NCBI GenBank assembly: GCA_963699755.1
Contig: CAVOVB010000007.1
Span: 320,001 to 384,000 of the forward strand
DNA from: an uncultured delta proteobacterium
GTDB taxonomy: Bacteria; Myxococcota_A; Polyangia; Polyangiales; Houyiibacteriaceae
Length of the DNA: 64,000 bases
Direction: 5' to 3'
Under the pieces are notes generated by a model. That model had not been told where the DNA came from. It made no database searches and worked only from the letters and a program-made list of their open reading frames with translations. The position numbers and the translations under genes are program-made. Positions within the stretch are counted from its first letter, which is position 1; each line of letters begins with the position of its first letter. This document shows positions 1 through 64,000 of this stretch, in pieces.

Positions 1-1186
1 CACTCAGCAGGGCCCAGCTCAGTCATCCGCCGAAAAGCGAATCGAGACACTGAAGATCCTGCTGGACCTTTCGAAGCGACTCCGCGCGCGACGCAAAAAA
101 CGCGGTGCCCTGGATTTCGACCTTCCGGAGGGCAAGATTGTCCTGGACGAACACGGCGAACCAAAACAGATCCTCCAATCCCGCAAGGATCCGGGCGTTC
201 GACAGGCCTACCGCATCGTCGAGGACATGATGCTGGTGACCAACGAAACCGTCGCCTCGCACATCAAGCGGCACGCCGCCCCTGGTGTGTTTCGGGTCCA
301 CGGGAAACCGGACCCGGAACGCATCTCCATGTTTTGCCAAGTGGCGAAGTCGTTCGGATACGAGCTCGAAGAGGAATCGGCAGCCACCCCCAAGCAACTC
401 AGTCGATTCCTGAGCCGAATCGAGGGGACCAACGAGGCGCCCCTGCTGCGCTACCTACTCCTTCGGGCGATGCAGCAGGCAACGTACGATACCGACCCTA
501 CGACTGGGCACTTTGCACTCGCTGCAAAGGACTACCTGCACTTCACCTCTCCGATTCGACGCTATCCCGACCTGATGGTGCATCGAATCCTCCGGCACAT
601 GATTCGAAACGAGAGCCTCGATTCAGCTTCGCTTCGGCCGCGCCTGCAGACTCTTGCCGTGCAGGCCAGCGAGTTCGAACGGCGCGCGATGATCGTGGAG
701 CGCGACGTGATGGACGTGTACCGAGCGATCTACATGCAGGGCCACATCGGAGAAGAGTTCGACGGGCGAATCTCTGGCTTTGCGCCATTCGGAATCTACA
801 TTCAGCTCGAAGACCCGTTCGTCAGCGTCTTGCTCCCCTTCGAGCAGCTCGAAGACAGGTACGAACCCGACGATCTGGGGATTCGCTTGATCGGGGCGCG
901 CACCTCGAAGATATTCACGATGAACGACCCGGTCAGGGTGCGGATCGAAGACGCGAACGTGCAGGCGCGAGATGTCGTAGGCTCGCTCGTGGAGCATCAT
1001 CCCGCAGAGGCGCCCACGGAGGTGCGAAGAAGGCAGGGGCCCGCCACTCAACGGCGGCGCGGCCCGGAAGAACGAAGGCGCGTCGAACCCGAGAAGAGGC
1101 TCAGCGCGCCGAAGGGGCGGGGTGGCGCCAAGAAAGAACGGCGCGAAGAGCCGCGTAAACGACGTCGGCGCGGCAGACGGAACTGA
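1..1186 (+). CDS. rnr: Ribonuclease R, 5'-truncated by the window edge
   Basis: Frame is open from base 2 (RGALDFDLPE...IVEDMMLVTNETVA). Contains the RNB motif HFALAAKDYLHFTSPIRRYPDL, a C-terminal S1 domain and a basic tail. Confidence 0.93.
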   Translation, partial: TQQGPAQSSAEKRIETLKILLDLSKRLRARRKKRGALDFDLPEGKIVLDEHGEPKQILQSRKDPGVRQAYRIVEDMMLVTNETVASHIKRHAAPGVFRVHGKPDPERISMFCQVAKSFGYELEEESAATPKQLSRFLSRIEGTNEAPLLRYLLLRAMQQATYDTDPTTGHFALAAKDYLHFTSPIRRYPDLMVHRILRHMIRNESLDSASLRPRLQTLAVQASEFERRAMIVERDVMDVYRAIYMQGHIGEEFDGRISGFAPFGIYIQLEDPFVSVLLPFEQLEDRYEPDDLGIRLIGARTSKIFTMNDPVRVRIEDANVQARDVVGSLVEHHPAEAPTEVRRRQGPATQRRRGPEERRRVEPEKRLSAPKGRGGAKKERREEPRKRRRRGRRN

Positions 1187-2517
1187 TGGCAGCGAAGCAA
1201 CGTTCACCAGTCAGCACGGCCGAGCTGATCGTCCGAAAGCGCGAGGGCGGGAAGCTGACGAAGCAGGAGATCGACCGCCTGATCGCCGGTTTCATGAACG
1301 GCACCGTAGCCGACTATCAGATGAGCGCCTTGGCGATGGCCGTGTATTTCCAAGGCATGGACTTCGAGGAGACGGTCGACATGACCCTAGCGATGCGGGA
1401 CAGCGGCAGGGTCCTGAGCCTCGAAGAGCTCGACGCTCCGAAGGTCGACAAGCACTCGACGGGCGGGGTCGGGGATAAGGTCAGCATCTGCCTCGCCCCA
1501 ATCGTTGCTGCTTGTGGCGTGACCGTTCCGATGATCAGCGGCCGCGGGCTCGGACACACGGGCGGCACCTTGGACAAGCTCGAAGCGATTCCTGGATTTC
1601 GAGTCGACCTCACGGTACGAGAGCTCCGAGCACAGCTCCGAAAGGTCGGATGCGCGCTGATCGGCCAAACGGGCGACCTCGCGCCGGCGGACAAGCGCCT
1701 GTACGCGCTGCGGGATGTCACCGGGACGGTCGAGTCCATCCCGCTGATCACTTCGAGCATTTTGTCGAAGAAGCTCGCCGAAGGGATCGACGCGCTCGTG
1801 CTGGATGTGAAGGTGGGCAGGGGCGCTTTCATGAAATCCGAGTCGGATGCCAGGGAGCTTGCGCGATCTCTGGTACGAGTCGGGACCCTCGCCGGCAAGC
1901 GAGTCTCTGCGCTGCTGACCGACATGAACAGCCCAATTGGATATACGATCGGAAACGCGCTTGAAACTCGGGAGGCGCTCGAGATTCTTCACGGTGAAGG
2001 CCCTCACGAGCTACGGGAGCTCACCTACGCGCTTGCGGTGGAAATGCTGAGGGCCGCGGGCATTGTGAAAACCAAGTCTCAAGCGCGACGACGCATCGAG
2101 CTAGCGGTGAAGGATGGGAGTGCGCTGTTGAAAATGCGGCGGATCGTCGAAGCCCAAGGAGGAGATCCGAACGTAGTAGACACACCGGATCGGCTCGCTT
2201 TATCGCCGTACCGATCGACCATTCGAGCAACGAAAGATGGCTACATCGCGGGCATCGATCCCCTCGCCTTGGGATACGTATCGATGGGACTGGGAGCGGG
2301 CCGCGTTCGCGCCGAGGATGCAGTGGATTATGGGGCAGGAGTTCATCTGCACGTTCAGCTCGGAGATCGGGTCCGGGCTGGCGACCCACTCGCCACCTTG
2401 TATTCTTCCGAGCGAGCATTGCTGCGTCCTGGGGCTGGCCGGGCCACTCGCTCCATTCGAATCGCGAAGCGGCGCCCAACCGTGCGCGACCGGATCATGG
2501 CGACGATTCGCCGTTGA
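1186..2517 (+). CDS. deoA: Thymidine/pyrimidine-nucleoside phosphorylase
   Basis: Motifs VDKHSTGGVGDK, MISGRGLGHTGGTLDKLE, SILSKKLAEG. TGATG overlap with rnr. Confidence 0.92.
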   Translation: MAAKQRSPVSTAELIVRKREGGKLTKQEIDRLIAGFMNGTVADYQMSALAMAVYFQGMDFEETVDMTLAMRDSGRVLSLEELDAPKVDKHSTGGVGDKVSICLAPIVAACGVTVPMISGRGLGHTGGTLDKLEAIPGFRVDLTVRELRAQLRKVGCALIGQTGDLAPADKRLYALRDVTGTVESIPLITSSILSKKLAEGIDALVLDVKVGRGAFMKSESDARELARSLVRVGTLAGKRVSALLTDMNSPIGYTIGNALETREALEILHGEGPHELRELTYALAVEMLRAAGIVKTKSQARRRIELAVKDGSALLKMRRIVEAQGGDPNVVDTPDRLALSPYRSTIRATKDGYIAGIDPLALGYVSMGLGAGRVRAEDAVDYGAGVHLHVQLGDRVRAGDPLATLYSSERALLRPGAGRATRSIRIAKRRPTVRDRIMATIRR

Positions 2518-3880
2518 TCTTGCAGCCCCCTGCGGCCTGCGCGCCGATCTGCTCACGAAGACCGCGGTAGGCGGGCGCATCTACGTAGCTGGTATCGGGG
2601 AAGTCGGATCGCGCGGCGTATTGCTGGCCAAGCTCTTCGATGAAATCCGCACCGCTGGCGCGATCCAAATCAGCGAGCACGCGCCTGGCGCTGACCGGTT
2701 CCACCTCGCCGCCCCAGTCGCGTTGCGCTTCGCTGAGCGCGCTGAGAAGCGTTCGCTTTCCACCGCTGGCAAGCCGAAGCCGGACATCTGTTTCCAGAGC
2801 GAACGCCGTTCCTGCCCAATAGACGCGTTGATAGGCGCCAGTCTGGTGCATCCTGAGGCTCTCGTCTGCGAGCGGGCGCCCAGAGCCCGAACGCCGGCCG
2901 CGCTCGAAACCTTCATGGATGCGCCTCCAAGCCTGCTCGCTGCTCTGGAGGCCGCAGCGCGCTCGGAGCACTTCCTGTAGGTACGTCGCGATTCCTTCGG
3001 AAAGCCAGCGGCCGTCTGCCTGCAGTCTGGGTAGCCAGAGATGCGAGAGCTCGTGAATCGCAACCCAATCCGATTCGAGCTCAGGCGCTTCGGCATCCAT
3101 CGACGGACGGAGGAGAACCGAGGTACCACCTCCGCGTCGGACCATCCCGAAGGCGACCTCGCTCCCCCCATCGTCGACTGGCGCAATCACAAAGAGCAGG
3201 CGATCGCGAGGAAAACGACCCCCGACGAACGCTGTGGTCTGCATGGCGCGAATGAGCCAGCGGCGAATGTCTGCTTCAGGCGGTCTCGTCCCGAGATGCA
3301 CGACTTCGACCTGCGTGTTCGCAACCGAGAATGCCTGTCGATCGAAGACCCCGAACACAGCGAAGGACTCTACGAACAAAGCGCTTCGCTCCGGCTGGAA
3401 TACGCCGTTGGAGTCGCGCCAGGGCAAGGATGCTCGTCCGCCACCAGGGAGCACGAACCGTATCGATGCGTTCACCTCACTTGGAAAGGGATTGGGGCGC
3501 CACAGCCATTGTGCCTGGGAAAGGACCGCTACGGAGGAATTGGCAAGTCCCGACCATCGAGGCTCGAAGCGGGTTTCGTATTCAATGCAGCTTGAGGTCG
3601 AGACGCGATTCAAGAGAATTCGCCCGTCTCGCGTCTCCAGCGCGACGCCATCGACCCAGGCGCCTCGCAACTGCCGCGCGGCGGCCGAGTTCATGGGCTC
3701 CAAGGCAGCCAATGGCAGGCTTTTGAAGCATGCGTGAACTCGAGCGCCGTCAAGCTCGTCAAAGATTGTAACCGAGTAGTGAGCGATCGCACTCGAATGT
3801 AGCTGTTTGGGAGGGGGATTCATACGATGCGCGCATGCAACCAGGCAAGCTAACCCTGCGACTCTCCCAACGCGCATCAT
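2495..3880 (-). CDS. Putative lipoprotein zinc metallopeptidase (gluzincin, M1/M61-like)
   Basis: HELSH (HExxH) with downstream WLSEGIATY third-ligand motif and a RVYW-AG motif. N-terminal LACLVAC is lipobox-like. Confidence 0.7.
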   Translation of the reverse strand: MMRVGRVAGLACLVACAHRMNPPPKQLHSSAIAHYSVTIFDELDGARVHACFKSLPLAALEPMNSAAARQLRGAWVDGVALETRDGRILLNRVSTSSCIEYETRFEPRWSGLANSSVAVLSQAQWLWRPNPFPSEVNASIRFVLPGGGRASLPWRDSNGVFQPERSALFVESFAVFGVFDRQAFSVANTQVEVVHLGTRPPEADIRRWLIRAMQTTAFVGGRFPRDRLLFVIAPVDDGGSEVAFGMVRRGGGTSVLLRPSMDAEAPELESDWVAIHELSHLWLPRLQADGRWLSEGIATYLQEVLRARCGLQSSEQAWRRIHEGFERGRRSGSGRPLADESLRMHQTGAYQRVYWAGTAFALETDVRLRLASGGKRTLLSALSEAQRDWGGEVEPVSARRVLADLDRASGADFIEELGQQYAARSDFPDTSYVDAPAYRGLREQIGAQAAGGCKINGESSP

Positions 3881-4068
3881 GATCTAAGTCGTCAGAATCG
3901 ATGCGGTATCCCGCCCTCGATCGCAAGTGCTATCGAAGGAAAATTTCAACGAAACATCCCGGTGTGACGGACGTAGAGACTGTCATGACGCACGCTTTGC
4001 TTTTGGATTGCGATCCGGGATGGCTTTGGCTAGCGTGGCAGCATTCAAACTGGGGTATGGGATTGGTC

Positions 4069-4086
4069 CCGGACGTCCCGTTGCAT
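4069..4086 (+). promoter_or_regulatory. Weak sigma54 (-24/-12)-like element upstream of the RiPP precursor
   Basis: ccGGacgtcccgttGCat: GG-N10-GC spacing with a good TTGCA -12 box but a poor -24 box. About 60 nt before ATG 4147. Confidence 0.3.
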
Positions 4087-4146
4087 CGACGGAGAGCTGT
4101 TTGGACGCTCACGATGCTCTGACAAACAAATAGAGGGTGAACAAAC

Positions 4147-4398
4147 ATGAACGCAGCACTCAAGCACACAATCATCGCGATGGCGACGGCGGCACTGAGC
4201 GTGACCGCCGCATGCAAGTCGGACAGTGGTCCGGAAGCCTCCGAGACCACGACCGGCGCCGAGACCGCCGCGGCGGCCAAAGAAGGCGCAGCGGAAGCCT
4301 CCTGCGGTGAGGGTAATTGTGGCGCGGCCAAGGATACAGCTACAGATGCTGCAGAGGCCTCCTGTGGCGAAGGCAGCTGCGGCGGCGCGGAGAAGTAG
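4147..4398 (+). CDS. MNIO-associated RiPP precursor (HvfA/bufferin-like, Cys-Gly repeats) with probable lipoprotein signal
   Basis: 83 aa. Hydrophobic N-terminus ends VTAAC23. Two repeats, AEASCGEGNCG and AEASCGEGSCG, resemble EGKCG repeats. RBS agaggg. Lies directly upstream of DUF692. Confidence 0.85.
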   Translation: MNAALKHTIIAMATAALSVTAACKSDSGPEASETTTGAETAAAAKEGAAEASCGEGNCGAAKDTATDAAEASCGEGSCGGAEK

Positions 4399-4442
4399 GC
4401 AAACTGGGTCGCGCTGCGCCGAATGGGGGAGCACGGCATCTA

Positions 4443-4481
4443 GAGCCGCGGCGGCGTTTGTCGCCGTGGCTCGTCGTTTTT
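4443..4481 (+). terminator. Stem-loop with short U-tract between precursor and MNIO gene (leaky terminator or mRNA stabiliser)
   Basis: gagccgcggcggc-gttt-gtcgccgtggctc forms a 13-bp stem with two G-U pairs, followed by gtcgttttt. Confidence 0.6.
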
Positions 4482-4485
4482 CGGG

Positions 4486-5346
4486 ATGGGCATGAGTCCA
4501 CACGTCGCTGCAGAGGTAAGAGGAATCGGCCTCGGGTTGCGCTACGACCTCGGAACCGAGCTCTTCGAACGTCAGCCGGAGACGATTTCCTGGCTGGAGA
4601 TTCACCCCGAGAACTACCTGAATCGAGGCGGCCGCTACCAGGAGATGCTCGACCTCGCGCGTAGAGACTGGCCGATCGTCACCCATGGGCTCAGTACCTG
4701 CCTGGGCGCCCCCGAGCCGTTCGACGCGAGGTATCTGCGCGAGCTCCGAATGTTCTTGTCCGACATCGAGGTCCCTTGGCACAGCGAGCATCTGTGCCTC
4801 GGCGGAGTCGGCGACCGCTTCTTCCATGATTTGCTCCCACTGCCGTTCACGGAGGAGACGGCACGAATCGCATCTCAACGATTGATCGAGGTGAGGGATG
4901 CTATCGACCTGCCCTTGGCTTTGGAGAACGCCAGCTACTACGCGTCGCAGTGCGCGGATGGTTTGGCAGAGGCGGATTTCGTGGTCGATGTCTTGGAGCG
5001 AGCGGACGCAAAGCTGCTCTTGGACGTGAACAATATCTACGTGAACAGCCGTAACTTCGACTTCGATCCGAAAGCCTATATCGACAAGATTCCTGCGGAC
5101 CGGGTGGTTCAGATCCACGTCGCCGGTCATTTCGTTCGCGACGACGGCTTGCGTATCGACACGCATGGCGAGCCCGTGCCCGACGACGTCTACCAGCTTC
5201 TCGACTACACGCTGCGCAAGATCGGCCCGGTACCCGTCTTGCTGGAACGGGACAACAACGTGCCTCCGCTCGACGAGCTCTTGGCGGAAGTAGACGAGCT
5301 TTGGAGTATCTACCGCAACGCCACGGACGCCGATCATGCTGGCTGA
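4486..5346 (+). CDS. DUF692 family multinuclear non-heme iron-dependent oxidase (MNIO; MbnB/HvfB/BufB-like)
   Basis: Motifs GIGLGLR, WLEIHPENY, THGLS, SEHL, HDLLPLP, LENASYY, LLLDVNNIYVN, QIHVAGH, IDTHG, VLLERD. Alternative start at 4492. Confidence 0.93.
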   Translation: MGMSPHVAAEVRGIGLGLRYDLGTELFERQPETISWLEIHPENYLNRGGRYQEMLDLARRDWPIVTHGLSTCLGAPEPFDARYLRELRMFLSDIEVPWHSEHLCLGGVGDRFFHDLLPLPFTEETARIASQRLIEVRDAIDLPLALENASYYASQCADGLAEADFVVDVLERADAKLLLDVNNIYVNSRNFDFDPKAYIDKIPADRVVQIHVAGHFVRDDGLRIDTHGEPVPDDVYQLLDYTLRKIGPVPVLLERDNNVPPLDELLAEVDELWSIYRNATDADHAG

Positions 5347-6058
5347 TCGCGCCAAAGCGATGCAGCGCGTTTGCTTCGGCGCCGAGCCGAGTGAGGCGGA
5401 CCTCGAGCTCCTGGGGTCGCGTGAGCGTTGGCTGGTGTACCGAGATATGGTTCGCCACCGACTCATCCAGGTAGTCGGAGTTGCCCTCGCGCGGACCAGA
5501 GATGCGATGGGCGAGGAGGCGTTCGGATGCGCCGTCGATGAGTGGCTAAGCACGGGAGGCCCAAAGACGCGCTACCTGCGGCACGTGCCAATCGAGCTTG
5601 CAGACTTCGCGATTCCCATCTGGACGAGCAGCGACATCCCATGGCTGGCCGAGCTTGCCCATTTCGAGATCGCATGCTGGAAGGTTCGTCACGCGCCGCC
5701 CGAGCCAAAGCCGGACGCGGAGTTCGCGTTCGACCGAACACCGGTGCTCTGCACGGCAATTGAAGTCCTGCGCCTCAGCTATCCTGTGCATCTCGGGCCC
5801 ACCCCCGCGCAAGGATACGAGCCGAGTCCAACCCTCCTCTGCGTTTATCGCGACAATGACCACAAAGCGTCCACGCGGAAGCTCAACCACTTGGCCGCCG
5901 ACCTCCTCGAAGCCTGGCAAAGGGCCGAGGAAACCGTCGCCGACTCCGTCCAGCGCATCGCCGCAGAGCACCGCACTGAGCTCAGTCCAGCCTTCGTCGA
6001 AAAGCTCTCCGCCCTGATCGCCGACTTCATCGCAGTGGGACGCTGTTCGGCCCCCTAA
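5336..6058 (+). CDS. MNIO partner protein (DUF2063/HvfC/BufC-like)
   Basis: Overlaps the DUF692 gene. RWLVYRDMVRHRL...WLAELAHFE...LRLSYPVH is typical of this family. Confidence 0.75.
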   Translation: MLADRAKAMQRVCFGAEPSEADLELLGSRERWLVYRDMVRHRLIQVVGVALARTRDAMGEEAFGCAVDEWLSTGGPKTRYLRHVPIELADFAIPIWTSSDIPWLAELAHFEIACWKVRHAPPEPKPDAEFAFDRTPVLCTAIEVLRLSYPVHLGPTPAQGYEPSPTLLCVYRDNDHKASTRKLNHLAADLLEAWQRAEETVADSVQRIAAEHRTELSPAFVEKLSALIADFIAVGRCSAP

Positions 6059-6092
6059 ACCCCCGAAATCAAAGGAAGTATGGGGGAATCTC

Positions 6093-7238
6093 TCAGTACC
6101 CCTCCACCTTGCTGATGATCTCGTTCATGATTTCGCGGGTGCCGCCGCCGATCGGGTAGAGGCGTGCGTCGCGGTAGAGTCGTTCGACGACGTATTCTCG
6201 CATGTAGCCGTATCCGCCATGGATTTGAACGGCTTGGTCGCAGACCTTGGAGCACATGTCGGTCGCGCTGTTCTTCGCCATCGCAGCGAGCGAAGGGGTT
6301 TGTTCTCCGTTCAGAAAGCGGGTGACGCATTCTCCGGTGAGCGCACGCGCGGCGGCGATCTCCGTGGCCATGTCGGCCAATTTGTGGCGAACGACCTGGA
6401 AGCCTGAAAGCGACCTGCCGAATGCGTGACGTTGCTTGGCGTACTCGACCGACTCTCGGTAGGCGAGCTCGGCGATGGCGACACACTGCCCCGCGAGCAT
6501 CAGGCGCTCGGTGACGAAGTTCGTCATGATCATCAGGAAGCCTCCTCCTTCCTGGCCGATGAGGTTCTCTGCTGGAACACGGCAATCTTCGAAGACAAGC
6601 TCGGCTGTGTCGCTTGCCCACCAGCCTGTCTTTTTGAGCTTGCTAGCCACAGTGAAGCCCGGCGCGTCCGTGTCGATGATCAGCATCGAGATACCGCCGT
6701 GGCCCTCGCCGCCGGTACGGACCGCCGTGGTGACGAAATCAGCCCGGGTGCCGGAGGTGATGAAGGTCTTGGCGCCGTTTACGATGTAATGGTCGCCATG
6801 GCGAACCGCCTTGGTTTGCACGGCAGCAACGTCGCTTCCACCACCGGGTTCAGTGATCGCGAGCGAGCAGATCAGGTCACCGCGAAGCGTCGGTCGAACG
6901 TAGCGCTCCTTCTGGGCACTCGTTCCGAACTTCACGATTGGCGGGAGGGCGATCCCGTGGCTTCCAAGGCCCACGCAGGTCCCGACCGACTTTCCCGCGG
7001 TCACCATCTCCTCGGCGGCCACCAGAACGTGGCTCAGATCGCCGCCGTCGCCACCGAGCGCTTCGGGATAGCCGGTCGCTAGGAAACCAGCCTCGGCGGA
7101 TCGTCGGTAGAGCTCGCGGGGGAACTCGTTGGCTTCCTCCCAAGCGTGCGCGTACGGCGCGATCGCGGTCGCCGCAAACCGCCGCACCTGCTCTCGTAGC
7201 GCGCGATGCTCGTCCGTCTCGAATAAATAGCTCTTCAT
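6093..7238 (-). CDS. Acyl-CoA dehydrogenase
   Basis: AITEPGGGSD, NGAKTFITSG, QIHGGYGYMREY...RLYRDAR...IGGGT. Confidence 0.93.
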   Translation of the reverse strand: MKSYLFETDEHRALREQVRRFAATAIAPYAHAWEEANEFPRELYRRSAEAGFLATGYPEALGGDGGDLSHVLVAAEEMVTAGKSVGTCVGLGSHGIALPPIVKFGTSAQKERYVRPTLRGDLICSLAITEPGGGSDVAAVQTKAVRHGDHYIVNGAKTFITSGTRADFVTTAVRTGGEGHGGISMLIIDTDAPGFTVASKLKKTGWWASDTAELVFEDCRVPAENLIGQEGGGFLMIMTNFVTERLMLAGQCVAIAELAYRESVEYAKQRHAFGRSLSGFQVVRHKLADMATEIAAARALTGECVTRFLNGEQTPSLAAMAKNSATDMCSKVCDQAVQIHGGYGYMREYVVERLYRDARLYPIGGGTREIMNEIISKVEGY

Positions 7239-7251
7239 TGCCCTTCTCCGC

Positions 7252-7292
7252 TCGTCTGACTCTACACGGCCACGGCCTATCGAGTCAGACGA
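7252..7292. repeat. Perfect 11-bp inverted repeat downstream of rpoC
   Basis: tcgtctgactc-N19-gagtcagacga. No U-tract on the minus strand. Confidence 0.7.
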
Positions 7293-7327
7293 ATTTCGGT
7301 TCGGGGAGTCGGAAGATCCGACCCTGG

Positions 7328-11518
<4,191 letters not shown>

Positions 11519-11521
11519 GAC

Positions 11522-14500
11522 TTACTCTTCCTCCGCAGCAAGGACGTCATCCGATCTACGCCCCAATTGACTCGTCTCGACCAACTCGACGTTCAGGCAA
11601 AGTGCCTGAAGCTCCTTCATGAGGACGTTGAAGCTCTCGGGCAGTCCCGCTTCGAGCTGGTAGTCCCCCTTGACAATCGATTCATACATTCGCGTGCGGC
11701 CCTGCACGTCGTCGGACTTGACGGTGAGGAACTCCTGAAGCGCGTATGCGGCGCCATAGGCTTCCATCGCCCAGACCTCCATCTCACCGAGCCTCTGCCC
11801 GCCGAACTGCGCCTTGCCACCCAGCGGCTGCTGCGTGACCAGCGAGTACGGACCGATGCTTCGTGCGTGGATCTTGTCGTCGACCAGATGGTGCAGCTTC
11901 AGCATGTACATGATACCGACGGTGACGTCCTCGTGGAACGCATCGCCGGTGCGCCCATCGAAGAGCACCGTCTGACCGTTGTCCTGCACTCCCGCGAGCC
12001 TGAGGAGAGCTTTGATCTCTTCCTCACTTGCACCGTCGAAAACCGGTGTCGCCAGTTGCAGGCCGTGCTTCCAGCTCTTGGCCATCTCGGCGACCTCGCC
12101 ATCCGGGAGCGCCTCGAGCATCTTCACGACGTCGCCCTCCCTGAAGATCGCCCGGATCCGCTCGCGAAGCTCCGAAGCGCTGGCCTTGGCCTCGATCATC
12201 TCCTGCAGCTGTGTGCCAAGCAGATAGCCTGCCCAGCCGAGATGAGTCTCGAGGATCTGGCCGACGTTCATACGGCTCGGAACGCCAAGCGGATTCAGAA
12301 CGATATCGACCGGCTTGCCGTTCGGAAGGTACGGCATGTCCTCTTCCGGAAGAATTCGGCTGACGACACCCTTGTTACCGTGGCGACCGGCCATCTTGTC
12401 GCCGACCTGGAGCTTGCGCTTGATGGCGACGTAGACCTTCACCATCTTGATGACACCCGGAGGAAGCTCGTCACCCTTGCCGAGCTTGTCGATCTTCTCC
12501 TGGAACAGCATCTTGACGGCATCGACTTGATCGTCGACCTGCTCGAGAATCGCGTCGGTCTTTTCTTTGCCCTTGTCGACCTCGATGTGCGCCCAGTACT
12601 TGTGCGGAATCGAATCGAGGGCCTCATTCGTGATCTTGGCACCCTTGGCGAGGAGCTCTGCCCCCTTGTCGCCAACCAGCTTCGCCGTCGCGGTGCTGCC
12701 CACGAAGTATTTGCGAACGCGATCATGGGCGGAGTCGAGAACGATCTTGATCTCGTCCGCCATGTCCTTTTCGAGCTTGGCTCGCTCGGTCTCCTCGATT
12801 TGAAGCGAGCGCTCGTCCTTCTCGGTACCCTTTCGCGCGAACACGCGAGCGTCGATCACGATGCCGGTCACCCCGGGCGGCACCTTAAGTGAGGTGTCGC
12901 GGACGTCGCCAGCCTTCTCACCGAATATGGCGCGAAGAAGCTTCTCTTCGGGCGAGAGCTGTGTCTCACCCTTCGGCGTGATCTTGCCGACCAAGATGTC
13001 GCCAGAGCTGACTTCGGCCCCGATTCGGACGATGCCGGACTCATCGAGGTCCTTGAGTGCCTCCTCACCGACGTTCGGAATGTCCCGGGTAATCTCTTCC
13101 TTGCCGAGCTTCGTGTCACGAGCGACGCACTCGAACTCCTCGATATGGACGGACGTGTAGACGTCGTCCTTGGCAATCCGCTCGGAAAGCAGGATCGAGT
13201 CCTCGAAGTTGTAGCCGCCCCAGGGCATGAAAGCGACGATGACGTTCTGGCCTAGCGCGAGCTCGCCACGATCGGTGCTCGGCCCGTCCGCAATGACATC
13301 ACCGGCCTTTACCCGGTCTCCAGGGCGAACGATCGGCGTTTGGTTGTACGCCGTGTTCTGATTGGAGCGTTGGAACTTGTTGAGGCGGTAAATGTCCGGG
13401 AACGCGCCTGCTAGCCCTTCGGCCTTGACGACGATACGCGTCGCGTCAACCGATTCGACCACGCCGTCCTGCTGCGCAACGACGCAAACGCCCGAGTCTC
13501 GCGCCACGCGCCCTTCGATACCGGTGCCGGCGATCGGAGCGTGAGTGCGGACGCAAGGCACGGCCTGCCGCTGCATGTTCGAGCCCATCAAGGCGCGGTT
13601 TGCGTCGTCATGCTCGAGGAACGGGATCAGGGAAGCGGCAACTGAAACCAGCTGGTTCGGTGACACGTCCATCAACTGAACGGTCTTGGGTGGCACCATC
13701 ACGAACTCCCCATTGAAGCGCGCGCTGATCAGCGTCCCCTCGAGCTTGCGGCTCAGGTGGTCGATCTTCGCGTTCGCTTGGGCGATATGGTGTCCCTCCT
13801 CTTCGAGGGCCGAGTACCAGCGGACGTGGTCGTCGAGGACGATTCCGTCTTCTACCTTTCGGTACGGAGTCTCGACGAAGCCAAACTCGTTGACACGAGC
13901 ATAGGTCGATAGGGATGCGATCAGACCGATGTTCGGACCTTCCGGCGTCTCGATCGGACAGATTCGACCGTAGTGCGTCGTGTGAACGTCGCGAACTTCG
14001 AAGCCCGCACGCTCGCGCGTCAAACCACCAGGCCCGAGCGCCGAGAGACGCCGCTTGTGGGTCACCTCGCTGAGCGGGTTGGTCTGGTCCATGAATTGCG
14101 AGAGCTGACTAGAACCGAAGTACTCCTTCACGACCGCGCTCACGGGCTTCGCGTTGATTAGATCGTGGGGCATGAGCGTCTCGATTTCTTGAGACATGTT
14201 CATGCGCTCTTTGATCGCGCGCTCCATCCGTACGAGGCCAATGCGGTACTGATTCTCCATCAGCTCGCCGACTGCACGAACGCGTCGATTGCCCAAATGA
14301 TCGATGTCGTCGATCGAGCCGCGGCCGTTCTTGAGCTCGATGAGGTTCTTGACCGTCTCGAGAATGTCGGTGTTGGTGAGGACCGTGTGATTGAGGTCGG
14401 GTCGCTCTTCCTCTGGGACCTCCCTGTAGAACTTGTAGTTGAGCTTGAGACGCCCGACCTGGCTCAGGTCGTAGCGCTCTGGATTGAAGAACAGGTTGGT

Positions 14501-15676
14501 GAAGAGATTCCGCGCGGTGTCGAGCGTAGGCGGATCGCCCGGACGCAGTCTCCGGTAGATCTCTAGGATGCCTTCGTCCTGCGACTGCACCTTGTCGACG
14601 AGCAGTGTGTCTCTCAAGTAGCTGCCGACGTTGAGACCGTCGATGAAGAGTACTTTGAACTCGTTGACCCCGGCGTCCCGGAGCGCGTCGATGCGACCCT
14701 CGGTCACCTCTTCGTTGACCGCCAGCAAGATCTCGCCTGTGTCCTCGTCGATGACGTCTTCGGCAGCAACCTTGCCAATCACCTCGGTGAAGTCGATCGG
14801 AAGGTAGTCGAGACCGGCGGACTTGAGCTTTCGAATCGCGGCGCGGGTGAACTTGCGGTTCTTCCGGACGAGCACGTCGTCGCCGACGGTGATGTCATGC
14901 GTGGCGCGCTGGCCGGGTAGAAGATCATACTCGATCGACTTCGCGTACTGATCCTTCGAGAGGATGTAGATCGTCTCGGTGTCATAGTAGTGGTTGAGAA
15001 GCTCCTGGGTGTTGTACCCGAGCGCCTTGAGCAGCACCGTGGCCGGCATCTTGCGGCGGCGGTCGATTCGGACGTAGAGCAAATCCTTCGGGTCGAACTC
15101 GAAATCGAGCCACGAGCCACGATAAGGGATGATGCGCGCCTGGTAGAGCAGCTTGCCGGACGAGTGCGTCTTGCCACGGTCGTGGTCGAAGAAGACGCCG
15201 GGGCTGCGGTGAAGCTGGCTGACGACGACGCGTTCGGTTCCGTTGATGATGAACGTACCGTTCACCGTCATGAGCGGGATCTCGCCGAAGTAGACTTCCT
15301 GCTCCTTGATATCTCGGACGGCTCGCTCCGTGCTGTCACCGCCGGCGTCGTAGATGATGAGCTGAATCGTCACCTTGATCGGCGCCGCATAGGTCATCCC
15401 ACGCTGACGACACTCGTCGACGTCGTATTTGGGTCGTTCGAGCGTGTACCCACTGAACACCAACTCGCTCGTTCCATTGAAGTCGCGAATCGGGAACACA
15501 CTGTTGAAAACCCCCTGGAGACCGGTGTTCTCCCGATCATCTCTGGGCACGTCTGTTTGAAGGAACTTGTCGTACGACCGCTTTTGAATGTCGATCAGAT
15601 TCGGGATCTCGAGGATGTGCTCGATCTTCCCGAAGGAGTGTCGCATTCGAAAGTTCGTCTGAATCGTCGCCGCCAT
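11522..15676 (-). CDS. rpoB: DNA-directed RNA polymerase beta subunit
   Basis: [29 protein letters not shown] and [12 protein letters not shown], 1384 aa. Confidence 0.99.
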
Positions 15677-15825
15677 GAGAGAGACTCCTACCGAACCACT
15701 GCTACTGGAACCCTAAAGCCAAGAATTAAGAGACAAGTGCACGACAAGGAGACCCTTTGGCCTCCCGCCGTGTTGCGGAAAGTCGTAAATACTGCGCTGC
15801 GCGAACCGGTGCTGCCCCGGCCGAG

Positions 15826-15853
15826 AACCTAACCCGGCCGGACCATGTGTCAA
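15826..15853 (-). promoter_or_regulatory. Sigma70-type promoter upstream of rpoB
   Basis: Minus strand TTGACA-N16-TAGGTT in the rplL-rpoB spacer. Confidence 0.6.
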
Positions 15854-15890
15854 GTCGCGACACAGGGCTCCGAGAGATAACCCCATAGGG

Positions 15891-16274
15891 TTATTTGACG
15901 GTGACCTTCGCGCCAGCTTCTTCGAGCTTCTTCTTGATTTCTTCGGCCTCTTCCTTGGAAACGGCCTCTTTGACGACTTTGGGAGCTGCTTCCACCAAGG
16001 CTTTGGCGTCCGCCAAGCCGAGCTGGGTGATCTCGCGGATGGCCTTGATCACGTTGATCTTCTTGGCACCCGCTTCGGTCAGCTCGACGTCGAACTCCGT
16101 CTGCTCTTCGGCTGGCTCTGCAGCTCCGCCGCCCGCGGGTCCTGCTACGGCTACCGCTGCCGGTGCTGCCGAAACGCCCCACTTCGCCTCGAGCTCTTTG
16201 ACTAGGTTCGCAACTTCCATGACGGTCCAGGAGCTGAGCTCTTCGACCATCTGTTCCACGTTCATATTTGGCAT
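15891..16274 (-). CDS. rplL: 50S ribosomal protein L7/L12
   Basis: WGVSAA hinge, [20 protein letters not shown]. Confidence 0.98.
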
Positions 16275-16325
16275 TCTTGACTCTCCGCTAACCGTGCGTG
16301 CGACACGGCAGAAGTTGTTGTTGGA

Positions 16326-16895
16326 TTACTCGCCTGCCTCTTTGCGCCGGTACGCATCGAGAATGAGAGCGAGGTTTTGGCCCGGTGCATTGATCTGGGC
16401 GACCAGGTTCTGCATGGGCGCCATGAGCTGCGCGAGCAGCGAAGCGCGAATTTCGTCCTTGCCTGGAAGCGTTGCAAGCTCTTGCTCGACTCGCTTCGCG
16501 TCCAGTACGTGACCTTCGAGCACGGCACACTTGACAAGAAGCTTTTGAGTTCCGTCCTTTGGTTGAAGGACGTCGGTGTGCTCCTTGCGGAAGCTCTTGA
16601 TCACCTTCGCGGCAGCCGAAGGGTCTTCGAAGCTCCAAGCGATCGCCGTCGGGCCAGCGAGATGGGCGGTGAATTCTTCGTTGTCGACAAGCTCGGAACC
16701 TTCGAGCGCTTTGCGGACGACGTTGTTCTTGACGACCTTGTACTCGACGCCAGCGGCGCGGAAGCGCGCGCGGAGGTCGGTGATCAGCTCCACGTTGACG
16801 CCACGAAAGTCGACGAGCACTGTTGCGCTCGCACTATTGAAGCTTTCGCGGACCGACGCGGCCTGAGCTGCTTTGTCTTGTCGTGTAAGGCTCAT
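16326..16895 (-). CDS. rplJ: 50S ribosomal protein L10
   Basis: DFRGVNV...LR...YKVVKN, GPTAIA, LATLP; expected synteny. Confidence 0.96.
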   Translation of the reverse strand: MSLTRQDKAAQAASVRESFNSASATVLVDFRGVNVELITDLRARFRAAGVEYKVVKNNVVRKALEGSELVDNEEFTAHLAGPTAIAWSFEDPSAAAKVIKSFRKEHTDVLQPKDGTQKLLVKCAVLEGHVLDAKRVEQELATLPGKDEIRASLLAQLMAPMQNLVAQINAPGQNLALILDAYRRKEAGE

Positions 16896-16897
16896 GA

Positions 16898-17596
16898 CTA
16901 CGCCTCCACCTCTATGGTGCCAGGGTCAACCTTGATTCCAGGGCCCATCGTGGAGCTCAGGGTGATGCTACGAAGATAGGTGCCCTTCGCGGCAGCCGGC
17001 TTGGCCTTCACGAGCGCGCCGACCAGCGACCTCACGTTGCCCGCGAGCTCCGTGTCTCCAAAGGATTTCTTGCCCACCTGTGCATGGACGATGCCCGCTT
17101 TTTCGGCGCGGAACTCGACCTTACCCGCCTTCGCCTCGCGAACGGCCTTGCTCACGTCGAAGGTGACGGTGCCTACCTTTGGGTTCGGCATCAGGCCGCG
17201 AGGACCGAGAACGCGACCCAAGCGGCCAACCTGCCCCATCATGTCGGGCGTCGCGATGACGGTGTCGAACTCCAGCCAACCCTCGGCGATCTTGGCGACC
17301 AAATCATCGCCGCCGACGAAATCGGCGCCTGCCTGCTCTGCCTCGCTCACCTTCTCGCCCTTGGCAAAAACGAGAACGCGGTTGGTCTTGCCCGTGCCAT
17401 GGGGCAGGACGACGGCGCCGCGAACCATCTGGTCCGCGTGCTTGGGATCCACGCCGAGTCGCACCGCAACGTCGACCGACTCATCGAAGTTGGCGAATGC
17501 CAATTCCTTGACGAGCGATACTGCTTCGATGAGTGCGTAGCGGCGGCTCTTGTCGGGGTTCTTAAGGGCACCCGCGCGCTTTTTTCCGGGTTTCAT
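16898..17596 (-). CDS. rplA: 50S ribosomal protein L1
   Basis: Start corrected to ATG 17596 (SD aaggag). [30 protein letters not shown]. Confidence 0.97.
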
Positions 17597-17597
17597 T

Positions 17598-17632
17598 GTG
17601 ACTCCTTGCGGCGACTCGAGGCCGCCTACCAC
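17598..17632 (-). promoter_or_regulatory. Candidate L1-binding autoregulatory structure covering the rplA SD
   Basis: GUGG-UA-GGCGGC-cucga-GUCGCC-GCAAGGAG-UCAC: two helices with an asymmetric internal loop. Confidence 0.45.
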
Positions 17633-17682
17633 CAACGGGGTCCCTGGGTGGTTCAGGGGAGCGAACTGAATCGCCAACAGAG

Positions 17683-18105
17683 CTAATCGACTAACTCGAC
17701 CCCCATAGACCGCGCGGTGCCGATGATGCTTTGCATGCATGTCTCGAGCGAGCCGGCGTTGGTATCTTGAAGCTTGACCTGAGCGATTTCCTTCACCTGG
17801 TCCAAAGTGATCTTGCCGACCTTGTCCTTGTTCGGGCGTGCAGAGCCCGACTCCAGATTCAAAGCCTTCTTGATCAAGACAGCCGCAGGCGGCGTCTTCA
17901 TGATGAAGCTGAAGGAGCGATCCTGGTAAACGGAGATCACCACTGGGATGATCAGACCCGCATCCTTCTGGGTCTTTGCGTTGAACTCCTTGCAGAACGC
18001 CATGATGTTGACGCCGTGCTGACCGAGCGCAGGCCCGACCGGTGGAGAAGGGTTGGCCTTCCCTGCAGGAAGCTGAAGTTTGATTTGTCCGATGACCTTT
18101 TTCAT
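17683..18105 (-). CDS. rplK: 50S ribosomal protein L11
   Basis: [35 protein letters not shown]. Confidence 0.98.
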
Positions 18106-18375
18106 GGGGACGGGGTTCTCCGGAGCGGCGAGTCATGCCTCAGGGCACGAATAATGCAAGCCGATTTCTCTGACATCTCGATCAGTTGCGGAATTTCGGA
18201 TCCTGAGGGCGTCCAACCGGATCAGCTGGTGAGCCACCCGAGAGGGATGAGGGAGGAATACTGCAAGTATTTCGATGCGATAGACCGAGGAGATAGGCTT
18301 CCAGATGCGCTCTCTGAGCTTGACGGGGCTGGGCCCGGGCGGCTCGTCCCGCCTCACCATACCGCACACTATCGC

Positions 18376-18900
18376 CTAGTTCGTCTTCTCGACCTGGACG
18401 TAGTCCAGCTCGACCGGCGTGGCGCGACCGAAAATCGACACCAGAACGCGAACCTTGTGCTTCTCGTGGTTCACTTCTTCGATCGAGCCGGTGAAGTTGG
18501 CGAACGCACCGCCGGTGACGCGGACGTGGTCGCCCTTTTCGAACTCGACGCGGGGCTTCGGCTTGGCCGCGCCGTCCTCGACCTGCTGCTCGATCGCGGC
18601 AATCTCGCGCTCGGGAACTGGCGATGGATGCCGTCCGCCGACGAAGCCATTGACCTTGGGCGTATCCTTGATGAGGTGCCAGGTCTCATCATCGAGGTCC
18701 ATCTGGACGAAGATGTAACCAGGATAGAAGGTGCGCGAGCTCAGCCGCGGCTTTCCGCCACGGCTCTCCTGCACGTTCTCCTTCGGGATGAGAATGTTCC
18801 CGAAGCGCGCCTCCATGCCCGCCTGTTTGATTCGCTCTTCCAGCGAGAGCTTCACTTTGTTTTCGTAGCCCGAATAGGCCTGAACCACATACCACTTCAT
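18376..18900 (-). CDS. nusG: Transcription termination/antitermination factor NusG
   Basis: Start corrected to MKWYVVQAYSGYE. YPGYIFVQM and KOW domain VSIFGRATPVEL. Confidence 0.97.
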   Translation of the reverse strand: MKWYVVQAYSGYENKVKLSLEERIKQAGMEARFGNILIPKENVQESRGGKPRLSSRTFYPGYIFVQMDLDDETWHLIKDTPKVNGFVGGRHPSPVPEREIAAIEQQVEDGAAKPKPRVEFEKGDHVRVTGGAFANFTGSIEEVNHEKHKVRVLVSIFGRATPVELDYVQVEKTN

Positions 18901-18905
18901 GGGAC

Positions 18906-19331
18906 TCACACGTTGTAAATGAGGTCTGTGATGTGGGACCAAACCGCGTCGTACACGCCGAGAATGATTGCCGCAATCACGGACACGATGATGACGACGA
19001 TCGTCTGCGACCAGGTTTCCTTGCGCGTCGGCCAGCTCACCTTGGAAAGCTCGACGCACACTTCGACGACGAAAGTATGCACCTTCTTCGAACGATACGC
19101 GATGACCGCCGAGATGAATGCGATCAGGCCAGAGCCGACCGCGATCATCGTTGCGTTTGGCTCAGGGATCGCATCGACACTGTCGGCCAGGATCGTCCAG
19201 AGTGCCGTGCTGCTCTTGATCAGTATCCAGGCGAGCGCGATGGCACAGGCAGCGTAGGCAAACTGCACCCAGCGCTCTACCCCGAGCGTTCCGGTCGGCC
19301 TCGCTTTGTCTTGTTCTTTTGTGATCGCCAT
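18906..19331 (-). CDS. secE: Preprotein translocase subunit SecE (3-TM form)
   Basis: ELSKVSWPTRKET motif; lies between tRNA-Trp and nusG. Confidence 0.93.
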   Translation of the reverse strand: MAITKEQDKARPTGTLGVERWVQFAYAACAIALAWILIKSSTALWTILADSVDAIPEPNATMIAVGSGLIAFISAVIAYRSKKVHTFVVEVCVELSKVSWPTRKETWSQTIVVIIVSVIAAIILGVYDAVWSHITDLIYNV

Positions 19332-19346
19332 CGTTGTTCCTCGCGG

Positions 19347-19420
19347 CAGGCCAGGAGGGATTCGAACCCACAACCCGCGGATTTGGAATCCGCTGCTCTA
19401 CCAATTGGAGCTACTGGCCT
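19347..19420 (-). tRNA. tRNA-Trp (anticodon CCA); 3' CCA not encoded
   Basis: aggccag/ctggcct acceptor stem, gcgga-ttCCAaa-tccgc anticodon arm, GGTTCGAAT T-loop. Confidence 0.96.
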
Positions 19421-19573
19421 AGGAGATAGGTGGGGGTGGTGGGGCGGGACAAACCAACGGGCCGAAGGCCCATCCGGGATCAGTTGGAAACCAAGGCTAT
19501 GGTAACCACCCAATGGCGATAACGCCCACCGCCCATCCTCTCTCGGGCCACCGCCCGTTTGTCTCGATTCTAG

Positions 19574-19735
19574 CTACTTCGTTTCCTTGTGTTCCGTTCG
19601 CCGGTTGCATTTGGGACAGAACTTTCTGAGCGTCAGTCTCTCCTGCTGCCCGGCCTCTCTCAACTTCGTCGTCTGGTAGTTGCGCGTCCCGCACTCATTG
19701 CACGCGAGCGCAACCTTAACTCGCCTTTCACTCAA
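19574..19735 (-). CDS. rpmG: 50S ribosomal protein L33, zinc-binding (C+) form; absent from the ORF track
   Basis: TTG start. MSERRVKVALACNECGTRNYQTTKLREAGQQERLTLRKFCPKCNRRTEHKETK (53 aa). Confidence 0.95.
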   Translation of the reverse strand: MSERRVKVALACNECGTRNYQTTKLREAGQQERLTLRKFCPKCNRRTEHKETK

Positions 19736-19774
19736 TGTCTTGCGGGGATCCCCATCGGCTTCACGTCCACCCTG

Positions 19775-20965
<1,191 letters not shown>

Positions 20966-21023
20966 CGTTGGTTCCCTACTTCGTCGTTCTTCTCGGTGCG
21001 GTTGCCTGGACCCTCAAAACCGT

Positions 21024-21098
21024 TGGAGCCCAGGATGAGACTTGAACTCACGACCTCCCCCTTACCAAGGGGGTGCTCTACCACTGAGCTACCTGGGC
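21024..21098 (-). tRNA. tRNA-Thr (GGT), CCA encoded
   Basis: gcccagg/cctgggc acceptor stem, ccccc-ttGGTaa-ggggg anticodon arm. Confidence 0.96.
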
Positions 21099-21115
21099 AT
21101 AGTCTGATTTGCGGG

Positions 21116-21188
21116 AGCGGGCGACCGGGCTCGAACCGGCGACATTCAGTTTGGAAAACTGAGGCTCTACCAACTGAGCTACACCCGC
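21116..21188 (-). tRNA. tRNA-Gly (TCC)
   Basis: gcgggtg/cgcccgc acceptor stem, tcagt-ttTCCaa-actga anticodon arm. Confidence 0.95.
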
Positions 21189-21212
21189 GTAATCTGTTCG
21201 TTCTTCTCCTAG

Positions 21213-21295
21213 TGGAGGGTGGTGGGTTCGAACCACCGTAGGCATAAGCCGGCAGATTTACAGTCTGCTCCCTTTGACCGCTCGGGCAACCCTCC
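21213..21295 (-). tRNA. tRNA-Tyr (GTA)
   Basis: ggagggt/accctcc acceptor stem, gcaga-ctGTAaa-tctgc, long variable arm. Confidence 0.96.
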
Positions 21296-21319
21296 ATTGT
21301 CATTCATCTTTTCGTGTAG

Positions 21320-21392
21320 AGCTGGCGATGAGACTTGAACTCATAACCGCCGGTTTACAAAACCGGTGCTCTACCAATTGAGCTACGCCAGC
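21320..21392 (-). tRNA. tRNA-Thr (TGT)
   Basis: gctggcg/cgccagc acceptor stem, ccggt-ttTGTaa-accgg. Completes the classic Thr-Tyr-Gly-Thr-tufB arrangement. Confidence 0.95.
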
Positions 21393-21407
21393 AAGACGGC
21401 GGCGGCT

Positions 21408-21436
21408 TTCCTACGTGCCGGCTCGCGCGAAGTCAA
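21408..21436 (-). promoter_or_regulatory. Sigma70-type promoter of the tRNA-tuf operon
   Basis: TTGACT-N17-TAGGAA followed by a GC-rich discriminator-like stretch. Confidence 0.55.
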
Positions 21437-21476
21437 GGTAATCAGCCGGTCGAATCTGACTACATAGACCTACATT

Positions 21477-22733
21477 TCAGCAGAGCCGGGACGGGGAATC
21501 AGCCTTCGCGGTTTCGACGCGGTTCCGCCCGTTGGCCTTCGCGCTGTACATGGCGCTGTCCGAGGCCTTGAGGAGCAGGTCGAGCTCTTCGCCGTGCTCA
21601 GGAAACGCGGCCACTCCAACGCTTGCCGTCACCGAAAGGTACGGCGCGTTCGGGATCTTCATCTTCTCGACCGCAGCCCTGCAGCGCTCAGCAGCGCCCA
21701 TCGCTTGCTTCAAGTCTGCCCCTGGAAGAAGAACCACGAACTCCTCGCCGCCGAAACGCCCGACGATGTCTCCCGCACGCAAAGTGGATTGCATCGCGCG
21801 TGTCGTCTGCTGGAGTACCAGGTCCCCGCGCGCATGACCGTGGGCGTCGTTGATGCGCTTGAAGTGATCCAAATCGAGCATCAAGACCGCGAAGGGCGTC
21901 GCATCGCTGCGGGACTTGAGGAGGGCGCGTTCCATCACGGACATGGCAAAGCCGCGTGTGTAGGCTCCCGTTAGAGAATCGAACTGGGCGGCTTCGGACA
22001 GCGATCGCTCGTCCCGTCGCCATACGCTGATCAGGTGGTCCATGACGACCGCCAGCGGAATGTAGATCAGCGCCGCAGCGACTGCTCGCTCCGCTGTCAC
22101 GCTGGCAGTGTCCGAGTGCTCGAGGGCGACCTCGAACAAGGATTGAAACGGAAGCAGCCCAGCTTTGCCGGCGAAGTGCATCACGAACATCGAGAGGAGC
22201 CAGCCGCCGACGGCGAGCCAGAGCCAGCGGCGCTCGAGAAGCACCATGCCCAAGAGAAGAGCAGCCACGGTGATCAAGCCACTTACCGCCGTGTACGGGC
22301 CGAGCGCGTAACAGACCGCCGTTCCCGTCAAGACGTGCGCCGCAATGGTGACGACGAGGAGCGAAGAGATTTTGGCCTCTCGCCGTTCGTAAAACAAACG
22401 GGTCCAGACGTAGAACCCGAGCCAGAAGAGCAGGCCGGCAACGGAGAGGATCGTCGTCGTTCGCAACGCTGCTTCGCCGGCTGGACGCTGGAGGAGGAAG
22501 GGCCAGCCATCAAGCACCGCGAAGCAGAAGCTCACGATCAGCATCAGAAGCGCGGTTAGAAACTGGACGTATAGTGAGCGGTCCCGAGCATTCCAGCGAA
22601 AGGGCGAGCCCGTGGGGAGAAGCGGCACGCCGAAAGGATTCAAAGACACTCGCGTCCGGGGGCGTGCCCGGCTCTTCGCTCCATCCGAAGGAGAGCGAAC
22701 ATGCGGCGGCTCGCTCTGTAGACTGACGACCAT
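21477..22733 (-). CDS. Membrane-bound diguanylate cyclase (GGDEF)
   Basis: About 6 TM segments; DLDHFKRINDAHGHARGD, RxxD I-site (RAGD), RFGGEEF. Confidence 0.9.
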   Translation of the reverse strand: MVVSLQSEPPHVRSPSDGAKSRARPRTRVSLNPFGVPLLPTGSPFRWNARDRSLYVQFLTALLMLIVSFCFAVLDGWPFLLQRPAGEAALRTTTILSVAGLLFWLGFYVWTRLFYERREAKISSLLVVTIAAHVLTGTAVCYALGPYTAVSGLITVAALLLGMVLLERRWLWLAVGGWLLSMFVMHFAGKAGLLPFQSLFEVALEHSDTASVTAERAVAAALIYIPLAVVMDHLISVWRRDERSLSEAAQFDSLTGAYTRGFAMSVMERALLKSRSDATPFAVLMLDLDHFKRINDAHGHARGDLVLQQTTRAMQSTLRAGDIVGRFGGEEFVVLLPGADLKQAMGAAERCRAAVEKMKIPNAPYLSVTASVGVAAFPEHGEELDLLLKASDSAMYSAKANGRNRVETAKADSPSRLC

Positions 22734-22775
22734 GTCCCCTCTTTCAGGGTAGCAAGGAACCAGGCAGGGGGTTCA

Positions 22776-23147
22776 CTAGGCCGCGTCGTGCAGGCCAATC
22801 GGACGGGTTGCCAGGACGAGCTCTCGGACTCGAACCCAGCGGCGAAGCGAGCGCCAATGGGCGTTGGCCATCACCAGAAACCGAATCGCAGTATCGTTGA
22901 ACAGATAGCCATGGCTGTCGCGGACGACCTCCGCCCCGATCCAGAGCGCCGCGGGCTCACCAGGTAGGCTGAGGCGAATTTGCAGGCGATCGCTCTGCCG
23001 GTTGCCCAAGATGGCCAATGAATCGAGCTGCAAACCGTGCTCCCCTAGGCTGGTCACGAATGCAGGCAAGACCTCTTCGTCAGCGACGAGCTCTGCGTAG
23101 AGCGCCACCGGAACGAGTATCTCGCGCTCTGGGCCCATAGGCATCAT
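22776..23147 (-). CDS. Degenerate PilZ-like domain protein
   Basis: LSLPGEPAALWIGAEVVR...TAIRF...LRRWV resembles the myxobacterial PilZ C-terminal half; ligand motifs are degenerate. Confidence 0.5.
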   Translation of the reverse strand: MMPMGPEREILVPVALYAELVADEEVLPAFVTSLGEHGLQLDSLAILGNRQSDRLQIRLSLPGEPAALWIGAEVVRDSHGYLFNDTAIRFLVMANAHWRSLRRWVRVRELVLATRPIGLHDAA

Positions 23148-23298
23148 CTCCGACGCTAAGGGGAGGCACCGAAGGGGGCAAGAAAGCGACCGGATACGGG
23201 AGGTCCCGAAACGCTCTCATTCCGAGGCGCTGCGCGCTGGGGTCAATCCAAAGGCGCACCTGGTTTGACGGACTGTGCAGGCCTGTGGTACCCGAAAA

Positions 23299-23316
23299 TG
23301 AATGGTCGTTCATTCA
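23299..23316. promoter_or_regulatory. TetR/FadR-type operator palindrome overlapping the regulator's start
   Basis: TGAATG-gtcgtt-CATTCA perfect inverted repeat; TTGACG -35-like box at 23265. Confidence 0.7.
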
Positions 23317-23919
23317 ACAACCGACAAGCGAAGAGGGTCGACGCCCGACAAGCGGGACCGGATTCTCAAGGCCGCGATCAAAGTCTTCGCAAAGAACGGC
23401 TTCTACGCGACACGGGTGAGCGATATCGCCAGGGCTGCCGGAGTCGCAGACGGCACCATCTACCTCTACTTCAAGAACAAGGAGGATGTCCTGATCACGA
23501 TCTTCGCAGAAGGGATCGGGCAACTGCTGACGATCCTGCAGGATGTCGCGGAATCGGACGAAAGGTTTGAGACCCGGATCAGGCAGATCGTCGAGCTGCA
23601 GCTAGGCTTGCTGGAGGAGCAGCGTGACCTCGCAGAGGTGATCACCGTGAACCTTCGGCAATCGTCTCGTCTGCTGAAGCAGTATGCCACGCCGCTCTTC
23701 ATGGAGTACATCGACGTGATCGCCGGCGTCGTTCGCGACGGACAGCAGGAAGGTGCGTTTCGCAAGGACCTCAACCCGCGCGTCGTCGCCCGAAGCTTGT
23801 TCGGCGCCTTGGACGCGATTTTGCTGACTTGGGCGCTTGGAGATGGCGATCCTCCAGCGTTGCGCAAGGCCGCTGCCCATTGCGCGAGCCTCTTTCTCGA
23901 GGGCCTCCGCCAGCGCTAG
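23302..23919 (+). CDS. TetR family regulator, FadR(YsiA)-like
   Basis: ILKAAIKVFAKNGFYATRVSDIARAAGVADGTIYLYFKNKED helix-turn-helix. Confidence 0.9.
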   Translation: MVVHSTTDKRRGSTPDKRDRILKAAIKVFAKNGFYATRVSDIARAAGVADGTIYLYFKNKEDVLITIFAEGIGQLLTILQDVAESDERFETRIRQIVELQLGLLEEQRDLAEVITVNLRQSSRLLKQYATPLFMEYIDVIAGVVRDGQQEGAFRKDLNPRVVARSLFGALDAILLTWALGDGDPPALRKAAAHCASLFLEGLRQR

Positions 23920-23942
23920 CGAAATCGGCGAGGATCGGCCGC

Positions 23943-24629
23943 TCAATTGTCGGGTCGAGATCGCACGCCCTGCATCGCGGCCACGCAGCTGCTCTCGTAA
24001 ATGACGCCGTCGCACCCGGTGACCTCGGGGCCCTCCGATGGGCAGCTCATCGGCCGATCCTCGCAGCCGCCCGGGCCATCGCAGGCGATGGCATTGCAGT
24101 ATTGATTTGCGGCGCAATCCTGGTTCGTCGTGCAGTCGCACATGCCGAGCGCCGAGACGCGCGCGCCGGACTGGAAGGCGGTGCATGCGTTGCTGTAGGT
24201 CACAGCGTCGCAGCCGCAGACCTCCTGGACGTCCGCTGGATCGCAGCTCTCGGGTTTCGGCGAACAGGTTCCGGGGTTGCCGCAGCTGTCATCGAGCGCA
24301 CAGAACTGGCTCTGCACGCACTCGCCATTGTTCTGGCAGACACAAGGCTGGTTCGTGGCGAGGCGAACGCCAGCCATGTCGGCGAGACAATCGCTCTGGT
24401 AGGTCTTGCCGTCACAACCACAGACTGGATTGTTCACATCGTCGCACATCACGGGTCGCTCGATGCAGACGCCGATGCCCCCTTCGCAGAGCCCGGTCGC
24501 GCAGAGCTCTGTCGAAGCGCAGTCCGTGTTGCTGCGGCAAGCCTCGTCGATGCGGCCTGCGCTGGTGTCGCAGGCCACGAGGAGCAGGACTAGGCACGGA
24601 GCCATGAAATCTGAACGGCGCTTGATCAT
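23943..24629 (-). CDS. Cys-rich lipoprotein with three Kazal-like repeats
   Basis: LLLVAC lipobox; PVCGCDGKTYQSDC, VCGCDAVTYSNAC, VTGCDGVIYESSC. Start uncertain. Confidence 0.75.
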   Translation of the reverse strand: MIKRRSDFMAPCLVLLLVACDTSAGRIDEACRSNTDCASTELCATGLCEGGIGVCIERPVMCDDVNNPVCGCDGKTYQSDCLADMAGVRLATNQPCVCQNNGECVQSQFCALDDSCGNPGTCSPKPESCDPADVQEVCGCDAVTYSNACTAFQSGARVSALGMCDCTTNQDCAANQYCNAIACDGPGGCEDRPMSCPSEGPEVTGCDGVIYESSCVAAMQGVRSRPDN

Positions 24630-24744
24630 TCGGACGGCACGGTAGCCCAACGCACCGAGAACCGACAGGAACGAGCCGTCCGATTTGACAGGATCGTCTT
24701 GAGAATGTTGCGGGGTCGTAACGTTGATAGCCGACCTGGGCCGG

Positions 24745-25608
24745 CTAGCGAATCGCGGCATCGACCAGCTCTTCGCTCACCTCCCAGAGCCTGCGCGCGG
24801 CTTCCTCGTCGCGGGCGGGCTTGCTGGGCCTGACCTCCGCCACTCTGTCGAAGTAACGACCCGTGACGCCCTCGAGCTCGGGCGACGTGGCAACGTGCAC
24901 CGAGGTCTTGGCGCCCTCCGCTTCCGACATGACGATCAGTCGCGCGAGCGCTGAGCGGTGCAGAGCGTTGAGGAAGACGTTGTTCCGCGTGATGCGGCTC
25001 CGCACGTTACCGGGATTGAGGGAATTGGACGTGATCCCCAGACTCTTCCAGCGGCGGGCGAGCTCGTTCGAAAACATCACATTCGCGAGCTTGGAGTGGC
25101 CGTAGGCCCAGAAGCCTCGCCAGCCCTGCTCGAACATCAAGTCTTCCCAGTTGAGTGACTTTGGGCGCACGTGCATCGAGGACGAAACGTTGACCACCCG
25201 GGGCCCGGCGCCGGCGAAGAGCGTGTCCTTGAGCTCGTTCGTGAGCAGAAAATGGGCGAGGTGATTCACGGCGAAGGTCTCCTCGTAGCCGTCCTTGCTG
25301 AGCGTCCGTTCTCGGTGCCAGACGCCTGCGTTGTTCACCAGGACGTCGAGCGAGGGGAAACGCCTCTTGATCTCCGCCGCCAGCTGCCGAACCTCCGGCA
25401 GCGAGGAGAAGTCGGCCTGGAAGGTCTCGATTCGCCCGCCTCCACCGGCGCGAAGCTCCTCGGCGGCCTTCGCAAGGCGTTCCGCATTGCGGCCGACGAT
25501 CCCGACGACATCGAAGCGCGAGATCAGACCCCGCGCGGTCTCCAAGCCGATTCCGCTGCTTCCACCGGTCACTACCGCGTAGCGAGTGCCTTTGGTCTCC
25601 CCGCGCAC
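24745..25608 (-). CDS. Short-chain dehydrogenase/reductase (retinol dehydrogenase-like)
   Basis: TGGSSGIG, NNAG, FAVNHLAHFLLT, YGHSK (YxxxK). Confidence 0.9.
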   Translation of the reverse strand: MRGETKGTRYAVVTGGSSGIGLETARGLISRFDVVGIVGRNAERLAKAAEELRAGGGGRIETFQADFSSLPEVRQLAAEIKRRFPSLDVLVNNAGVWHRERTLSKDGYEETFAVNHLAHFLLTNELKDTLFAGAGPRVVNVSSSMHVRPKSLNWEDLMFEQGWRGFWAYGHSKLANVMFSNELARRWKSLGITSNSLNPGNVRSRITRNNVFLNALHRSALARLIVMSEAEGAKTSVHVATSPELEGVTGRYFDRVAEVRPSKPARDEEAARRLWEVSEELVDAAIR

Positions 25609-25673
25609 GACTCATTTCTATCATAGCCGAGCAGGGTGAAAGGGGCGAGCAGCCGACTGCGGGGCCACCCTCC

Positions 25674-25702
25674 TTGACAGCTCTGCAAAACGCTCCTAGA
25701 TC
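25674..25702 (+). promoter_or_regulatory. Sigma70-type promoter of etfBA
   Basis: TTGACA-N17-TAGATC. Confidence 0.6.
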
Positions 25703-25759
25703 GCCTGCGATTTTCAGCATTTAACAGCCTTGCACGGCTCCATGTTCTGAGGAGGAAAT

Positions 25760-26611
25760 GTGAAGATCCTCGTATCCATCAAGCGCGTTGCGGATCCGGA
25801 CAACGCAAGCAAGCTCAAGGTGAGCGGCGACGGCAAGACCGTCACATCGGAAGGCCTCGAGTGGAAGATGAATCCATTCGACGATTGGAGTCTCGAGGCC
25901 GCCCTGCGATTGACCGAGAACGCCGCGGAGAAGAACGCGCGTGTCGGTGAGGTCGTGCTGGTTTCGATCGGCCCGAACGACGAGCACACCCAGCGGATCA
26001 TCCGCGAGGGTCTCGCAAAAGGCGCCGAGCGCGGCATCCTCGTCGAAGCTGACGAGGGCAACCTGGACGGCGCGGTGGTCGCAGCGATCCTCAAGGGCGT
26101 CGTGGACAAAGAAAGTCCCGACCTGGTCATGATGGGAAAGCAGGCAGCCGATGGCGACTCGAACGTCGCCGGCACCAAGCTCGCTGAGAAGCTGGGCTGG
26201 CCGGTCATCAACTCCGCCATGCACATCATGACCGCCGACGATGGGAAGACCCTCGAGGTCAAGCGCGAGCTCGACACAGGCGTCGCAACCGTCAAAGTCA
26301 CTGGCCCAGCCGTCATCACCACCTCAGACCGTATCCTTCACCCGGAGTCGGTGCAGAACGGCGTGACCCCCGACGGCCACCAGTATGCGAAGCTGGAAGT
26401 CGGCGGTCGCTACGCATCCCTCAAAGGCATCATGCAGGCCAAGAAGAAGCCTATCGATCAGATGTCGATCGCTGACCTCGGCGTCGACACCGCAAAGGCG
26501 CTCAACTACACGAAGTTCGAGCTGCCCCCGGCGCGCTCGGGTGAAACCACGTTCGTCGAGGATGCCGCGGATCTCGTCGACAAGCTGCACAACGTGGCCA
26601 AGGTCATCTAA
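25760..26611 (+). CDS. etfB: Electron transfer flavoprotein beta subunit
   Basis: MKILVSIKRVAD, MNPFD, GKQAADGD, RYASLKGIMQAKKK. GTG start with ggagg SD. Confidence 0.93.
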   Translation: MKILVSIKRVADPDNASKLKVSGDGKTVTSEGLEWKMNPFDDWSLEAALRLTENAAEKNARVGEVVLVSIGPNDEHTQRIIREGLAKGAERGILVEADEGNLDGAVVAAILKGVVDKESPDLVMMGKQAADGDSNVAGTKLAEKLGWPVINSAMHIMTADDGKTLEVKRELDTGVATVKVTGPAVITTSDRILHPESVQNGVTPDGHQYAKLEVGGRYASLKGIMQAKKKPIDQMSIADLGVDTAKALNYTKFELPPARSGETTFVEDAADLVDKLHNVAKVI

Positions 26612-26641
26612 CCTTCGAGAAACGGAAAGGAAGCATCAGAC

Positions 26642-27604
26642 ATGGCTAAGGTTCTCGTTGTTGCGGAGTTGCTAGAGGGCAAGGCACGCAAAACCACCCT
26701 TTGTGCCGTCACCGCCGCGAAGCAGATCGCGGAAGGAACGGGCGGCTCATTCGACATCCTCTCCATCGGAGAAGGCGCAGGCGCGGCGGCCGAGGAGCTT
26801 TCGGGCTACGGCGCGGCAAAGGTGCTCAAGGCGGAGATCGCCGGCGGGTACACCTGTGAGAAGTACGCTGCGACCGTCGCAGAGGCTGGCAAGGGCTATG
26901 ACGTCCTGGTGGCTTGTGCGAGCGCCTACGGCAAGGACTTGCTCCCGCGCGTGGCCGCCAAGCTCGGTGCTGGCGTGGCGTCCGACATTTCGGCAGTGCA
27001 CATCGACGGCGGCAAGCTGTCGTACACCCGTCCGATGTACGCTGGCAATGTGTACGGCACCGTCGAGATCCTCACCGGCAAGCAGGTCGTCACCGTCCGT
27101 CAGTCGGAATTCGAGGCAGCGGCGGCCTCCGGAGGCACGAGCCCCTCGGAAGACATCGCCGTGCAGAGTGACCCGGCCGCGGACAAGGTCGAGTTTCTCG
27201 GCGTCGAGGTGGTGAAGAGCGAGCGCCCAGATCTGGGCGATGCTGACATCGTCGTCTCAGGAGGCCGTGCACTCAAGAGCGCCGACAACTTCACCAACGT
27301 GATCGAGCCGCTCGTCGATGCGCTCGGCGCGGCAATGGGCGCCTCGCGTGCGGCCTGTGACGCCGGATATGTGTCCCCAGAGCTTCAGGTTGGCCAGACG
27401 GGCAAAGTCGTCGCTCCGAAGCTGTATGTCGCGATTGGCATTTCAGGGGCCATCCAGCACTTGGCCGGCATGAAGGGCAGCAAGACCATCGTGGCGATCA
27501 ACAAGGACAAGGAAGCGCCGATCGCTCAGGTTGCCGACTACTTCCTGGTCGCCGATCTCTTCGATGCGGTGCCGGCGCTCACCGAGGAAGTGAAAAAGCT
27601 GTAA
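26642..27604 (+). CDS. etfA: Electron transfer flavoprotein alpha subunit
   Basis: [31 protein letters not shown]. Confidence 0.95.
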
Positions 27605-27624
27605 GCCTCACCGGCTGAAATCGC

Positions 27625-27666
27625 TAGAAGAAGCCCGGGGGATCTAGCCTCTCGGGCTTTCTATTT
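27625..27666 (+). terminator. Intrinsic terminator after etfA
   Basis: aagcccgggg...ctctcgggcttt-ctattt hairpin with T-rich tail. Confidence 0.7.
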
Positions 27667-27719
27667 GGCCTGCTGCTTTTTTGTGGCCGAGGGCTCTGTT
27701 GATCCTGCACAATTCCGAG

Positions 27720-28232
27720 ATGGCCTGGTCCGTCGCTGCCCTGCTGCTGCTCGCCGTGGTGCTCGTCGCACCGGCCGAGGTCAGGCGCCGGCGTCGACGG
27801 CAAGCTGCCGATCCGCTTCGCAGCCCGCACCGGGCCGCGCAGCAAGACCGCGCGCCCGCACCCACTTCTGGGCCGGCCGGGGAGGCCGAGCCTAGTCCCT
27901 CGAAGAGCTGCCCCGTATGCCTTTCGGAGTATCCGACCAAGAATCGCTTCTGCGTCAGCGATGGAGCAGAGCTGATGGACTGCCAGACCTCGGGGCCTTT
28001 TGCCCAGGGGATGATCTGTCCAACTTGCCGGCGCGGCTATCCCTTCGATTCGAGCTTTTGCCCTGAAGATGCGGACGAATTGGTGCCCTACGGCCTTTTC
28101 GGCGCCGCAGGCTCGAACCGCCTTCCCCTGAGGCGCGATACCAACAAAATCTGCCCCGAATGTGGGATTCGTCACTCCGCAACCCACCTCTTCTGTGGCC
28201 AGGACGGCACCGAGCTCGTGGCCCTAAACTGA
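27720..28232 (+). CDS. Membrane-anchored protein with three zinc-ribbon-like repeats
   Basis: N-terminal hydrophobic helix followed by poly-Arg; three copies of CPxC-x9-FCxxDxxEL. Confidence 0.7.
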   Translation: MAWSVAALLLLAVVLVAPAEVRRRRRRQAADPLRSPHRAAQQDRAPAPTSGPAGEAEPSPSKSCPVCLSEYPTKNRFCVSDGAELMDCQTSGPFAQGMICPTCRRGYPFDSSFCPEDADELVPYGLFGAAGSNRLPLRRDTNKICPECGIRHSATHLFCGQDGTELVALN

Positions 28233-28296
28233 AAGAAGAGCCAAGGATTCGAGCCAAGGGGGGTCCAATGACTCGGAATCAACCTTGGTGGACTTC

Positions 28297-28326
28297 TTGC
28301 TTGGGATAGGATCGGGCCGCTATGAT
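28297..28326 (+). promoter_or_regulatory. Sigma70-type promoter candidate
   Basis: TTGCTT-N18-TATGAT upstream of 28413. Confidence 0.45.
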
Positions 28327-28412
28327 CGCGGTGCTAAAGGGGAATCTTCGATCCGGTACAACTCGACTTGTCGCCCGAGTTGCCAAGGGCCGGGGGAGAC
28401 TGGGGGCAATAG

Positions 28413-30104
28413 ATGAAGATCGTTTGCGATAGCTGCGGGGCCAAATACTCGATCGCCGACGAAAAAGTCGCTGGGAAAATCTTCAAGATCCGATGCAAGA
28501 AGTGCTCGTCGGTTCTGGAGGTTCGCGGCGACCAGACCGGTGCAAACGCAGTCGACCAGCCGCTTGCGACTCCAGCTCGCGGCAGCGAACCGACCTGGTA
28601 CATCGTGATCGATGGTGAGCAGAAGGGGCCCGTGGCTCCGATCGAGCTGAGTCGACTGTTCGCGAAGGGCAGCGTGGGTCTCGACTCCTATGTCTGGAAC
28701 GAAGGATTCGAAGACTGGAAGATCGCAGGAGAGGTCCCCGAGCTCGCGCAGATCTTTGGCGCTGCCGCTTCGCAGGCCGGGCGCCCGCAGGCAGTGGCCG
28801 ACGACACCGAGGCGTTCGCGAGCCGTGGCGACCTCTTCGGCGCCAACGAAGGCCGCGAGCCCACGAGCGAGATCGACACGAACAGCAGCATGTTTGCCGG
28901 TTTCGAAGAGAGCCCGACGCCAACACCTTCGGGAGCCGAGCGTTCCCCCTTCGCAGCGGCCTCTCAGGACGCCGGCACCTCAGTGGGCGGCGGCGCAATG
29001 GGTATGTCCGCGCCTCAACGCATGACGGGCCAACGCAACGAAAACTCGGTCCTGTTCTCGCTTAGTAATTTGCAGCAGCTCGCGTCGCGCGGCGGCTCGC
29101 CTGTTCAATCCGCTACGGTCGCGAGCCAGCGTCCCGCGGCATCGCTTAACGCGCAGGGCCTTGCTTCAACATCTGGCGAGGGCTCCGGGCTCATCGACAT
29201 TCGAGCACTCGCAAAATCGACGACGCCAGGCACCAGTGCCGCCCCCTCGCAGGCGGTCGACGATCTGCTTGCCATCGGAACCGGCGCCGGAGCGGCGTTT
29301 GGCGCACCCCTGCTCGGACCGGCACCCGATGAATCCTCTGACCGAAATCGATGGCTGTGGATCGGAGGCGTTGCGATCGCGGTGATTGCGATCGTCGGTG
29401 CAGGAGTGGGCGTCGGGATGGCAATCGGAGGCTCCGACGAGGACGCGCTTGAGATCACCGCGGAAGCCCAACCCACTCCGGCCCACGCGATCCCAGAATC
29501 GAAGCAGGCGGCGGTCGCCGCTCAATCGCCCATCGAGCCAGCTGACGAGGCGCTCGCCGCTAGGGAGCCTATCGAGGCCGCGACGATCGAGGACAATACA
29601 CCTGAGACCGCACCCGAGCTTGTGGAGCCGGCGCCCAAGAAGCCCAGCACGGCCGGCAGCAAGTCGGAGCGACGCCCACGCGCGAGCAGGACCAAGGACA
29701 GGGCGACGCCCGAGCCTGAGCCGGCGCCCAAGAAGCGGGGTGGCAATCTCGATGCGCTCATGGACGAGGTGGTGGGCGGCTCTTCTTCGAAGCCCGCCGA
29801 GACCAAGACGTCATCCGGCTCCGCCGAATCCAGCCTGCCCGATGCGCCGTCGCGCGACGATGTGAAGACTGCGCTTCAGGGTGTCAGCGGCGCTGTGAAG
29901 GCTTGCGGGAAGAGCGACGGCGGTACCGCCACCGTCAACGTTACATTCAGCGGAAAGACGGGCCGGGTCAGCAATGCCAACGTTGCTTCGGGGCCCTTCA
30001 AGGGGACGCCGGTTGGCTCCTGCATCGAGGCGGCGGTCAAACGCGCCCGGGTCCCGCGATTCAAGCAGTCGACTTTCAAAGTCACGTTCCCATATCGTCT
30101 CTGA
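28413..30104 (+). CDS. GltJ/AgmX-like protein: zinc ribbon, GYF_2, TM, Pro-rich linker, TonB-C-like domain
   Basis: MKIVCDSCGAKYSIADEKV...IRCKKC; WY...QKGP...VWNEGFEDW; C-terminal GSCIEAAVKRARVPRF...VTFPY. Confidence 0.78.
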   Translation: MKIVCDSCGAKYSIADEKVAGKIFKIRCKKCSSVLEVRGDQTGANAVDQPLATPARGSEPTWYIVIDGEQKGPVAPIELSRLFAKGSVGLDSYVWNEGFEDWKIAGEVPELAQIFGAAASQAGRPQAVADDTEAFASRGDLFGANEGREPTSEIDTNSSMFAGFEESPTPTPSGAERSPFAAASQDAGTSVGGGAMGMSAPQRMTGQRNENSVLFSLSNLQQLASRGGSPVQSATVASQRPAASLNAQGLASTSGEGSGLIDIRALAKSTTPGTSAAPSQAVDDLLAIGTGAGAAFGAPLLGPAPDESSDRNRWLWIGGVAIAVIAIVGAGVGVGMAIGGSDEDALEITAEAQPTPAHAIPESKQAAVAAQSPIEPADEALAAREPIEAATIEDNTPETAPELVEPAPKKPSTAGSKSERRPRASRTKDRATPEPEPAPKKRGGNLDALMDEVVGGSSSKPAETKTSSGSAESSLPDAPSRDDVKTALQGVSGAVKACGKSDGGTATVNVTFSGKTGRVSNANVASGPFKGTPVGSCIEAAVKRARVPRFKQSTFKVTFPYRL

Positions 30105-30172
30105 CTCGACCGGCCGCGCCGCCCCAACCGCACACCGCCGACCCCCACCCAAGGGCCGATCCGCGAATTCGA

Positions 30173-31642
30173 CTACCGAAGCCCCTCGAGGAAACGCACC
30201 CCCGTCGCAACGCCAAAGCCCGTGCCCCCTTTGGGCAAGCGTCCATGTGCGCGCTCGATGAAGGCAGGCCCGGCGATGTCGAGGTGCATCCACTTGGTGT
30301 CGCCGACGAACTCCTTGAGAAAGAGCGCCGCTGTGATCGAGCCGCCGTAGCGACCGCCGATGTGTTTCAAATCGGCGATCGAGCTTTTGAGGGTGGAGCG
30401 CAACTCCGAATCCAGAGGCAATCGCCACAGCGATTCGCCCTCACCCTCGGAAGCGTCGAGGTACTTCGAAGCAAGTTTGTCGTCATCGGTGTAGAGCGCC
30501 GCGCGCCAGGGGCCAAGTGCCACCATGCATGCCCCGGTCAAGGTCGCGTGGTCGATCATCAGGTCGGGTTTGAGCTTGCGTGCCGCCCAAGTGAGCACGT
30601 CAGCGAGCACCAAGCGGCCCTCAGCATCGGTGTTGATCACCTCGACGGTCTTGCCCTCCAACGACGTGTACACGTCGCCGGGCCGGTACGCCTTGGCGCC
30701 GGTCATGTTCTCGGTGGAGCCGATGACCGCGTGTACCTCGACGGGAAGCTTGAGACGCGCCGCTGCAAACACGATGCCAAGCGTCGTCGCGGCGCCGGCC
30801 ATATCACACTTCATGTCGGCCATGGAAGCAGCCGGCTTGATACAGAGGCCCCCCGCGTCGAAGGTGAGGCCTTTCCCGACGAACACGACCTTCTTCTTTG
30901 GGCGCGCGGGCTTGTACACGACATGAATGACCCGTGGCTCAATAGCGCTGCCCCTGTTGACGGCGAGCAATAGGTTCATGCCCTCCTTTTCGATGCGCGC
31001 CTTGTTCCAGACCCGACAGGCCAGACCGAGCTTCCGCGACTCGCTCGAGGCGGCGCGCGCCAGGGTCACCGGGTTCAAGTCGTTGGGGGGCCGGTTGACG
31101 AGATCACGAGCGAAGTTGACGCTCTCGCCGATCGCTTTGCCTGCCCGAACCGCCGCCGTGAGGCCACGCCCGCCCTTCGGGGCGCCGACGATGAGCGCGG
31201 AGCGGAGAGTGGCAGCATCCGTCTTGTCGGTCTTGTATTCGGCGAAGCGATAGGCGCCGGCGATGAGACCCTGCGAGGCTGCGCGGACCGACTCGGCGTT
31301 GACGACAGGCAGCTCGAGCGCCGCGCTCTTCTGCGCGCGCGCTGCGGAAGCAACCGCGTGCCCGAGATTCCAGGCGACTTTCGCCGGGTCTTCTTCGTCA
31401 CCAACCCCGACGAGCAAGAGCCAGCGGGGCTTCACCTTGCCGGCGGTCGCGACTTTGAGGGTTTGTGAGGCCTTGCCGGTAAAGCGTTCGTCAGAAGCGA
31501 GTGGCTTGATGCTGCCCTTGCCCGTGACCGCTTCGATACCGCCCAGGGCTTTGTTGAGCATGGTCTTTCCCGACGGAACCGCGATCGCAACGATGTCGGC
31601 GGTCGATTTGTCCCAGGTGCGCTCGGAAAGTGAAATCTTCAT
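30173..31642 (-). CDS. pepA: Leucyl aminopeptidase (M17)
   Basis: VGKGLTFDAGG, MKCDMAGAA, NTDAEGRLVLAD, WMHLDIAG. Confidence 0.95.
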   Translation of the reverse strand: MKISLSERTWDKSTADIVAIAVPSGKTMLNKALGGIEAVTGKGSIKPLASDERFTGKASQTLKVATAGKVKPRWLLLVGVGDEEDPAKVAWNLGHAVASAARAQKSAALELPVVNAESVRAASQGLIAGAYRFAEYKTDKTDAATLRSALIVGAPKGGRGLTAAVRAGKAIGESVNFARDLVNRPPNDLNPVTLARAASSESRKLGLACRVWNKARIEKEGMNLLLAVNRGSAIEPRVIHVVYKPARPKKKVVFVGKGLTFDAGGLCIKPAASMADMKCDMAGAATTLGIVFAAARLKLPVEVHAVIGSTENMTGAKAYRPGDVYTSLEGKTVEVINTDAEGRLVLADVLTWAARKLKPDLMIDHATLTGACMVALGPWRAALYTDDDKLASKYLDASEGEGESLWRLPLDSELRSTLKSSIADLKHIGGRYGGSITAALFLKEFVGDTKWMHLDIAGPAFIERAHGRLPKGGTGFGVATGVRFLEGLR

Positions 31643-31796
31643 CTGGCTCCGTCCCCTTTGGTCGGCTGGATACTGACAGGAACTTGTGCGCCCAACAAAT
31701 CAAACCCGCGCCGACGGTCAGCTGGCGGCCGCCGTTGCCACGGCGGCGTTTCGCCAATTCGGGCGACCTAGATGCCCGGGATCACTTGGTCGAGCG

Positions 31797-31814
31797 CTGG
31801 CACTGCGTGTGCAT
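31797..31814 (+). promoter_or_regulatory. Sigma54 (-24/-12) promoter
   Basis: cTGGCACtgcgtgTGCAt: GG-N10-GC with a consensus TGGCAC -24 box, about 35 nt before ATG 31848. Confidence 0.7.
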
Positions 31815-31847
31815 CGAGCTCCTTTCTCATTCCAAGCAGGAGGAACG

Positions 31848-32063
31848 ATGCTCGAAGAGAACAAAGTGAAGATCGCTTACACCGTGGTGGAGCGGAATAA
31901 GGATGGACGGAAGTTTTGGGTGCGCGTGGGCGCGGCATTCGTCAACCGGGACGGAAGCCTGAACGTTCGACTCGACGCGATGCCGGTCAACGGAGAGCTG
32001 CAAATCCGCGACTACCAGCCGAGGGAAGCCCGCGAAAACACCTCGCGCGACGAGGCAGCCTGA
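31848..32063 (+). CDS. Small conserved-looking beta-rich hypothetical protein (71 aa), possible ssDNA binder
   Basis: SD aggagg; KFWVRVGAAFVNRDGSLNVRLDAMPVNGELQIR. Confidence 0.8.
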   Translation: MLEENKVKIAYTVVERNKDGRKFWVRVGAAFVNRDGSLNVRLDAMPVNGELQIRDYQPREARENTSRDEAA

Positions 32064-32371
32064 TGAAACGGGCATTGATTCTGCTGCTCACGCTCGGCGC
32101 GCTCCACGCGAGGCCCGCCGGAGCAGTCGACGGCGGCGTCGGCCCCCCTGAACCGGGGCCGCCAAGCGCCGAGCAAGACGAGCGATTGAACATCAACGAG
32201 GCAGGGCCCGAGGAGCTGGTGAAGCTCCCGGGCATCGGCCCAAGCCGTGCCAAAGCGATCATCGCCGAGCGCGAAAAGCGCCGTTTTCGCCGCATCGAAG
32301 ACATCCTTCGCGTGCCGGGTGTCGGCCGGAAGACGTTCGGACGAATTCGTCACGCGATCCGTGTGCGCTAG
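32063..32371 (+). CDS. comEA: ComEA-type helix-hairpin-helix DNA-binding protein with signal peptide
   Basis: LNINEAGPEELVKLPGIGPSRAKAII...RVPGVGRKTF. TGATG overlap with the upstream gene. Confidence 0.85.
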   Translation: MKRALILLLTLGALHARPAGAVDGGVGPPEPGPPSAEQDERLNINEAGPEELVKLPGIGPSRAKAIIAEREKRRFRRIEDILRVPGVGRKTFGRIRHAIRVR

Positions 32372-32411
32372 GCGCTACCACCAAGCTGCCAAACGGCATA
32401 GGTTCGGGCAC

Positions 32412-32900
32412 ATGGCGCCAACGATCGAGGTGCGCGCTGCGGACGAATCCGACCGCAGCGTGCTGCTGGGCTTCCACCGGAGTCTCTATGAAGACCACCG
32501 CGATGAGGTCGTTGCGGACCGAGACCGCCCGCTCATCGCGTACCGGGACTACGAACGGATCCTCAGCGACGATCTGCGGGCACTCTTGCGAGACCCCAAC
32601 AGCCACATTCTGCTCGCCCAAGCCCAGGGCGTGGCTCTGGGCTACATCACCGGACGAATCACAGTAGAGCCTGGGCGTGTCTTGCCGCGCAAGGGCGTAG
32701 TGGAAGATTGGTACGTCGCCCCGCAGTCGAGGGGCACCGGCGTGGGTGCTCTGCTGCTTCGCGAGCTCGAAGCACGGTTCGCTGCAGCCGGATGCCAGGT
32801 GATCGAATCAGCCACTTGGGCGGCGAACGAAGGCGCAAGGCGGGCTCATGATGCGCTCGGGTTCCGTGAGATTCGGGTGATGTACCGAAAGCTGCTATAG
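32412..32900 (+). CDS. GNAT family acetyltransferase
   Basis: YVAPQSRGTGVGALLL (motif A), NEGARR...LGF. Confidence 0.85.
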   Translation: MAPTIEVRAADESDRSVLLGFHRSLYEDHRDEVVADRDRPLIAYRDYERILSDDLRALLRDPNSHILLAQAQGVALGYITGRITVEPGRVLPRKGVVEDWYVAPQSRGTGVGALLLRELEARFAAAGCQVIESATWAANEGARRAHDALGFREIRVMYRKLL

Positions 32901-32926
32901 TCGCCAGGAGGTGCCGGTGTGACCGT

Positions 32927-33070
32927 TTAGGGAAGCCAATGCCGAGCGCCATCGGACTCGAAGTCGATGACGCCCGATGGCCTGCCCAAAGACCAGGTCG
33001 GATACCAGGCTTCGATCGGGAGCGTTCGTCTCCGCGCGCTGTCGGTGAGGCTCGCCGTGAGAACCCCCAT
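32927..33070 (-). pseudogene. Probable 5' remnant of an alpha/beta-hydrolase gene
   Basis: 47-aa ORF MGVLTASLTDSARRRTLPIEAWYP... resembles the N-terminal D..R.R.LPVEVWYP motif; no GxSxG follows. Confidence 0.4.
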
Positions 33071-33126
33071 TGACGCGAGCCCTGGCTCCGCGTCCGCTTG
33101 GGGGGCCGGTGTACTCGAGAAGGCGG

Positions 33127-33699
33127 TCAGTGGACAGCGGGGCGTAGGGGCAAGCCGTCGACGATTGTCGCTTCCGCGTCGAGCAGCTCATCCAGCCTCG
33201 CCTGCACTCGGGCCGCAGGGAAGTATTCCTTCGCCAGGCGCACGAACAAGCCGTGGTGCCTGGCCTCCGAGCGGGTGATCTCCGCATAGAAGTTCTTGAG
33301 CGGCCCCGGTTCGAGAGCGTCGGCGACCATGCCGAAGCGCTCGCAGCCCCGCGCCTCGACGATTCCCAATACTAGCAATCGATCGAGAAAATACTGCTCA
33401 GGGCCACGCTTGATCAGCCCTATCAGGGCGCCGACGTACGGGTCCTTCTCGTCCGCCCGCGTCGATAGACCCCGGTCGAGGATGATCGCCATTACTTGCG
33501 CATAGTGCTCGAGCTCTTCCTGAGCGAAGGGAATCAGCTCGCGGACGAGCAGAGTGCGGTTCGAGTAGTGAGCCACCAGCTTGAGTGCCGTCGCTGAAGC
33601 CTTTCGCTCACAAGCGGCGTGGTCGACCAGAAACGAATCGAAGTCGCCGAGAACGACGTCGATCCAGGAGGGGTCGGTGGCGGTTCGCAAACGGAGCAT
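33127..33699 (-). CDS. miaE: tRNA-(ms2io6A)-hydroxylase
   Basis: DHAACERKASA, EELEHY, EARGCERF, SEARHH di-iron ligands. Confidence 0.88.
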   Translation of the reverse strand: MLRLRTATDPSWIDVVLGDFDSFLVDHAACERKASATALKLVAHYSNRTLLVRELIPFAQEELEHYAQVMAIILDRGLSTRADEKDPYVGALIGLIKRGPEQYFLDRLLVLGIVEARGCERFGMVADALEPGPLKNFYAEITRSEARHHGLFVRLAKEYFPAARVQARLDELLDAEATIVDGLPLRPAVH

Positions 33700-33706
33700 C
33701 GTCGCT

Positions 33707-34345
33707 CTAGGCGCGGAGCGCGTCGAGAATCGGCTGAATCTGGCTTCGACGAAGCTTCAGCGCTGCGCGGTTGGCGATCACCACTGAGCTGATGTCGGCG
33801 ATCTTCTCCAAGGGAATCAGTCCGTTTTGGCGAAGGGTCTCACCGGTTTCGACCAGGTCGACGATCACGTCGGCGAGGCCGGTCAAGGGACCGAGCTCGA
33901 CCGAGCCCTGGCAGAAGATCAGCTCGACCGGGGTGCCCTTCTCTCGGAAGTATTGCTCGGCGATGTGAGGGAACTTGGTGGCGACGCGGAGGGGACGTTC
34001 TCCTTTGCCGGCGAGCGGCTCCTTTGAGAGACCGCAGACCATCATCTGGCATTTGCCGATATCGAGATCGACCGGTACGAAGACGTCGTAGTTGCGCTCC
34101 ATCATCACGTCCCGGCCCACGATACCGAGGTCGGCCGCCCCATACTCGACATAGGTCGGGACGTCATCGGGCTTGAGCAGCAAGTAGCTCAGGCCGGTTT
34201 CCCTGTCCTCGCGGACGAGCTTACGGCTTTTCGAGGTCAGTGCCTCGGTTGGGATGCCGGCCTTTTCGAGCCTACTGCTCAGCTGCTCGAGAACGCGGCC
34301 CTTGGGAACTGCGATGACTATCGTATCTTTGTTGCGTCTAGGCAT
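33707..34345 (-). CDS. hisG: ATP phosphoribosyltransferase, short form (HisZ-dependent)
   Basis: [46 protein letters not shown]; lacks the C-terminal regulatory domain. Confidence 0.93.
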
Positions 34346-35603
34346 CGCCAGGTACTCGCTCGATCTGGGCTCCGAGCGGAGCCAGCTTCTGCTCGATGTG
34401 CTCATAGCCCCGATCGAGGTGATAGACCCGCCGAACGTAGGTGGTGCCCTCGGCAACCAACCCCGCCAGGACCAGCGAAGCGCTTGCTCGGAGATCGGTG
34501 GCCATCACCTCCGCGCCCTCGAGTCTATCGACACCTTGTACGGTCGCCGTCCGTCCTTGGACTTGGATTTTGGCACCCATCCGGTTGAGCTCCGAAACGT
34601 GCATGAAGCGGTTCTCGAATACCGTTTCGGTGATTCGGCTGGTGCCCTTTGCCAGACACATCAACATCATGAATTGGGCTTGCATGTCGGTCGGGAACCC
34701 AGGGTGTGGCAGTGTGATCACGTCGGTTGGGCGGATCGGGCGTGACCCCACGACGCGGATTCCATCGCCTTCGCGCTCCACCACTGCACCGGCTTCCCTG
34801 AGCTTTGCGATCACCGCTTCGAGGGGCTCGAAGCCCACGCCGCGCACAAGCACGTCCCCACCCGTCGCGGCGGCGGCAACCATGAAGGTCCCCGCTTCGA
34901 CCCGATCGGGAATGATCGCGTGGTCGATCGGATGGAGCGATTCGACACCTTCGATGGTGATGACCGAAGTGCCGGCGCCTTCGATTCGCCCACCCATCTT
35001 GTTTAGGACCCGCGCCAGCTCTTCGACCTCTGGTTCGCGAGCACAGTTGCTGAGCGTACTGCGGCCCTTGGCCAGGACCGCTGCACACATGAGGTTCTCG
35101 GTCCCGGTGTGAGTCGGAAAGTCCAGGCTGATGTCGGAGCCTTTGAGTCGCCCGCTCGGAACCGTGACCTCGACGTAGCCATGGTGCAGCTCGACCTTGG
35201 CGCCCATCGCGGAGAGTCCCTTTAGATGCTGGTCGATCGGTCGGGCTCCAATCGCGCAGCCGCCCGGCATGGAGACCACGGCACGACCGCAGCGCGCAAC
35301 CAATGGACCGAGCACCAGAACCGAGGCGCGCATCTGCTTCACGAGATCGTAGGGGGCGGTAGGTTCGATTGCGCCAGACAGGCTGACCTGAACCCGACCG
35401 TCCTCGTACTTCGCGTGCGCACCGAGCCGCTCGAGGAGCTGCGTCATCGTATGGACGTCGCGCAGGTTGGGTACGTTTCGAAAGACGTGCTCCCCGTCGG
35501 CTAAGAGGGCCGCCGTCATGATCGGCAGGGCTGCGTTCTTCGCGCCACTGATGGCCACGGAGCCGGCGAGCCTTTTTCCCCCCACGATTCGGATGCTATC
35601 CAC
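34338..35603 (-). CDS. murA: UDP-N-acetylglucosamine 1-carboxyvinyltransferase
   Basis: [23 protein letters not shown] (catalytic Cys), [12 protein letters not shown]. Confidence 0.97.
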
Positions 35604-35642
35604 GACGCCCCCTGTTACCCCGAGGCCCCGCTTCGGGCAACT

Positions 35643-36296
35643 TCAGGCGAAGAGCAGTCCAAGCGCAAACGCGACGAAACCGACCAGGGCGCCCCAAAGC
35701 GGGCCTCGGGCAGAAGGCCACTGAAAGCGTCCGGCCGAATCGAAGCCGCGCCGCGCCATCAGGACCAACGCACCAACCCAGACGGCCGTTCCCAATAGGA
35801 GCAGCGTGCCCCAGAGCGGAGCGGGGGATCCTTGCTCGCTCAGAAGTCGGCGATGGTCGGCGGCGAGCTGCTCGGTGCCTAGGCCTGCGTCGATGGCGGC
35901 GCCCCGATCCAGGGACATCAGGCGCGCGATCTGGTCGTTTGCATTCTCGCGCTCAGGATCGCTGCCCGAATAGAGGGTTCGGGTCGCCGCAATTCCGCCC
36001 GAGAGCGACCGCCATGCCAAGAGCGCGCCAAGCGAATCACCCTCGGCCTCCAGCTCCGTGGCGAGGGACGCCAATCCGGAAATCGCTTCCGCGGTGTATG
36101 GGCTCAGTGGCAGAGACCAACGAATGGCGCGGCGGTAGTGCTCGATGGCACGGCCGGCCTGACCCTCTTCACGGTAGGCGTTTGCTGCGGCGAGCTCGGT
36201 GCGAGACTCCGTTACGACGCGTCCTACCAGCAGTCCGAGCAGAGAGATGCTCACAATCCCAGCGACGATCGGAGAACGCCCGCAGTAGGTCTTCAC
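35643..36296 (-). CDS. Hypothetical membrane protein with a TPR-like periplasmic segment
   Basis: GTGA overlap with the permease; N-terminal TM, AIEHYRRAIRW, two C-terminal TMs. Confidence 0.65.
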   Translation of the reverse strand: MKTYCGRSPIVAGIVSISLLGLLVGRVVTESRTELAAANAYREEGQAGRAIEHYRRAIRWSLPLSPYTAEAISGLASLATELEAEGDSLGALLAWRSLSGGIAATRTLYSGSDPERENANDQIARLMSLDRGAAIDAGLGTEQLAADHRRLLSEQGSPAPLWGTLLLLGTAVWVGALVLMARRGFDSAGRFQWPSARGPLWGALVGFVAFALGLLFA

Positions 36297-37228
36297 AGGA
36301 AGTCTCTGCGACGGAAAATCAGCCCAGCAACGATGAGCGCGGCTGCGGCGTAGAGGACCGCGTAACCCATCGAGGTTGCAACGTAGGTCAGCGGTCCCCC
36401 GTACTCGGCCGTCTTGGTCACTAGGGTGTTTCGACCGGGGACGAAGAGATTGAAGTTGGGCAAGAACTCGGCCAGCCAGCGCAGTAGCGTTTTCATGGCT
36501 GGGCTCAGAACCCGGGTCTCCATGGCCACCATGTCGTGTGCAGCCCGGCCGACCAGCCAAACCCCGAAGGTGAAGGCACCTGTCAGAAACGGCGTTGAAA
36601 ATGAAGAGAACAGGAGTGCTACAGCCGTCAGGATGAGCACCTCGCCCAGACTCAACAGCAAGGAAGCGAGCAACTGGGGGATCTCGACGTCGACGGTCGA
36701 GCAAACCCACGCCGATGCGCCCAGCGCGACCAGGGACCAAATCGGCACCACGAGCGTCCGGTCCTTGGCAACTAGAGATGCAAGGCCCAGGCTCACGAGT
36801 AAGGCGGCGGGCGCGGCGATCACGAGCGCGCTCGACGCGTCCGCCTGAACGGAGGCGACCAGCAACTGGAGCGCCCCCATGATTGCGATGAACACGGCAC
36901 AGGTCGCAACGATTCCGAAATACTTGCCGAGCAGGAACTCGAATCGCGCAATCGGTTTTGGGAGAATGACGTACAGCGTTTTGCGCTCGATCTCCTTGTA
37001 GAGGAGCGAGGAGCCGAGAAAGATCGAGACCAGCACCGAAAAGAGCGAGATCGACGCGAGCCCCAGATCGGTGACGACTCGCATCTGTTGATCGAGCGAA
37101 AGCTCCCCGAGCGCCAAGGTCAGGCCGAGGACAGCCGCCGCGAGCACCAGAACGCCAAACAAGACCCGGTCACGCACCGCCTCGCGGTAGGTGTTCAGAG
37201 CGATGGCATAGATTCTCGCAATGCTCAT
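36293..37228 (-). CDS. ABC-2 type transporter permease (PilI-like)
   Basis: IALNTYREAVRDR, KEIERKTLYVILPKPIARFEFLLGKYFG, C-terminal FRRRDF. Confidence 0.85.
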   Translation of the reverse strand: MSIARIYAIALNTYREAVRDRVLFGVLVLAAAVLGLTLALGELSLDQQMRVVTDLGLASISLFSVLVSIFLGSSLLYKEIERKTLYVILPKPIARFEFLLGKYFGIVATCAVFIAIMGALQLLVASVQADASSALVIAAPAALLVSLGLASLVAKDRTLVVPIWSLVALGASAWVCSTVDVEIPQLLASLLLSLGEVLILTAVALLFSSFSTPFLTGAFTFGVWLVGRAAHDMVAMETRVLSPAMKTLLRWLAEFLPNFNLFVPGRNTLVTKTAEYGGPLTYVATSMGYAVLYAAAALIVAGLIFRRRDFL

Positions 37229-37836
37229 GAGCCCGTCCAGTATGCACGCCCGGTCACGAAATGGCTGAGTACATTGATGGCCATCAGCAAGATCACCGCG
37301 GAGACCAAGGTAGCGCCGACTTCGAGCCAACGTGAACTTTCGGGAAGGCGGCCGATGCCCCAAGCGCGAAACGACGCCGCGATTCCTTGCGACAGGAAGA
37401 GACCGAGCGCGCCGAACCCGAGGAGATAAAAGGCGAGAACGACGGGCTGTGACAAAAATCCGCGCAGGAGCTCGTACTGGCTGAGCGCGATCGGCCCGAC
37501 GCGGACCGTCATGAACCATCCCAGGGCCAGGTGAGCGACCACGAGACCCCAGGCGAGCCCGCCCGCGATCTTCTGCAATTGCAAGCCGCGAGACGAACCA
37601 TACGGGCCAGCACTCTCAGGGGGCTCCAGCCGGGGAATGCTCCAACCGCGCGCGTAGGCGCCGAGTGAGCCCAAGACGAGCAGGGTGCAAGCCAGAAGCG
37701 AGGACCAGCTTGCGGGTGACGCTGTAGCAAATGAGCTCGCGCCGCGAATCGCGGGCCAGAGTCGGAGCAGCTCCAACAGGAAAAGGACGGCGAGGGGCCA
37801 GACGGTAAGAGCGACGTGGCTGCGATAGCGCGGCAT
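37225..37836 (-). CDS. SdhC (cytochrome b558)-like membrane protein, degenerate
   Basis: LQKIAGG...AHL and FYLLG...SQGI...WGI align by eye to Bacillus-type SdhC. Confidence 0.5.
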   Translation of the reverse strand: MPRYRSHVALTVWPLAVLFLLELLRLWPAIRGASSFATASPASWSSLLACTLLVLGSLGAYARGWSIPRLEPPESAGPYGSSRGLQLQKIAGGLAWGLVVAHLALGWFMTVRVGPIALSQYELLRGFLSQPVVLAFYLLGFGALGLFLSQGIAASFRAWGIGRLPESSRWLEVGATLVSAVILLMAINVLSHFVTGRAYWTGS

Positions 37837-37874
37837 CGATGACTACCTATCGCTCCACAGTTTCTCCGGTCAAT

Positions 37875-38786
37875 TTACTTCAGTACCCGGGGCTGTCTCG
37901 AGCCGTCGGTCCGCTGCCGGAGGCCGAGAAGTGTGAGCGGCTCCTCTGACAACGTCATCCGAACCCGGTCACCAATCCCGATTGCGTACACTTTCTGTGT
38001 CCCGTCGAGGAAGATCCGGCCCCTGGTCATGCGGCTGGTGATCTCGAGCGCCTCGCCCCTCGAGAACATGCCTTTGACGAGTCGATACTTGTTGTTGACG
38101 CCACGGTAGGGCTCGCGAATGACGAACTGTATTTTCTGCGAACCTATCGGTAGCACCTTCCCGCCAGCCGAGCGAAGCGCGGCCGTCGAACCTGCAGCAG
38201 GGCCAACCCAAACCCCACTCGACATTTGACGTTCTTGATCGCCGTCGAAAGCCAGAATGTACCGGGACGTCGCAGCGGGGCTCTCGTGACAATAGAGCGC
38301 ATCGTTGAGCACGCGCGTCGAGATGAGCTTGTCCCCCACATCGACCCGCATCCGCGCAAGACGACTCGACTTAAGACTTCCATCGAGCGCAGCGGCCAGC
38401 ACTTCATGAACGTTGTGCCCGTCTCCAGCACAGAAATAGCCGACGCTGGTGTCTGGCGCGCTATTGATGGCCAACATCGGTGTGGAGGAGTTCGCAAGAT
38501 GGGAAGCCCACAGGAGCGTCCCGTCGCCTCCGAGCGTGACGATGAGGTCCCAGCCGCTCTCCTCTGGCATCGGCTCAGGGCGGTATCGAAGGATCGCGCG
38601 CGCTCCTAAATCACGAAGCGCCTTCTTTGCCCGTTGCAGGGTTGCCTGATGGATCTCGTGCTCGTGGAGTAGGCCTTCGACGGACACATCGCTGTGCTCG
38701 ATCAGCTCCTCGAGCCGTGCCTGCGCGCGACCCACATAGCGTTGGTAGGTGCTCTTCTTGTAGACGACGAGAACTCTAGGTCGCAT
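37875..38786 (-). CDS. nadK: NAD(+) kinase
   Basis: GGDGT, LND, SSGVWVGPAAGSTA. Confidence 0.88.
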   Translation of the reverse strand: MRPRVLVVYKKSTYQRYVGRAQARLEELIEHSDVSVEGLLHEHEIHQATLQRAKKALRDLGARAILRYRPEPMPEESGWDLIVTLGGDGTLLWASHLANSSTPMLAINSAPDTSVGYFCAGDGHNVHEVLAAALDGSLKSSRLARMRVDVGDKLISTRVLNDALYCHESPAATSRYILAFDGDQERQMSSGVWVGPAAGSTAALRSAGGKVLPIGSQKIQFVIREPYRGVNNKYRLVKGMFSRGEALEITSRMTRGRIFLDGTQKVYAIGIGDRVRMTLSEEPLTLLGLRQRTDGSRQPRVLK

Positions 38787-38822
38787 GCATGACTCGTCGT
38801 GAGGTTCGCGACTCGCGGCGCC

Positions 38823-39200
38823 TTACCCGGTCGGGATCTTCTTTGCGTCGGCCAGGAACCGCTCCAGGCCGATGTCTGTGAGCGGATGCTTCATCACGAC
38901 GTGCGGAATCGTCGCAACCTGGGCGCCGATGAGCGCGGCATGAAGGGGATGACGGACGACGATGTTCTGGTGCATCTTCCCGAGGAACGGCGCCTCTTCG
39001 AGCATTCCGGCGTAGTCGGTCGCATTGACCTCCGTGCTCATCGGCCCGTCAACGAGTTCACGAACGTCGACGAGCACGTCTTCTAAGGGTCGCCCGGTCT
39101 TGGCAACGAGCGACGGATTGCCGGTCACGCCATCGATGACGCCCATGGCCGCGGCATCGCGGATCTCCCCGATGTCCGCGGCGTCGATGAGAATCTGCAT
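38823..39200 (-). pseudogene. Transaldolase (Fsa/TalC-type) with internal in-frame deletions
   Basis: 125 aa. N-terminus GVIDGVTGNPSL and C-terminus KHPLTDIGLERFLAD are retained; NIVV joins RHPLH directly, so the catalytic Lys region is missing. Confidence 0.8.
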
Positions 39201-39283
39201 GGCGCTAGTAAAGGGCCGCGGACTCGCAGGGTCAAGCGGAGCCTGTACCAGGTCAGAACGCCACCGAGAAAGCCAGAACCCTC

Positions 39284-39439
39284 TCACTCCACGATTTCCA
39301 GCTCGATCTCCTCGTCGTCGCTTGCGGCTGGCGGCTCGTTCGCGGGCTCTCTCTGAGAGCAGACGACCAAGGTCGCGAGAACGGCCGCAATCAGCCACAA
39401 TAAGATGCCCCCAGGGGTCCATTTGCTTTTCGCGCGCAA
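39284..39439 (-). CDS. Small single-TM protein (51 aa), not in the ORF track
   Basis: TTG start with gagagga SD; MRAKSKWTPGGILLWLIAAVLATLVVCSQREPANEPPAASDDEEIELEIVE. Confidence 0.6.
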   Translation of the reverse strand: MRAKSKWTPGGILLWLIAAVLATLVVCSQREPANEPPAASDDEEIELEIVE

Positions 39440-39508
39440 CGCGAAGTCCTCTCGAGGGCGGTTTTGTCGCGGTATTGAAGATTAGGCAACCGAGCTCGTC
39501 CAAACGGC

Positions 39509-40750
39509 ATGCGCAGATTTCTGACAGTTTTCATCGTCTTATTGGCGTGGAGCGGCGCCGCGTTCGCCGAGAACAAGAGCGGCAAGGTCGATGCCTCAGC
39601 GGCAGGGCTTGGCGCGCTCAACGTGGAAGAACGTGCGCTGCTCGCGCCATACCTGGCTCACGGCCCCGTATTGCTAACCGAGTTCCAGAATCGGCAGACC
39701 GACCTTCCCGCGGTGATTTACGCGGCACGCATCCAAGCTTCCCCAGAAACGGTCGCCGGGGTGATCGGAAAACCGGCGGACTACCCGGGCTTCATGAACG
39801 CCCTGACTTCGGTCGAGATCCGTGCGGTGAACGGACAGATGACGGCCTTCGACTGGAGCTGGGGAGTCACGCTGTTCTCGCTCAGCGGCCAGAACGTGAT
39901 GACGAGCTACCCGGGCGATCCGGTTCGGGGGTACCGCTTCGACATCCGGACGACCGGTGGGGACCTCGGCATCGGACGCGTGATGTGGCGCGTCTACCCC
40001 GACGGCCCCGGCAGGTCCCTCGTTGTCTTTTCTTCGCGGCTCGACATGCGCAACGCAAACTACATTACCCGTCAGCTCGCGTCCGAAGGCAACGCCGTAA
40101 ACCGAACGGTCAACGTTGCGGTAGCCATGGTGACCCTGCTCGAGGTCAAGTCCGAGGCCGAGCGTCGCGCGGGCACGGCCATCGACGGGGTCTACGCAAC
40201 CAAGCCACTTCGTAGGCCGAAGGTCGACATGACTGCGCTGCATGCGCTCCTCGGGCGCGGAGACCTGGTGCTCATGGACATGGACGGGGAGACACTGCAC
40301 AGCGTTGCCGTCGTGGGCCGCACGGGCTCGAGCGAGAGGCGGGTGCGCCGGGTGATGTATGACCCTGAGGAGTTCGGGAAGTCACTACTCCACGGAACCT
40401 GCGCAAAGGTAGTGGAGCGCAGCGAGAAGGGCGCGAGGTTCGAATGGGAGATTCCGATCCCGCTGCTCCACGTGGGTGGAGAGATGATCTTGCGGCCCAG
40501 CCCCAGCGTGGTCTCAGTGGATGGGATCTCGGGCACGCTCTCGAAAGGCCATTGGCGCTTCGATACGCATCGCTACCCGGGAGGGGAAGCAGGGGTCCTC
40601 GCCTGGGCGACCTTCGACCCGGCAGACTCCCCCAAGCTCATTCGGAAGCTCATCGCTGGGAACACGCATTTCTCCCACGGCTTCGTCGCTGCGACCCAGC
40701 TCGCGGTGATGCGCTCGCTCCGGACCCGGGTGCACCTGCTCGGCCGCTAG
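39509..40750 (+). CDS. Secreted protein with two START/SRPBCC-like domains
   Basis: Signal peptide (AFA); ASPETVAGVIGKPADYPGFM and a second VRRVMYDPEEFG unit. Confidence 0.55.
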   Translation: MRRFLTVFIVLLAWSGAAFAENKSGKVDASAAGLGALNVEERALLAPYLAHGPVLLTEFQNRQTDLPAVIYAARIQASPETVAGVIGKPADYPGFMNALTSVEIRAVNGQMTAFDWSWGVTLFSLSGQNVMTSYPGDPVRGYRFDIRTTGGDLGIGRVMWRVYPDGPGRSLVVFSSRLDMRNANYITRQLASEGNAVNRTVNVAVAMVTLLEVKSEAERRAGTAIDGVYATKPLRRPKVDMTALHALLGRGDLVLMDMDGETLHSVAVVGRTGSSERRVRRVMYDPEEFGKSLLHGTCAKVVERSEKGARFEWEIPIPLLHVGGEMILRPSPSVVSVDGISGTLSKGHWRFDTHRYPGGEAGVLAWATFDPADSPKLIRKLIAGNTHFSHGFVAATQLAVMRSLRTRVHLLGR

Positions 40751-40968
40751 TCCCCCTCCTCGAGCTCGTCCACAGCAGCGTCCCGCCCCAGCTCGACCCG
40801 CTCCTCGTTCGCAGAGCTCAGCGAAACGGTCGAACCCGAATCGACACCGCCATCGACGCCGGAATCGAGCAGCAGGCTCCGGTCGAAATCGATGACTAGC
40901 GAGCAGCCGCCAGCCACGATGAAGAGCAAGGCGCCCATGGCGTTGATCGCAAAGCCGTATCGCGCCAT
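40747..40968 (-). CDS. Small lipoprotein
   Basis: IVAGGC lipobox followed by SLVIDFD. Confidence 0.55.
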   Translation of the reverse strand: MARYGFAINAMGALLFIVAGGCSLVIDFDRSLLLDSGVDGGVDSGSTVSLSSANEERVELGRDAAVDELEEGD

Positions 40969-40969
40969 G

Positions 40970-41923
40970 TCAGAACCTCATGGCTGCGGAGACCCCGGCG
41001 CCCCTGAGCTCGAGCTGGGGCCGCGCCGTCTCGCGCTCGCGCTTCCGCTTGTTCTTGTGGGTCATGAAAAGGGTGAACGAAGTGATCGCGGACAGGGCGG
41101 CCAAACCGAATGAAACATCCGCAAAGACCGCAAGCCGCTCGCCGTTATTCGCGGTCTGCTGGCTGGGACTGGTTCTAAACTCTTGCTCTTTGTGCAGCGC
41201 CAAGACGCCGAGCACCGTACCCGTCACGAGGGCTCCGGCAGCGATGCAGCCGGTGGAAATCACAGCACGGCGCATGGTCTTGTCCTCTTTCTCGATCGCG
41301 AGCTGAGGCGCCAAGCTGGCCTCTTCGCTTGGCTCCATGAGCAAGACGTTCGCCGTGGCGGGAGTGAAGTCGAGCTCTTTCAGCTCGCCGTACCCAAGTT
41401 GGACCGTCTTCTCGCCGACCTGCTTCCCCTCGCTCACAAGGACGACGCTGTGCGCACCGGGCTCGACCTCGAGCTCGGCAGGCGTCTTCTTCGTGCTTGG
41501 TACGCCATCGAGCAGGATCGCCTGACCCGGCGTGTCCGAACGAACGAGCAGGACCGCAGGGCTCTGCAGGAGCGTAGCGATTCGTGCTTCGACCGAGGTG
41601 CGGTCGGGGGCGTTGGGCCGTTCGGCCAAATACTGCTCGAGCATCGCGACGGCGCCTGGCTCATCGCCACGCCGTTGCCGAGTATCGGCCACCCCCACTA
41701 GGACACTCGGCTCGCGTCCGAGGGCGTACGCACGGAGCCAAGCCCGTTCGGCACCGTCGTACCGCCTTTGTTCGAAGAGGCGTCGGCCGAGAGCATAGGC
41801 GTCCGCAGCGGTCGTCGTTGGGTTCGCCAGGAAGGTCGAAAGCTCCTCGCCCTGCTCGAGCGACTGCGCGCCGGCCCGTGCTGCGAAACCAAGAAAGAGC
41901 AGTGCGCAGAGCAGCACTCTCAC
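40970..41923 (-). CDS. TPR-PEGA domain protein
   Basis: Signal peptide, TPR-like helices (AYALGRRLFEQRRYD), PEGA-like LLVRSDTPGQAILLDG...TP..LEVEPGAH. Confidence 0.75.
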   Translation of the reverse strand: MRVLLCALLFLGFAARAGAQSLEQGEELSTFLANPTTTAADAYALGRRLFEQRRYDGAERAWLRAYALGREPSVLVGVADTRQRRGDEPGAVAMLEQYLAERPNAPDRTSVEARIATLLQSPAVLLVRSDTPGQAILLDGVPSTKKTPAELEVEPGAHSVVLVSEGKQVGEKTVQLGYGELKELDFTPATANVLLMEPSEEASLAPQLAIEKEDKTMRRAVISTGCIAAGALVTGTVLGVLALHKEQEFRTSPSQQTANNGERLAVFADVSFGLAALSAITSFTLFMTHKNKRKRERETARPQLELRGAGVSAAMRF

Positions 41924-41928
41924 CGCGA

Positions 41929-42330
41929 CTAGACTCCCCCGGTGCCGCCTTGGCCGCCCGCACCTCCCAAGCCACCCATACCGCCCTGGCCGCCCGCACC
42001 TGCCAAGCCGCCCATACCGCCTTGGCCGCCCGCACCTGCCAAGCCCCCCGCACCACCCTGGCCGCCTGCCCCAGCCTGGCCGCCCGCGCCGCCCTCACCG
42101 GCGACGCCGCCGGCACCGCCCGTACCGCCGGCGCCGCTGTCACATTCAACCTGACAGGAGCCCTGCGTGAAGGCGCTGCCCTCGTGACAGCACTTGAGCG
42201 AGCCATTGCACTCGTCATCTTGAAAACAGGTCGTTCCCACATCGCCCGTGCAGGAAAGGGCGAGAAGGAGGAAGACCGGAGGAAGCCAGACCAAAGGTGA
42301 AGTGATTTTGCGCATCAACCGAGCGAGCAT
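41929..42330 (-). CDS. Cys/Gly-rich lipoprotein
   Basis: LALSC lipobox, CFQDDECNGSLKCC module, GAGGQGG repeats. Confidence 0.7.
   Translation of the reverse strand: MLARLMRKITSPLVWLPPVFLLLALSCTGDVGTTCFQDDECNGSLKCCHEGSAFTQGSCQVECDSGAGGTGGAGGVAGEGGAGGQAGAGGQGGAGGLAGAGGQGGMGGLAGAGGQGGMGGLGGAGGQGGTGGV
41947..42075. repeat. 36-nt coding tandem repeat (about 3.5 units)
   Basis: gccttggccgcccgcacct[c/g]ccaagcc[a/g]cccatacc encodes GAGGQGGMGGL[A/G] on the minus strand. Confidence 0.8.
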
Positions 42331-42402
42331 AGCTCAGAGGCCTTCTGGGGGCCACGCTCCCGGCTCGATCGATGGCGGCCCCCCGCTACACTCCGGCCCC
42401 TC

Positions 42403-43341
42403 ATGCCAAGCTCCGACAATCATGCCCCTGCGGCGCGCGCGGGCCGATGTGCCATCGTCGGGCGGCCCAACGTCGGCAAGTCCACGCTGCTCAACGCGAT
42501 CCTCGGGCAGAAGCTCGTGATCGCGACGCCTCGGCCGGGGACGACGCGCTCCTGTGTCTTGGGCGTGTACGCATCGAATGATCCGCCTACGCAGGTCGCC
42601 TTCGTGGACACGCCCGGGCTCGAGCGGCCCAAGGGTGCCCTCGGGCGCGTGCTGATCGACAGCGCAAGGCAGGGGCTCGTAGACTGCGATGCGGTCGTTT
42701 TCGTCACCGAAGCGCCCAAGGCAGGCGAGCCGCTTGCGGTTCACGAAAAGGACCGCTCCGCCTTGAAGGCACTCGAGGCCTCGGACGTGCCGGTGATCCT
42801 CGCGATCAACAAGGTAGACCGGCTCAAAGTGAAAGAGAGGCTCTTTGGGTTCATCGAGGCGTATCGGAACACCCGTCCATTCGCGGCGGTGGTGCCGATC
42901 TCGGCGACTCGGGGCACCAATCTCGACGCGCTGCTTGGCGAGATCCGCGAGACCTTGCCCGAAGGGCTTCTCTACGACGCTGATTTTCTGACCGATAGGC
43001 CCGAGCGCTTCTTCGTGAGCGAGCTCGTTCGCGAGGCGGCGATGCTCAACACGCGGCAGGAAGTCCCGTATGGAATCGCTTGCGATCTCGAGAGCTATCG
43101 GGAGGAGGGCGCACTGCTTCGGATCGAAGGCGTGCTCATCGTGGAAAAGGCAAGCCACAAGGCCATCGTGATCGGAAGTCGAGGCGAGACGATCAAAAAG
43201 ATCAGCACCGAAGCGCGCCAGCAGATCGAAGCGTTCTTGGAGCGGAAGGTGTATCTGCGTTTGTGGGTGAAGGTTGTCCCGGGATGGACCCGCGACCCGA
43301 CCAAGGTCCGCGAGCTCGCAATCGAAGAGGGTCCGTCATGA
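42403..43341 (+). CDS. era: GTPase Era
   Basis: GRPNVGKSTL, DTPG, NKVD, QEVPY, KH domain IVIGSRG. Confidence 0.95.
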   Translation: MPSSDNHAPAARAGRCAIVGRPNVGKSTLLNAILGQKLVIATPRPGTTRSCVLGVYASNDPPTQVAFVDTPGLERPKGALGRVLIDSARQGLVDCDAVVFVTEAPKAGEPLAVHEKDRSALKALEASDVPVILAINKVDRLKVKERLFGFIEAYRNTRPFAAVVPISATRGTNLDALLGEIRETLPEGLLYDADFLTDRPERFFVSELVREAAMLNTRQEVPYGIACDLESYREEGALLRIEGVLIVEKASHKAIVIGSRGETIKKISTEARQQIEAFLERKVYLRLWVKVVPGWTRDPTKVRELAIEEGPS

Positions 43342-44714
43342 GCGGGCGACGGCGCGACCAGGCCCGGAGACCGGCCGGCTCGATCGTCAACAAGCCCCTA
43401 GTGGCCATCGTCGGCCGTCCCAACGTGGGCAAGAGCACGCTCTTCAATCGCTTGGCCGGACAGCAGATCGCCATCGTCGAGGATATTCCAGGGGTGACGC
43501 GGGACCGTCACTACGCCGACGCTTTTGCATTTGGTCGCGAGTTTGTTCTAATCGACACCGGTGGCTTCGACCCGGAGAGCGACGATCCGATGAAGGCCGG
43601 TATCACCAGCCAGGTTCGACTGGCGCTCGAAGAGTGCGACGTCGTCGTCTGCGTGGTGGATGCAAGCGTTGACCCACTTCCCGCGGACCGCGAAGCGGTC
43701 GCGCTCCTCCGTGACGCGGGCAAGCCCGTAATCTTCGTAGCCAACAAGGCAGACTCACAGGCGAGGGAGCACTACGCGGTGTCGTACTACGAGCTCGGCA
43801 TCGACTCAATCATGCCGATCTCCGCGCTTCACGGGCGAGGCATCGGCGACTTGGAAGAGGCCATCTTTCATCGGCTTCCCGAGGTGTTGGAGGTGACCGA
43901 GCCAGAGCTAGACGTCCCGCGCGTCGCGATCATCGGCCGGCCAAACGCCGGAAAGTCTTCCTTGGTGAATCAGCTCTGCGGACAGGAGCGTCAGCTGGTC
44001 GACGATCGGCCCGGGACCACCGTCGACAGCATCGACACGCTCGTCGAGCGCGACGGAAACAGCTTGATCTTGATCGACACGGCCGGGATTCGCCGAAAGC
44101 GAAGCGTGAAGAAGCGCGGCATCGAAGGCTTGAGCGTCCTGCAAGCGATCAGGTCGATCGAACGCAGCCACCTGGTGGTGCTCGTGATCGACGCGGAAGG
44201 CGGCGTCGGTGAGCAGGACGCGAAGATAGCCGGCCTCGCACATGACAGGGGGCGCGCGTTGGTCATCGCGCTCAACAAGACGGACCTCCTCAATCGCGAC
44301 GCTCAGAAGAAGGCGATGGATCGAACCCGCGAGGTGCTGGCGTTCGTACCGTGGGCGCCGATGGTGACGATCAGCGCGCTCGAGGGACGGGGGATCAACG
44401 CGCTGCTAGGCCGCGTCGATGATGCGGTCGCCGAGCATCGAAAGCGAATCGGCACCGGCGAGCTCAATCGCTTTTTCGAGGAAGTGCTCGAGAAGCACCC
44501 TCCCCCGACGATGCACCACCGCTCCGTTCGACTTTACTACATCACCCAGGCGAGCGTCGCGCCACCTACATTCGTGATCATGACGAACTCGCCGAAGGAC
44601 GTGCACTTCAGCTATCAGCGCTACGTGGTCAATCAGATCCGCAAGCGCTTCGGCTTCAAGGGAACCCCGATCCGCGTCCGGTACCGCGGCAAGAAGAGCC
44701 GGAAAGAGAAATAG
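43338..44714 (+). CDS. der: Ribosome biogenesis GTPase Der
   Basis: Two G domains (GRPNVGKS/DTGG and GRPNAGKS/DTAGIRR); C-terminal FGFKGTPI. Confidence 0.96.
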   Translation: MSGRRRDQARRPAGSIVNKPLVAIVGRPNVGKSTLFNRLAGQQIAIVEDIPGVTRDRHYADAFAFGREFVLIDTGGFDPESDDPMKAGITSQVRLALEECDVVVCVVDASVDPLPADREAVALLRDAGKPVIFVANKADSQAREHYAVSYYELGIDSIMPISALHGRGIGDLEEAIFHRLPEVLEVTEPELDVPRVAIIGRPNAGKSSLVNQLCGQERQLVDDRPGTTVDSIDTLVERDGNSLILIDTAGIRRKRSVKKRGIEGLSVLQAIRSIERSHLVVLVIDAEGGVGEQDAKIAGLAHDRGRALVIALNKTDLLNRDAQKKAMDRTREVLAFVPWAPMVTISALEGRGINALLGRVDDAVAEHRKRIGTGELNRFFEEVLEKHPPPTMHHRSVRLYYITQASVAPPTFVIMTNSPKDVHFSYQRYVVNQIRKRFGFKGTPIRVRYRGKKSRKEK

Positions 44715-45794
44715 CTAGGCGCGCAGCGTTTTGAGAGACCGGCGCTCTTCACGCGCAGCGGGATTGCCGAGCTGGCCGCAGGCAGCCATGACGCTGCGGC
44801 CTTTGGTCACTCGCTCACGCACGGGCAAGCCCTCGGCGCGGAGCCAGCCAATGAAGCGCTCGACCTCTGCGTCTTCTGGCGCGCGTGTGAGCGGCTTCGA
44901 GCCTGGATTGTAAGGAATGAGGTTGACCAGAACTCGATCCAGGGGCTTGCAGAACGCCGCGACGTCACGGGCGTCGGCCTCGCCGTCGTTGATACCCGGT
45001 AGCAGGCAATAGTTCACGCCGAGGGCGAAGTTGCGGCGCGGCCGGTACGCGGTGAGAGCTTTCTGGAGCTCTGCGAGATCGGTTCTGCGATTGATCGGCA
45101 TCAGCTCGTTTCGAAGAGAATCCCGTGCAGCGTTCAAGCTGATCGAGAGGTTGAGCCGCTTGAACCCGAGCTGGTCGAGCATACGAATTCCTTCGACATG
45201 GCCGACCGTGCAAATCGTCAGACGCTCTTGACCGATTGCCAGGCCCGCCTCGTCGTTCAAGACCCGCAAGGCCTGGAGCACGTTCTCCGGATTGTCGAGC
45301 GCCTCGCCCATCCCCATGAAGACGATGTTGCGAATCCGCCAGCCGAGCTGATGCCTTGCGACGAGCAACTGTGCGATGATCTCTTCGGTTCGGAGTTGGC
45401 GGAGCAAGCCCATCCGCCCGGTCTCACAAAACCCACAGCCCATCTTGCAGCCGACCTGACTCGAGATACACAAAGTGTATCGGCCGCGTCCCATCGGGAT
45501 GCGCACCGACTCGACTTCGAGCCCATCCTGGAGTCGCAAGACCATCTTCGAGGTTGCGCCGTAATCACCTTCGTCGGATTGGACGGATACGAGCGCGGGG
45601 AGCTCGAACGAAAACTCCGAACGCCAGGCCCGGGCGGCCTCGGTGCCGAGCCCGAAGCATTCCGGCTCAAAACGGCCCTCGTGCATCACCTGCCGATGGA
45701 TCCGCCGAGCCACTCCATGACCACGAGCGAGCACAGCCTTCGCGCGTTCGGCCAAGTCTGCGTTGCTGAGGCCGTGAATGGCTTGCCGGGTCAT
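44715..45794 (-). CDS. rlmN: 23S rRNA m2A2503 methyltransferase (radical SAM)
   Basis: CISSQVGCKMGCGFC, FMGMGE, VNLIPYNP, AACGQL. Confidence 0.9.
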   Translation of the reverse strand: MTRQAIHGLSNADLAERAKAVLARGHGVARRIHRQVMHEGRFEPECFGLGTEAARAWRSEFSFELPALVSVQSDEGDYGATSKMVLRLQDGLEVESVRIPMGRGRYTLCISSQVGCKMGCGFCETGRMGLLRQLRTEEIIAQLLVARHQLGWRIRNIVFMGMGEALDNPENVLQALRVLNDEAGLAIGQERLTICTVGHVEGIRMLDQLGFKRLNLSISLNAARDSLRNELMPINRRTDLAELQKALTAYRPRRNFALGVNYCLLPGINDGEADARDVAAFCKPLDRVLVNLIPYNPGSKPLTRAPEDAEVERFIGWLRAEGLPVRERVTKGRSVMAACGQLGNPAAREERRSLKTLRA

Positions 45795-45795
45795 C

Positions 45796-46233
45796 TCATT
45801 CTTGGACTAGAAGAAAGTGCGCAGTGGCTACGGCGACCGGGCGCTTCGGGTCCTGCTGATACGCGAATACGCGGACGTTGGCGACGCGCCTCCCGCGACG
45901 CGTAAACTCTGCTCGAGCGAACACATCCTCCGGACGCGCGCCCCGGAGGTACTCGACGGTGATGTTGATCGTCTTTGGGACTGTGGTCGTTTCTCCGTGC
46001 CAGAGCAATTTGAAGATCGCGGTTGACTCCATTAGCGCGCCCAGCGTGCCGCCGTGAAGCGCGGGCACGTTCGCATTGCCGATGAGGTGGCCCGAATAGC
46101 GCATTCGGCCAATGACATCGCCGTCCACCAGCTCGCCGCTGATGCCCATGAACCGAGCGTAGGGGATCGCATCGTTGAGCGGCCCGAAGTCGCCGGTGTC
46201 GCGAACGGCGATGACGGCATCACGAAGCCTCAT
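45796..46233 (-). CDS. PaaI family thioesterase
   Basis: LIGN..VPALHGGTLGALME, KTINITVEYLR. Confidence 0.85.
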   Translation of the reverse strand: MRLRDAVIAVRDTGDFGPLNDAIPYARFMGISGELVDGDVIGRMRYSGHLIGNANVPALHGGTLGALMESTAIFKLLWHGETTTVPKTINITVEYLRGARPEDVFARAEFTRRGRRVANVRVFAYQQDPKRPVAVATAHFLLVQE

Positions 46234-46709
46234 TCGGCTCCCCCGTCCTCGCTCCGTCGTCCTTCGTCTGGGAAAATGACGAATGTACCCGAGGCCGTTG
46301 CAATGGGGTTTGCCCGGTCGCCGTGGTGCGCCTTCGCGCGGACGAACGCGACGTGCCGGGTGACTTTGTAGCAATGGGCGCTGCAAATGACCTCTTGGTG
46401 TGGCAGCGCCGGCCGGACGTAGTCGATTCGAAGATCGAGGGTTGCGATGCGCCTGGGTGCGACCAAAGACATGATGACGGCGCCGCCGCAGGTCGCGTCG
46501 ATCAAGCTGGTGATGCAGCCTCCGTGCAGGACGCCGGTCTCGGGATTGCCCACGAGGTCGTCTCGATACGGAAGGGCGAGCGAAAGATGCTCTGGCCTGT
46601 AATCGACGACTCGAAGATTCAAGGCCTGATTGTGAGGGACTGCGCCGACATAGCGCCCCTCGAGACGCCGCCTGATTTCATCCTTCTGCGGAAGGAAGGA
46701 GTCGGTCAT
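46230..46709 (-). CDS. PaaI family thioesterase
   Basis: LVGNPETGVLHGG...LIDATCG, ATLDLRIDYVRPA. Confidence 0.88.
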   Translation of the reverse strand: MTDSFLPQKDEIRRRLEGRYVGAVPHNQALNLRVVDYRPEHLSLALPYRDDLVGNPETGVLHGGCITSLIDATCGGAVIMSLVAPRRIATLDLRIDYVRPALPHQEVICSAHCYKVTRHVAFVRAKAHHGDRANPIATASGTFVIFPDEGRRSEDGGAE

Positions 46710-46753
46710 GGGTGACCCTAGCAGCCCTAGGCCACTTGGCTCAAGGTGCGACG

Positions 46754-47167
46754 CTAGACTCGGGGTGGAGGTGGCGGTGTGAGCTGCTCGCTCAGCCAGC
46801 CGTCGGAGGATACGAACTCCACGCCACTCATGGCCTTGGAAGCCAAAAGATCGGGGTGATCGGTGAGGACCCTCGCCACCCCAGCGGCCTTTGCGAGAGC
46901 GACGAGGGCATCGCTCCAGTCTTCGATGAAGAACTGGTCGGTTTCGACGATGTCGACGAGCTCTAGGATGATCTTCATCTGTGTTGCAACCGCGTCATCT
47001 TTGAATTCCGGAAGCGCATGCAGCATCGACTCGACGCGCTCCAAGACCCACGCCGAGGCTTTTGGCTTACCGGAACCCGCGAAGGCGCGACGGACCGCCC
47101 GCTCGGGCGGAGAGCCAAGCGCGATTGAGGCGTTTACATAGATGTCGGGGGCCAGAACCACGTCCAT
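46754..47167 (-). CDS. PIN-domain-like protein (degenerate)
   Basis: MDVVLAPDIYVNA, DWSDALVALAKAAG...LTDHPDLL resemble the PIN_3 layout. Confidence 0.5.
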   Translation of the reverse strand: MDVVLAPDIYVNASIALGSPPERAVRRAFAGSGKPKASAWVLERVESMLHALPEFKDDAVATQMKIILELVDIVETDQFFIEDWSDALVALAKAAGVARVLTDHPDLLASKAMSGVEFVSSDGWLSEQLTPPPPPRV

Positions 47168-47230
47168 ATGAAAAGCCTAGCACGCCGCATGGAGGCTTGA
47201 CATCGTTCTGACCGGCGGTAGTCGTCGTGG

Positions 47231-48250
47231 ATGAAGGCAGTCTGGATTCCAATGTACGGAACGCCCGATGTTCTCGACCTTCGTGAGAGCGAAGATCCAA
47301 ACCCCGGCCCGGGCGAGGTTAGAATTCGTGTACGCGCGTCCGGAATCAACTTTGCGGACATCATGGCCCGGCAAGGTCTCTATCAGGACGCACCTCCGCC
47401 CCCGATGGTCGTCGGATACGAGGTATCGGGCATCATTGATGGCGTGGGTGAAGGCGTCAACAATAGACAGGAAGGTCAGCGAGTTCTGGCGATGACCCGG
47501 TTCGGTGGCTACGCGGACGAGGTCTGTGTCGACGCGACGCACGCTTTCCCGATGCCGGAGAACATGAGCTTCGAAGAGGGCGCTGCACTTCCCGTCACGT
47601 ACCTGACTGCGTATCAGATGCTCTTCAATGTGTTTCGCGTGAGAGCAGGGGATCACGTTTTGATCCACCAAGCCGCAGGCGGCGTGGGGACGGCAGCGAG
47701 TCAGCTCTGTCGATCGGTCGGCGGCGTCACGACCTACGGCACCGCATCGAAGGCCAAGCACGACTATGTGCGGGACAACGGTTGCGACCACGCGATCGAC
47801 TACCACACGAGCGACTACGCGAACGAGATTCGCCGGCTGACCAATGGCCGCGGAGTCGACTGCGTGCTCGACGCGCTTGGTGGCGCCGACTGGAAAAAGG
47901 GGTACTCCCTGCTTCGGCCTGGCGGGCTTCTCATTCCGTTTGGCTGGGCGAACATGGCCAAGTCCGGCAAGCGCCGAATGAGCCACGTGGTCAGCCAGCT
48001 CACACGCCTTCCCTGGTGGACGCCCATCCGACTGATGCACGAAAACAAGGGCGTCGCCGGCGTCAACATGGGACGTCTTTGGGGTGAGCACGAGCTACTC
48101 GCCGAGGCGCTTGGCGCCCTGATGAGGCTGTACGATCGAGGCTTGATCAAGCCACATGTCGATCGCTCCTTTGCCTTCGAGGATGCTGCCGAGGCGCATG
48201 CCTATATCGAAGCTGGCCAAAACAAAGGGAAGGTCCTACTGACGCCATAG
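47231..48250 (+). CDS. VAT-1-like medium-chain reductase (quinone oxidoreductase family)
   Basis: GINFADIMARQGLY, HQAAGGVG, NKGKVLL. Confidence 0.88.
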   Translation: MKAVWIPMYGTPDVLDLRESEDPNPGPGEVRIRVRASGINFADIMARQGLYQDAPPPPMVVGYEVSGIIDGVGEGVNNRQEGQRVLAMTRFGGYADEVCVDATHAFPMPENMSFEEGAALPVTYLTAYQMLFNVFRVRAGDHVLIHQAAGGVGTAASQLCRSVGGVTTYGTASKAKHDYVRDNGCDHAIDYHTSDYANEIRRLTNGRGVDCVLDALGGADWKKGYSLLRPGGLLIPFGWANMAKSGKRRMSHVVSQLTRLPWWTPIRLMHENKGVAGVNMGRLWGEHELLAEALGALMRLYDRGLIKPHVDRSFAFEDAAEAHAYIEAGQNKGKVLLTP

Positions 48251-48252
48251 TC

Positions 48253-48735
48253 ATGCCTGTTCGTGTCTGCTTCGTTTGCCTTGGGAACATTTGCCGCTCT
48301 CCGACCGCGGAGGCGACCCTGCGTCGGCTCGTCGTCCACGAGCGGCTCGACGCCGAAATCGAGGTCGACAGCGCGGGAACGGGGGACTGGCACGTCGGGG
48401 AGCCTCCCGACCAACGCGCAAGGGCTGCCGCGAAACGCCGTGGTGTGGAGCTTGCTGGACGGGCGCGCGCCGTGGTCGCGAGTGATTTCGAGCGCTTCGA
48501 CTACGTGATCGCAATGGATCGGGTGAATGCACGTGATCTATCGCGGAAGGCACCCAACGATGCGGCGCGGGCGAAAGTCTTTCTTTTCCGAGATTTCGAT
48601 CCGCACTCGCCTAGCGGCGCCGACGTGCCCGACCCGTACTTCGGAGAAGGCGACGGCTTCGAAACCGTGCTCGACCTGTGCGAAGCGGCCTCCCGCGGCC
48701 TCTTGCGGCACATTCGAGAGAATCATCGTCTATGA
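48253..48735 (+). CDS. Low-molecular-weight protein-tyrosine phosphatase
   Basis: FVCLGNICRSP, DSAGT, DVPDPYF. Confidence 0.93.
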   Translation: MPVRVCFVCLGNICRSPTAEATLRRLVVHERLDAEIEVDSAGTGDWHVGEPPDQRARAAAKRRGVELAGRARAVVASDFERFDYVIAMDRVNARDLSRKAPNDAARAKVFLFRDFDPHSPSGADVPDPYFGEGDGFETVLDLCEAASRGLLRHIRENHRL

Positions 48736-49592
48736 CCCCTGAGCTCCGCGCCGTCCTCGAACAGCGTCTCGGAAAGCCGGTACGCGGGGTCAAGCGCCTC
48801 GGCGGCGGCGACATCAACGATGCATTCGAGCTTGCCCTCGGCGATGGAACTTCGGTCTTCGTCAAGACCCACCCGAACCCTCCTGGCGGTATGTTCGAAG
48901 CAGAGGCGCGCGGCCTTCGGTGGCTCGAGGAAGCGGAAGCGATTCGGGTTCCTCTGGTCATTGCTGCATCGGATGGACGGCCGGCTTTCCTGGCCCTAGA
49001 GCTGCTGGCGCCCGCAAAGCGCCGTGCGGATTTTGACGAAGCCCTGGGTCGATCGCTCGCTGCTCTGCACGCATTTGGCGCTCCATCATTCGGGCTCGAC
49101 CACCACAACTTCATCGGTCGACTCGCACAGTTGAACACGGTCACCGACGATTGGGCATCGTTTTACTGGACGTCTCGACTAGAGCCACAACTTCGGCTTG
49201 CCGCAGACCGCGGCCTGGTCGATACCGCGATGCGTAGGAGCTTTGAGGCTCTCGAGCGTGCTCTCCCAGAGCGCGTGGGGCCCCAAGAGCCACCTTCGCG
49301 CCTGCACGGCGACCTCTGGGCAGGAAACCTGCACGTCGATGAAGAGGGCGAAGCTGTCCTGATCGACCCTGCAGTGTACGGCGGCCATCGCGAGGTCGAT
49401 CTCGCGATGATGCGTTTGTTCGGTGGTTTCGGCGAACGCGTCTTCGCCGCGTATCGGGAAGCATGGCCGCTGGCGCCGGGCGCGGCCGAACGGGTTTCTC
49501 TCTACCAGCTCTACCCGCTTCTCGTGCACGTCAACCTGTTTGGCGGGTCCTACATCGGTTCAGTCGAGCGCGCTCTAGCAGACTGCGTCTGA
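48732..49592 (+). CDS. Fructosamine kinase family protein
   Basis: GGGDIN, FVK, LHGDLWAGN, IDPAVYGGHREVDLAM. Confidence 0.92.
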   Translation: MTPELRAVLEQRLGKPVRGVKRLGGGDINDAFELALGDGTSVFVKTHPNPPGGMFEAEARGLRWLEEAEAIRVPLVIAASDGRPAFLALELLAPAKRRADFDEALGRSLAALHAFGAPSFGLDHHNFIGRLAQLNTVTDDWASFYWTSRLEPQLRLAADRGLVDTAMRRSFEALERALPERVGPQEPPSRLHGDLWAGNLHVDEEGEAVLIDPAVYGGHREVDLAMMRLFGGFGERVFAAYREAWPLAPGAAERVSLYQLYPLLVHVNLFGGSYIGSVERALADCV

Positions 49593-49651
49593 GCCGGGCC
49601 GGGGCGATCGCAGTTCTTGACACCTCGGAGCTCGGAGCACAGATACCGGTG

Positions 49652-50080
49652 ATGGATCGCTCGGAAGCAGATGCGCAGATCGCTCGCGAACGCCACGCGC
49701 TGCTCTTGGTCGATCATGGAAGTCGACGCGTCCAGGCCAACGTCCTGCTCGATGAAGTTGCAGCACTGGTCAAGAGTCGACTCGGCGCCGGAACCATCGT
49801 GGAGGCAGCGCACATGGAGCTTGCAGAACCGACGATCGCCAATGGCTTCGCTCGCTGCGTGGAGCAAGGTGCGACGAAGGTGGTGGTGCATCCATTCATG
49901 CTAGCGCCAGGACGACACGCGACCGAGGACCTTCCGCGTCTCGTCGCCGAAGCCGCGGCCCGGCACCAGGGTGTGAGCTTCGCGATGGCGGGCCCACTCG
50001 GCAGTCATGCCGGCGTCATCGACGCGGTGATCGAACGCTGCCAATCGGTGCTTTCCCAGGCCGAGCCTTCGGAACGCTAG
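49652..50080 (+). CDS. Single-domain CbiX/SirB sirohydrochlorin chelatase-like protein
   Basis: LVDHGSR, AHMELAEPTI, PFMLAPGRHATEDLP. Confidence 0.85.
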   Translation: MDRSEADAQIARERHALLLVDHGSRRVQANVLLDEVAALVKSRLGAGTIVEAAHMELAEPTIANGFARCVEQGATKVVVHPFMLAPGRHATEDLPRLVAEAAARHQGVSFAMAGPLGSHAGVIDAVIERCQSVLSQAEPSER

Positions 50081-51051
50081 GGTATCAAAACGACTTTTCC
50101 CGTCGTTTCACGGCCCCCGAGCGCAGCCAGGGCGGCCTCGGCATCTTCGAGCGGGTATCTCGCAGAGACCAGTGGGGCGATTTTTCCTTCCGAATGCAGG
50201 GCATGAATGGCTTCCTGGGCTTGCTGGAGGACCGCTGGATTCTTCTGGAAGTAGAGACCCCAGTGCAAGCCGACCAAGGAGAAGTTCTTCACCATGACTC
50301 GGCTCATCTTCGCGGTGGGGATTCGGCCGCTCGCAAAGCCTACGATCAGAATCCTCCCTTCGAACGCAACACACTTGGTCGAGAGGTCAAAAATGTCCCC
50401 GCCGACCGGGTCGTAGATCACATCTGCTCCGCGCCCATCCGTCAGTTCCTTGACGCGCTTGATCCAGTTCTCTTCACGATAGTTGATGACTTCGCCCGCT
50501 CCGTTTCGTTTCGCAAGCGCGAGCTTGTCGGCAGTCCCGGCCGTTCCGATGACCTTCGCCCCGAGCGCGGCTCCGATCTGAACCGCTGCGAGCCCGACAC
50601 CGCCCGCCGCTGCATGCACCAGGAGCGTTTCGCCTTTCCGTAGGTTTGCACGATGCACCAAGCCAACGTACGAAGTCTGATAGACGAGGCCGAGCGCAGC
50701 GCCTTCCTCGAAGCTCATCCCCGCAGGAATGGGAAAGACGCGGGCTTCGGGTGCAGCCAATGTCGACGCGAAGCCACCGTACTCCAACAAAGCGCTCACC
50801 CGGTCTCCGACCGAGAAACGCGAAACACCTTCGCCCAGCTCGCGTACGATGCCGGCAACCTCGGCGCCGGGTGAGAACGGAAGCTCCGGTTGGATCTGGT
50901 ACTTACCTTCGGTGATCAGAGTGTCGAAGAAGTTGCAGCCCACCGCTTTCACATCGATGACCAACTCGCCCGGGCCAGCGTTCACCTCGCCCAGCTCTTC
51001 ACGCTCCAAGGCGGCCGGACCGGCCAGCTCGCGTACGACCATCCTGTACAT
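50077..51051 (-). CDS. NADPH:quinone oxidoreductase family protein
   Basis: NFFDTLITEGKYQ...PFSPGAE, HAAAGGVG, GFASG. Confidence 0.9.
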   Translation of the reverse strand: MYRMVVRELAGPAALEREELGEVNAGPGELVIDVKAVGCNFFDTLITEGKYQIQPELPFSPGAEVAGIVRELGEGVSRFSVGDRVSALLEYGGFASTLAAPEARVFPIPAGMSFEEGAALGLVYQTSYVGLVHRANLRKGETLLVHAAAGGVGLAAVQIGAALGAKVIGTAGTADKLALAKRNGAGEVINYREENWIKRVKELTDGRGADVIYDPVGGDIFDLSTKCVAFEGRILIVGFASGRIPTAKMSRVMVKNFSLVGLHWGLYFQKNPAVLQQAQEAIHALHSEGKIAPLVSARYPLEDAEAALAALGGRETTGKVVLIP

Positions 51052-51131
51052 GGGCGCGGAGTTTGCCCTCAAAAACACGGCAAGACTAGGGAGTCGGGCC
51101 AAAAACCCGCAGGTGCTGGTATAAGTAGACG

Positions 51132-52142
51132 ATGGCTGCGGAGAGACGAAAATACCCGCTCCCTGCGGGCGTCCTTCCGGCGAAACCGCAGGCTGGCGGC
51201 GACGACAGCGGTTCGAGCGTTCGCGCCAAGGCGCCCGTGCCCGCGGACAAAGTCAAGCACAGCCAACCCGTGCTCAAAGAAAGCCTCGTCGAGCTCGGGC
51301 GGGGGCTCGTCGACGAGCTCGTGACGCTCGGTCCGAACGAGATCGCACCGGTCGTCAGACGACTCGTGGCGCTCGGGAATTTCGGGCTGGAAGAACTGGT
51401 GAGGAGCTTTCCGGGGCCGCTCTGGGATGATGCCCTGGCCACCCACTCGCGATTGCAGCGACCCGAAGAGATCTCCGCGGTCGCTGCCGCTCTCGCCGCC
51501 TTCGAAGGTGAAGCGATCCCGTATCTCGCACGCCTGATGCGCCAGCCGAGCCCGAAGGTTCGCTACTACGCGGCGGTGATCTGCGCGGCGTATTCGAGTC
51601 CCCGCCTTATCGAACCGCTGATGCAGGTTTCCCTCGACGAAGACCGGGAATGCCGGCGCGTGGCCCTCCATCTGCTCAGCGCGTACCAACACGAGGCACT
51701 CTACCGCAGCGCCCTCGGCGAGCTTCGCCGCTGCGCATCTGAAATTTCCCAGCCGCTCGCCATTCGGCGCCGTGCAATCTCGGCGCTGACCCAACTTCGA
51801 GACGAGGCCTCGGCTCCGCTCTTCGTCGAGTTGCTGGCTGATGCCGATCGCGGCATTGCGACCGCGTGCCGTGTGGGGCTCAGGGTGCTGACCGCGCACG
51901 ACTTCGGATTTGCGCGCGACCCATGGCTCCGCTGGCTCTCGGAGCGCGGTCACGAAATCCGCACTCAATGGCTGATCGAAGGTCTCGGAGACGGCCGCGC
52001 CAATATTCGGCTGCTGGCATCGCGTGAGCTCTGGCATCTGACCCACTACCTGCAGCCATTGTCAGAGACAGCCGATCGTGAGGAATTTCTGTCCGCCCAG
52101 GAGCGCTACCAGCGTTGGTCGACAAGAAACCAACCGGTGTGA
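51132..52142 (+). CDS. HEAT-repeat protein, paralogous to the C-terminus of 55183-57306
   Basis: FPGPLW, AIPYL, VRYYA, LTAHDFG...WLRW. Confidence 0.7.
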   Translation: MAAERRKYPLPAGVLPAKPQAGGDDSGSSVRAKAPVPADKVKHSQPVLKESLVELGRGLVDELVTLGPNEIAPVVRRLVALGNFGLEELVRSFPGPLWDDALATHSRLQRPEEISAVAAALAAFEGEAIPYLARLMRQPSPKVRYYAAVICAAYSSPRLIEPLMQVSLDEDRECRRVALHLLSAYQHEALYRSALGELRRCASEISQPLAIRRRAISALTQLRDEASAPLFVELLADADRGIATACRVGLRVLTAHDFGFARDPWLRWLSERGHEIRTQWLIEGLGDGRANIRLLASRELWHLTHYLQPLSETADREEFLSAQERYQRWSTRNQPV

Positions 52143-52727
52143 CTAGAGCAGCCCGGCTTCACGCAGGAAAGCGCGCAGGGGCTCGACGCCTTCGAAGACC
52201 ACGCTCTGGATTCCAAGATCCCGCGCTACTTGGCAGTTGCCGACACGATCATCGACGAACAGGCACTCCTCGGGGGCTGCGCCGAGGGCTGCCAAGGCAT
52301 GTAGGTACGCCGCCGGGTCGGGCTTTCGCAAACCTGTGAGACAGGAGACGAACGTCCAATCGAGAAAGCGCGACGGCCTTAAACGTTCCTCGATCATTCG
52401 ATACCAAACGGGATAGTTGGAGAACGCGTGCATCCTGTGGCCTGCACGGTGAAGCTCGGCCAGAAGCTCTTCGATCCCAGGTAGCCATCGGTATGAAGCG
52501 CGAACCCTACCGAGGAAAGCTTGGCGGTCGAAGTCCCGACCGTCGGCAAAGAAGACATCTAGAAAGTCGTCCTCGCTGCGTTCCCCGCGCTCAAACTCGA
52601 CCCAGGCGCTCGGGTGCTTCACCACAAGCAGCTCGTCGAGGCTCATCGAGAAGAAGTCCGGCATCTCCACGAAAAATGGATCGTGTACCAGTGTTCCCAG
52701 GACGTCCCAAAGAAGGATCGGAGGCAT
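52143..52727 (-). CDS. HAD family phosphatase
   Basis: LWDVLGTL, FSN, RKPDP, LFVDDRVGN. Confidence 0.85.
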   Translation of the reverse strand: MPPILLWDVLGTLVHDPFFVEMPDFFSMSLDELLVVKHPSAWVEFERGERSEDDFLDVFFADGRDFDRQAFLGRVRASYRWLPGIEELLAELHRAGHRMHAFSNYPVWYRMIEERLRPSRFLDWTFVSCLTGLRKPDPAAYLHALAALGAAPEECLFVDDRVGNCQVARDLGIQSVVFEGVEPLRAFLREAGLL

Positions 52728-52731
52728 CCGC

Positions 52732-55146
52732 TCAGCCCAGCATGGAGTCACGGAGCTCTTCCGGCGCGCGCCGCTCCAGCCCGTGACGCCGGAGCTTATC
52801 CAAGAAAGTCGTGCGTTTGAGCCCCAGCATGCGCGCTGCTTCGCTCTTGTTGCCGCCGGATCGAAGTAGTGCGCGCTCGAGAAGACGGCACTCCACCTCG
52901 CTATAGGTCCCGGTCAGCGACTCCTCTTCGTCGGCAACGGGCCAGGCAAGCGGCGGCAGGTCTCGGAGGGCGATCGTCCTGGCAGATGCCTGGCCGACCG
53001 CAAGCTCGATGATCAGCTCGAGCTCGGCGATGTCACCGGGCCAGTCGTGTTCGACCAAGGCGGCCATCGCTTCCTCTTCGATGCCGACGGGCTCGCGGGC
53101 CAGAACCCGGCATGCCCGATCGATGGCCAGTAGCGCTAGCGATGGAACGTCCTCGCGCCGGTCGCGCAAAGACGGAATCGTGAGGCCGTGTCGAGAGAAC
53201 CGTCCTGCGAGGTCGGGGATGAGCGCACCGCGAATCTCGAGCTCGCCGATCGGAGCGCGTGTGGTCGCGATGAGCCTTGGCTGCAGCGCCTGGGGCTCTT
53301 CGCCGCCCTCCGCTTGCGCGTCCTGCTCGCTCAACGCTGCCGCGAGACGCGCCTGATTCTGCTTGGAGAGCGCGGGGAGATCTCGCAGGAGCAAGGTCCC
53401 AGCCGCTGCGGACTGAAACCAACCCGCACCGCCCCCGCTCTCGGAGCCGAAGAGCAAGCTCGCGACCTGCTCTGAGGGCACAGCGGAGCAATCCGCCACC
53501 ACGAAGGGCGCCGCCCAGCGCGGCCCTCGGTCATGGATGAAGCGGGAGACCGGCAAGACGGGAGACCCCGCCGGGGCGACGATCAAGACCGGATCGGTCA
53601 CCGGGGCAAGCTCGATCGCACGCCTCTGCACGCGCCTCATCGATCGGCTGTATGCGACGTACAGAGTCCGATCTTCGGCGAGCCCGCGCCCGAGGACGTC
53701 ACATTGGCCCCGCAGCTGTTCGAGCTCCCCTTCGAGCGCGGTGATCCGATCTTCGGCCTCACGGCGCAGTGTGGAAAGCTTCTGAATACGGTTGTCAGCC
53801 CGGCGTTGTGCAAGGGCCGAGGCCAGTGCGCCGCCGAGCGAATCGGCCAATCGACCCAACTCCTCGAGCTCGATGTGCGAAAGCGGCTCCGACCGATCGC
53901 CGAGCGGCAGAAGCAGGACCCCTTCGATCTGGTCGAAATGCACGCAAGGGACCGCGCAACCGATCCCCTGGAGCTCCATCGTATGCACCAGATCCCGAAT
54001 GGACGGCTCCCGAACGACTCGGGCGCGCAAGCTCACGAGGTCGAGGACTTCTTGATGACCGTCGACGAACAGAGCCTGTGTGACGGCCGCAGGAGCGTGG
54101 GCCGGCCTGATGTTCGCCCGTTCACCGGCGTCGAGCCGGATGCGCAGCGGGGGATCTAGGGTGTAGAGCTCCGGACGCTCCTCTTGCTCGCCCCGCGCCC
54201 TACTAAAGGGGACGAGAATGCCTGCGGCGATCTCGTCGAGCACCGCTCCTCCGATCAAGCCCCTCCTGGCGGCCTCCGCCCCCTCTGCGAGGCGGCCCGA
54301 GGTGCTCCAAACCGCGCGATTGGAAAGCCTTCGCACGAAGGAAAACATCATCCACCAAAGCACTCCGGAGCCGAGCGCAAACAGGCCGAGCTGCCATCGC
54401 TCGAGGAGCGCGGCCGGAGCAAAGCCATAGGTCAGCGCGAAGCACGCCGCAGACGCGAGGACAACGGGCACGCCGACACGGCGTAAGGAACGCCACCCCG
54501 AGTCTAACCAGGCGAGATGTCCAAGCCAGAGCAGCGAGGCGACGGCGAATTCGACCGTGGTCGCCAGCAAGCCCTCGAACGGACCGAACCAGGCATAGGC
54601 GAGTCCAACTGCAAGGCTAGCAAGCGCGATGCCTGACAAGCCGCCCTCGACCACATGCCCTCTGTCGACCAACACGATCTGATGAAGGGCGCCGGTCGCC
54701 AGAATCCCCACGACGACCACCACCCCAAAAGTCATTTCCGGCAGCAAGCCCTGGCGGGCCAAGCCGGCCCCGGCGAACGCAGCGAACGCGAGGGTCCCGA
54801 GAATACCGAAGCGTACCACCGGCCGGGTCTCGGGCGGCAAGACGAGATCGACGGTCGCAAGGGTTGCGAGCAGCCAGGCGATCTCGTGCGTGCGCTCGAG
54901 GAGCGCGGAACTGGTCCCAGCCGACGCGATCGCCACGGCCAGGCTCACGCCCATGAATCCCAACCTCGACGCGCCGCGCCTGCTCGACCAGGATGACAGG
55001 AGGATGAGCGGGGTCAGGGAAAGCCCGAGTGACAACAAGACGTGCACCCACTCAGGGGACGCCGCGGCATTCGAAGAGGCCCGCGCCGCCAGAACATAAA
55101 GAACGGACGCAGGACCCAGGATGGTTAGGAGCCTCGGAATTCGCAC
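52732..55146 (-). CDS. Membrane-bound sigma54-activator-like protein with degenerate AAA+ core and Fis HTH
   Basis: About 9 TM segments, GAF-like region, coiled coil, PSLRDRREDV, WPGDIAEL, GGNKSEAARMLGLKRTTF. Confidence 0.8.
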   Translation of the reverse strand: MRIPRLLTILGPASVLYVLAARASSNAAASPEWVHVLLSLGLSLTPLILLSSWSSRRGASRLGFMGVSLAVAIASAGTSSALLERTHEIAWLLATLATVDLVLPPETRPVVRFGILGTLAFAAFAGAGLARQGLLPEMTFGVVVVVGILATGALHQIVLVDRGHVVEGGLSGIALASLAVGLAYAWFGPFEGLLATTVEFAVASLLWLGHLAWLDSGWRSLRRVGVPVVLASAACFALTYGFAPAALLERWQLGLFALGSGVLWWMMFSFVRRLSNRAVWSTSGRLAEGAEAARRGLIGGAVLDEIAAGILVPFSRARGEQEERPELYTLDPPLRIRLDAGERANIRPAHAPAAVTQALFVDGHQEVLDLVSLRARVVREPSIRDLVHTMELQGIGCAVPCVHFDQIEGVLLLPLGDRSEPLSHIELEELGRLADSLGGALASALAQRRADNRIQKLSTLRREAEDRITALEGELEQLRGQCDVLGRGLAEDRTLYVAYSRSMRRVQRRAIELAPVTDPVLIVAPAGSPVLPVSRFIHDRGPRWAAPFVVADCSAVPSEQVASLLFGSESGGGAGWFQSAAAGTLLLRDLPALSKQNQARLAAALSEQDAQAEGGEEPQALQPRLIATTRAPIGELEIRGALIPDLAGRFSRHGLTIPSLRDRREDVPSLALLAIDRACRVLAREPVGIEEEAMAALVEHDWPGDIAELELIIELAVGQASARTIALRDLPPLAWPVADEEESLTGTYSEVECRLLERALLRSGGNKSEAARMLGLKRTTFLDKLRRHGLERRAPEELRDSMLG

Positions 55147-55182
55147 GATTGGAGCTCGTCTACGCGACGCGGCCGAAGTCTA

Positions 55183-57306
55183 TCACTGGCCGTCCACATG
55201 ACCAGAATCGTGGGGCCGCGGCTCCACAAACATCCTGAAACCAACGGCCACCCACCAGGTCCGATACTTCTTCTGGGCAGCGATGCGCGCCCTCTTCGGC
55301 TGGCCGGGCTCGTAGCCGAAGTCTTCCTGCGTCAGGTGCCTGAGCTCTTCGGCCGCGCGCCGGCGCAAGCGCTCATCCGAATGCATCAGCGCATTGATGA
55401 GCCAAACCACGCGGTGTTCGTTGCGGTGCTTGTCGTACCAGGCGGTCCACTTCTTCTTTCTCCTATTGAAGTCCTGGCAACTCAGGCGCACCAGGCTTGC
55501 ATGGGCAGCCGCGACCACCCTAGCGTCCGGACTTTCGAGCAAGAAGGTGAAGAATTCGAATGAATCCATGTCGCGCAGTTTTCCGAGCGCCTCGATGGCA
55601 GCTACCTGTGGCTCGAGGTTTCGGCCGTCGCGCGCAGATGCCCGAAGCCGTTCGATGAGCTGCGTGAACTCGACCTCGCAGGCATAGAGGACGCTCAGCG
55701 CTCTGTATGCGCTACTGCGAACCCCCGGATCGGAGTCGTATAATCGCCGGCCAACCGCTTGGACGAGGTCGGGGTGAACGAATTCGGAAGCGAGAACCGA
55801 CGCGTAGTAGCGAACGTCGGGGTCCTCGTCGTCGAGCAAGGGGAGCAAATAGGGGACCGAACGCTGGCCGAACGCCACGAAAGCTCTCGCGATCGGTGAA
55901 ACATCTCTGCCTGCTGGGACGTTCGCGTGGGGCTCATTGCGATCAAACCAGAGCCCACCCGGAAACTCGCGGGCCAGGGCCGGCAGCGCAGCCTCGCCAA
56001 TCGCCAACAAAGAAACGATGAGCCTTTCGTCGTCGGGTCCGGCCTCCCGAAGCTCGGCGACGAGCCCTTCGACCTCTTCTCCATAGTCGATGATGATGCT
56101 CGGGAGCGAGCCTAGCTCGGCCGCCGGCGCTGGTGCAGGACCCCACCTTCGGCCCGCGGGCTCCGTCTCGACGTTGGGCGGTGCGGAGCTCGGACCTCCG
56201 GGACGAAGGGACACGACGTCGTGCGCGATCGCGCTCCCGTCGTTGTCACGACGCGGATCGATGGGCAGATGATGCCCTGCGCGTCCGGAAGGCGGCGAAG
56301 GCGAAGGTTGCCAATCGGCGCCTGGCACGGGGGGCCAGGGGGCGGGCTGCCAGCCAGAGGCCGCTCTGGAAGACTTCTTGGGCGCTGGCGCGGGCTGCCA
56401 GGCCTGGGCGTCGGGCCGCACGGCCCCAGCCGGCGCAGGTGCCGGTTGCCAACCGCGCGTCGGCCCGCCGGGGAACGAGGCGCCATCCCCTGAAGGGCGC
56501 TGGGAGCTCCTTTGCCTCATCAACGGTCGGCCGAGGATTTCAGGAGGACGTGGTGGAAGGCTATAGCGGGTGGCGTCGACGAAGCCGGTCGTCGGATCGG
56601 AGCGCTTGCGATGTGGACCCGGGTCGGAATCGCGAAACGTGCCCGCGGGAACCGAGGAGCCGACCTTCGACGCCGCTACCAGAGGGGGTTCGGTATCGGC
56701 AATGCCGGTGGGCGGCGGGCTTGAGGACTCGAGGCGCGGGAAGGAGCCTGAGACCTGCTTCACGGGCGGGAGCGAGCTCCTGCTCCCGACGCCTTCGAAC
56801 GGCGCAACATAAGGAACTGGGCCGGCATCAGCAGCCTCGAGCTGGTGGTTGAGCTGCCTCATCCGGGTCGTCATCTCGATGTCGTAGTGACGAGCCAAGC
56901 CCGCCTCGACGCGCACCGAACAAACGATCCGCTGGACAGGGTCGATACCGAGCTCGAAGGAGATTTCGCGGAGCGTGGCATGTGGGAGTGGACGATCGAC
57001 CACCAAGACGACCGCATCTTCGGTCCTTGCGACGGGAATCAAGCGATGCCGGACGGCGAACTCGCGGGGCAAGACACGGATGGTGGTGATCGCCGTCTGC
57101 ATCACCTCGTCACGCGTGGCCGGCAAGAGCCCGTAGACGGCCGCGCAGTAGGCGTTCATCTCGTTCTCGCGAAGCAAGCCGAGCTCGAGGAGAACGGTGT
57201 CGAGATTGCCCCCGCGCATGACCTGATCCTGAATGGCCCCTTGCATTCTATCGATGGAGATCACCTGGTCGCGGACCAGGAGCGAGGCAAGAGCGGACAT
57301 ATCCAT
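55183..57306 (-). CDS. GspE-N/MshEN-like N-terminus, Pro-rich linker and HEAT repeats (FrgA-like)
   Basis: LASLLVRDQVI...Q...GGNLDTVLLELGLL; LPREFAVRHRLIPV; C-terminal HEAT repeats and LTQEDFGY. Confidence 0.7.
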   Translation of the reverse strand: MDMSALASLLVRDQVISIDRMQGAIQDQVMRGGNLDTVLLELGLLRENEMNAYCAAVYGLLPATRDEVMQTAITTIRVLPREFAVRHRLIPVARTEDAVVLVVDRPLPHATLREISFELGIDPVQRIVCSVRVEAGLARHYDIEMTTRMRQLNHQLEAADAGPVPYVAPFEGVGSRSSLPPVKQVSGSFPRLESSSPPPTGIADTEPPLVAASKVGSSVPAGTFRDSDPGPHRKRSDPTTGFVDATRYSLPPRPPEILGRPLMRQRSSQRPSGDGASFPGGPTRGWQPAPAPAGAVRPDAQAWQPAPAPKKSSRAASGWQPAPWPPVPGADWQPSPSPPSGRAGHHLPIDPRRDNDGSAIAHDVVSLRPGGPSSAPPNVETEPAGRRWGPAPAPAAELGSLPSIIIDYGEEVEGLVAELREAGPDDERLIVSLLAIGEAALPALAREFPGGLWFDRNEPHANVPAGRDVSPIARAFVAFGQRSVPYLLPLLDDEDPDVRYYASVLASEFVHPDLVQAVGRRLYDSDPGVRSSAYRALSVLYACEVEFTQLIERLRASARDGRNLEPQVAAIEALGKLRDMDSFEFFTFLLESPDARVVAAAHASLVRLSCQDFNRRKKKWTAWYDKHRNEHRVVWLINALMHSDERLRRRAAEELRHLTQEDFGYEPGQPKRARIAAQKKYRTWWVAVGFRMFVEPRPHDSGHVDGQ

Positions 57307-57336
57307 CGCAATGTTGGCTTTGGACCCGATGACCTG

Positions 57337-58068
57337 TCAACGAGCTTGTCGGAAATCACCGAGGCGGTCTGCAATGAGCGCCAGGGCAGCGGGCACGGCG
57401 GTTTCGACCCGCAGGACCCTGGTTCCCAAGCTGGCGACCGAAAACCCCGACCCTTCGAAGATCGCGATCTCCTCGTCGGTGAATCCTCCTTCTGGTCCCA
57501 GTGCGCACCATATCTGCTCGAGGGTCGGTTCGAGCGCGAGCGCTCCCTGAGCTCTGGCTCCGAACAAGACGCCTCGAGCGTCTGTTGGCACCGCCTCGAG
57601 CCATGCGCTCACGGGGCGAGGGGGGTGCACGATCGGGATGTCGTCGCGCTCACATTGAGCGGCCGCCTCGTTGGCGATTCGCGTCAGTCGTTCGACGCGT
57701 GAGCGCGCGCGCGCGCAATCCCAGCGGGGAACCGTTCGTTCGGTCTGCATCAGCGCGACCTCGTCGACGCCAAGCTCAGTTGCCATGCGCACGCAGTCGT
57801 CGAGCTTCGAGCCTTTTGGGATCGCAAGCATGAGGACGACGCGGGCGCGTTTCGTTTCGGCGGTTCGCGCAGGCTCTGCACGACAGAGCACCTCGCCAAC
57901 GACCGACTCGAGCCGCGCCGCCGCGGCGCGTCCCTTGCCATCGAATAGGACGACTGCGTCGCCGGTGCGAAGACGGAGCACGTGAACGTGAGAGCTCGCC
58001 GCGTCTCCGAGCAGCACCGCTCCGCCCTCCTCCGGTAGCTCCGGCACGTAGAGTCTACGAACGGTCAT
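57337..58068 (-). CDS. rsmE: 16S rRNA m3U1498 methyltransferase
   Basis: HVLRL..GD...LFDG, TELGV, AAQCER, GPEGGF, LGTRVLRVETA. Confidence 0.94.
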   Translation of the reverse strand: MTVRRLYVPELPEEGGAVLLGDAASSHVHVLRLRTGDAVVLFDGKGRAAAARLESVVGEVLCRAEPARTAETKRARVVLMLAIPKGSKLDDCVRMATELGVDEVALMQTERTVPRWDCARARSRVERLTRIANEAAAQCERDDIPIVHPPRPVSAWLEAVPTDARGVLFGARAQGALALEPTLEQIWCALGPEGGFTDEEIAIFEGSGFSVASLGTRVLRVETAVPAALALIADRLGDFRQAR

Positions 58069-58922
58069 GGCTCGTCGGGCCTCAGGACGCAGGCGCACCA
58101 CTCTCCCTCTTCGAGGCAGGCCTCGAGCTCCATCGGGGCGTAGGCAGCGAGCAGAGCGTCCCGTTCGCCGCGCAGGATCCCACTCAAAACGAGAACCCCA
58201 GCGGGCGCCAGGCGCGCTTGGAGGTCCTCGGGCATCTGAACGAGAACCCTGGTTTCGATGTTGGCGAGGACGATGTCGTAGTCGCCGTCGATTTCGGTCA
58301 GTGGCCGCGTCGAGACCTGAATTCCCTGCGCGACGCCGTTGAGAGCTGCATTTCGTCGTGCGACGACCACGGCATCCTCGTCGATGTCGATTGCGACAGC
58401 AGACTCGGCGCCGAGACGGAGCGCGGCGATCGACAAGACCCCGCTTCCGCATCCGACGTCCAAGACCCGCTCCCCGCCAGACACTCTCTGATCGAGGACC
58501 CGTAGGACGAGCCTGGTCGTTTCGTGGTCGCCGCTTCCGAATGCATTCTCTGGATCGATCGTGAGGACCACGTCGCCGTGCTTGCCGTCCGCCTGCTCCC
58601 AGGAAGGGTGGAGCAGAAGGCGCTGGCCAATACGCTGAGCACCAAAGCCGCGTCGCCACTCCGTCGCCCAGTCCTCTTGGGCCACGTAGATGAGATCGGC
58701 TTCGTACTCGCTACCGATCTCGCGCAAGGCGTACCGCGCGGAGGCCTCGTCCGGAAATGCTGCGATGACGACGGCCTCGCCCAGGGCCGGCTCCCGCACC
58801 AGCGTGGTTTGGTCGCGCTCTTCGAGGCCTGTTGCGCCAAGCTCCCAGAGTCGGAGCTCCGCCAGCTCGAGCTGCTCGGCTCGAACCCGAATGGTCACGA
58901 ACGGATGGCGGGCCTCGGTCAT
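58065..58922 (-). CDS. prmA: Ribosomal protein L11 methyltransferase
   Basis: EDWATEW, IDPENAFGSGDHETT, VLDVGCGSGVL, VLANI, LSGIL. Confidence 0.93.
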   Translation of the reverse strand: MTEARHPFVTIRVRAEQLELAELRLWELGATGLEERDQTTLVREPALGEAVVIAAFPDEASARYALREIGSEYEADLIYVAQEDWATEWRRGFGAQRIGQRLLLHPSWEQADGKHGDVVLTIDPENAFGSGDHETTRLVLRVLDQRVSGGERVLDVGCGSGVLSIAALRLGAESAVAIDIDEDAVVVARRNAALNGVAQGIQVSTRPLTEIDGDYDIVLANIETRVLVQMPEDLQARLAPAGVLVLSGILRGERDALLAAYAPMELEACLEEGEWCACVLRPDEP

Positions 58923-59158
58923 CGCAGTTCGACCATGCGGGCGGAGAGGTAGATCACCAGGAACAAAACCCAAGTGATTGGGCCGAGGCGGTTGCCGCCA
59001 CGCCAGGCGACGATGGGCGTGAAGAACGGCACGATGAATCCCAGGTAGCGCCATTGCGCAGCCAAGGGGCCGGAAAGCACGCGCCAGGCCATCACGAGGT
59101 GCGTGAACAGAAGCGCGGCGCCAGAAAGAGCCCAAAGCGCAAGCAACCAGAGTTCCAC
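58919..59158 (-). CDS. Small membrane protein (about 79 aa)
   Basis: Three hydrophobic segments; stop overlaps the prmA start (ATGA). GTG start inferred. Confidence 0.55.
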   Translation of the reverse strand: MELWLLALWALSGAALLFTHLVMAWRVLSGPLAAQWRYLGFIVPFFTPIVAWRGGNRLGPITWVLFLVIYLSARMVELR

Positions 59159-59193
59159 AAGTCGCGTTCTAGCCCATTGTGGGAAATTGCGCC

Positions 59194-60051
59194 TTACAAC
59201 TCCACGAACTCGGTCACCGCCTCCGGTTCCCCGCCGCAGCTCTCTGGGCGCGCGACACCCCGGTCCTCGAGCCGCAGCCGAACCATCTCCTCGCCGGATG
59301 CCGTCCGAAAGCGCGCCTCCCAAGTCGACGCGGGTTGCTCAGCGGTCCCGAGCCAATCGAGCCCATTGGCAGCTTTCAGCCCCAAGCGCTCTCGCAGGAA
59401 GATCTCCGCCGCCTGCGTGGATCGATCATAGGCGCAGCGCCCGCGAAAAAGATCCAGCTCACCGACCTCACCGGCTCGCCGTGCCGTGACCCACGCGTCT
59501 ACATGCTCCGGGCGCAGCCGGCCGTACATGAGCCCATCGGGCAGCCACAGGACACAAGGCGCAAAACGATGCCCGCCGAGGTGACTCGTCTGCCAGACGT
59601 CGACGCCTTGTGATTGAATAGCGCGGAACGCCGCGCTGCCTAAGACCCCACAGCAACGGTCGCGTCGGCCGTGAACGCACACCAGGCAGACCGGTCCGCT
59701 CTGCTCAGCGCGCATCGCGTCGAGGTCGAGGTCGAGAAGGTCTTCGTATCGGTCGAGCTCGGCCTTCGAGATCTGCTGCCGACCTCTGGCCGAAGAAACG
59801 GTCATGAAGAGCGGGTGTTTACCGGAACGCCCAGGTCGACGGATGAGCTGTAGGCGTGAGCGCGGAGTTGCGAGCCAATCACCGAGCCGGGCTCGCACCG
59901 CCTCTGTCAAGGCCTCCGTCTGAAGCGCCTTGGGTGCCCAGCTCTGCACCACTTCGAGTAGGAACCAGCGATCGACCGACTCGATTGCAGTCCCAGCGAG
60001 GGACTCTCCCAGTTCGAGCGACGCCGCCGAGCATGCGGGAACGGTCACCAC
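59194..60051 (-). CDS. Sucrase/ferredoxin-like (thioredoxin-like [2Fe-2S]) protein
   Basis: VCVHGRRDRCCG and WQTSHLGGHRFAP (2Cys-2His pattern), YGRL. Confidence 0.85.
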   Translation of the reverse strand: MVTVPACSAASLELGESLAGTAIESVDRWFLLEVVQSWAPKALQTEALTEAVRARLGDWLATPRSRLQLIRRPGRSGKHPLFMTVSSARGRQQISKAELDRYEDLLDLDLDAMRAEQSGPVCLVCVHGRRDRCCGVLGSAAFRAIQSQGVDVWQTSHLGGHRFAPCVLWLPDGLMYGRLRPEHVDAWVTARRAGEVGELDLFRGRCAYDRSTQAAEIFLRERLGLKAANGLDWLGTAEQPASTWEARFRTASGEEMVRLRLEDRGVARPESCGGEPEAVTEFVEL

Positions 60052-60368
60052 TAGTCCGCTGGTACCGGAAGGGGACGCGCCATCTCTTCGGCGGCTTGGT
60101 CGATCGTGTGTTGCCGACGCACCGCGATCTCGGACCGCCAGGCCTCGTACTTCGATTGCATGCTGGCGAGCTGCTCGCTGGCTCGCGCTAGATGGCGCTG
60201 CAGACGCTCCCGCTGTTTTGGATCGCGCGCCTCGGCGAGCGCCTCACGGACCGCTTGCTGAATGAGCTTCATCCGCGCCACCGCATCGGCGAAGTTCTCT
60301 CGCTTGGCAAAGCGACGCGCCTGCACCATCCAGATAGCCCAACGCTCTTCTTCCGTCCTGAGGTCCAT
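60051..60368 (-). CDS. Hypothetical helical protein
   Basis: Fills the operon gap with abutting start/stop; coiled-coil-like. Confidence 0.6.
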   Translation of the reverse strand: MDLRTEEERWAIWMVQARRFAKRENFADAVARMKLIQQAVREALAEARDPKQRERLQRHLARASEQLASMQSKYEAWRSEIAVRRQHTIDQAAEEMARPLPVPAD

Positions 60369-60380
60369 CGCTCTGCCAAT

Positions 60381-61997
60381 TTAGGGCGTTTCGCGGGGCG
60401 GTCCAGCCGAGCCGCGAGGGCGGTGGTAGAGCCACCAATTCTCGAAGTGCGCAACGCGCTGAATCGACGGATCCGTGGCGAAGAGGCTGTCGGGCGAATT
60501 CACCCGGCGAACCAGAAACCAGTCGAAGAAGTCGCCGTGCTGGTCGAGCTGGAAAAGCTGTGGGCTCCATTCCCAGCGCAGTGGTGTTTCGGGCGGGATC
60601 ACGGCGTTCGGATCCGAGCTGTCGCGATATCGAAACGGGTCGGTCCCGAACTGCGCAAAGTGGAAGCTCAGCCAGCCGCCGCGCTCGGCCTGCACATACG
60701 CGGGCAAATGGATGTAGGGGCTGTTTCGAGCCCGCGAGCCCTGGTGGTCGTACACCAGAAACAGCAGCTTGGGAGCCTTGGGAAGCTCGCGAACGATCTC
60801 TCGAAAGTGCACGGTGGTCGTCGAGAAGTCTTTGTGCGCGTCTGCGACGAATTCGCCGAGCGGCGCAACCGCGACCGCCGTCCAGATCACGAATCCGAGA
60901 TGCGCCCAAGTCTTGCGCGGCAGATTCGGAAGCAGTGCGGGCAGGAGAAACGCTGCGGCGGTGATTTCGCGCGGAAAGACGAACCACCAGGGCCCGAGCT
61001 CCATCGGAAGCGTCAGGTAGAGGCCGAGGGACAGCAGCATCGCGATCGCAACCAGGGCGTGGGCGGGCACCACCCAGCTACCCTTGGGCCAAGAGCGCAG
61101 ACGAGCGACCGCAACTGCGAACAGCGCCACCGCGGTCACCACGAAAAGAAGCCCAGCACGGCGAAACACGAAACTGTCTTCATCGCCCATGAAGATGTCG
61201 ACTGCATAGGCGCGCGCCTCGGACATGCGACCCCAGGCCGGAGGCCAAGCCCAGTCGATTCGTGGAATCGTGAGATCCGCGCCGGCGGTCACCCAGACAC
61301 CGAAGAGCGCGGTCGAAATGCCAATCGGAATCAGGAGGCCCCTGATGCTGTCGGCTCTCTGGTACATCAACAAAGCAGTGAGCACGAGCATCAGGATCGC
61401 CAAAGGTAGGCGATACGGGTAGGTGAAGAAGAGCAGAACCAGTACCGCGGTCAGGAGGCCTTGAAGCCTCAGGCTCGGCTGATCCACCACACGCAGGCCG
61501 AGACCGAGGACGATCGCAAAGAGGCCGAGCGAAGCCAAAAAGGCGATGAACCCCCAGTGCGCGGGGACGCCCCATACGGCCAGCAGCCCCCAAAGGCCGA
61601 GAAATGGGGACTTCCCCAAGCCCCAACAGAGCACCATCAGGCCGATGGGCAAGAGCGCCAGCAACAGCGCGGCCGCAACCTTGGTAGCCACCACGGGCGG
61701 GAGCGCCAACATGAAGATCGCCGCGAGAGCGTAGAAGGTCACCGAAGGCATGGCGAACAGTTGAAACTGGAACTGCTCGTGGAAATGCCAGCCTGGATCC
61801 GGGTAGTGACGAAATACCGAAGATGACGCCGTATGAAACGGGAAGCTCGTGATCATCGGATAGTCGGCAGCCCACAACGGCGCACCGACTACGTAGGCGA
61901 TTGTCGCTGCAGCGCAGATCCAGGCGAGCCACTCAAGTGGTGCCGGACCCGTCGAGCGTGCAGCCGGTCCTCTGTGCCCCCCCGGCATTGCTGTCAC
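60381..61997 (-). CDS. Polytopic membrane protein (possible GT-C-like glycosyltransferase)
   Basis: About 11 TM segments with a periplasmic C-terminal domain; PLW..YP...P.H, WGF. Function inferred only. Confidence 0.55.
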   Translation of the reverse strand: MTAMPGGHRGPAARSTGPAPLEWLAWICAAATIAYVVGAPLWAADYPMITSFPFHTASSSVFRHYPDPGWHFHEQFQFQLFAMPSVTFYALAAIFMLALPPVVATKVAAALLLALLPIGLMVLCWGLGKSPFLGLWGLLAVWGVPAHWGFIAFLASLGLFAIVLGLGLRVVDQPSLRLQGLLTAVLVLLFFTYPYRLPLAILMLVLTALLMYQRADSIRGLLIPIGISTALFGVWVTAGADLTIPRIDWAWPPAWGRMSEARAYAVDIFMGDEDSFVFRRAGLLFVVTAVALFAVAVARLRSWPKGSWVVPAHALVAIAMLLSLGLYLTLPMELGPWWFVFPREITAAAFLLPALLPNLPRKTWAHLGFVIWTAVAVAPLGEFVADAHKDFSTTTVHFREIVRELPKAPKLLFLVYDHQGSRARNSPYIHLPAYVQAERGGWLSFHFAQFGTDPFRYRDSSDPNAVIPPETPLRWEWSPQLFQLDQHGDFFDWFLVRRVNSPDSLFATDPSIQRVAHFENWWLYHRPRGSAGPPRETP

Positions 61998-62015
61998 GGT
62001 ACCACAGACTCGCGC

Positions 62016-62885
62016 TTAGCCGTTGAGAGCTTCGGCGCCACCGATGATTTCCATCAATTCCTTGGTGATGGCGGCCTGGCGGGCCCGGTTGTACTGCAGG
62101 GTCAACCGATCGATCATGTCGCTCGCGTTGTTGGTCGCAGAGTCCATGGCAGTCATGCGAGCACCAAACTCCGAGGCGACCGACTCGAGCAGAGCGCGAT
62201 AAATCTGTACCTCGACGTGCATCGGGAGCAGCGTATCGAGGAGGGCGTCCTGGCCAGGCTCATAGATGAACTCCCCTAGCCGGTCGTCGGCGAGCTCGAG
62301 TGGCTCGATTGGCAGGAACGGCTCGATCACGACCTGCTGACTGATCGCGCTCTTGAACTCGTTGTACACGAGGTAGCAAGCGTCGAGATCGAGCGAGGTG
62401 TAGTCCTCGACGATGTAGCGGCCGATCTCGCCTGCCTTGTCGGCGCTCAGATCCTCGAACACTCCGAGGAAGTCGTGCCGGATGTCTGCGTTTCGGCGGG
62501 TGAAGTAGTCCCGTCCCTTTCGGCCGATGATGCCGAAGCAGACCTCGCTGCCCTCTGCCTCGAGCTGCTTCCAGCGATTGAATGCCGCCTTGCAGATGTT
62601 CGAGTTGAACGCGCCGGCCAAGCCGCGGTCGCTCGTGAGAACGACCAGCATTACACTCTTCGGCGCACGCCTGGCCAACAAGGGATGAGCGTCTTCTTCT
62701 GGGCTGACACGCGCAGCCACCCCGCTCAGCACCTCGAGGGTCTTGATCGCGTACGGACGAAGGCGTTCGATGTTCTCCTGCGCCTTCCGCAAACGAGCAC
62801 CGGCGACCAGTTTCATCGCGCGGGTGATCTTCTGCGTGTTCTTGACGCTTCCGATGCGCTTTCGAATGTCCTTGAGGTTTGCCAT
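62016..62885 (-). CDS. atpG: ATP synthase F1 gamma subunit
   Basis: KITRAMKLVA, TSDRGLAG, SEFGARMTAM, NRARQAAITKEL. Confidence 0.98.
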   Translation of the reverse strand: MANLKDIRKRIGSVKNTQKITRAMKLVAGARLRKAQENIERLRPYAIKTLEVLSGVAARVSPEEDAHPLLARRAPKSVMLVVLTSDRGLAGAFNSNICKAAFNRWKQLEAEGSEVCFGIIGRKGRDYFTRRNADIRHDFLGVFEDLSADKAGEIGRYIVEDYTSLDLDACYLVYNEFKSAISQQVVIEPFLPIEPLELADDRLGEFIYEPGQDALLDTLLPMHVEVQIYRALLESVASEFGARMTAMDSATNNASDMIDRLTLQYNRARQAAITKELMEIIGGAEALNG

Positions 62886-62891
62886 GTCGGG

Positions 62892-64000
62892 TTAGTCGTC
62901 TTGCTTGGGCTCGAAGATCGCCGCGAATGCCTTGAGGGCAGCGTCGAGCTGGCCCTCGAGCGCGTCGTCGATCTTCCCCTTCGACACGATGTCGCCGAGG
63001 ATCGATGGGTGCTCGGACTGGAGGTATGAAATGAGCTCCTGCTGGTAGCGACCGATCGAGTCGGTGGGAAGCGGGTCGAGGTAGCCGTGCGTGCCGGCGA
63101 AGATCACGACGACCTGCTCCGCCACGGGCCAAGGCACGAATTGCCCTTGCTTGAGCACCTCGACGAGGCGCTCACCCCGGGAGAGCTGCTGCCGGGTCGC
63201 CGCGTCGAGGTCGGAGGCGAACTGCGCGAACGCCGCCATCTCGCGGAACTGTGCGAGCTCGAGGCGAAGCGTACCGGCGACCTGCTTCATCGCCTTGATT
63301 TGCGCATTACCACCGACACGGGACACCGAGATGCCAACGTTGATGGCTGGGCGCACGCCGGAGTTGAACAAGTCCGACTCGAGGAAGATCTGACCGTCGG
63401 TAATCGAAATGACGTTGGTCGGAATGTACGCGGAGACATCGCCCGCCTGGGTCTCGATGATCGGCAAGGCGGTGAGTGAGCCACCCGAGTCCGGGAGCTT
63501 CTTCGCGGTGTAGCCTTGGCCCTTCTCCTTGGCCGCGGCCTCGGCCTCGTGCTTCGACTCCGGGCCACCGAAGACCTTATTGCCGAGACGGCTAGGCTCT
63601 TGATCGGATTTCACCACGACCCATTCCTCGGCCATTTTGGCAGCGCGCTCGAGGAGACGGCTGTGGACGTAGAAAACGTCGCCAGGGTATGCCTCGCGGC
63701 CGGGGGGACGCCGCAGAAGGAGCGAAAGCTGTCGATACGCGACGGCCTGCTTCGAGAGGTCGTCGTAGATGCAGAGCGCGTGCTGTCCGCTGTCGCGAAA
63801 GTACTCGCCCATGGTGACGCCGGTGTATGGCGCGATGAACTGAAGCGGCGCGGGCTCGGAGGCGCCGGCCAGGACGACGGTGGTGTATTCCATCGCGCCG
63901 AACTGGGTGAGCTTGTCGACGACCTGGGCGACGGTCGACTGCTTCTGACCAATCGCCACGTAGAAACAGTAGACGCCCTTTCCCTTCTGGTTGATGATCG
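62892..64000 (-). CDS. atpA: ATP synthase F1 alpha subunit, 5'-truncated by the window edge
   Basis: [44 protein letters not shown]. Confidence 0.98.

Follow-up and report, generated by a model that had tools for sequence, protein, structure and literature searches.

Captophorins (FonABC, gonophorin and MmrABC; PMC13097082, PMC12538549) are encoded in a three-gene form by an MNIO, a PME1 partner and a Cys-repeat precursor with E-[G/A]-x-C-G 5-mers, and their enzymes carry conserved metal and catalytic residues; these features are common to them and to the locus described here. According to Gadgil et al. (PMC13097082), every MNIO-PME1 case characterised so far yields 5-thiooxazole, and the products generally bind Cu; the journal version of the same work adds that 5-thiooxazole is possibly not the sole product of such clusters. 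FonBC requires a small residue after Cys and accepts Ala, Arg or Thr in place of the Lys; the accessible part of that paper describes no position-3 variants with Ser or Asn. FonB R16A, F250A and F250D still yielded 5-thiooxazole, and native FonA already carries an EA-x-CG half-site (PMC13097082). The same authors raise the question of whether products of the repeat type are processed to smaller peptides (10.1101/2025.11.18.689057; PMC13097082).

Lipidated oxazolins were demonstrated in 2026 (PMC13056109), where NedA, a lipidated EGKCG peptide, was found in E. coli to be both triacylated and modified. Among Buf2 precursors, about 16% carry lipoprotein signals; sigma/anti-sigma genes have been reported to accompany Buf1 clusters and not Buf2 clusters (PMC12452194).

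Gene content and neighbourhood of the locus

The locus lies in a stretch of 64,000 nucleotides, termed the window, and comprises the following features.

2495-3880, minus strand: divergent M61/M1-like zinc peptidase with an N-terminal lipobox-like Cys (HExxH...E motif, fold match)
3951-3975, plus strand: predicted ECF-sigma-type promoter motif GAAAC-N16-CGTA (conserved pattern)
4008-4036, plus strand: predicted sigma70-like promoter motif TTGCGA-N17-TAGCGT (conserved pattern)
4147-4398, plus strand: precursor (A), 83-aa ORF
4147-4215, plus strand: predicted lipoprotein (signal peptidase II) signal ending in Cys23 (lipobox pattern)
4291-4323, plus strand: core repeat 1 (Cys53, Cys58), AEASCGEG[N/S]CG
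4351-4383, plus strand: core repeat 2 (Cys73, Cys78), AEASCGEG[N/S]CG
4443-4472, plus strand: 13-bp GC-rich hairpin with T-rich tail in the precursor/MNIO gap (hairpin scan)
4486-5346, plus strand: MNIO (DUF692) oxidase (B), 286-aa ORF
5336-6058, plus strand: PME1 partner (C), DUF2063 + NGO1945_C, 240-aa ORF

The cluster is a real three-gene MNIO-PME1-precursor cassette, in which the MNIO and partner ORFs overlap by 11 nt. It is flanked by the M61-like peptidase, a nucleoside phosphorylase-like gene (called by eye, plus PYNP_C in one homologue), an acyl-CoA dehydrogenase and rpoC. The preliminary description had placed three genes here, with an intact DUF692 oxidase, four core Cys in two repeats and no neighbouring DoxX or sigma/anti-sigma genes, and had called the whole an MNIO RiPP cluster akin to HvfA and the bufferins. 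Each of these points held: the ORFs are on the plus strand with domain matches, the conserved His/Glu/Asp set of the oxidase is complete, the core Cys are residues 53, 58, 73 and 78, ORFs and a domain search of the flanks gave no DoxX or sigma/anti-sigma gene adjoining the cassette, and the kinship is borne out by the MNIO, the DUF2063/PME1 partner, the Cys-rich precursor and a match to NF050137.

DoxX and ECF sigma genes are present at other sites in the assembly (5.35 Mb, 9% contamination), as are Lgt and LspA. The window contig (C7) and a second contig (C1) are collinear across the whole window at 77-94% identity, including rpoB/rpoC, and C7, 436 kb long, matches C1 over 289 kb at 83%. A paralogue as explanation of the second cassette copy, on C1, was ruled out by this collinearity, the 83% matching stretch and the contaminated assembly; most simply, C7 and C1 are two congeneric organisms sharing one bin, so that the DoxX, ECF sigma, Lgt and LspA genes of the assembly may be the other organism's.

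Orthologues were found in 50 of 55 genus genomes and, at E<=1e-80, in 120 of 201 genomes of the order, which is likely myxobacterial. In the genus the cassette is nearly always single-copy and lies in a stable core region close to rpoC. Where relatives offer enough sequence ahead of the MNIO, most of them, across several families, have a Cys-Gly lipoprotein ORF there; in the near-complete genus genome G014, MNIO and PME1 are present and no precursor ORF directly precedes them. The recurrent neighbours are the lipoprotein peptidase and YceI, and among 110 neighbouring ORFs of 19 relatives no copper-resistance genes were recognised, bar MopE-type repeat proteins (L160) and FGE-sulfatase-domain kinases.

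Of 119 genomes, 64 have the peptidase within 5 kb of the cassette, in one of four arrangements; it is an optional, dispensable companion, overlooked in the preliminary description. Its HExxH...E motif is invariant across 29 aligned members. Sequence searches of the PDB and NCBIfam found no family for it and Pfam M61 was not reached (20.1, cut-off 22); the best fold matches of its structure model (pLDDT 88.6) are M61 aminopeptidases (7xyo, 4fgm, 8j9c). With these glycyl aminopeptidases it shares the two-domain gluzincin fold and HExxH...E, but it is shorter, with 16-18% identity, and has FGxxRRGG / FGxxGRG where the exopeptidase motif is expected, as placed by spacing without a residue-level overlay. 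An Arg-bearing motif would fit an acidic substrate. In the Atlas, unnamed Myxococcota clusters have M61 in 14-25% of their members.

Of 43 distinct upstream regions in the genus, 37 contain the exact GAAAC-N16-CGTA, which we take to be an ECF consensus of B. subtilis SigW type, at 189-199 nt ahead of the start (shuffle rate 0.1%). Assembly-wide, the strict motif gave 25 matches, about the number expected from base composition by a rough estimate, and no regulon emerged. The sole other site common to C1 and C7 falls within coding sequence. An ECF regulon was dropped as a candidate, and no cognate sigma is named. All 43 upstream regions of the genus contain the loose sigma70-like pattern, as counted without a shuffle control; it overlaps conserved blocks and is missed by a strict scan. 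The 5' leader gave a weak consensus structure (-11.4 kcal/mol) with an unfavourable covariation term and double changes in 4 of 17 pairs; no leader structure is claimed. The hairpin is likely a leaky terminator or mRNA stabiliser; taken alone it is not significant, since the scan finds 1 while shuffles give 1.4, and a stem resembling it recurs in all genus rows listed, with a crude T-tail test passed by 29 of 43. Two RNA runs, X1 and X2, had small shares (0.11, 0.07): one contig of X1 is identical to 4087-4337 and none falls on the MNIO or partner, and X2 has diverged pieces on the precursor and MNIO. These contigs, read without a silent control, are only a weak hint at expression and may be DNA carry-over.

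Precursor repeats and modifying enzymes

The precursor consists of a signal peptide, the lipobox Cys23, an acidic Ala-rich linker and two AEASCGEG[N/S]CG repeats. Cys23, a fifth Cys overlooked in the preliminary description, stands in a TAA|C lipobox after the hydrophobic signal, and the first Cys lies in an [A/G][A/G]C lipobox in 38/38 distinct genus precursors, the lipobox being judged from pattern and conservation. This conservation makes it likely that the product is lipid-anchored, and lipidation at Cys23 is very probable as predicted from sequence. The mature part is acidic (12 Asp/Glu vs 4 Lys/Arg over 61 residues). Six frames of the 5.35-Mb assembly contain four occurrences of E[AG]xCGxGxC, all in the precursor and its C1 orthologue, so the repeat pattern is not a chance one; a DNA repeat finder gave no repeat family >=14 nt, and the repetition is at the protein level.

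Across the 38 distinct genus orthologues, all 147 core Cys precede a small residue (G 136, S 10, A 1), and the residue before the Cys is Ser at 133 of 147 sites and Lys at 5; the window precursor has no literal EGKCG. The number of core Cys per precursor ranges from 2 to 5 and is odd in 13 of 38. Lys and Ser are interchangeable before core Cys within the genus: one orthologue (L015) has the same leader and the same enzyme residues with all-Lys repeats.

A search of the precursor against HvfA, BufA and DUF2282 models had been proposed in the preliminary description. NF050137, the NCBIfam HvfA-family repeat model, was passed (29.3 bits, cut-off 19.5), the HvfA equivalog was missed (30.6 < 95), and a Pfam search gave no match to the precursor, hence no DUF2282; the 6/12-Cys pattern is absent, there being four core Cys, as is the CPxCGxG motif (ChrH/DybH type). 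When NF050137 was run on the precursors of eight chosen relatives, one passed and seven missed.

The MNIO matches PF05114 (302 bits, cut-off 25), with 3BWW as best PDB match (E 2e-48); its translation may in fact begin at the second Met (4492). All 125 of 125 aligned MNIOs agree at eleven His/Glu/Asp/Asn columns, the likely catalytic Asp256 among them; the roles of these columns as iron ligands and catalytic Asp are presumed, in part from motif position. The partner matches DUF2063 (PF09836, 30 vs 27.2 bits) and NGO1945_C (PF22106, 51.4 vs 27), and scores under the HvfC cut-off (87.8 vs 142). Equivalog cut-offs were also missed by the MNIO for HvfB (291.9 < 360), BufB (270.4 < 310), MbnB (TIGR04159, 27.6 < 325) and ChrH (NF050165, 66.4 < 600).

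Identity of the MNIO to EGKCG-linked enzymes is about 39-47%. In a quick, unrooted tree without any characterised enzyme, it falls in a clade of its own (53 rows, SH-aLRT 96) apart from the EGKCG-linked clade (58 rows, 98). Phe after the catalytic Asp is found in 0/53 rows of the former and 58/58 of the latter, and the second Arg of the specificity pair in 1/53 and 56/58. The Lys-Cys signature is missing from the window MNIO, which has Tyr20 and Asn257. The earlier proposal that the enzyme stands apart from characterised ones agrees with this clade, the missed equivalog cut-offs and the two changed specificity residues. Co-variation of precursor Ser/Lys with enzyme Tyr/Asn was considered and refuted by L015 (Lys repeats, Tyr/Asn) and by L083 and L128 (Ser repeats, Arg/Phe); these combinations indicate that the specificity residues track clade, not repeat residue.

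Predicted product and competing readings

We favour the reading that the locus makes a lipid-anchored captophorin, with its four core Cys converted to 5-thiooxazoles, that acts as a copper trap at the envelope; as a whole this is moderately probable. The ECF-type and sigma70-like promoters would drive transcription, with the hairpin after the precursor giving surplus precursor mRNA. A cytoplasmic MNIO-PME1 heterodimer would oxidise Cys53, 58, 73 and 78 using Fe and O2, with a predicted loss of 4 Da per Cys (16 Da in total) and each ring closed through the carbonyl of the Ser or Asn before it. After Sec export, Lgt would add diacylglycerol at Cys23 and LspA would cleave, leaving an acidic lipopeptide of ~61 residues. 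If the E. coli rule is carried over to this phylum, Lys at +2 points to an outer-membrane location. Ring thiols and nitrogens would then bind Cu(I), buffering copper outside the cytoplasm, and the adjoining peptidase, which is not required, may trim, release or recycle the peptide. Among the parts of this reading, the 5-thiooxazole chemistry is highly probable from sequence; copper binding by the modified peptide in vitro is likely; and that buffering copper is its chief role in vivo is rather more probable than not.

The chemistry could be right and the main job another, such as handling of a different soft metal or thiol/redox buffering in envelope stress by the same 5-thiooxazole lipopeptide, which is possible though on the unlikely side. 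Copper failed to induce the homologous mmr genes of Microbulbifer, which conferred no robust protection, and the authors are hesitant about that role (PMC12538549); the ECF-type look of the promoter motif, neighbours that recur as lipoprotein peptidase and YceI rather than copper genes, and the single-copy, stable setting near rpoC point the same way. Against this, oxazolin, fontiphorin, gonophorin, the bufferins and bulbicupramide are all reported copper binders, and the metal ligands would be ring atoms, for which flanking Lys is not needed.

A departure in the chemistry itself is improbable. The separate clade, its two altered positions, the missed HvfB and BufB cut-offs and the prevalence of Ser before core Cys could speak for an oxazolone/thioamide, a Cys-Cys macrocycle or a ring formed via the Ser hydroxyl. 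In the accessible account of FonB, however, the two changed positions tune substrate choice, not chemistry (PMC13097082), and the ChrH and MbnB models score far lower. The Ser hydroxyl is not required, because orthologues with the same enzyme residues exchange Ser for K, N, T, A or G, and the odd Cys numbers argue against fixed Cys-Cys pairing. It is very improbable that the small lipoprotein is no MNIO substrate and lies upstream by chance, unmodified or disulfide-bonded: the arrangement in G014 would suit this, but the upstream Cys-Gly lipoproteins of most relatives and the NF050137 match do not.

The favoured thiooxazole lipopeptide could also have a wider setting, namely an order-wide captophorin branch that pairs a tethered, Lys-free acidic thiooxazole peptide with its own lipoprotein zinc peptidase freeing or recycling the metal-loaded peptide; we regard this extension as unlikely.

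Relation to captophorins and other MNIO systems

The system belongs with the captophorins, as a variant specific to this lineage; it is no new type of system, and the locus does not point to new chemistry. It differs from described captophorins in its lipoprotein signal, Lys-free acidic core, linked peptidase and separate MNIO clade, in which Tyr/His and Asn replace the Arg16/Phe250 pair. The published captophorin precursor table contains EGSCG 922 times and EGNCG 66 times, as the dominant repeat in some rows, and has no match to ASCGEGSCG or SCGAGSCG. With oxazolin HvfABC(X)/Buf_EGKCG (PMC11252979; PMC12452194) the locus shares an 11-residue repeat with Cys five apart, identical to AEGKCGEGKCG at 8/11 positions; in contrast, it lacks literal EGKCG, an adjoining DoxX and the N-terminal disulfide pair, misses the HvfA, HvfB and HvfC cut-offs, and has a signal of signal peptidase II type, not type I. 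Going by the accessible part of PMC13056109, Lipo-NedABC of Neisseria dentiae is the nearest experimental precedent of the predicted product, with a lipoprotein signal and EGxCG repeats alongside MNIO and partner, whereas NedA has Lys-Cys repeats and belongs to another phylum, and that part of the source mentions no peptidase. Table S6 of the same paper (MNIO-linked lipoproteins) may already list clade members. Bufferins Buf1 (DUF2282) and Buf2 (10.1101/2024.03.18.585515; PMC12452194) have in common the MNIO, DUF2063 partner, Sec export and predicted 5-thiooxazole, but DUF2282, the 6/12-Cys pattern and a sigma/NrsF neighbour are lacking at the locus and the BufB cut-off is missed. Methanobactin MbnABC and chryseobasin/DybAH likewise use the MNIO superfamily on Cys, and DybA is also lipidated; their enzymes are distant (28 and 66 bits vs cut-offs of 325 and 600), with other partners and motifs.

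Of the new subfamily proposed in the preliminary description, the separate order-wide MNIO clade without the Arg/Phe pair stands, while the novelties claimed for it are mostly known. Replacement of Lys by Ser or Asn has precedents in the captophorin table, in the Ala, Arg and Thr variants taken by FonBC and in the Lys version of L015, and the EASCG half-site in native FonA. Missing DoxX and sigma genes do not mark a difference, since fon and mmr also comprise three genes and Buf2 clusters have no reported sigma/anti-sigma genes, nor was differing regulation upheld, given the ECF-type motif upstream in most of the genus and the ECF sigma and DoxX genes elsewhere in the assembly.

The locus extends captophorins, among the largest RiPP classes, to a near-core position in a likely myxobacterial order, in a lipid-anchored Lys-free form that mostly escapes current precursor models (7/8 tested relatives). 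It offers a natural test of whether the MNIO Arg/Phe pair and the repeat Lys affect chemistry or substrate choice only. Should the peptide prove to be a substrate of the peptidase, this would reveal how metal traps of the repeat type come to be released or turned over; the order-wide branch, if true, would give captophorins a first example of a protease dedicated to them, which would answer the question of Gadgil et al. on the cutting of repeat-type products.

Three-gene cassette and predicted lipoprotein precursor

The three open reading frames (ORFs) of the cassette agree in their coordinates with the preliminary description and are listed here with the neighboring peptidase gene.

2495-3880, minus strand, peptidase gene, 461-aa product
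4147-4398, ORF, precursor (A), 83 aa
4486-5346, ORF, MNIO (DUF692 oxidase; B), 286 aa
5336-6058, ORF, PME1 partner (C), 240 aa, 11-nt overlap with the MNIO gene

In Pfam profile searches, the MNIO matched PF05114 (302 bits), the partner scored above the cut-off for both DUF2063 and NGO1945_C, and the precursor had no match. Cys residues of the precursor lie at positions 23, 53, 58, 73 and 78, the latter four being, as had been described, the core Cys of two AEASCGEG[N/S]CG repeats. In a six-frame search of the 5.35-Mb assembly, the pattern E[AG]xCGxGxC was found four times, always in this precursor or in its orthologue on another contig (C1). The proposed check against HvfA/BufA/DUF2282-type models gave a divided outcome: the precursor passed NCBIfam NF050137 ('HvfA family RiPP metallophore'; 29.3 bits, cut-off 19.5) but missed the HvfA equivalog, and none of the cassette proteins reached the full-length NCBIfam equivalog cut-offs for HvfA, HvfB, BufB or HvfC.

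A close MNIO orthologue is present in 50 of 55 genomes of the genus, in which the cassette has a fixed position upstream of an acyl-CoA dehydrogenase gene and then rpoC, and in 120 of 201 genomes sampled from the order (E<=1e-80; this tally takes in the unpublished genome G164, which later counts leave out). Several genomes hold more than one MNIO type, and in another family of the order a Buf2-like Cys-rich lipoprotein precursor (L006:2-631) lies ahead of a second, more distant MNIO. The near-complete genus genome G014 carries MNIO and PME1 genes (L196; G014:C6 near 469225-470058) without a precursor ORF or peptidase directly upstream; its precursor may be located elsewhere or lost. Contig C7, which carries the window, and C1 share their gene order, also across rpoB/rpoC, with about 83% identity, and the source assembly (G000) likely mixes two congeneric organisms, its duplicated genes then not being paralogues. 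On this collinearity, the second cassette copy was rejected as a paralogue and assigned to the co-binned congener, whose precursor is frameshifted after the linker (L001:2425-2666; G000:C1 near 1677125-1677463) and whose peptidase is likewise split into two frames, possibly through long-read sequencing errors.

The 54 genus loci yielded 38 distinct precursor sequences. In all 38, the first Cys is a lipobox Cys (TAAC, TAGC, SAGC and the like), and all 37 sequences read from the full start have it at position 23; the mature part has a net charge of -7 to -17, and there are 2 to 5 core Cys per precursor. The residue preceding the core Cys (n=147) is Ser in 133, Asn in 5, Lys in 5, Thr in 2, Ala in 1 and Gly in 1, and the residue following is Gly in 136, Ser in 10 and Ala in 1. 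The precursor of L015, from one congener, combines the shared leader with EAKCGEGKCGEGKCG, and related lipoprotein precursors in other families of the order end in SCG[A/E]GSCG. Since the lipobox Cys is kept in the genus and Lgt and LspA genes were found in the assembly, the product is likely a lipopeptide, a lipid anchor being absent from the preliminary description. Lipidation of such precursors is already known: the EGKCG precursor NedA, which carries a lipoprotein signal, has been isolated in triacylated, modified form (PMC13056109), and by prediction ~16% of Buf2 precursors are lipoproteins as well (PMC12452194). Within the same family, loci L160 and L161 of one genus have two tandem lipoprotein precursors upstream of the MNIO, and L160 has MopE-type repeat proteins on its flanks. 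At L077, a long, very acidic precursor upstream of the MNIO has many EAACDG repeats; Asp or Pro comes after its Cys, a context that FonB-type rules would leave unprocessed.

Relation to characterized MNIO systems

Eleven His/Glu/Asp/Asn columns are invariant in all 125 aligned MNIOs. For FonB, the role of catalytic base has been assigned to Asp249, while Arg15, Arg16 and Phe250 are given as specificity residues of Lys-Cys enzymes (10.1101/2025.11.18.689057); with these positions placed by motif via 3BWW and EGKCG-linked enzymes, the window MNIO retains the catalytic Asp and the first Arg, and has Tyr20 for the second Arg and Asn257 for the Phe. In a quick, unrooted tree with long branches, sampled from the best matches of a few searches, it grouped with a clade of 53 rows (SH-aLRT 96) that is separate from another clade of 58 rows (SH-aLRT 98), mostly Pseudomonadota enzymes with EGKCG precursors. 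The Phe was found in 0/53 versus 58/58 rows, and the second Arg in 1/53 versus 56/58. These comparisons support a distinct subfamily, and the claimed distance from characterized enzymes holds up in the separate clade, the missed equivalog cut-offs and the two changed residues.

Replacement of the Lys of EGKCG by Ser or Asn had been put forward as new; yet Dataset S2 of PMC13097082 contains 922 instances of EGSCG and 66 of EGNCG, and has rows with one or the other as dominant repeat. FonBC accepts Ala, Arg and Thr at position 3 and not Phe or Glu, with Ser and Asn not mentioned in the text covered, and EAKCG occurs in FonA itself (10.1101/2025.11.18.689057), a precedent for an EA-x-CG half-site. 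DoxX and sigma/anti-sigma genes are indeed absent next to the cassette, but this does not mark a different system, as the fon cluster is presented as a minimal three-gene example (10.1101/2025.11.18.689057), the Microbulbifer mmr cluster has three genes (PMC12538549), and sigma/anti-sigma genes are reported with Buf1 and not with Buf2 (PMC12452194). ASCGEGSCG and SCGAGSCG had 0 matches in Dataset S2 of PMC13097082, so these precursors appear uncatalogued there; Dataset S1 includes MNIO-PME1 pairs from Sandaracinus and Polyangium.

At the genomic level the cassette falls within the definition of a captophorin cluster (the MNIO-PME1 RiPP class that includes fontiphorin FonABC); it is real and conserved, and a variant within this known type. 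It would work much as oxazolin/NedA does, but it differs from HvfA/oxazolin in having no literal EGKCG, in missing the equivalog cut-offs and in lacking the enzyme signature, and it was therefore not filed as an HvfA orthologue. Assignments to Buf1/Buf2 bufferins, methanobactin and chryseobasin were also rejected.

Upstream region and predicted pathway

Two conserved blocks are present in the aligned genus upstream regions.

3951-3975, GAAAC-N16-CGTA motif, in 37 of the 43 distinct upstream regions from the genus (shuffles 0.1%)
4008-4036, TTGCGA-N17-TAGCGT, sigma70-like, loose pattern in 43 of 43 genus regions

Automated choice of an internal Met as start accounts for 3 of the 6 misses of the first motif, which was found in 3 of 24 regions outside the genus and which we take to be an ECF-type consensus. 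Searches of the assembly gave 16 matches to Sigma70_r4_2 and a single DoxX gene. The cassette is likely under ECF control in trans, so the missing adjacent sigma gene says little; with such a motif upstream and sigma matches in the assembly, the different regulation suggested earlier was not upheld. A 13-bp hairpin 3' of the precursor, with a similar stem in every genus row, likely biases expression towards the precursor. The predicted 5' leader also has two small hairpins (4062-4125), which are partly kept in the genus, with weak covariation support. One contig of a sediment RNA run (X1) matches 4087-4337 with no mismatch, a weak hint that the precursor region is expressed.

Genes, motifs and conservation are the directly observed part of the mechanism. 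A heterodimer of B and C, dependent on Fe and O2, would convert the four core Cys to 5-thiooxazoles, with a mass change of minus 16 Da; export of the peptide and its lipidation at Cys23 would be the work of Sec, Lgt and LspA; the tethered acidic peptide would bind Cu(I) at the envelope; and the peptidase may release or recycle the lipopeptide. We consider this prediction of a Cu(I)-binding 5-thiooxazole lipopeptide probable. That the same product has another job is somewhat unlikely; in its favor, copper did not induce the Microbulbifer homologue (PMC12538549), and there are neighbors of envelope type, such as YceI. Different chemistry is quite improbable, and the distinctness of the subfamily gives no support for it, since FonB variants R16A, F250A and F250D still formed the 5-thiooxazole (10.1101/2025.11.18.689057) and residues at the specificity positions are not correlated with Ser versus Lys in the precursor. 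A precursor that is not an MNIO substrate is hardly credible.

Neighboring peptidase

Residues H276, E277, H280, E295 and Y354 are invariant in 29 aligned peptidase members, 23 of which have a lipobox-like Cys by pattern. The best fold matches of the predicted model (pLDDT 88.6) are M61 aminopeptidases (7xyo, E 1e-17; 4fgm; 8j9c; identity 16-18%). In the MNIO literature, no paper among the matches listed names M61 or gluzincin in the text covered, and no dedicated protease is named in the covered portions of PMC12538549, 10.1101/2024.03.18.585515 and PMC11252979.

In 119 order genomes with an MNIO orthologue, the peptidase lies <=5 kb from the cassette in 64, elsewhere in 33 and was not found in 22 (adjacent in 41/96 without the 23 genomes that fed its profile), counts in which kin are not independent and fragmented assemblies blur the 'elsewhere' class. 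Placement is divergent upstream in 33, co-directional downstream in 28, convergent downstream in 2 and co-directional upstream in 1, and one inversion of the cassette would convert the first arrangement into the second. Downstream-arrangement loci retain the peptidase and have lost the phosphorylase and dehydrogenase neighbors, and in a Nannocystaceae record (L130) the peptidase adjoins the cassette. Within the genus it is adjacent in 31/50, and an intact copy is missing in 17/50, three of them with remnants beside an intact cassette; families f7 (10/10) and f17 (5/5) keep it elsewhere, and 26 genomes have it without an MNIO match at E<=1e-80. The genus losses, f7/f17 placement, genomes with no MNIO match at that cut-off, single-inversion route and kinship are evidence against a dedicated role.

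A YceI-like gene, the second recurring envelope neighbor, adjoins the cassette in 15 of the 61 long loci; these come from other families of the order, a few genomes contributing more than one, and the peptidase may be present or not (L071, L072, L074, L075, L088, L168, L169, L172, L177, L179, L183, L184, L185, L187 and L188).

Judged from gene context, a functional link between peptidase and cassette is a serious possibility that we lean slightly against, and action of the peptidase on the precursor is unlikely. The cassette would be of greater interest if the peptidase were truly a dedicated maturation or release enzyme.
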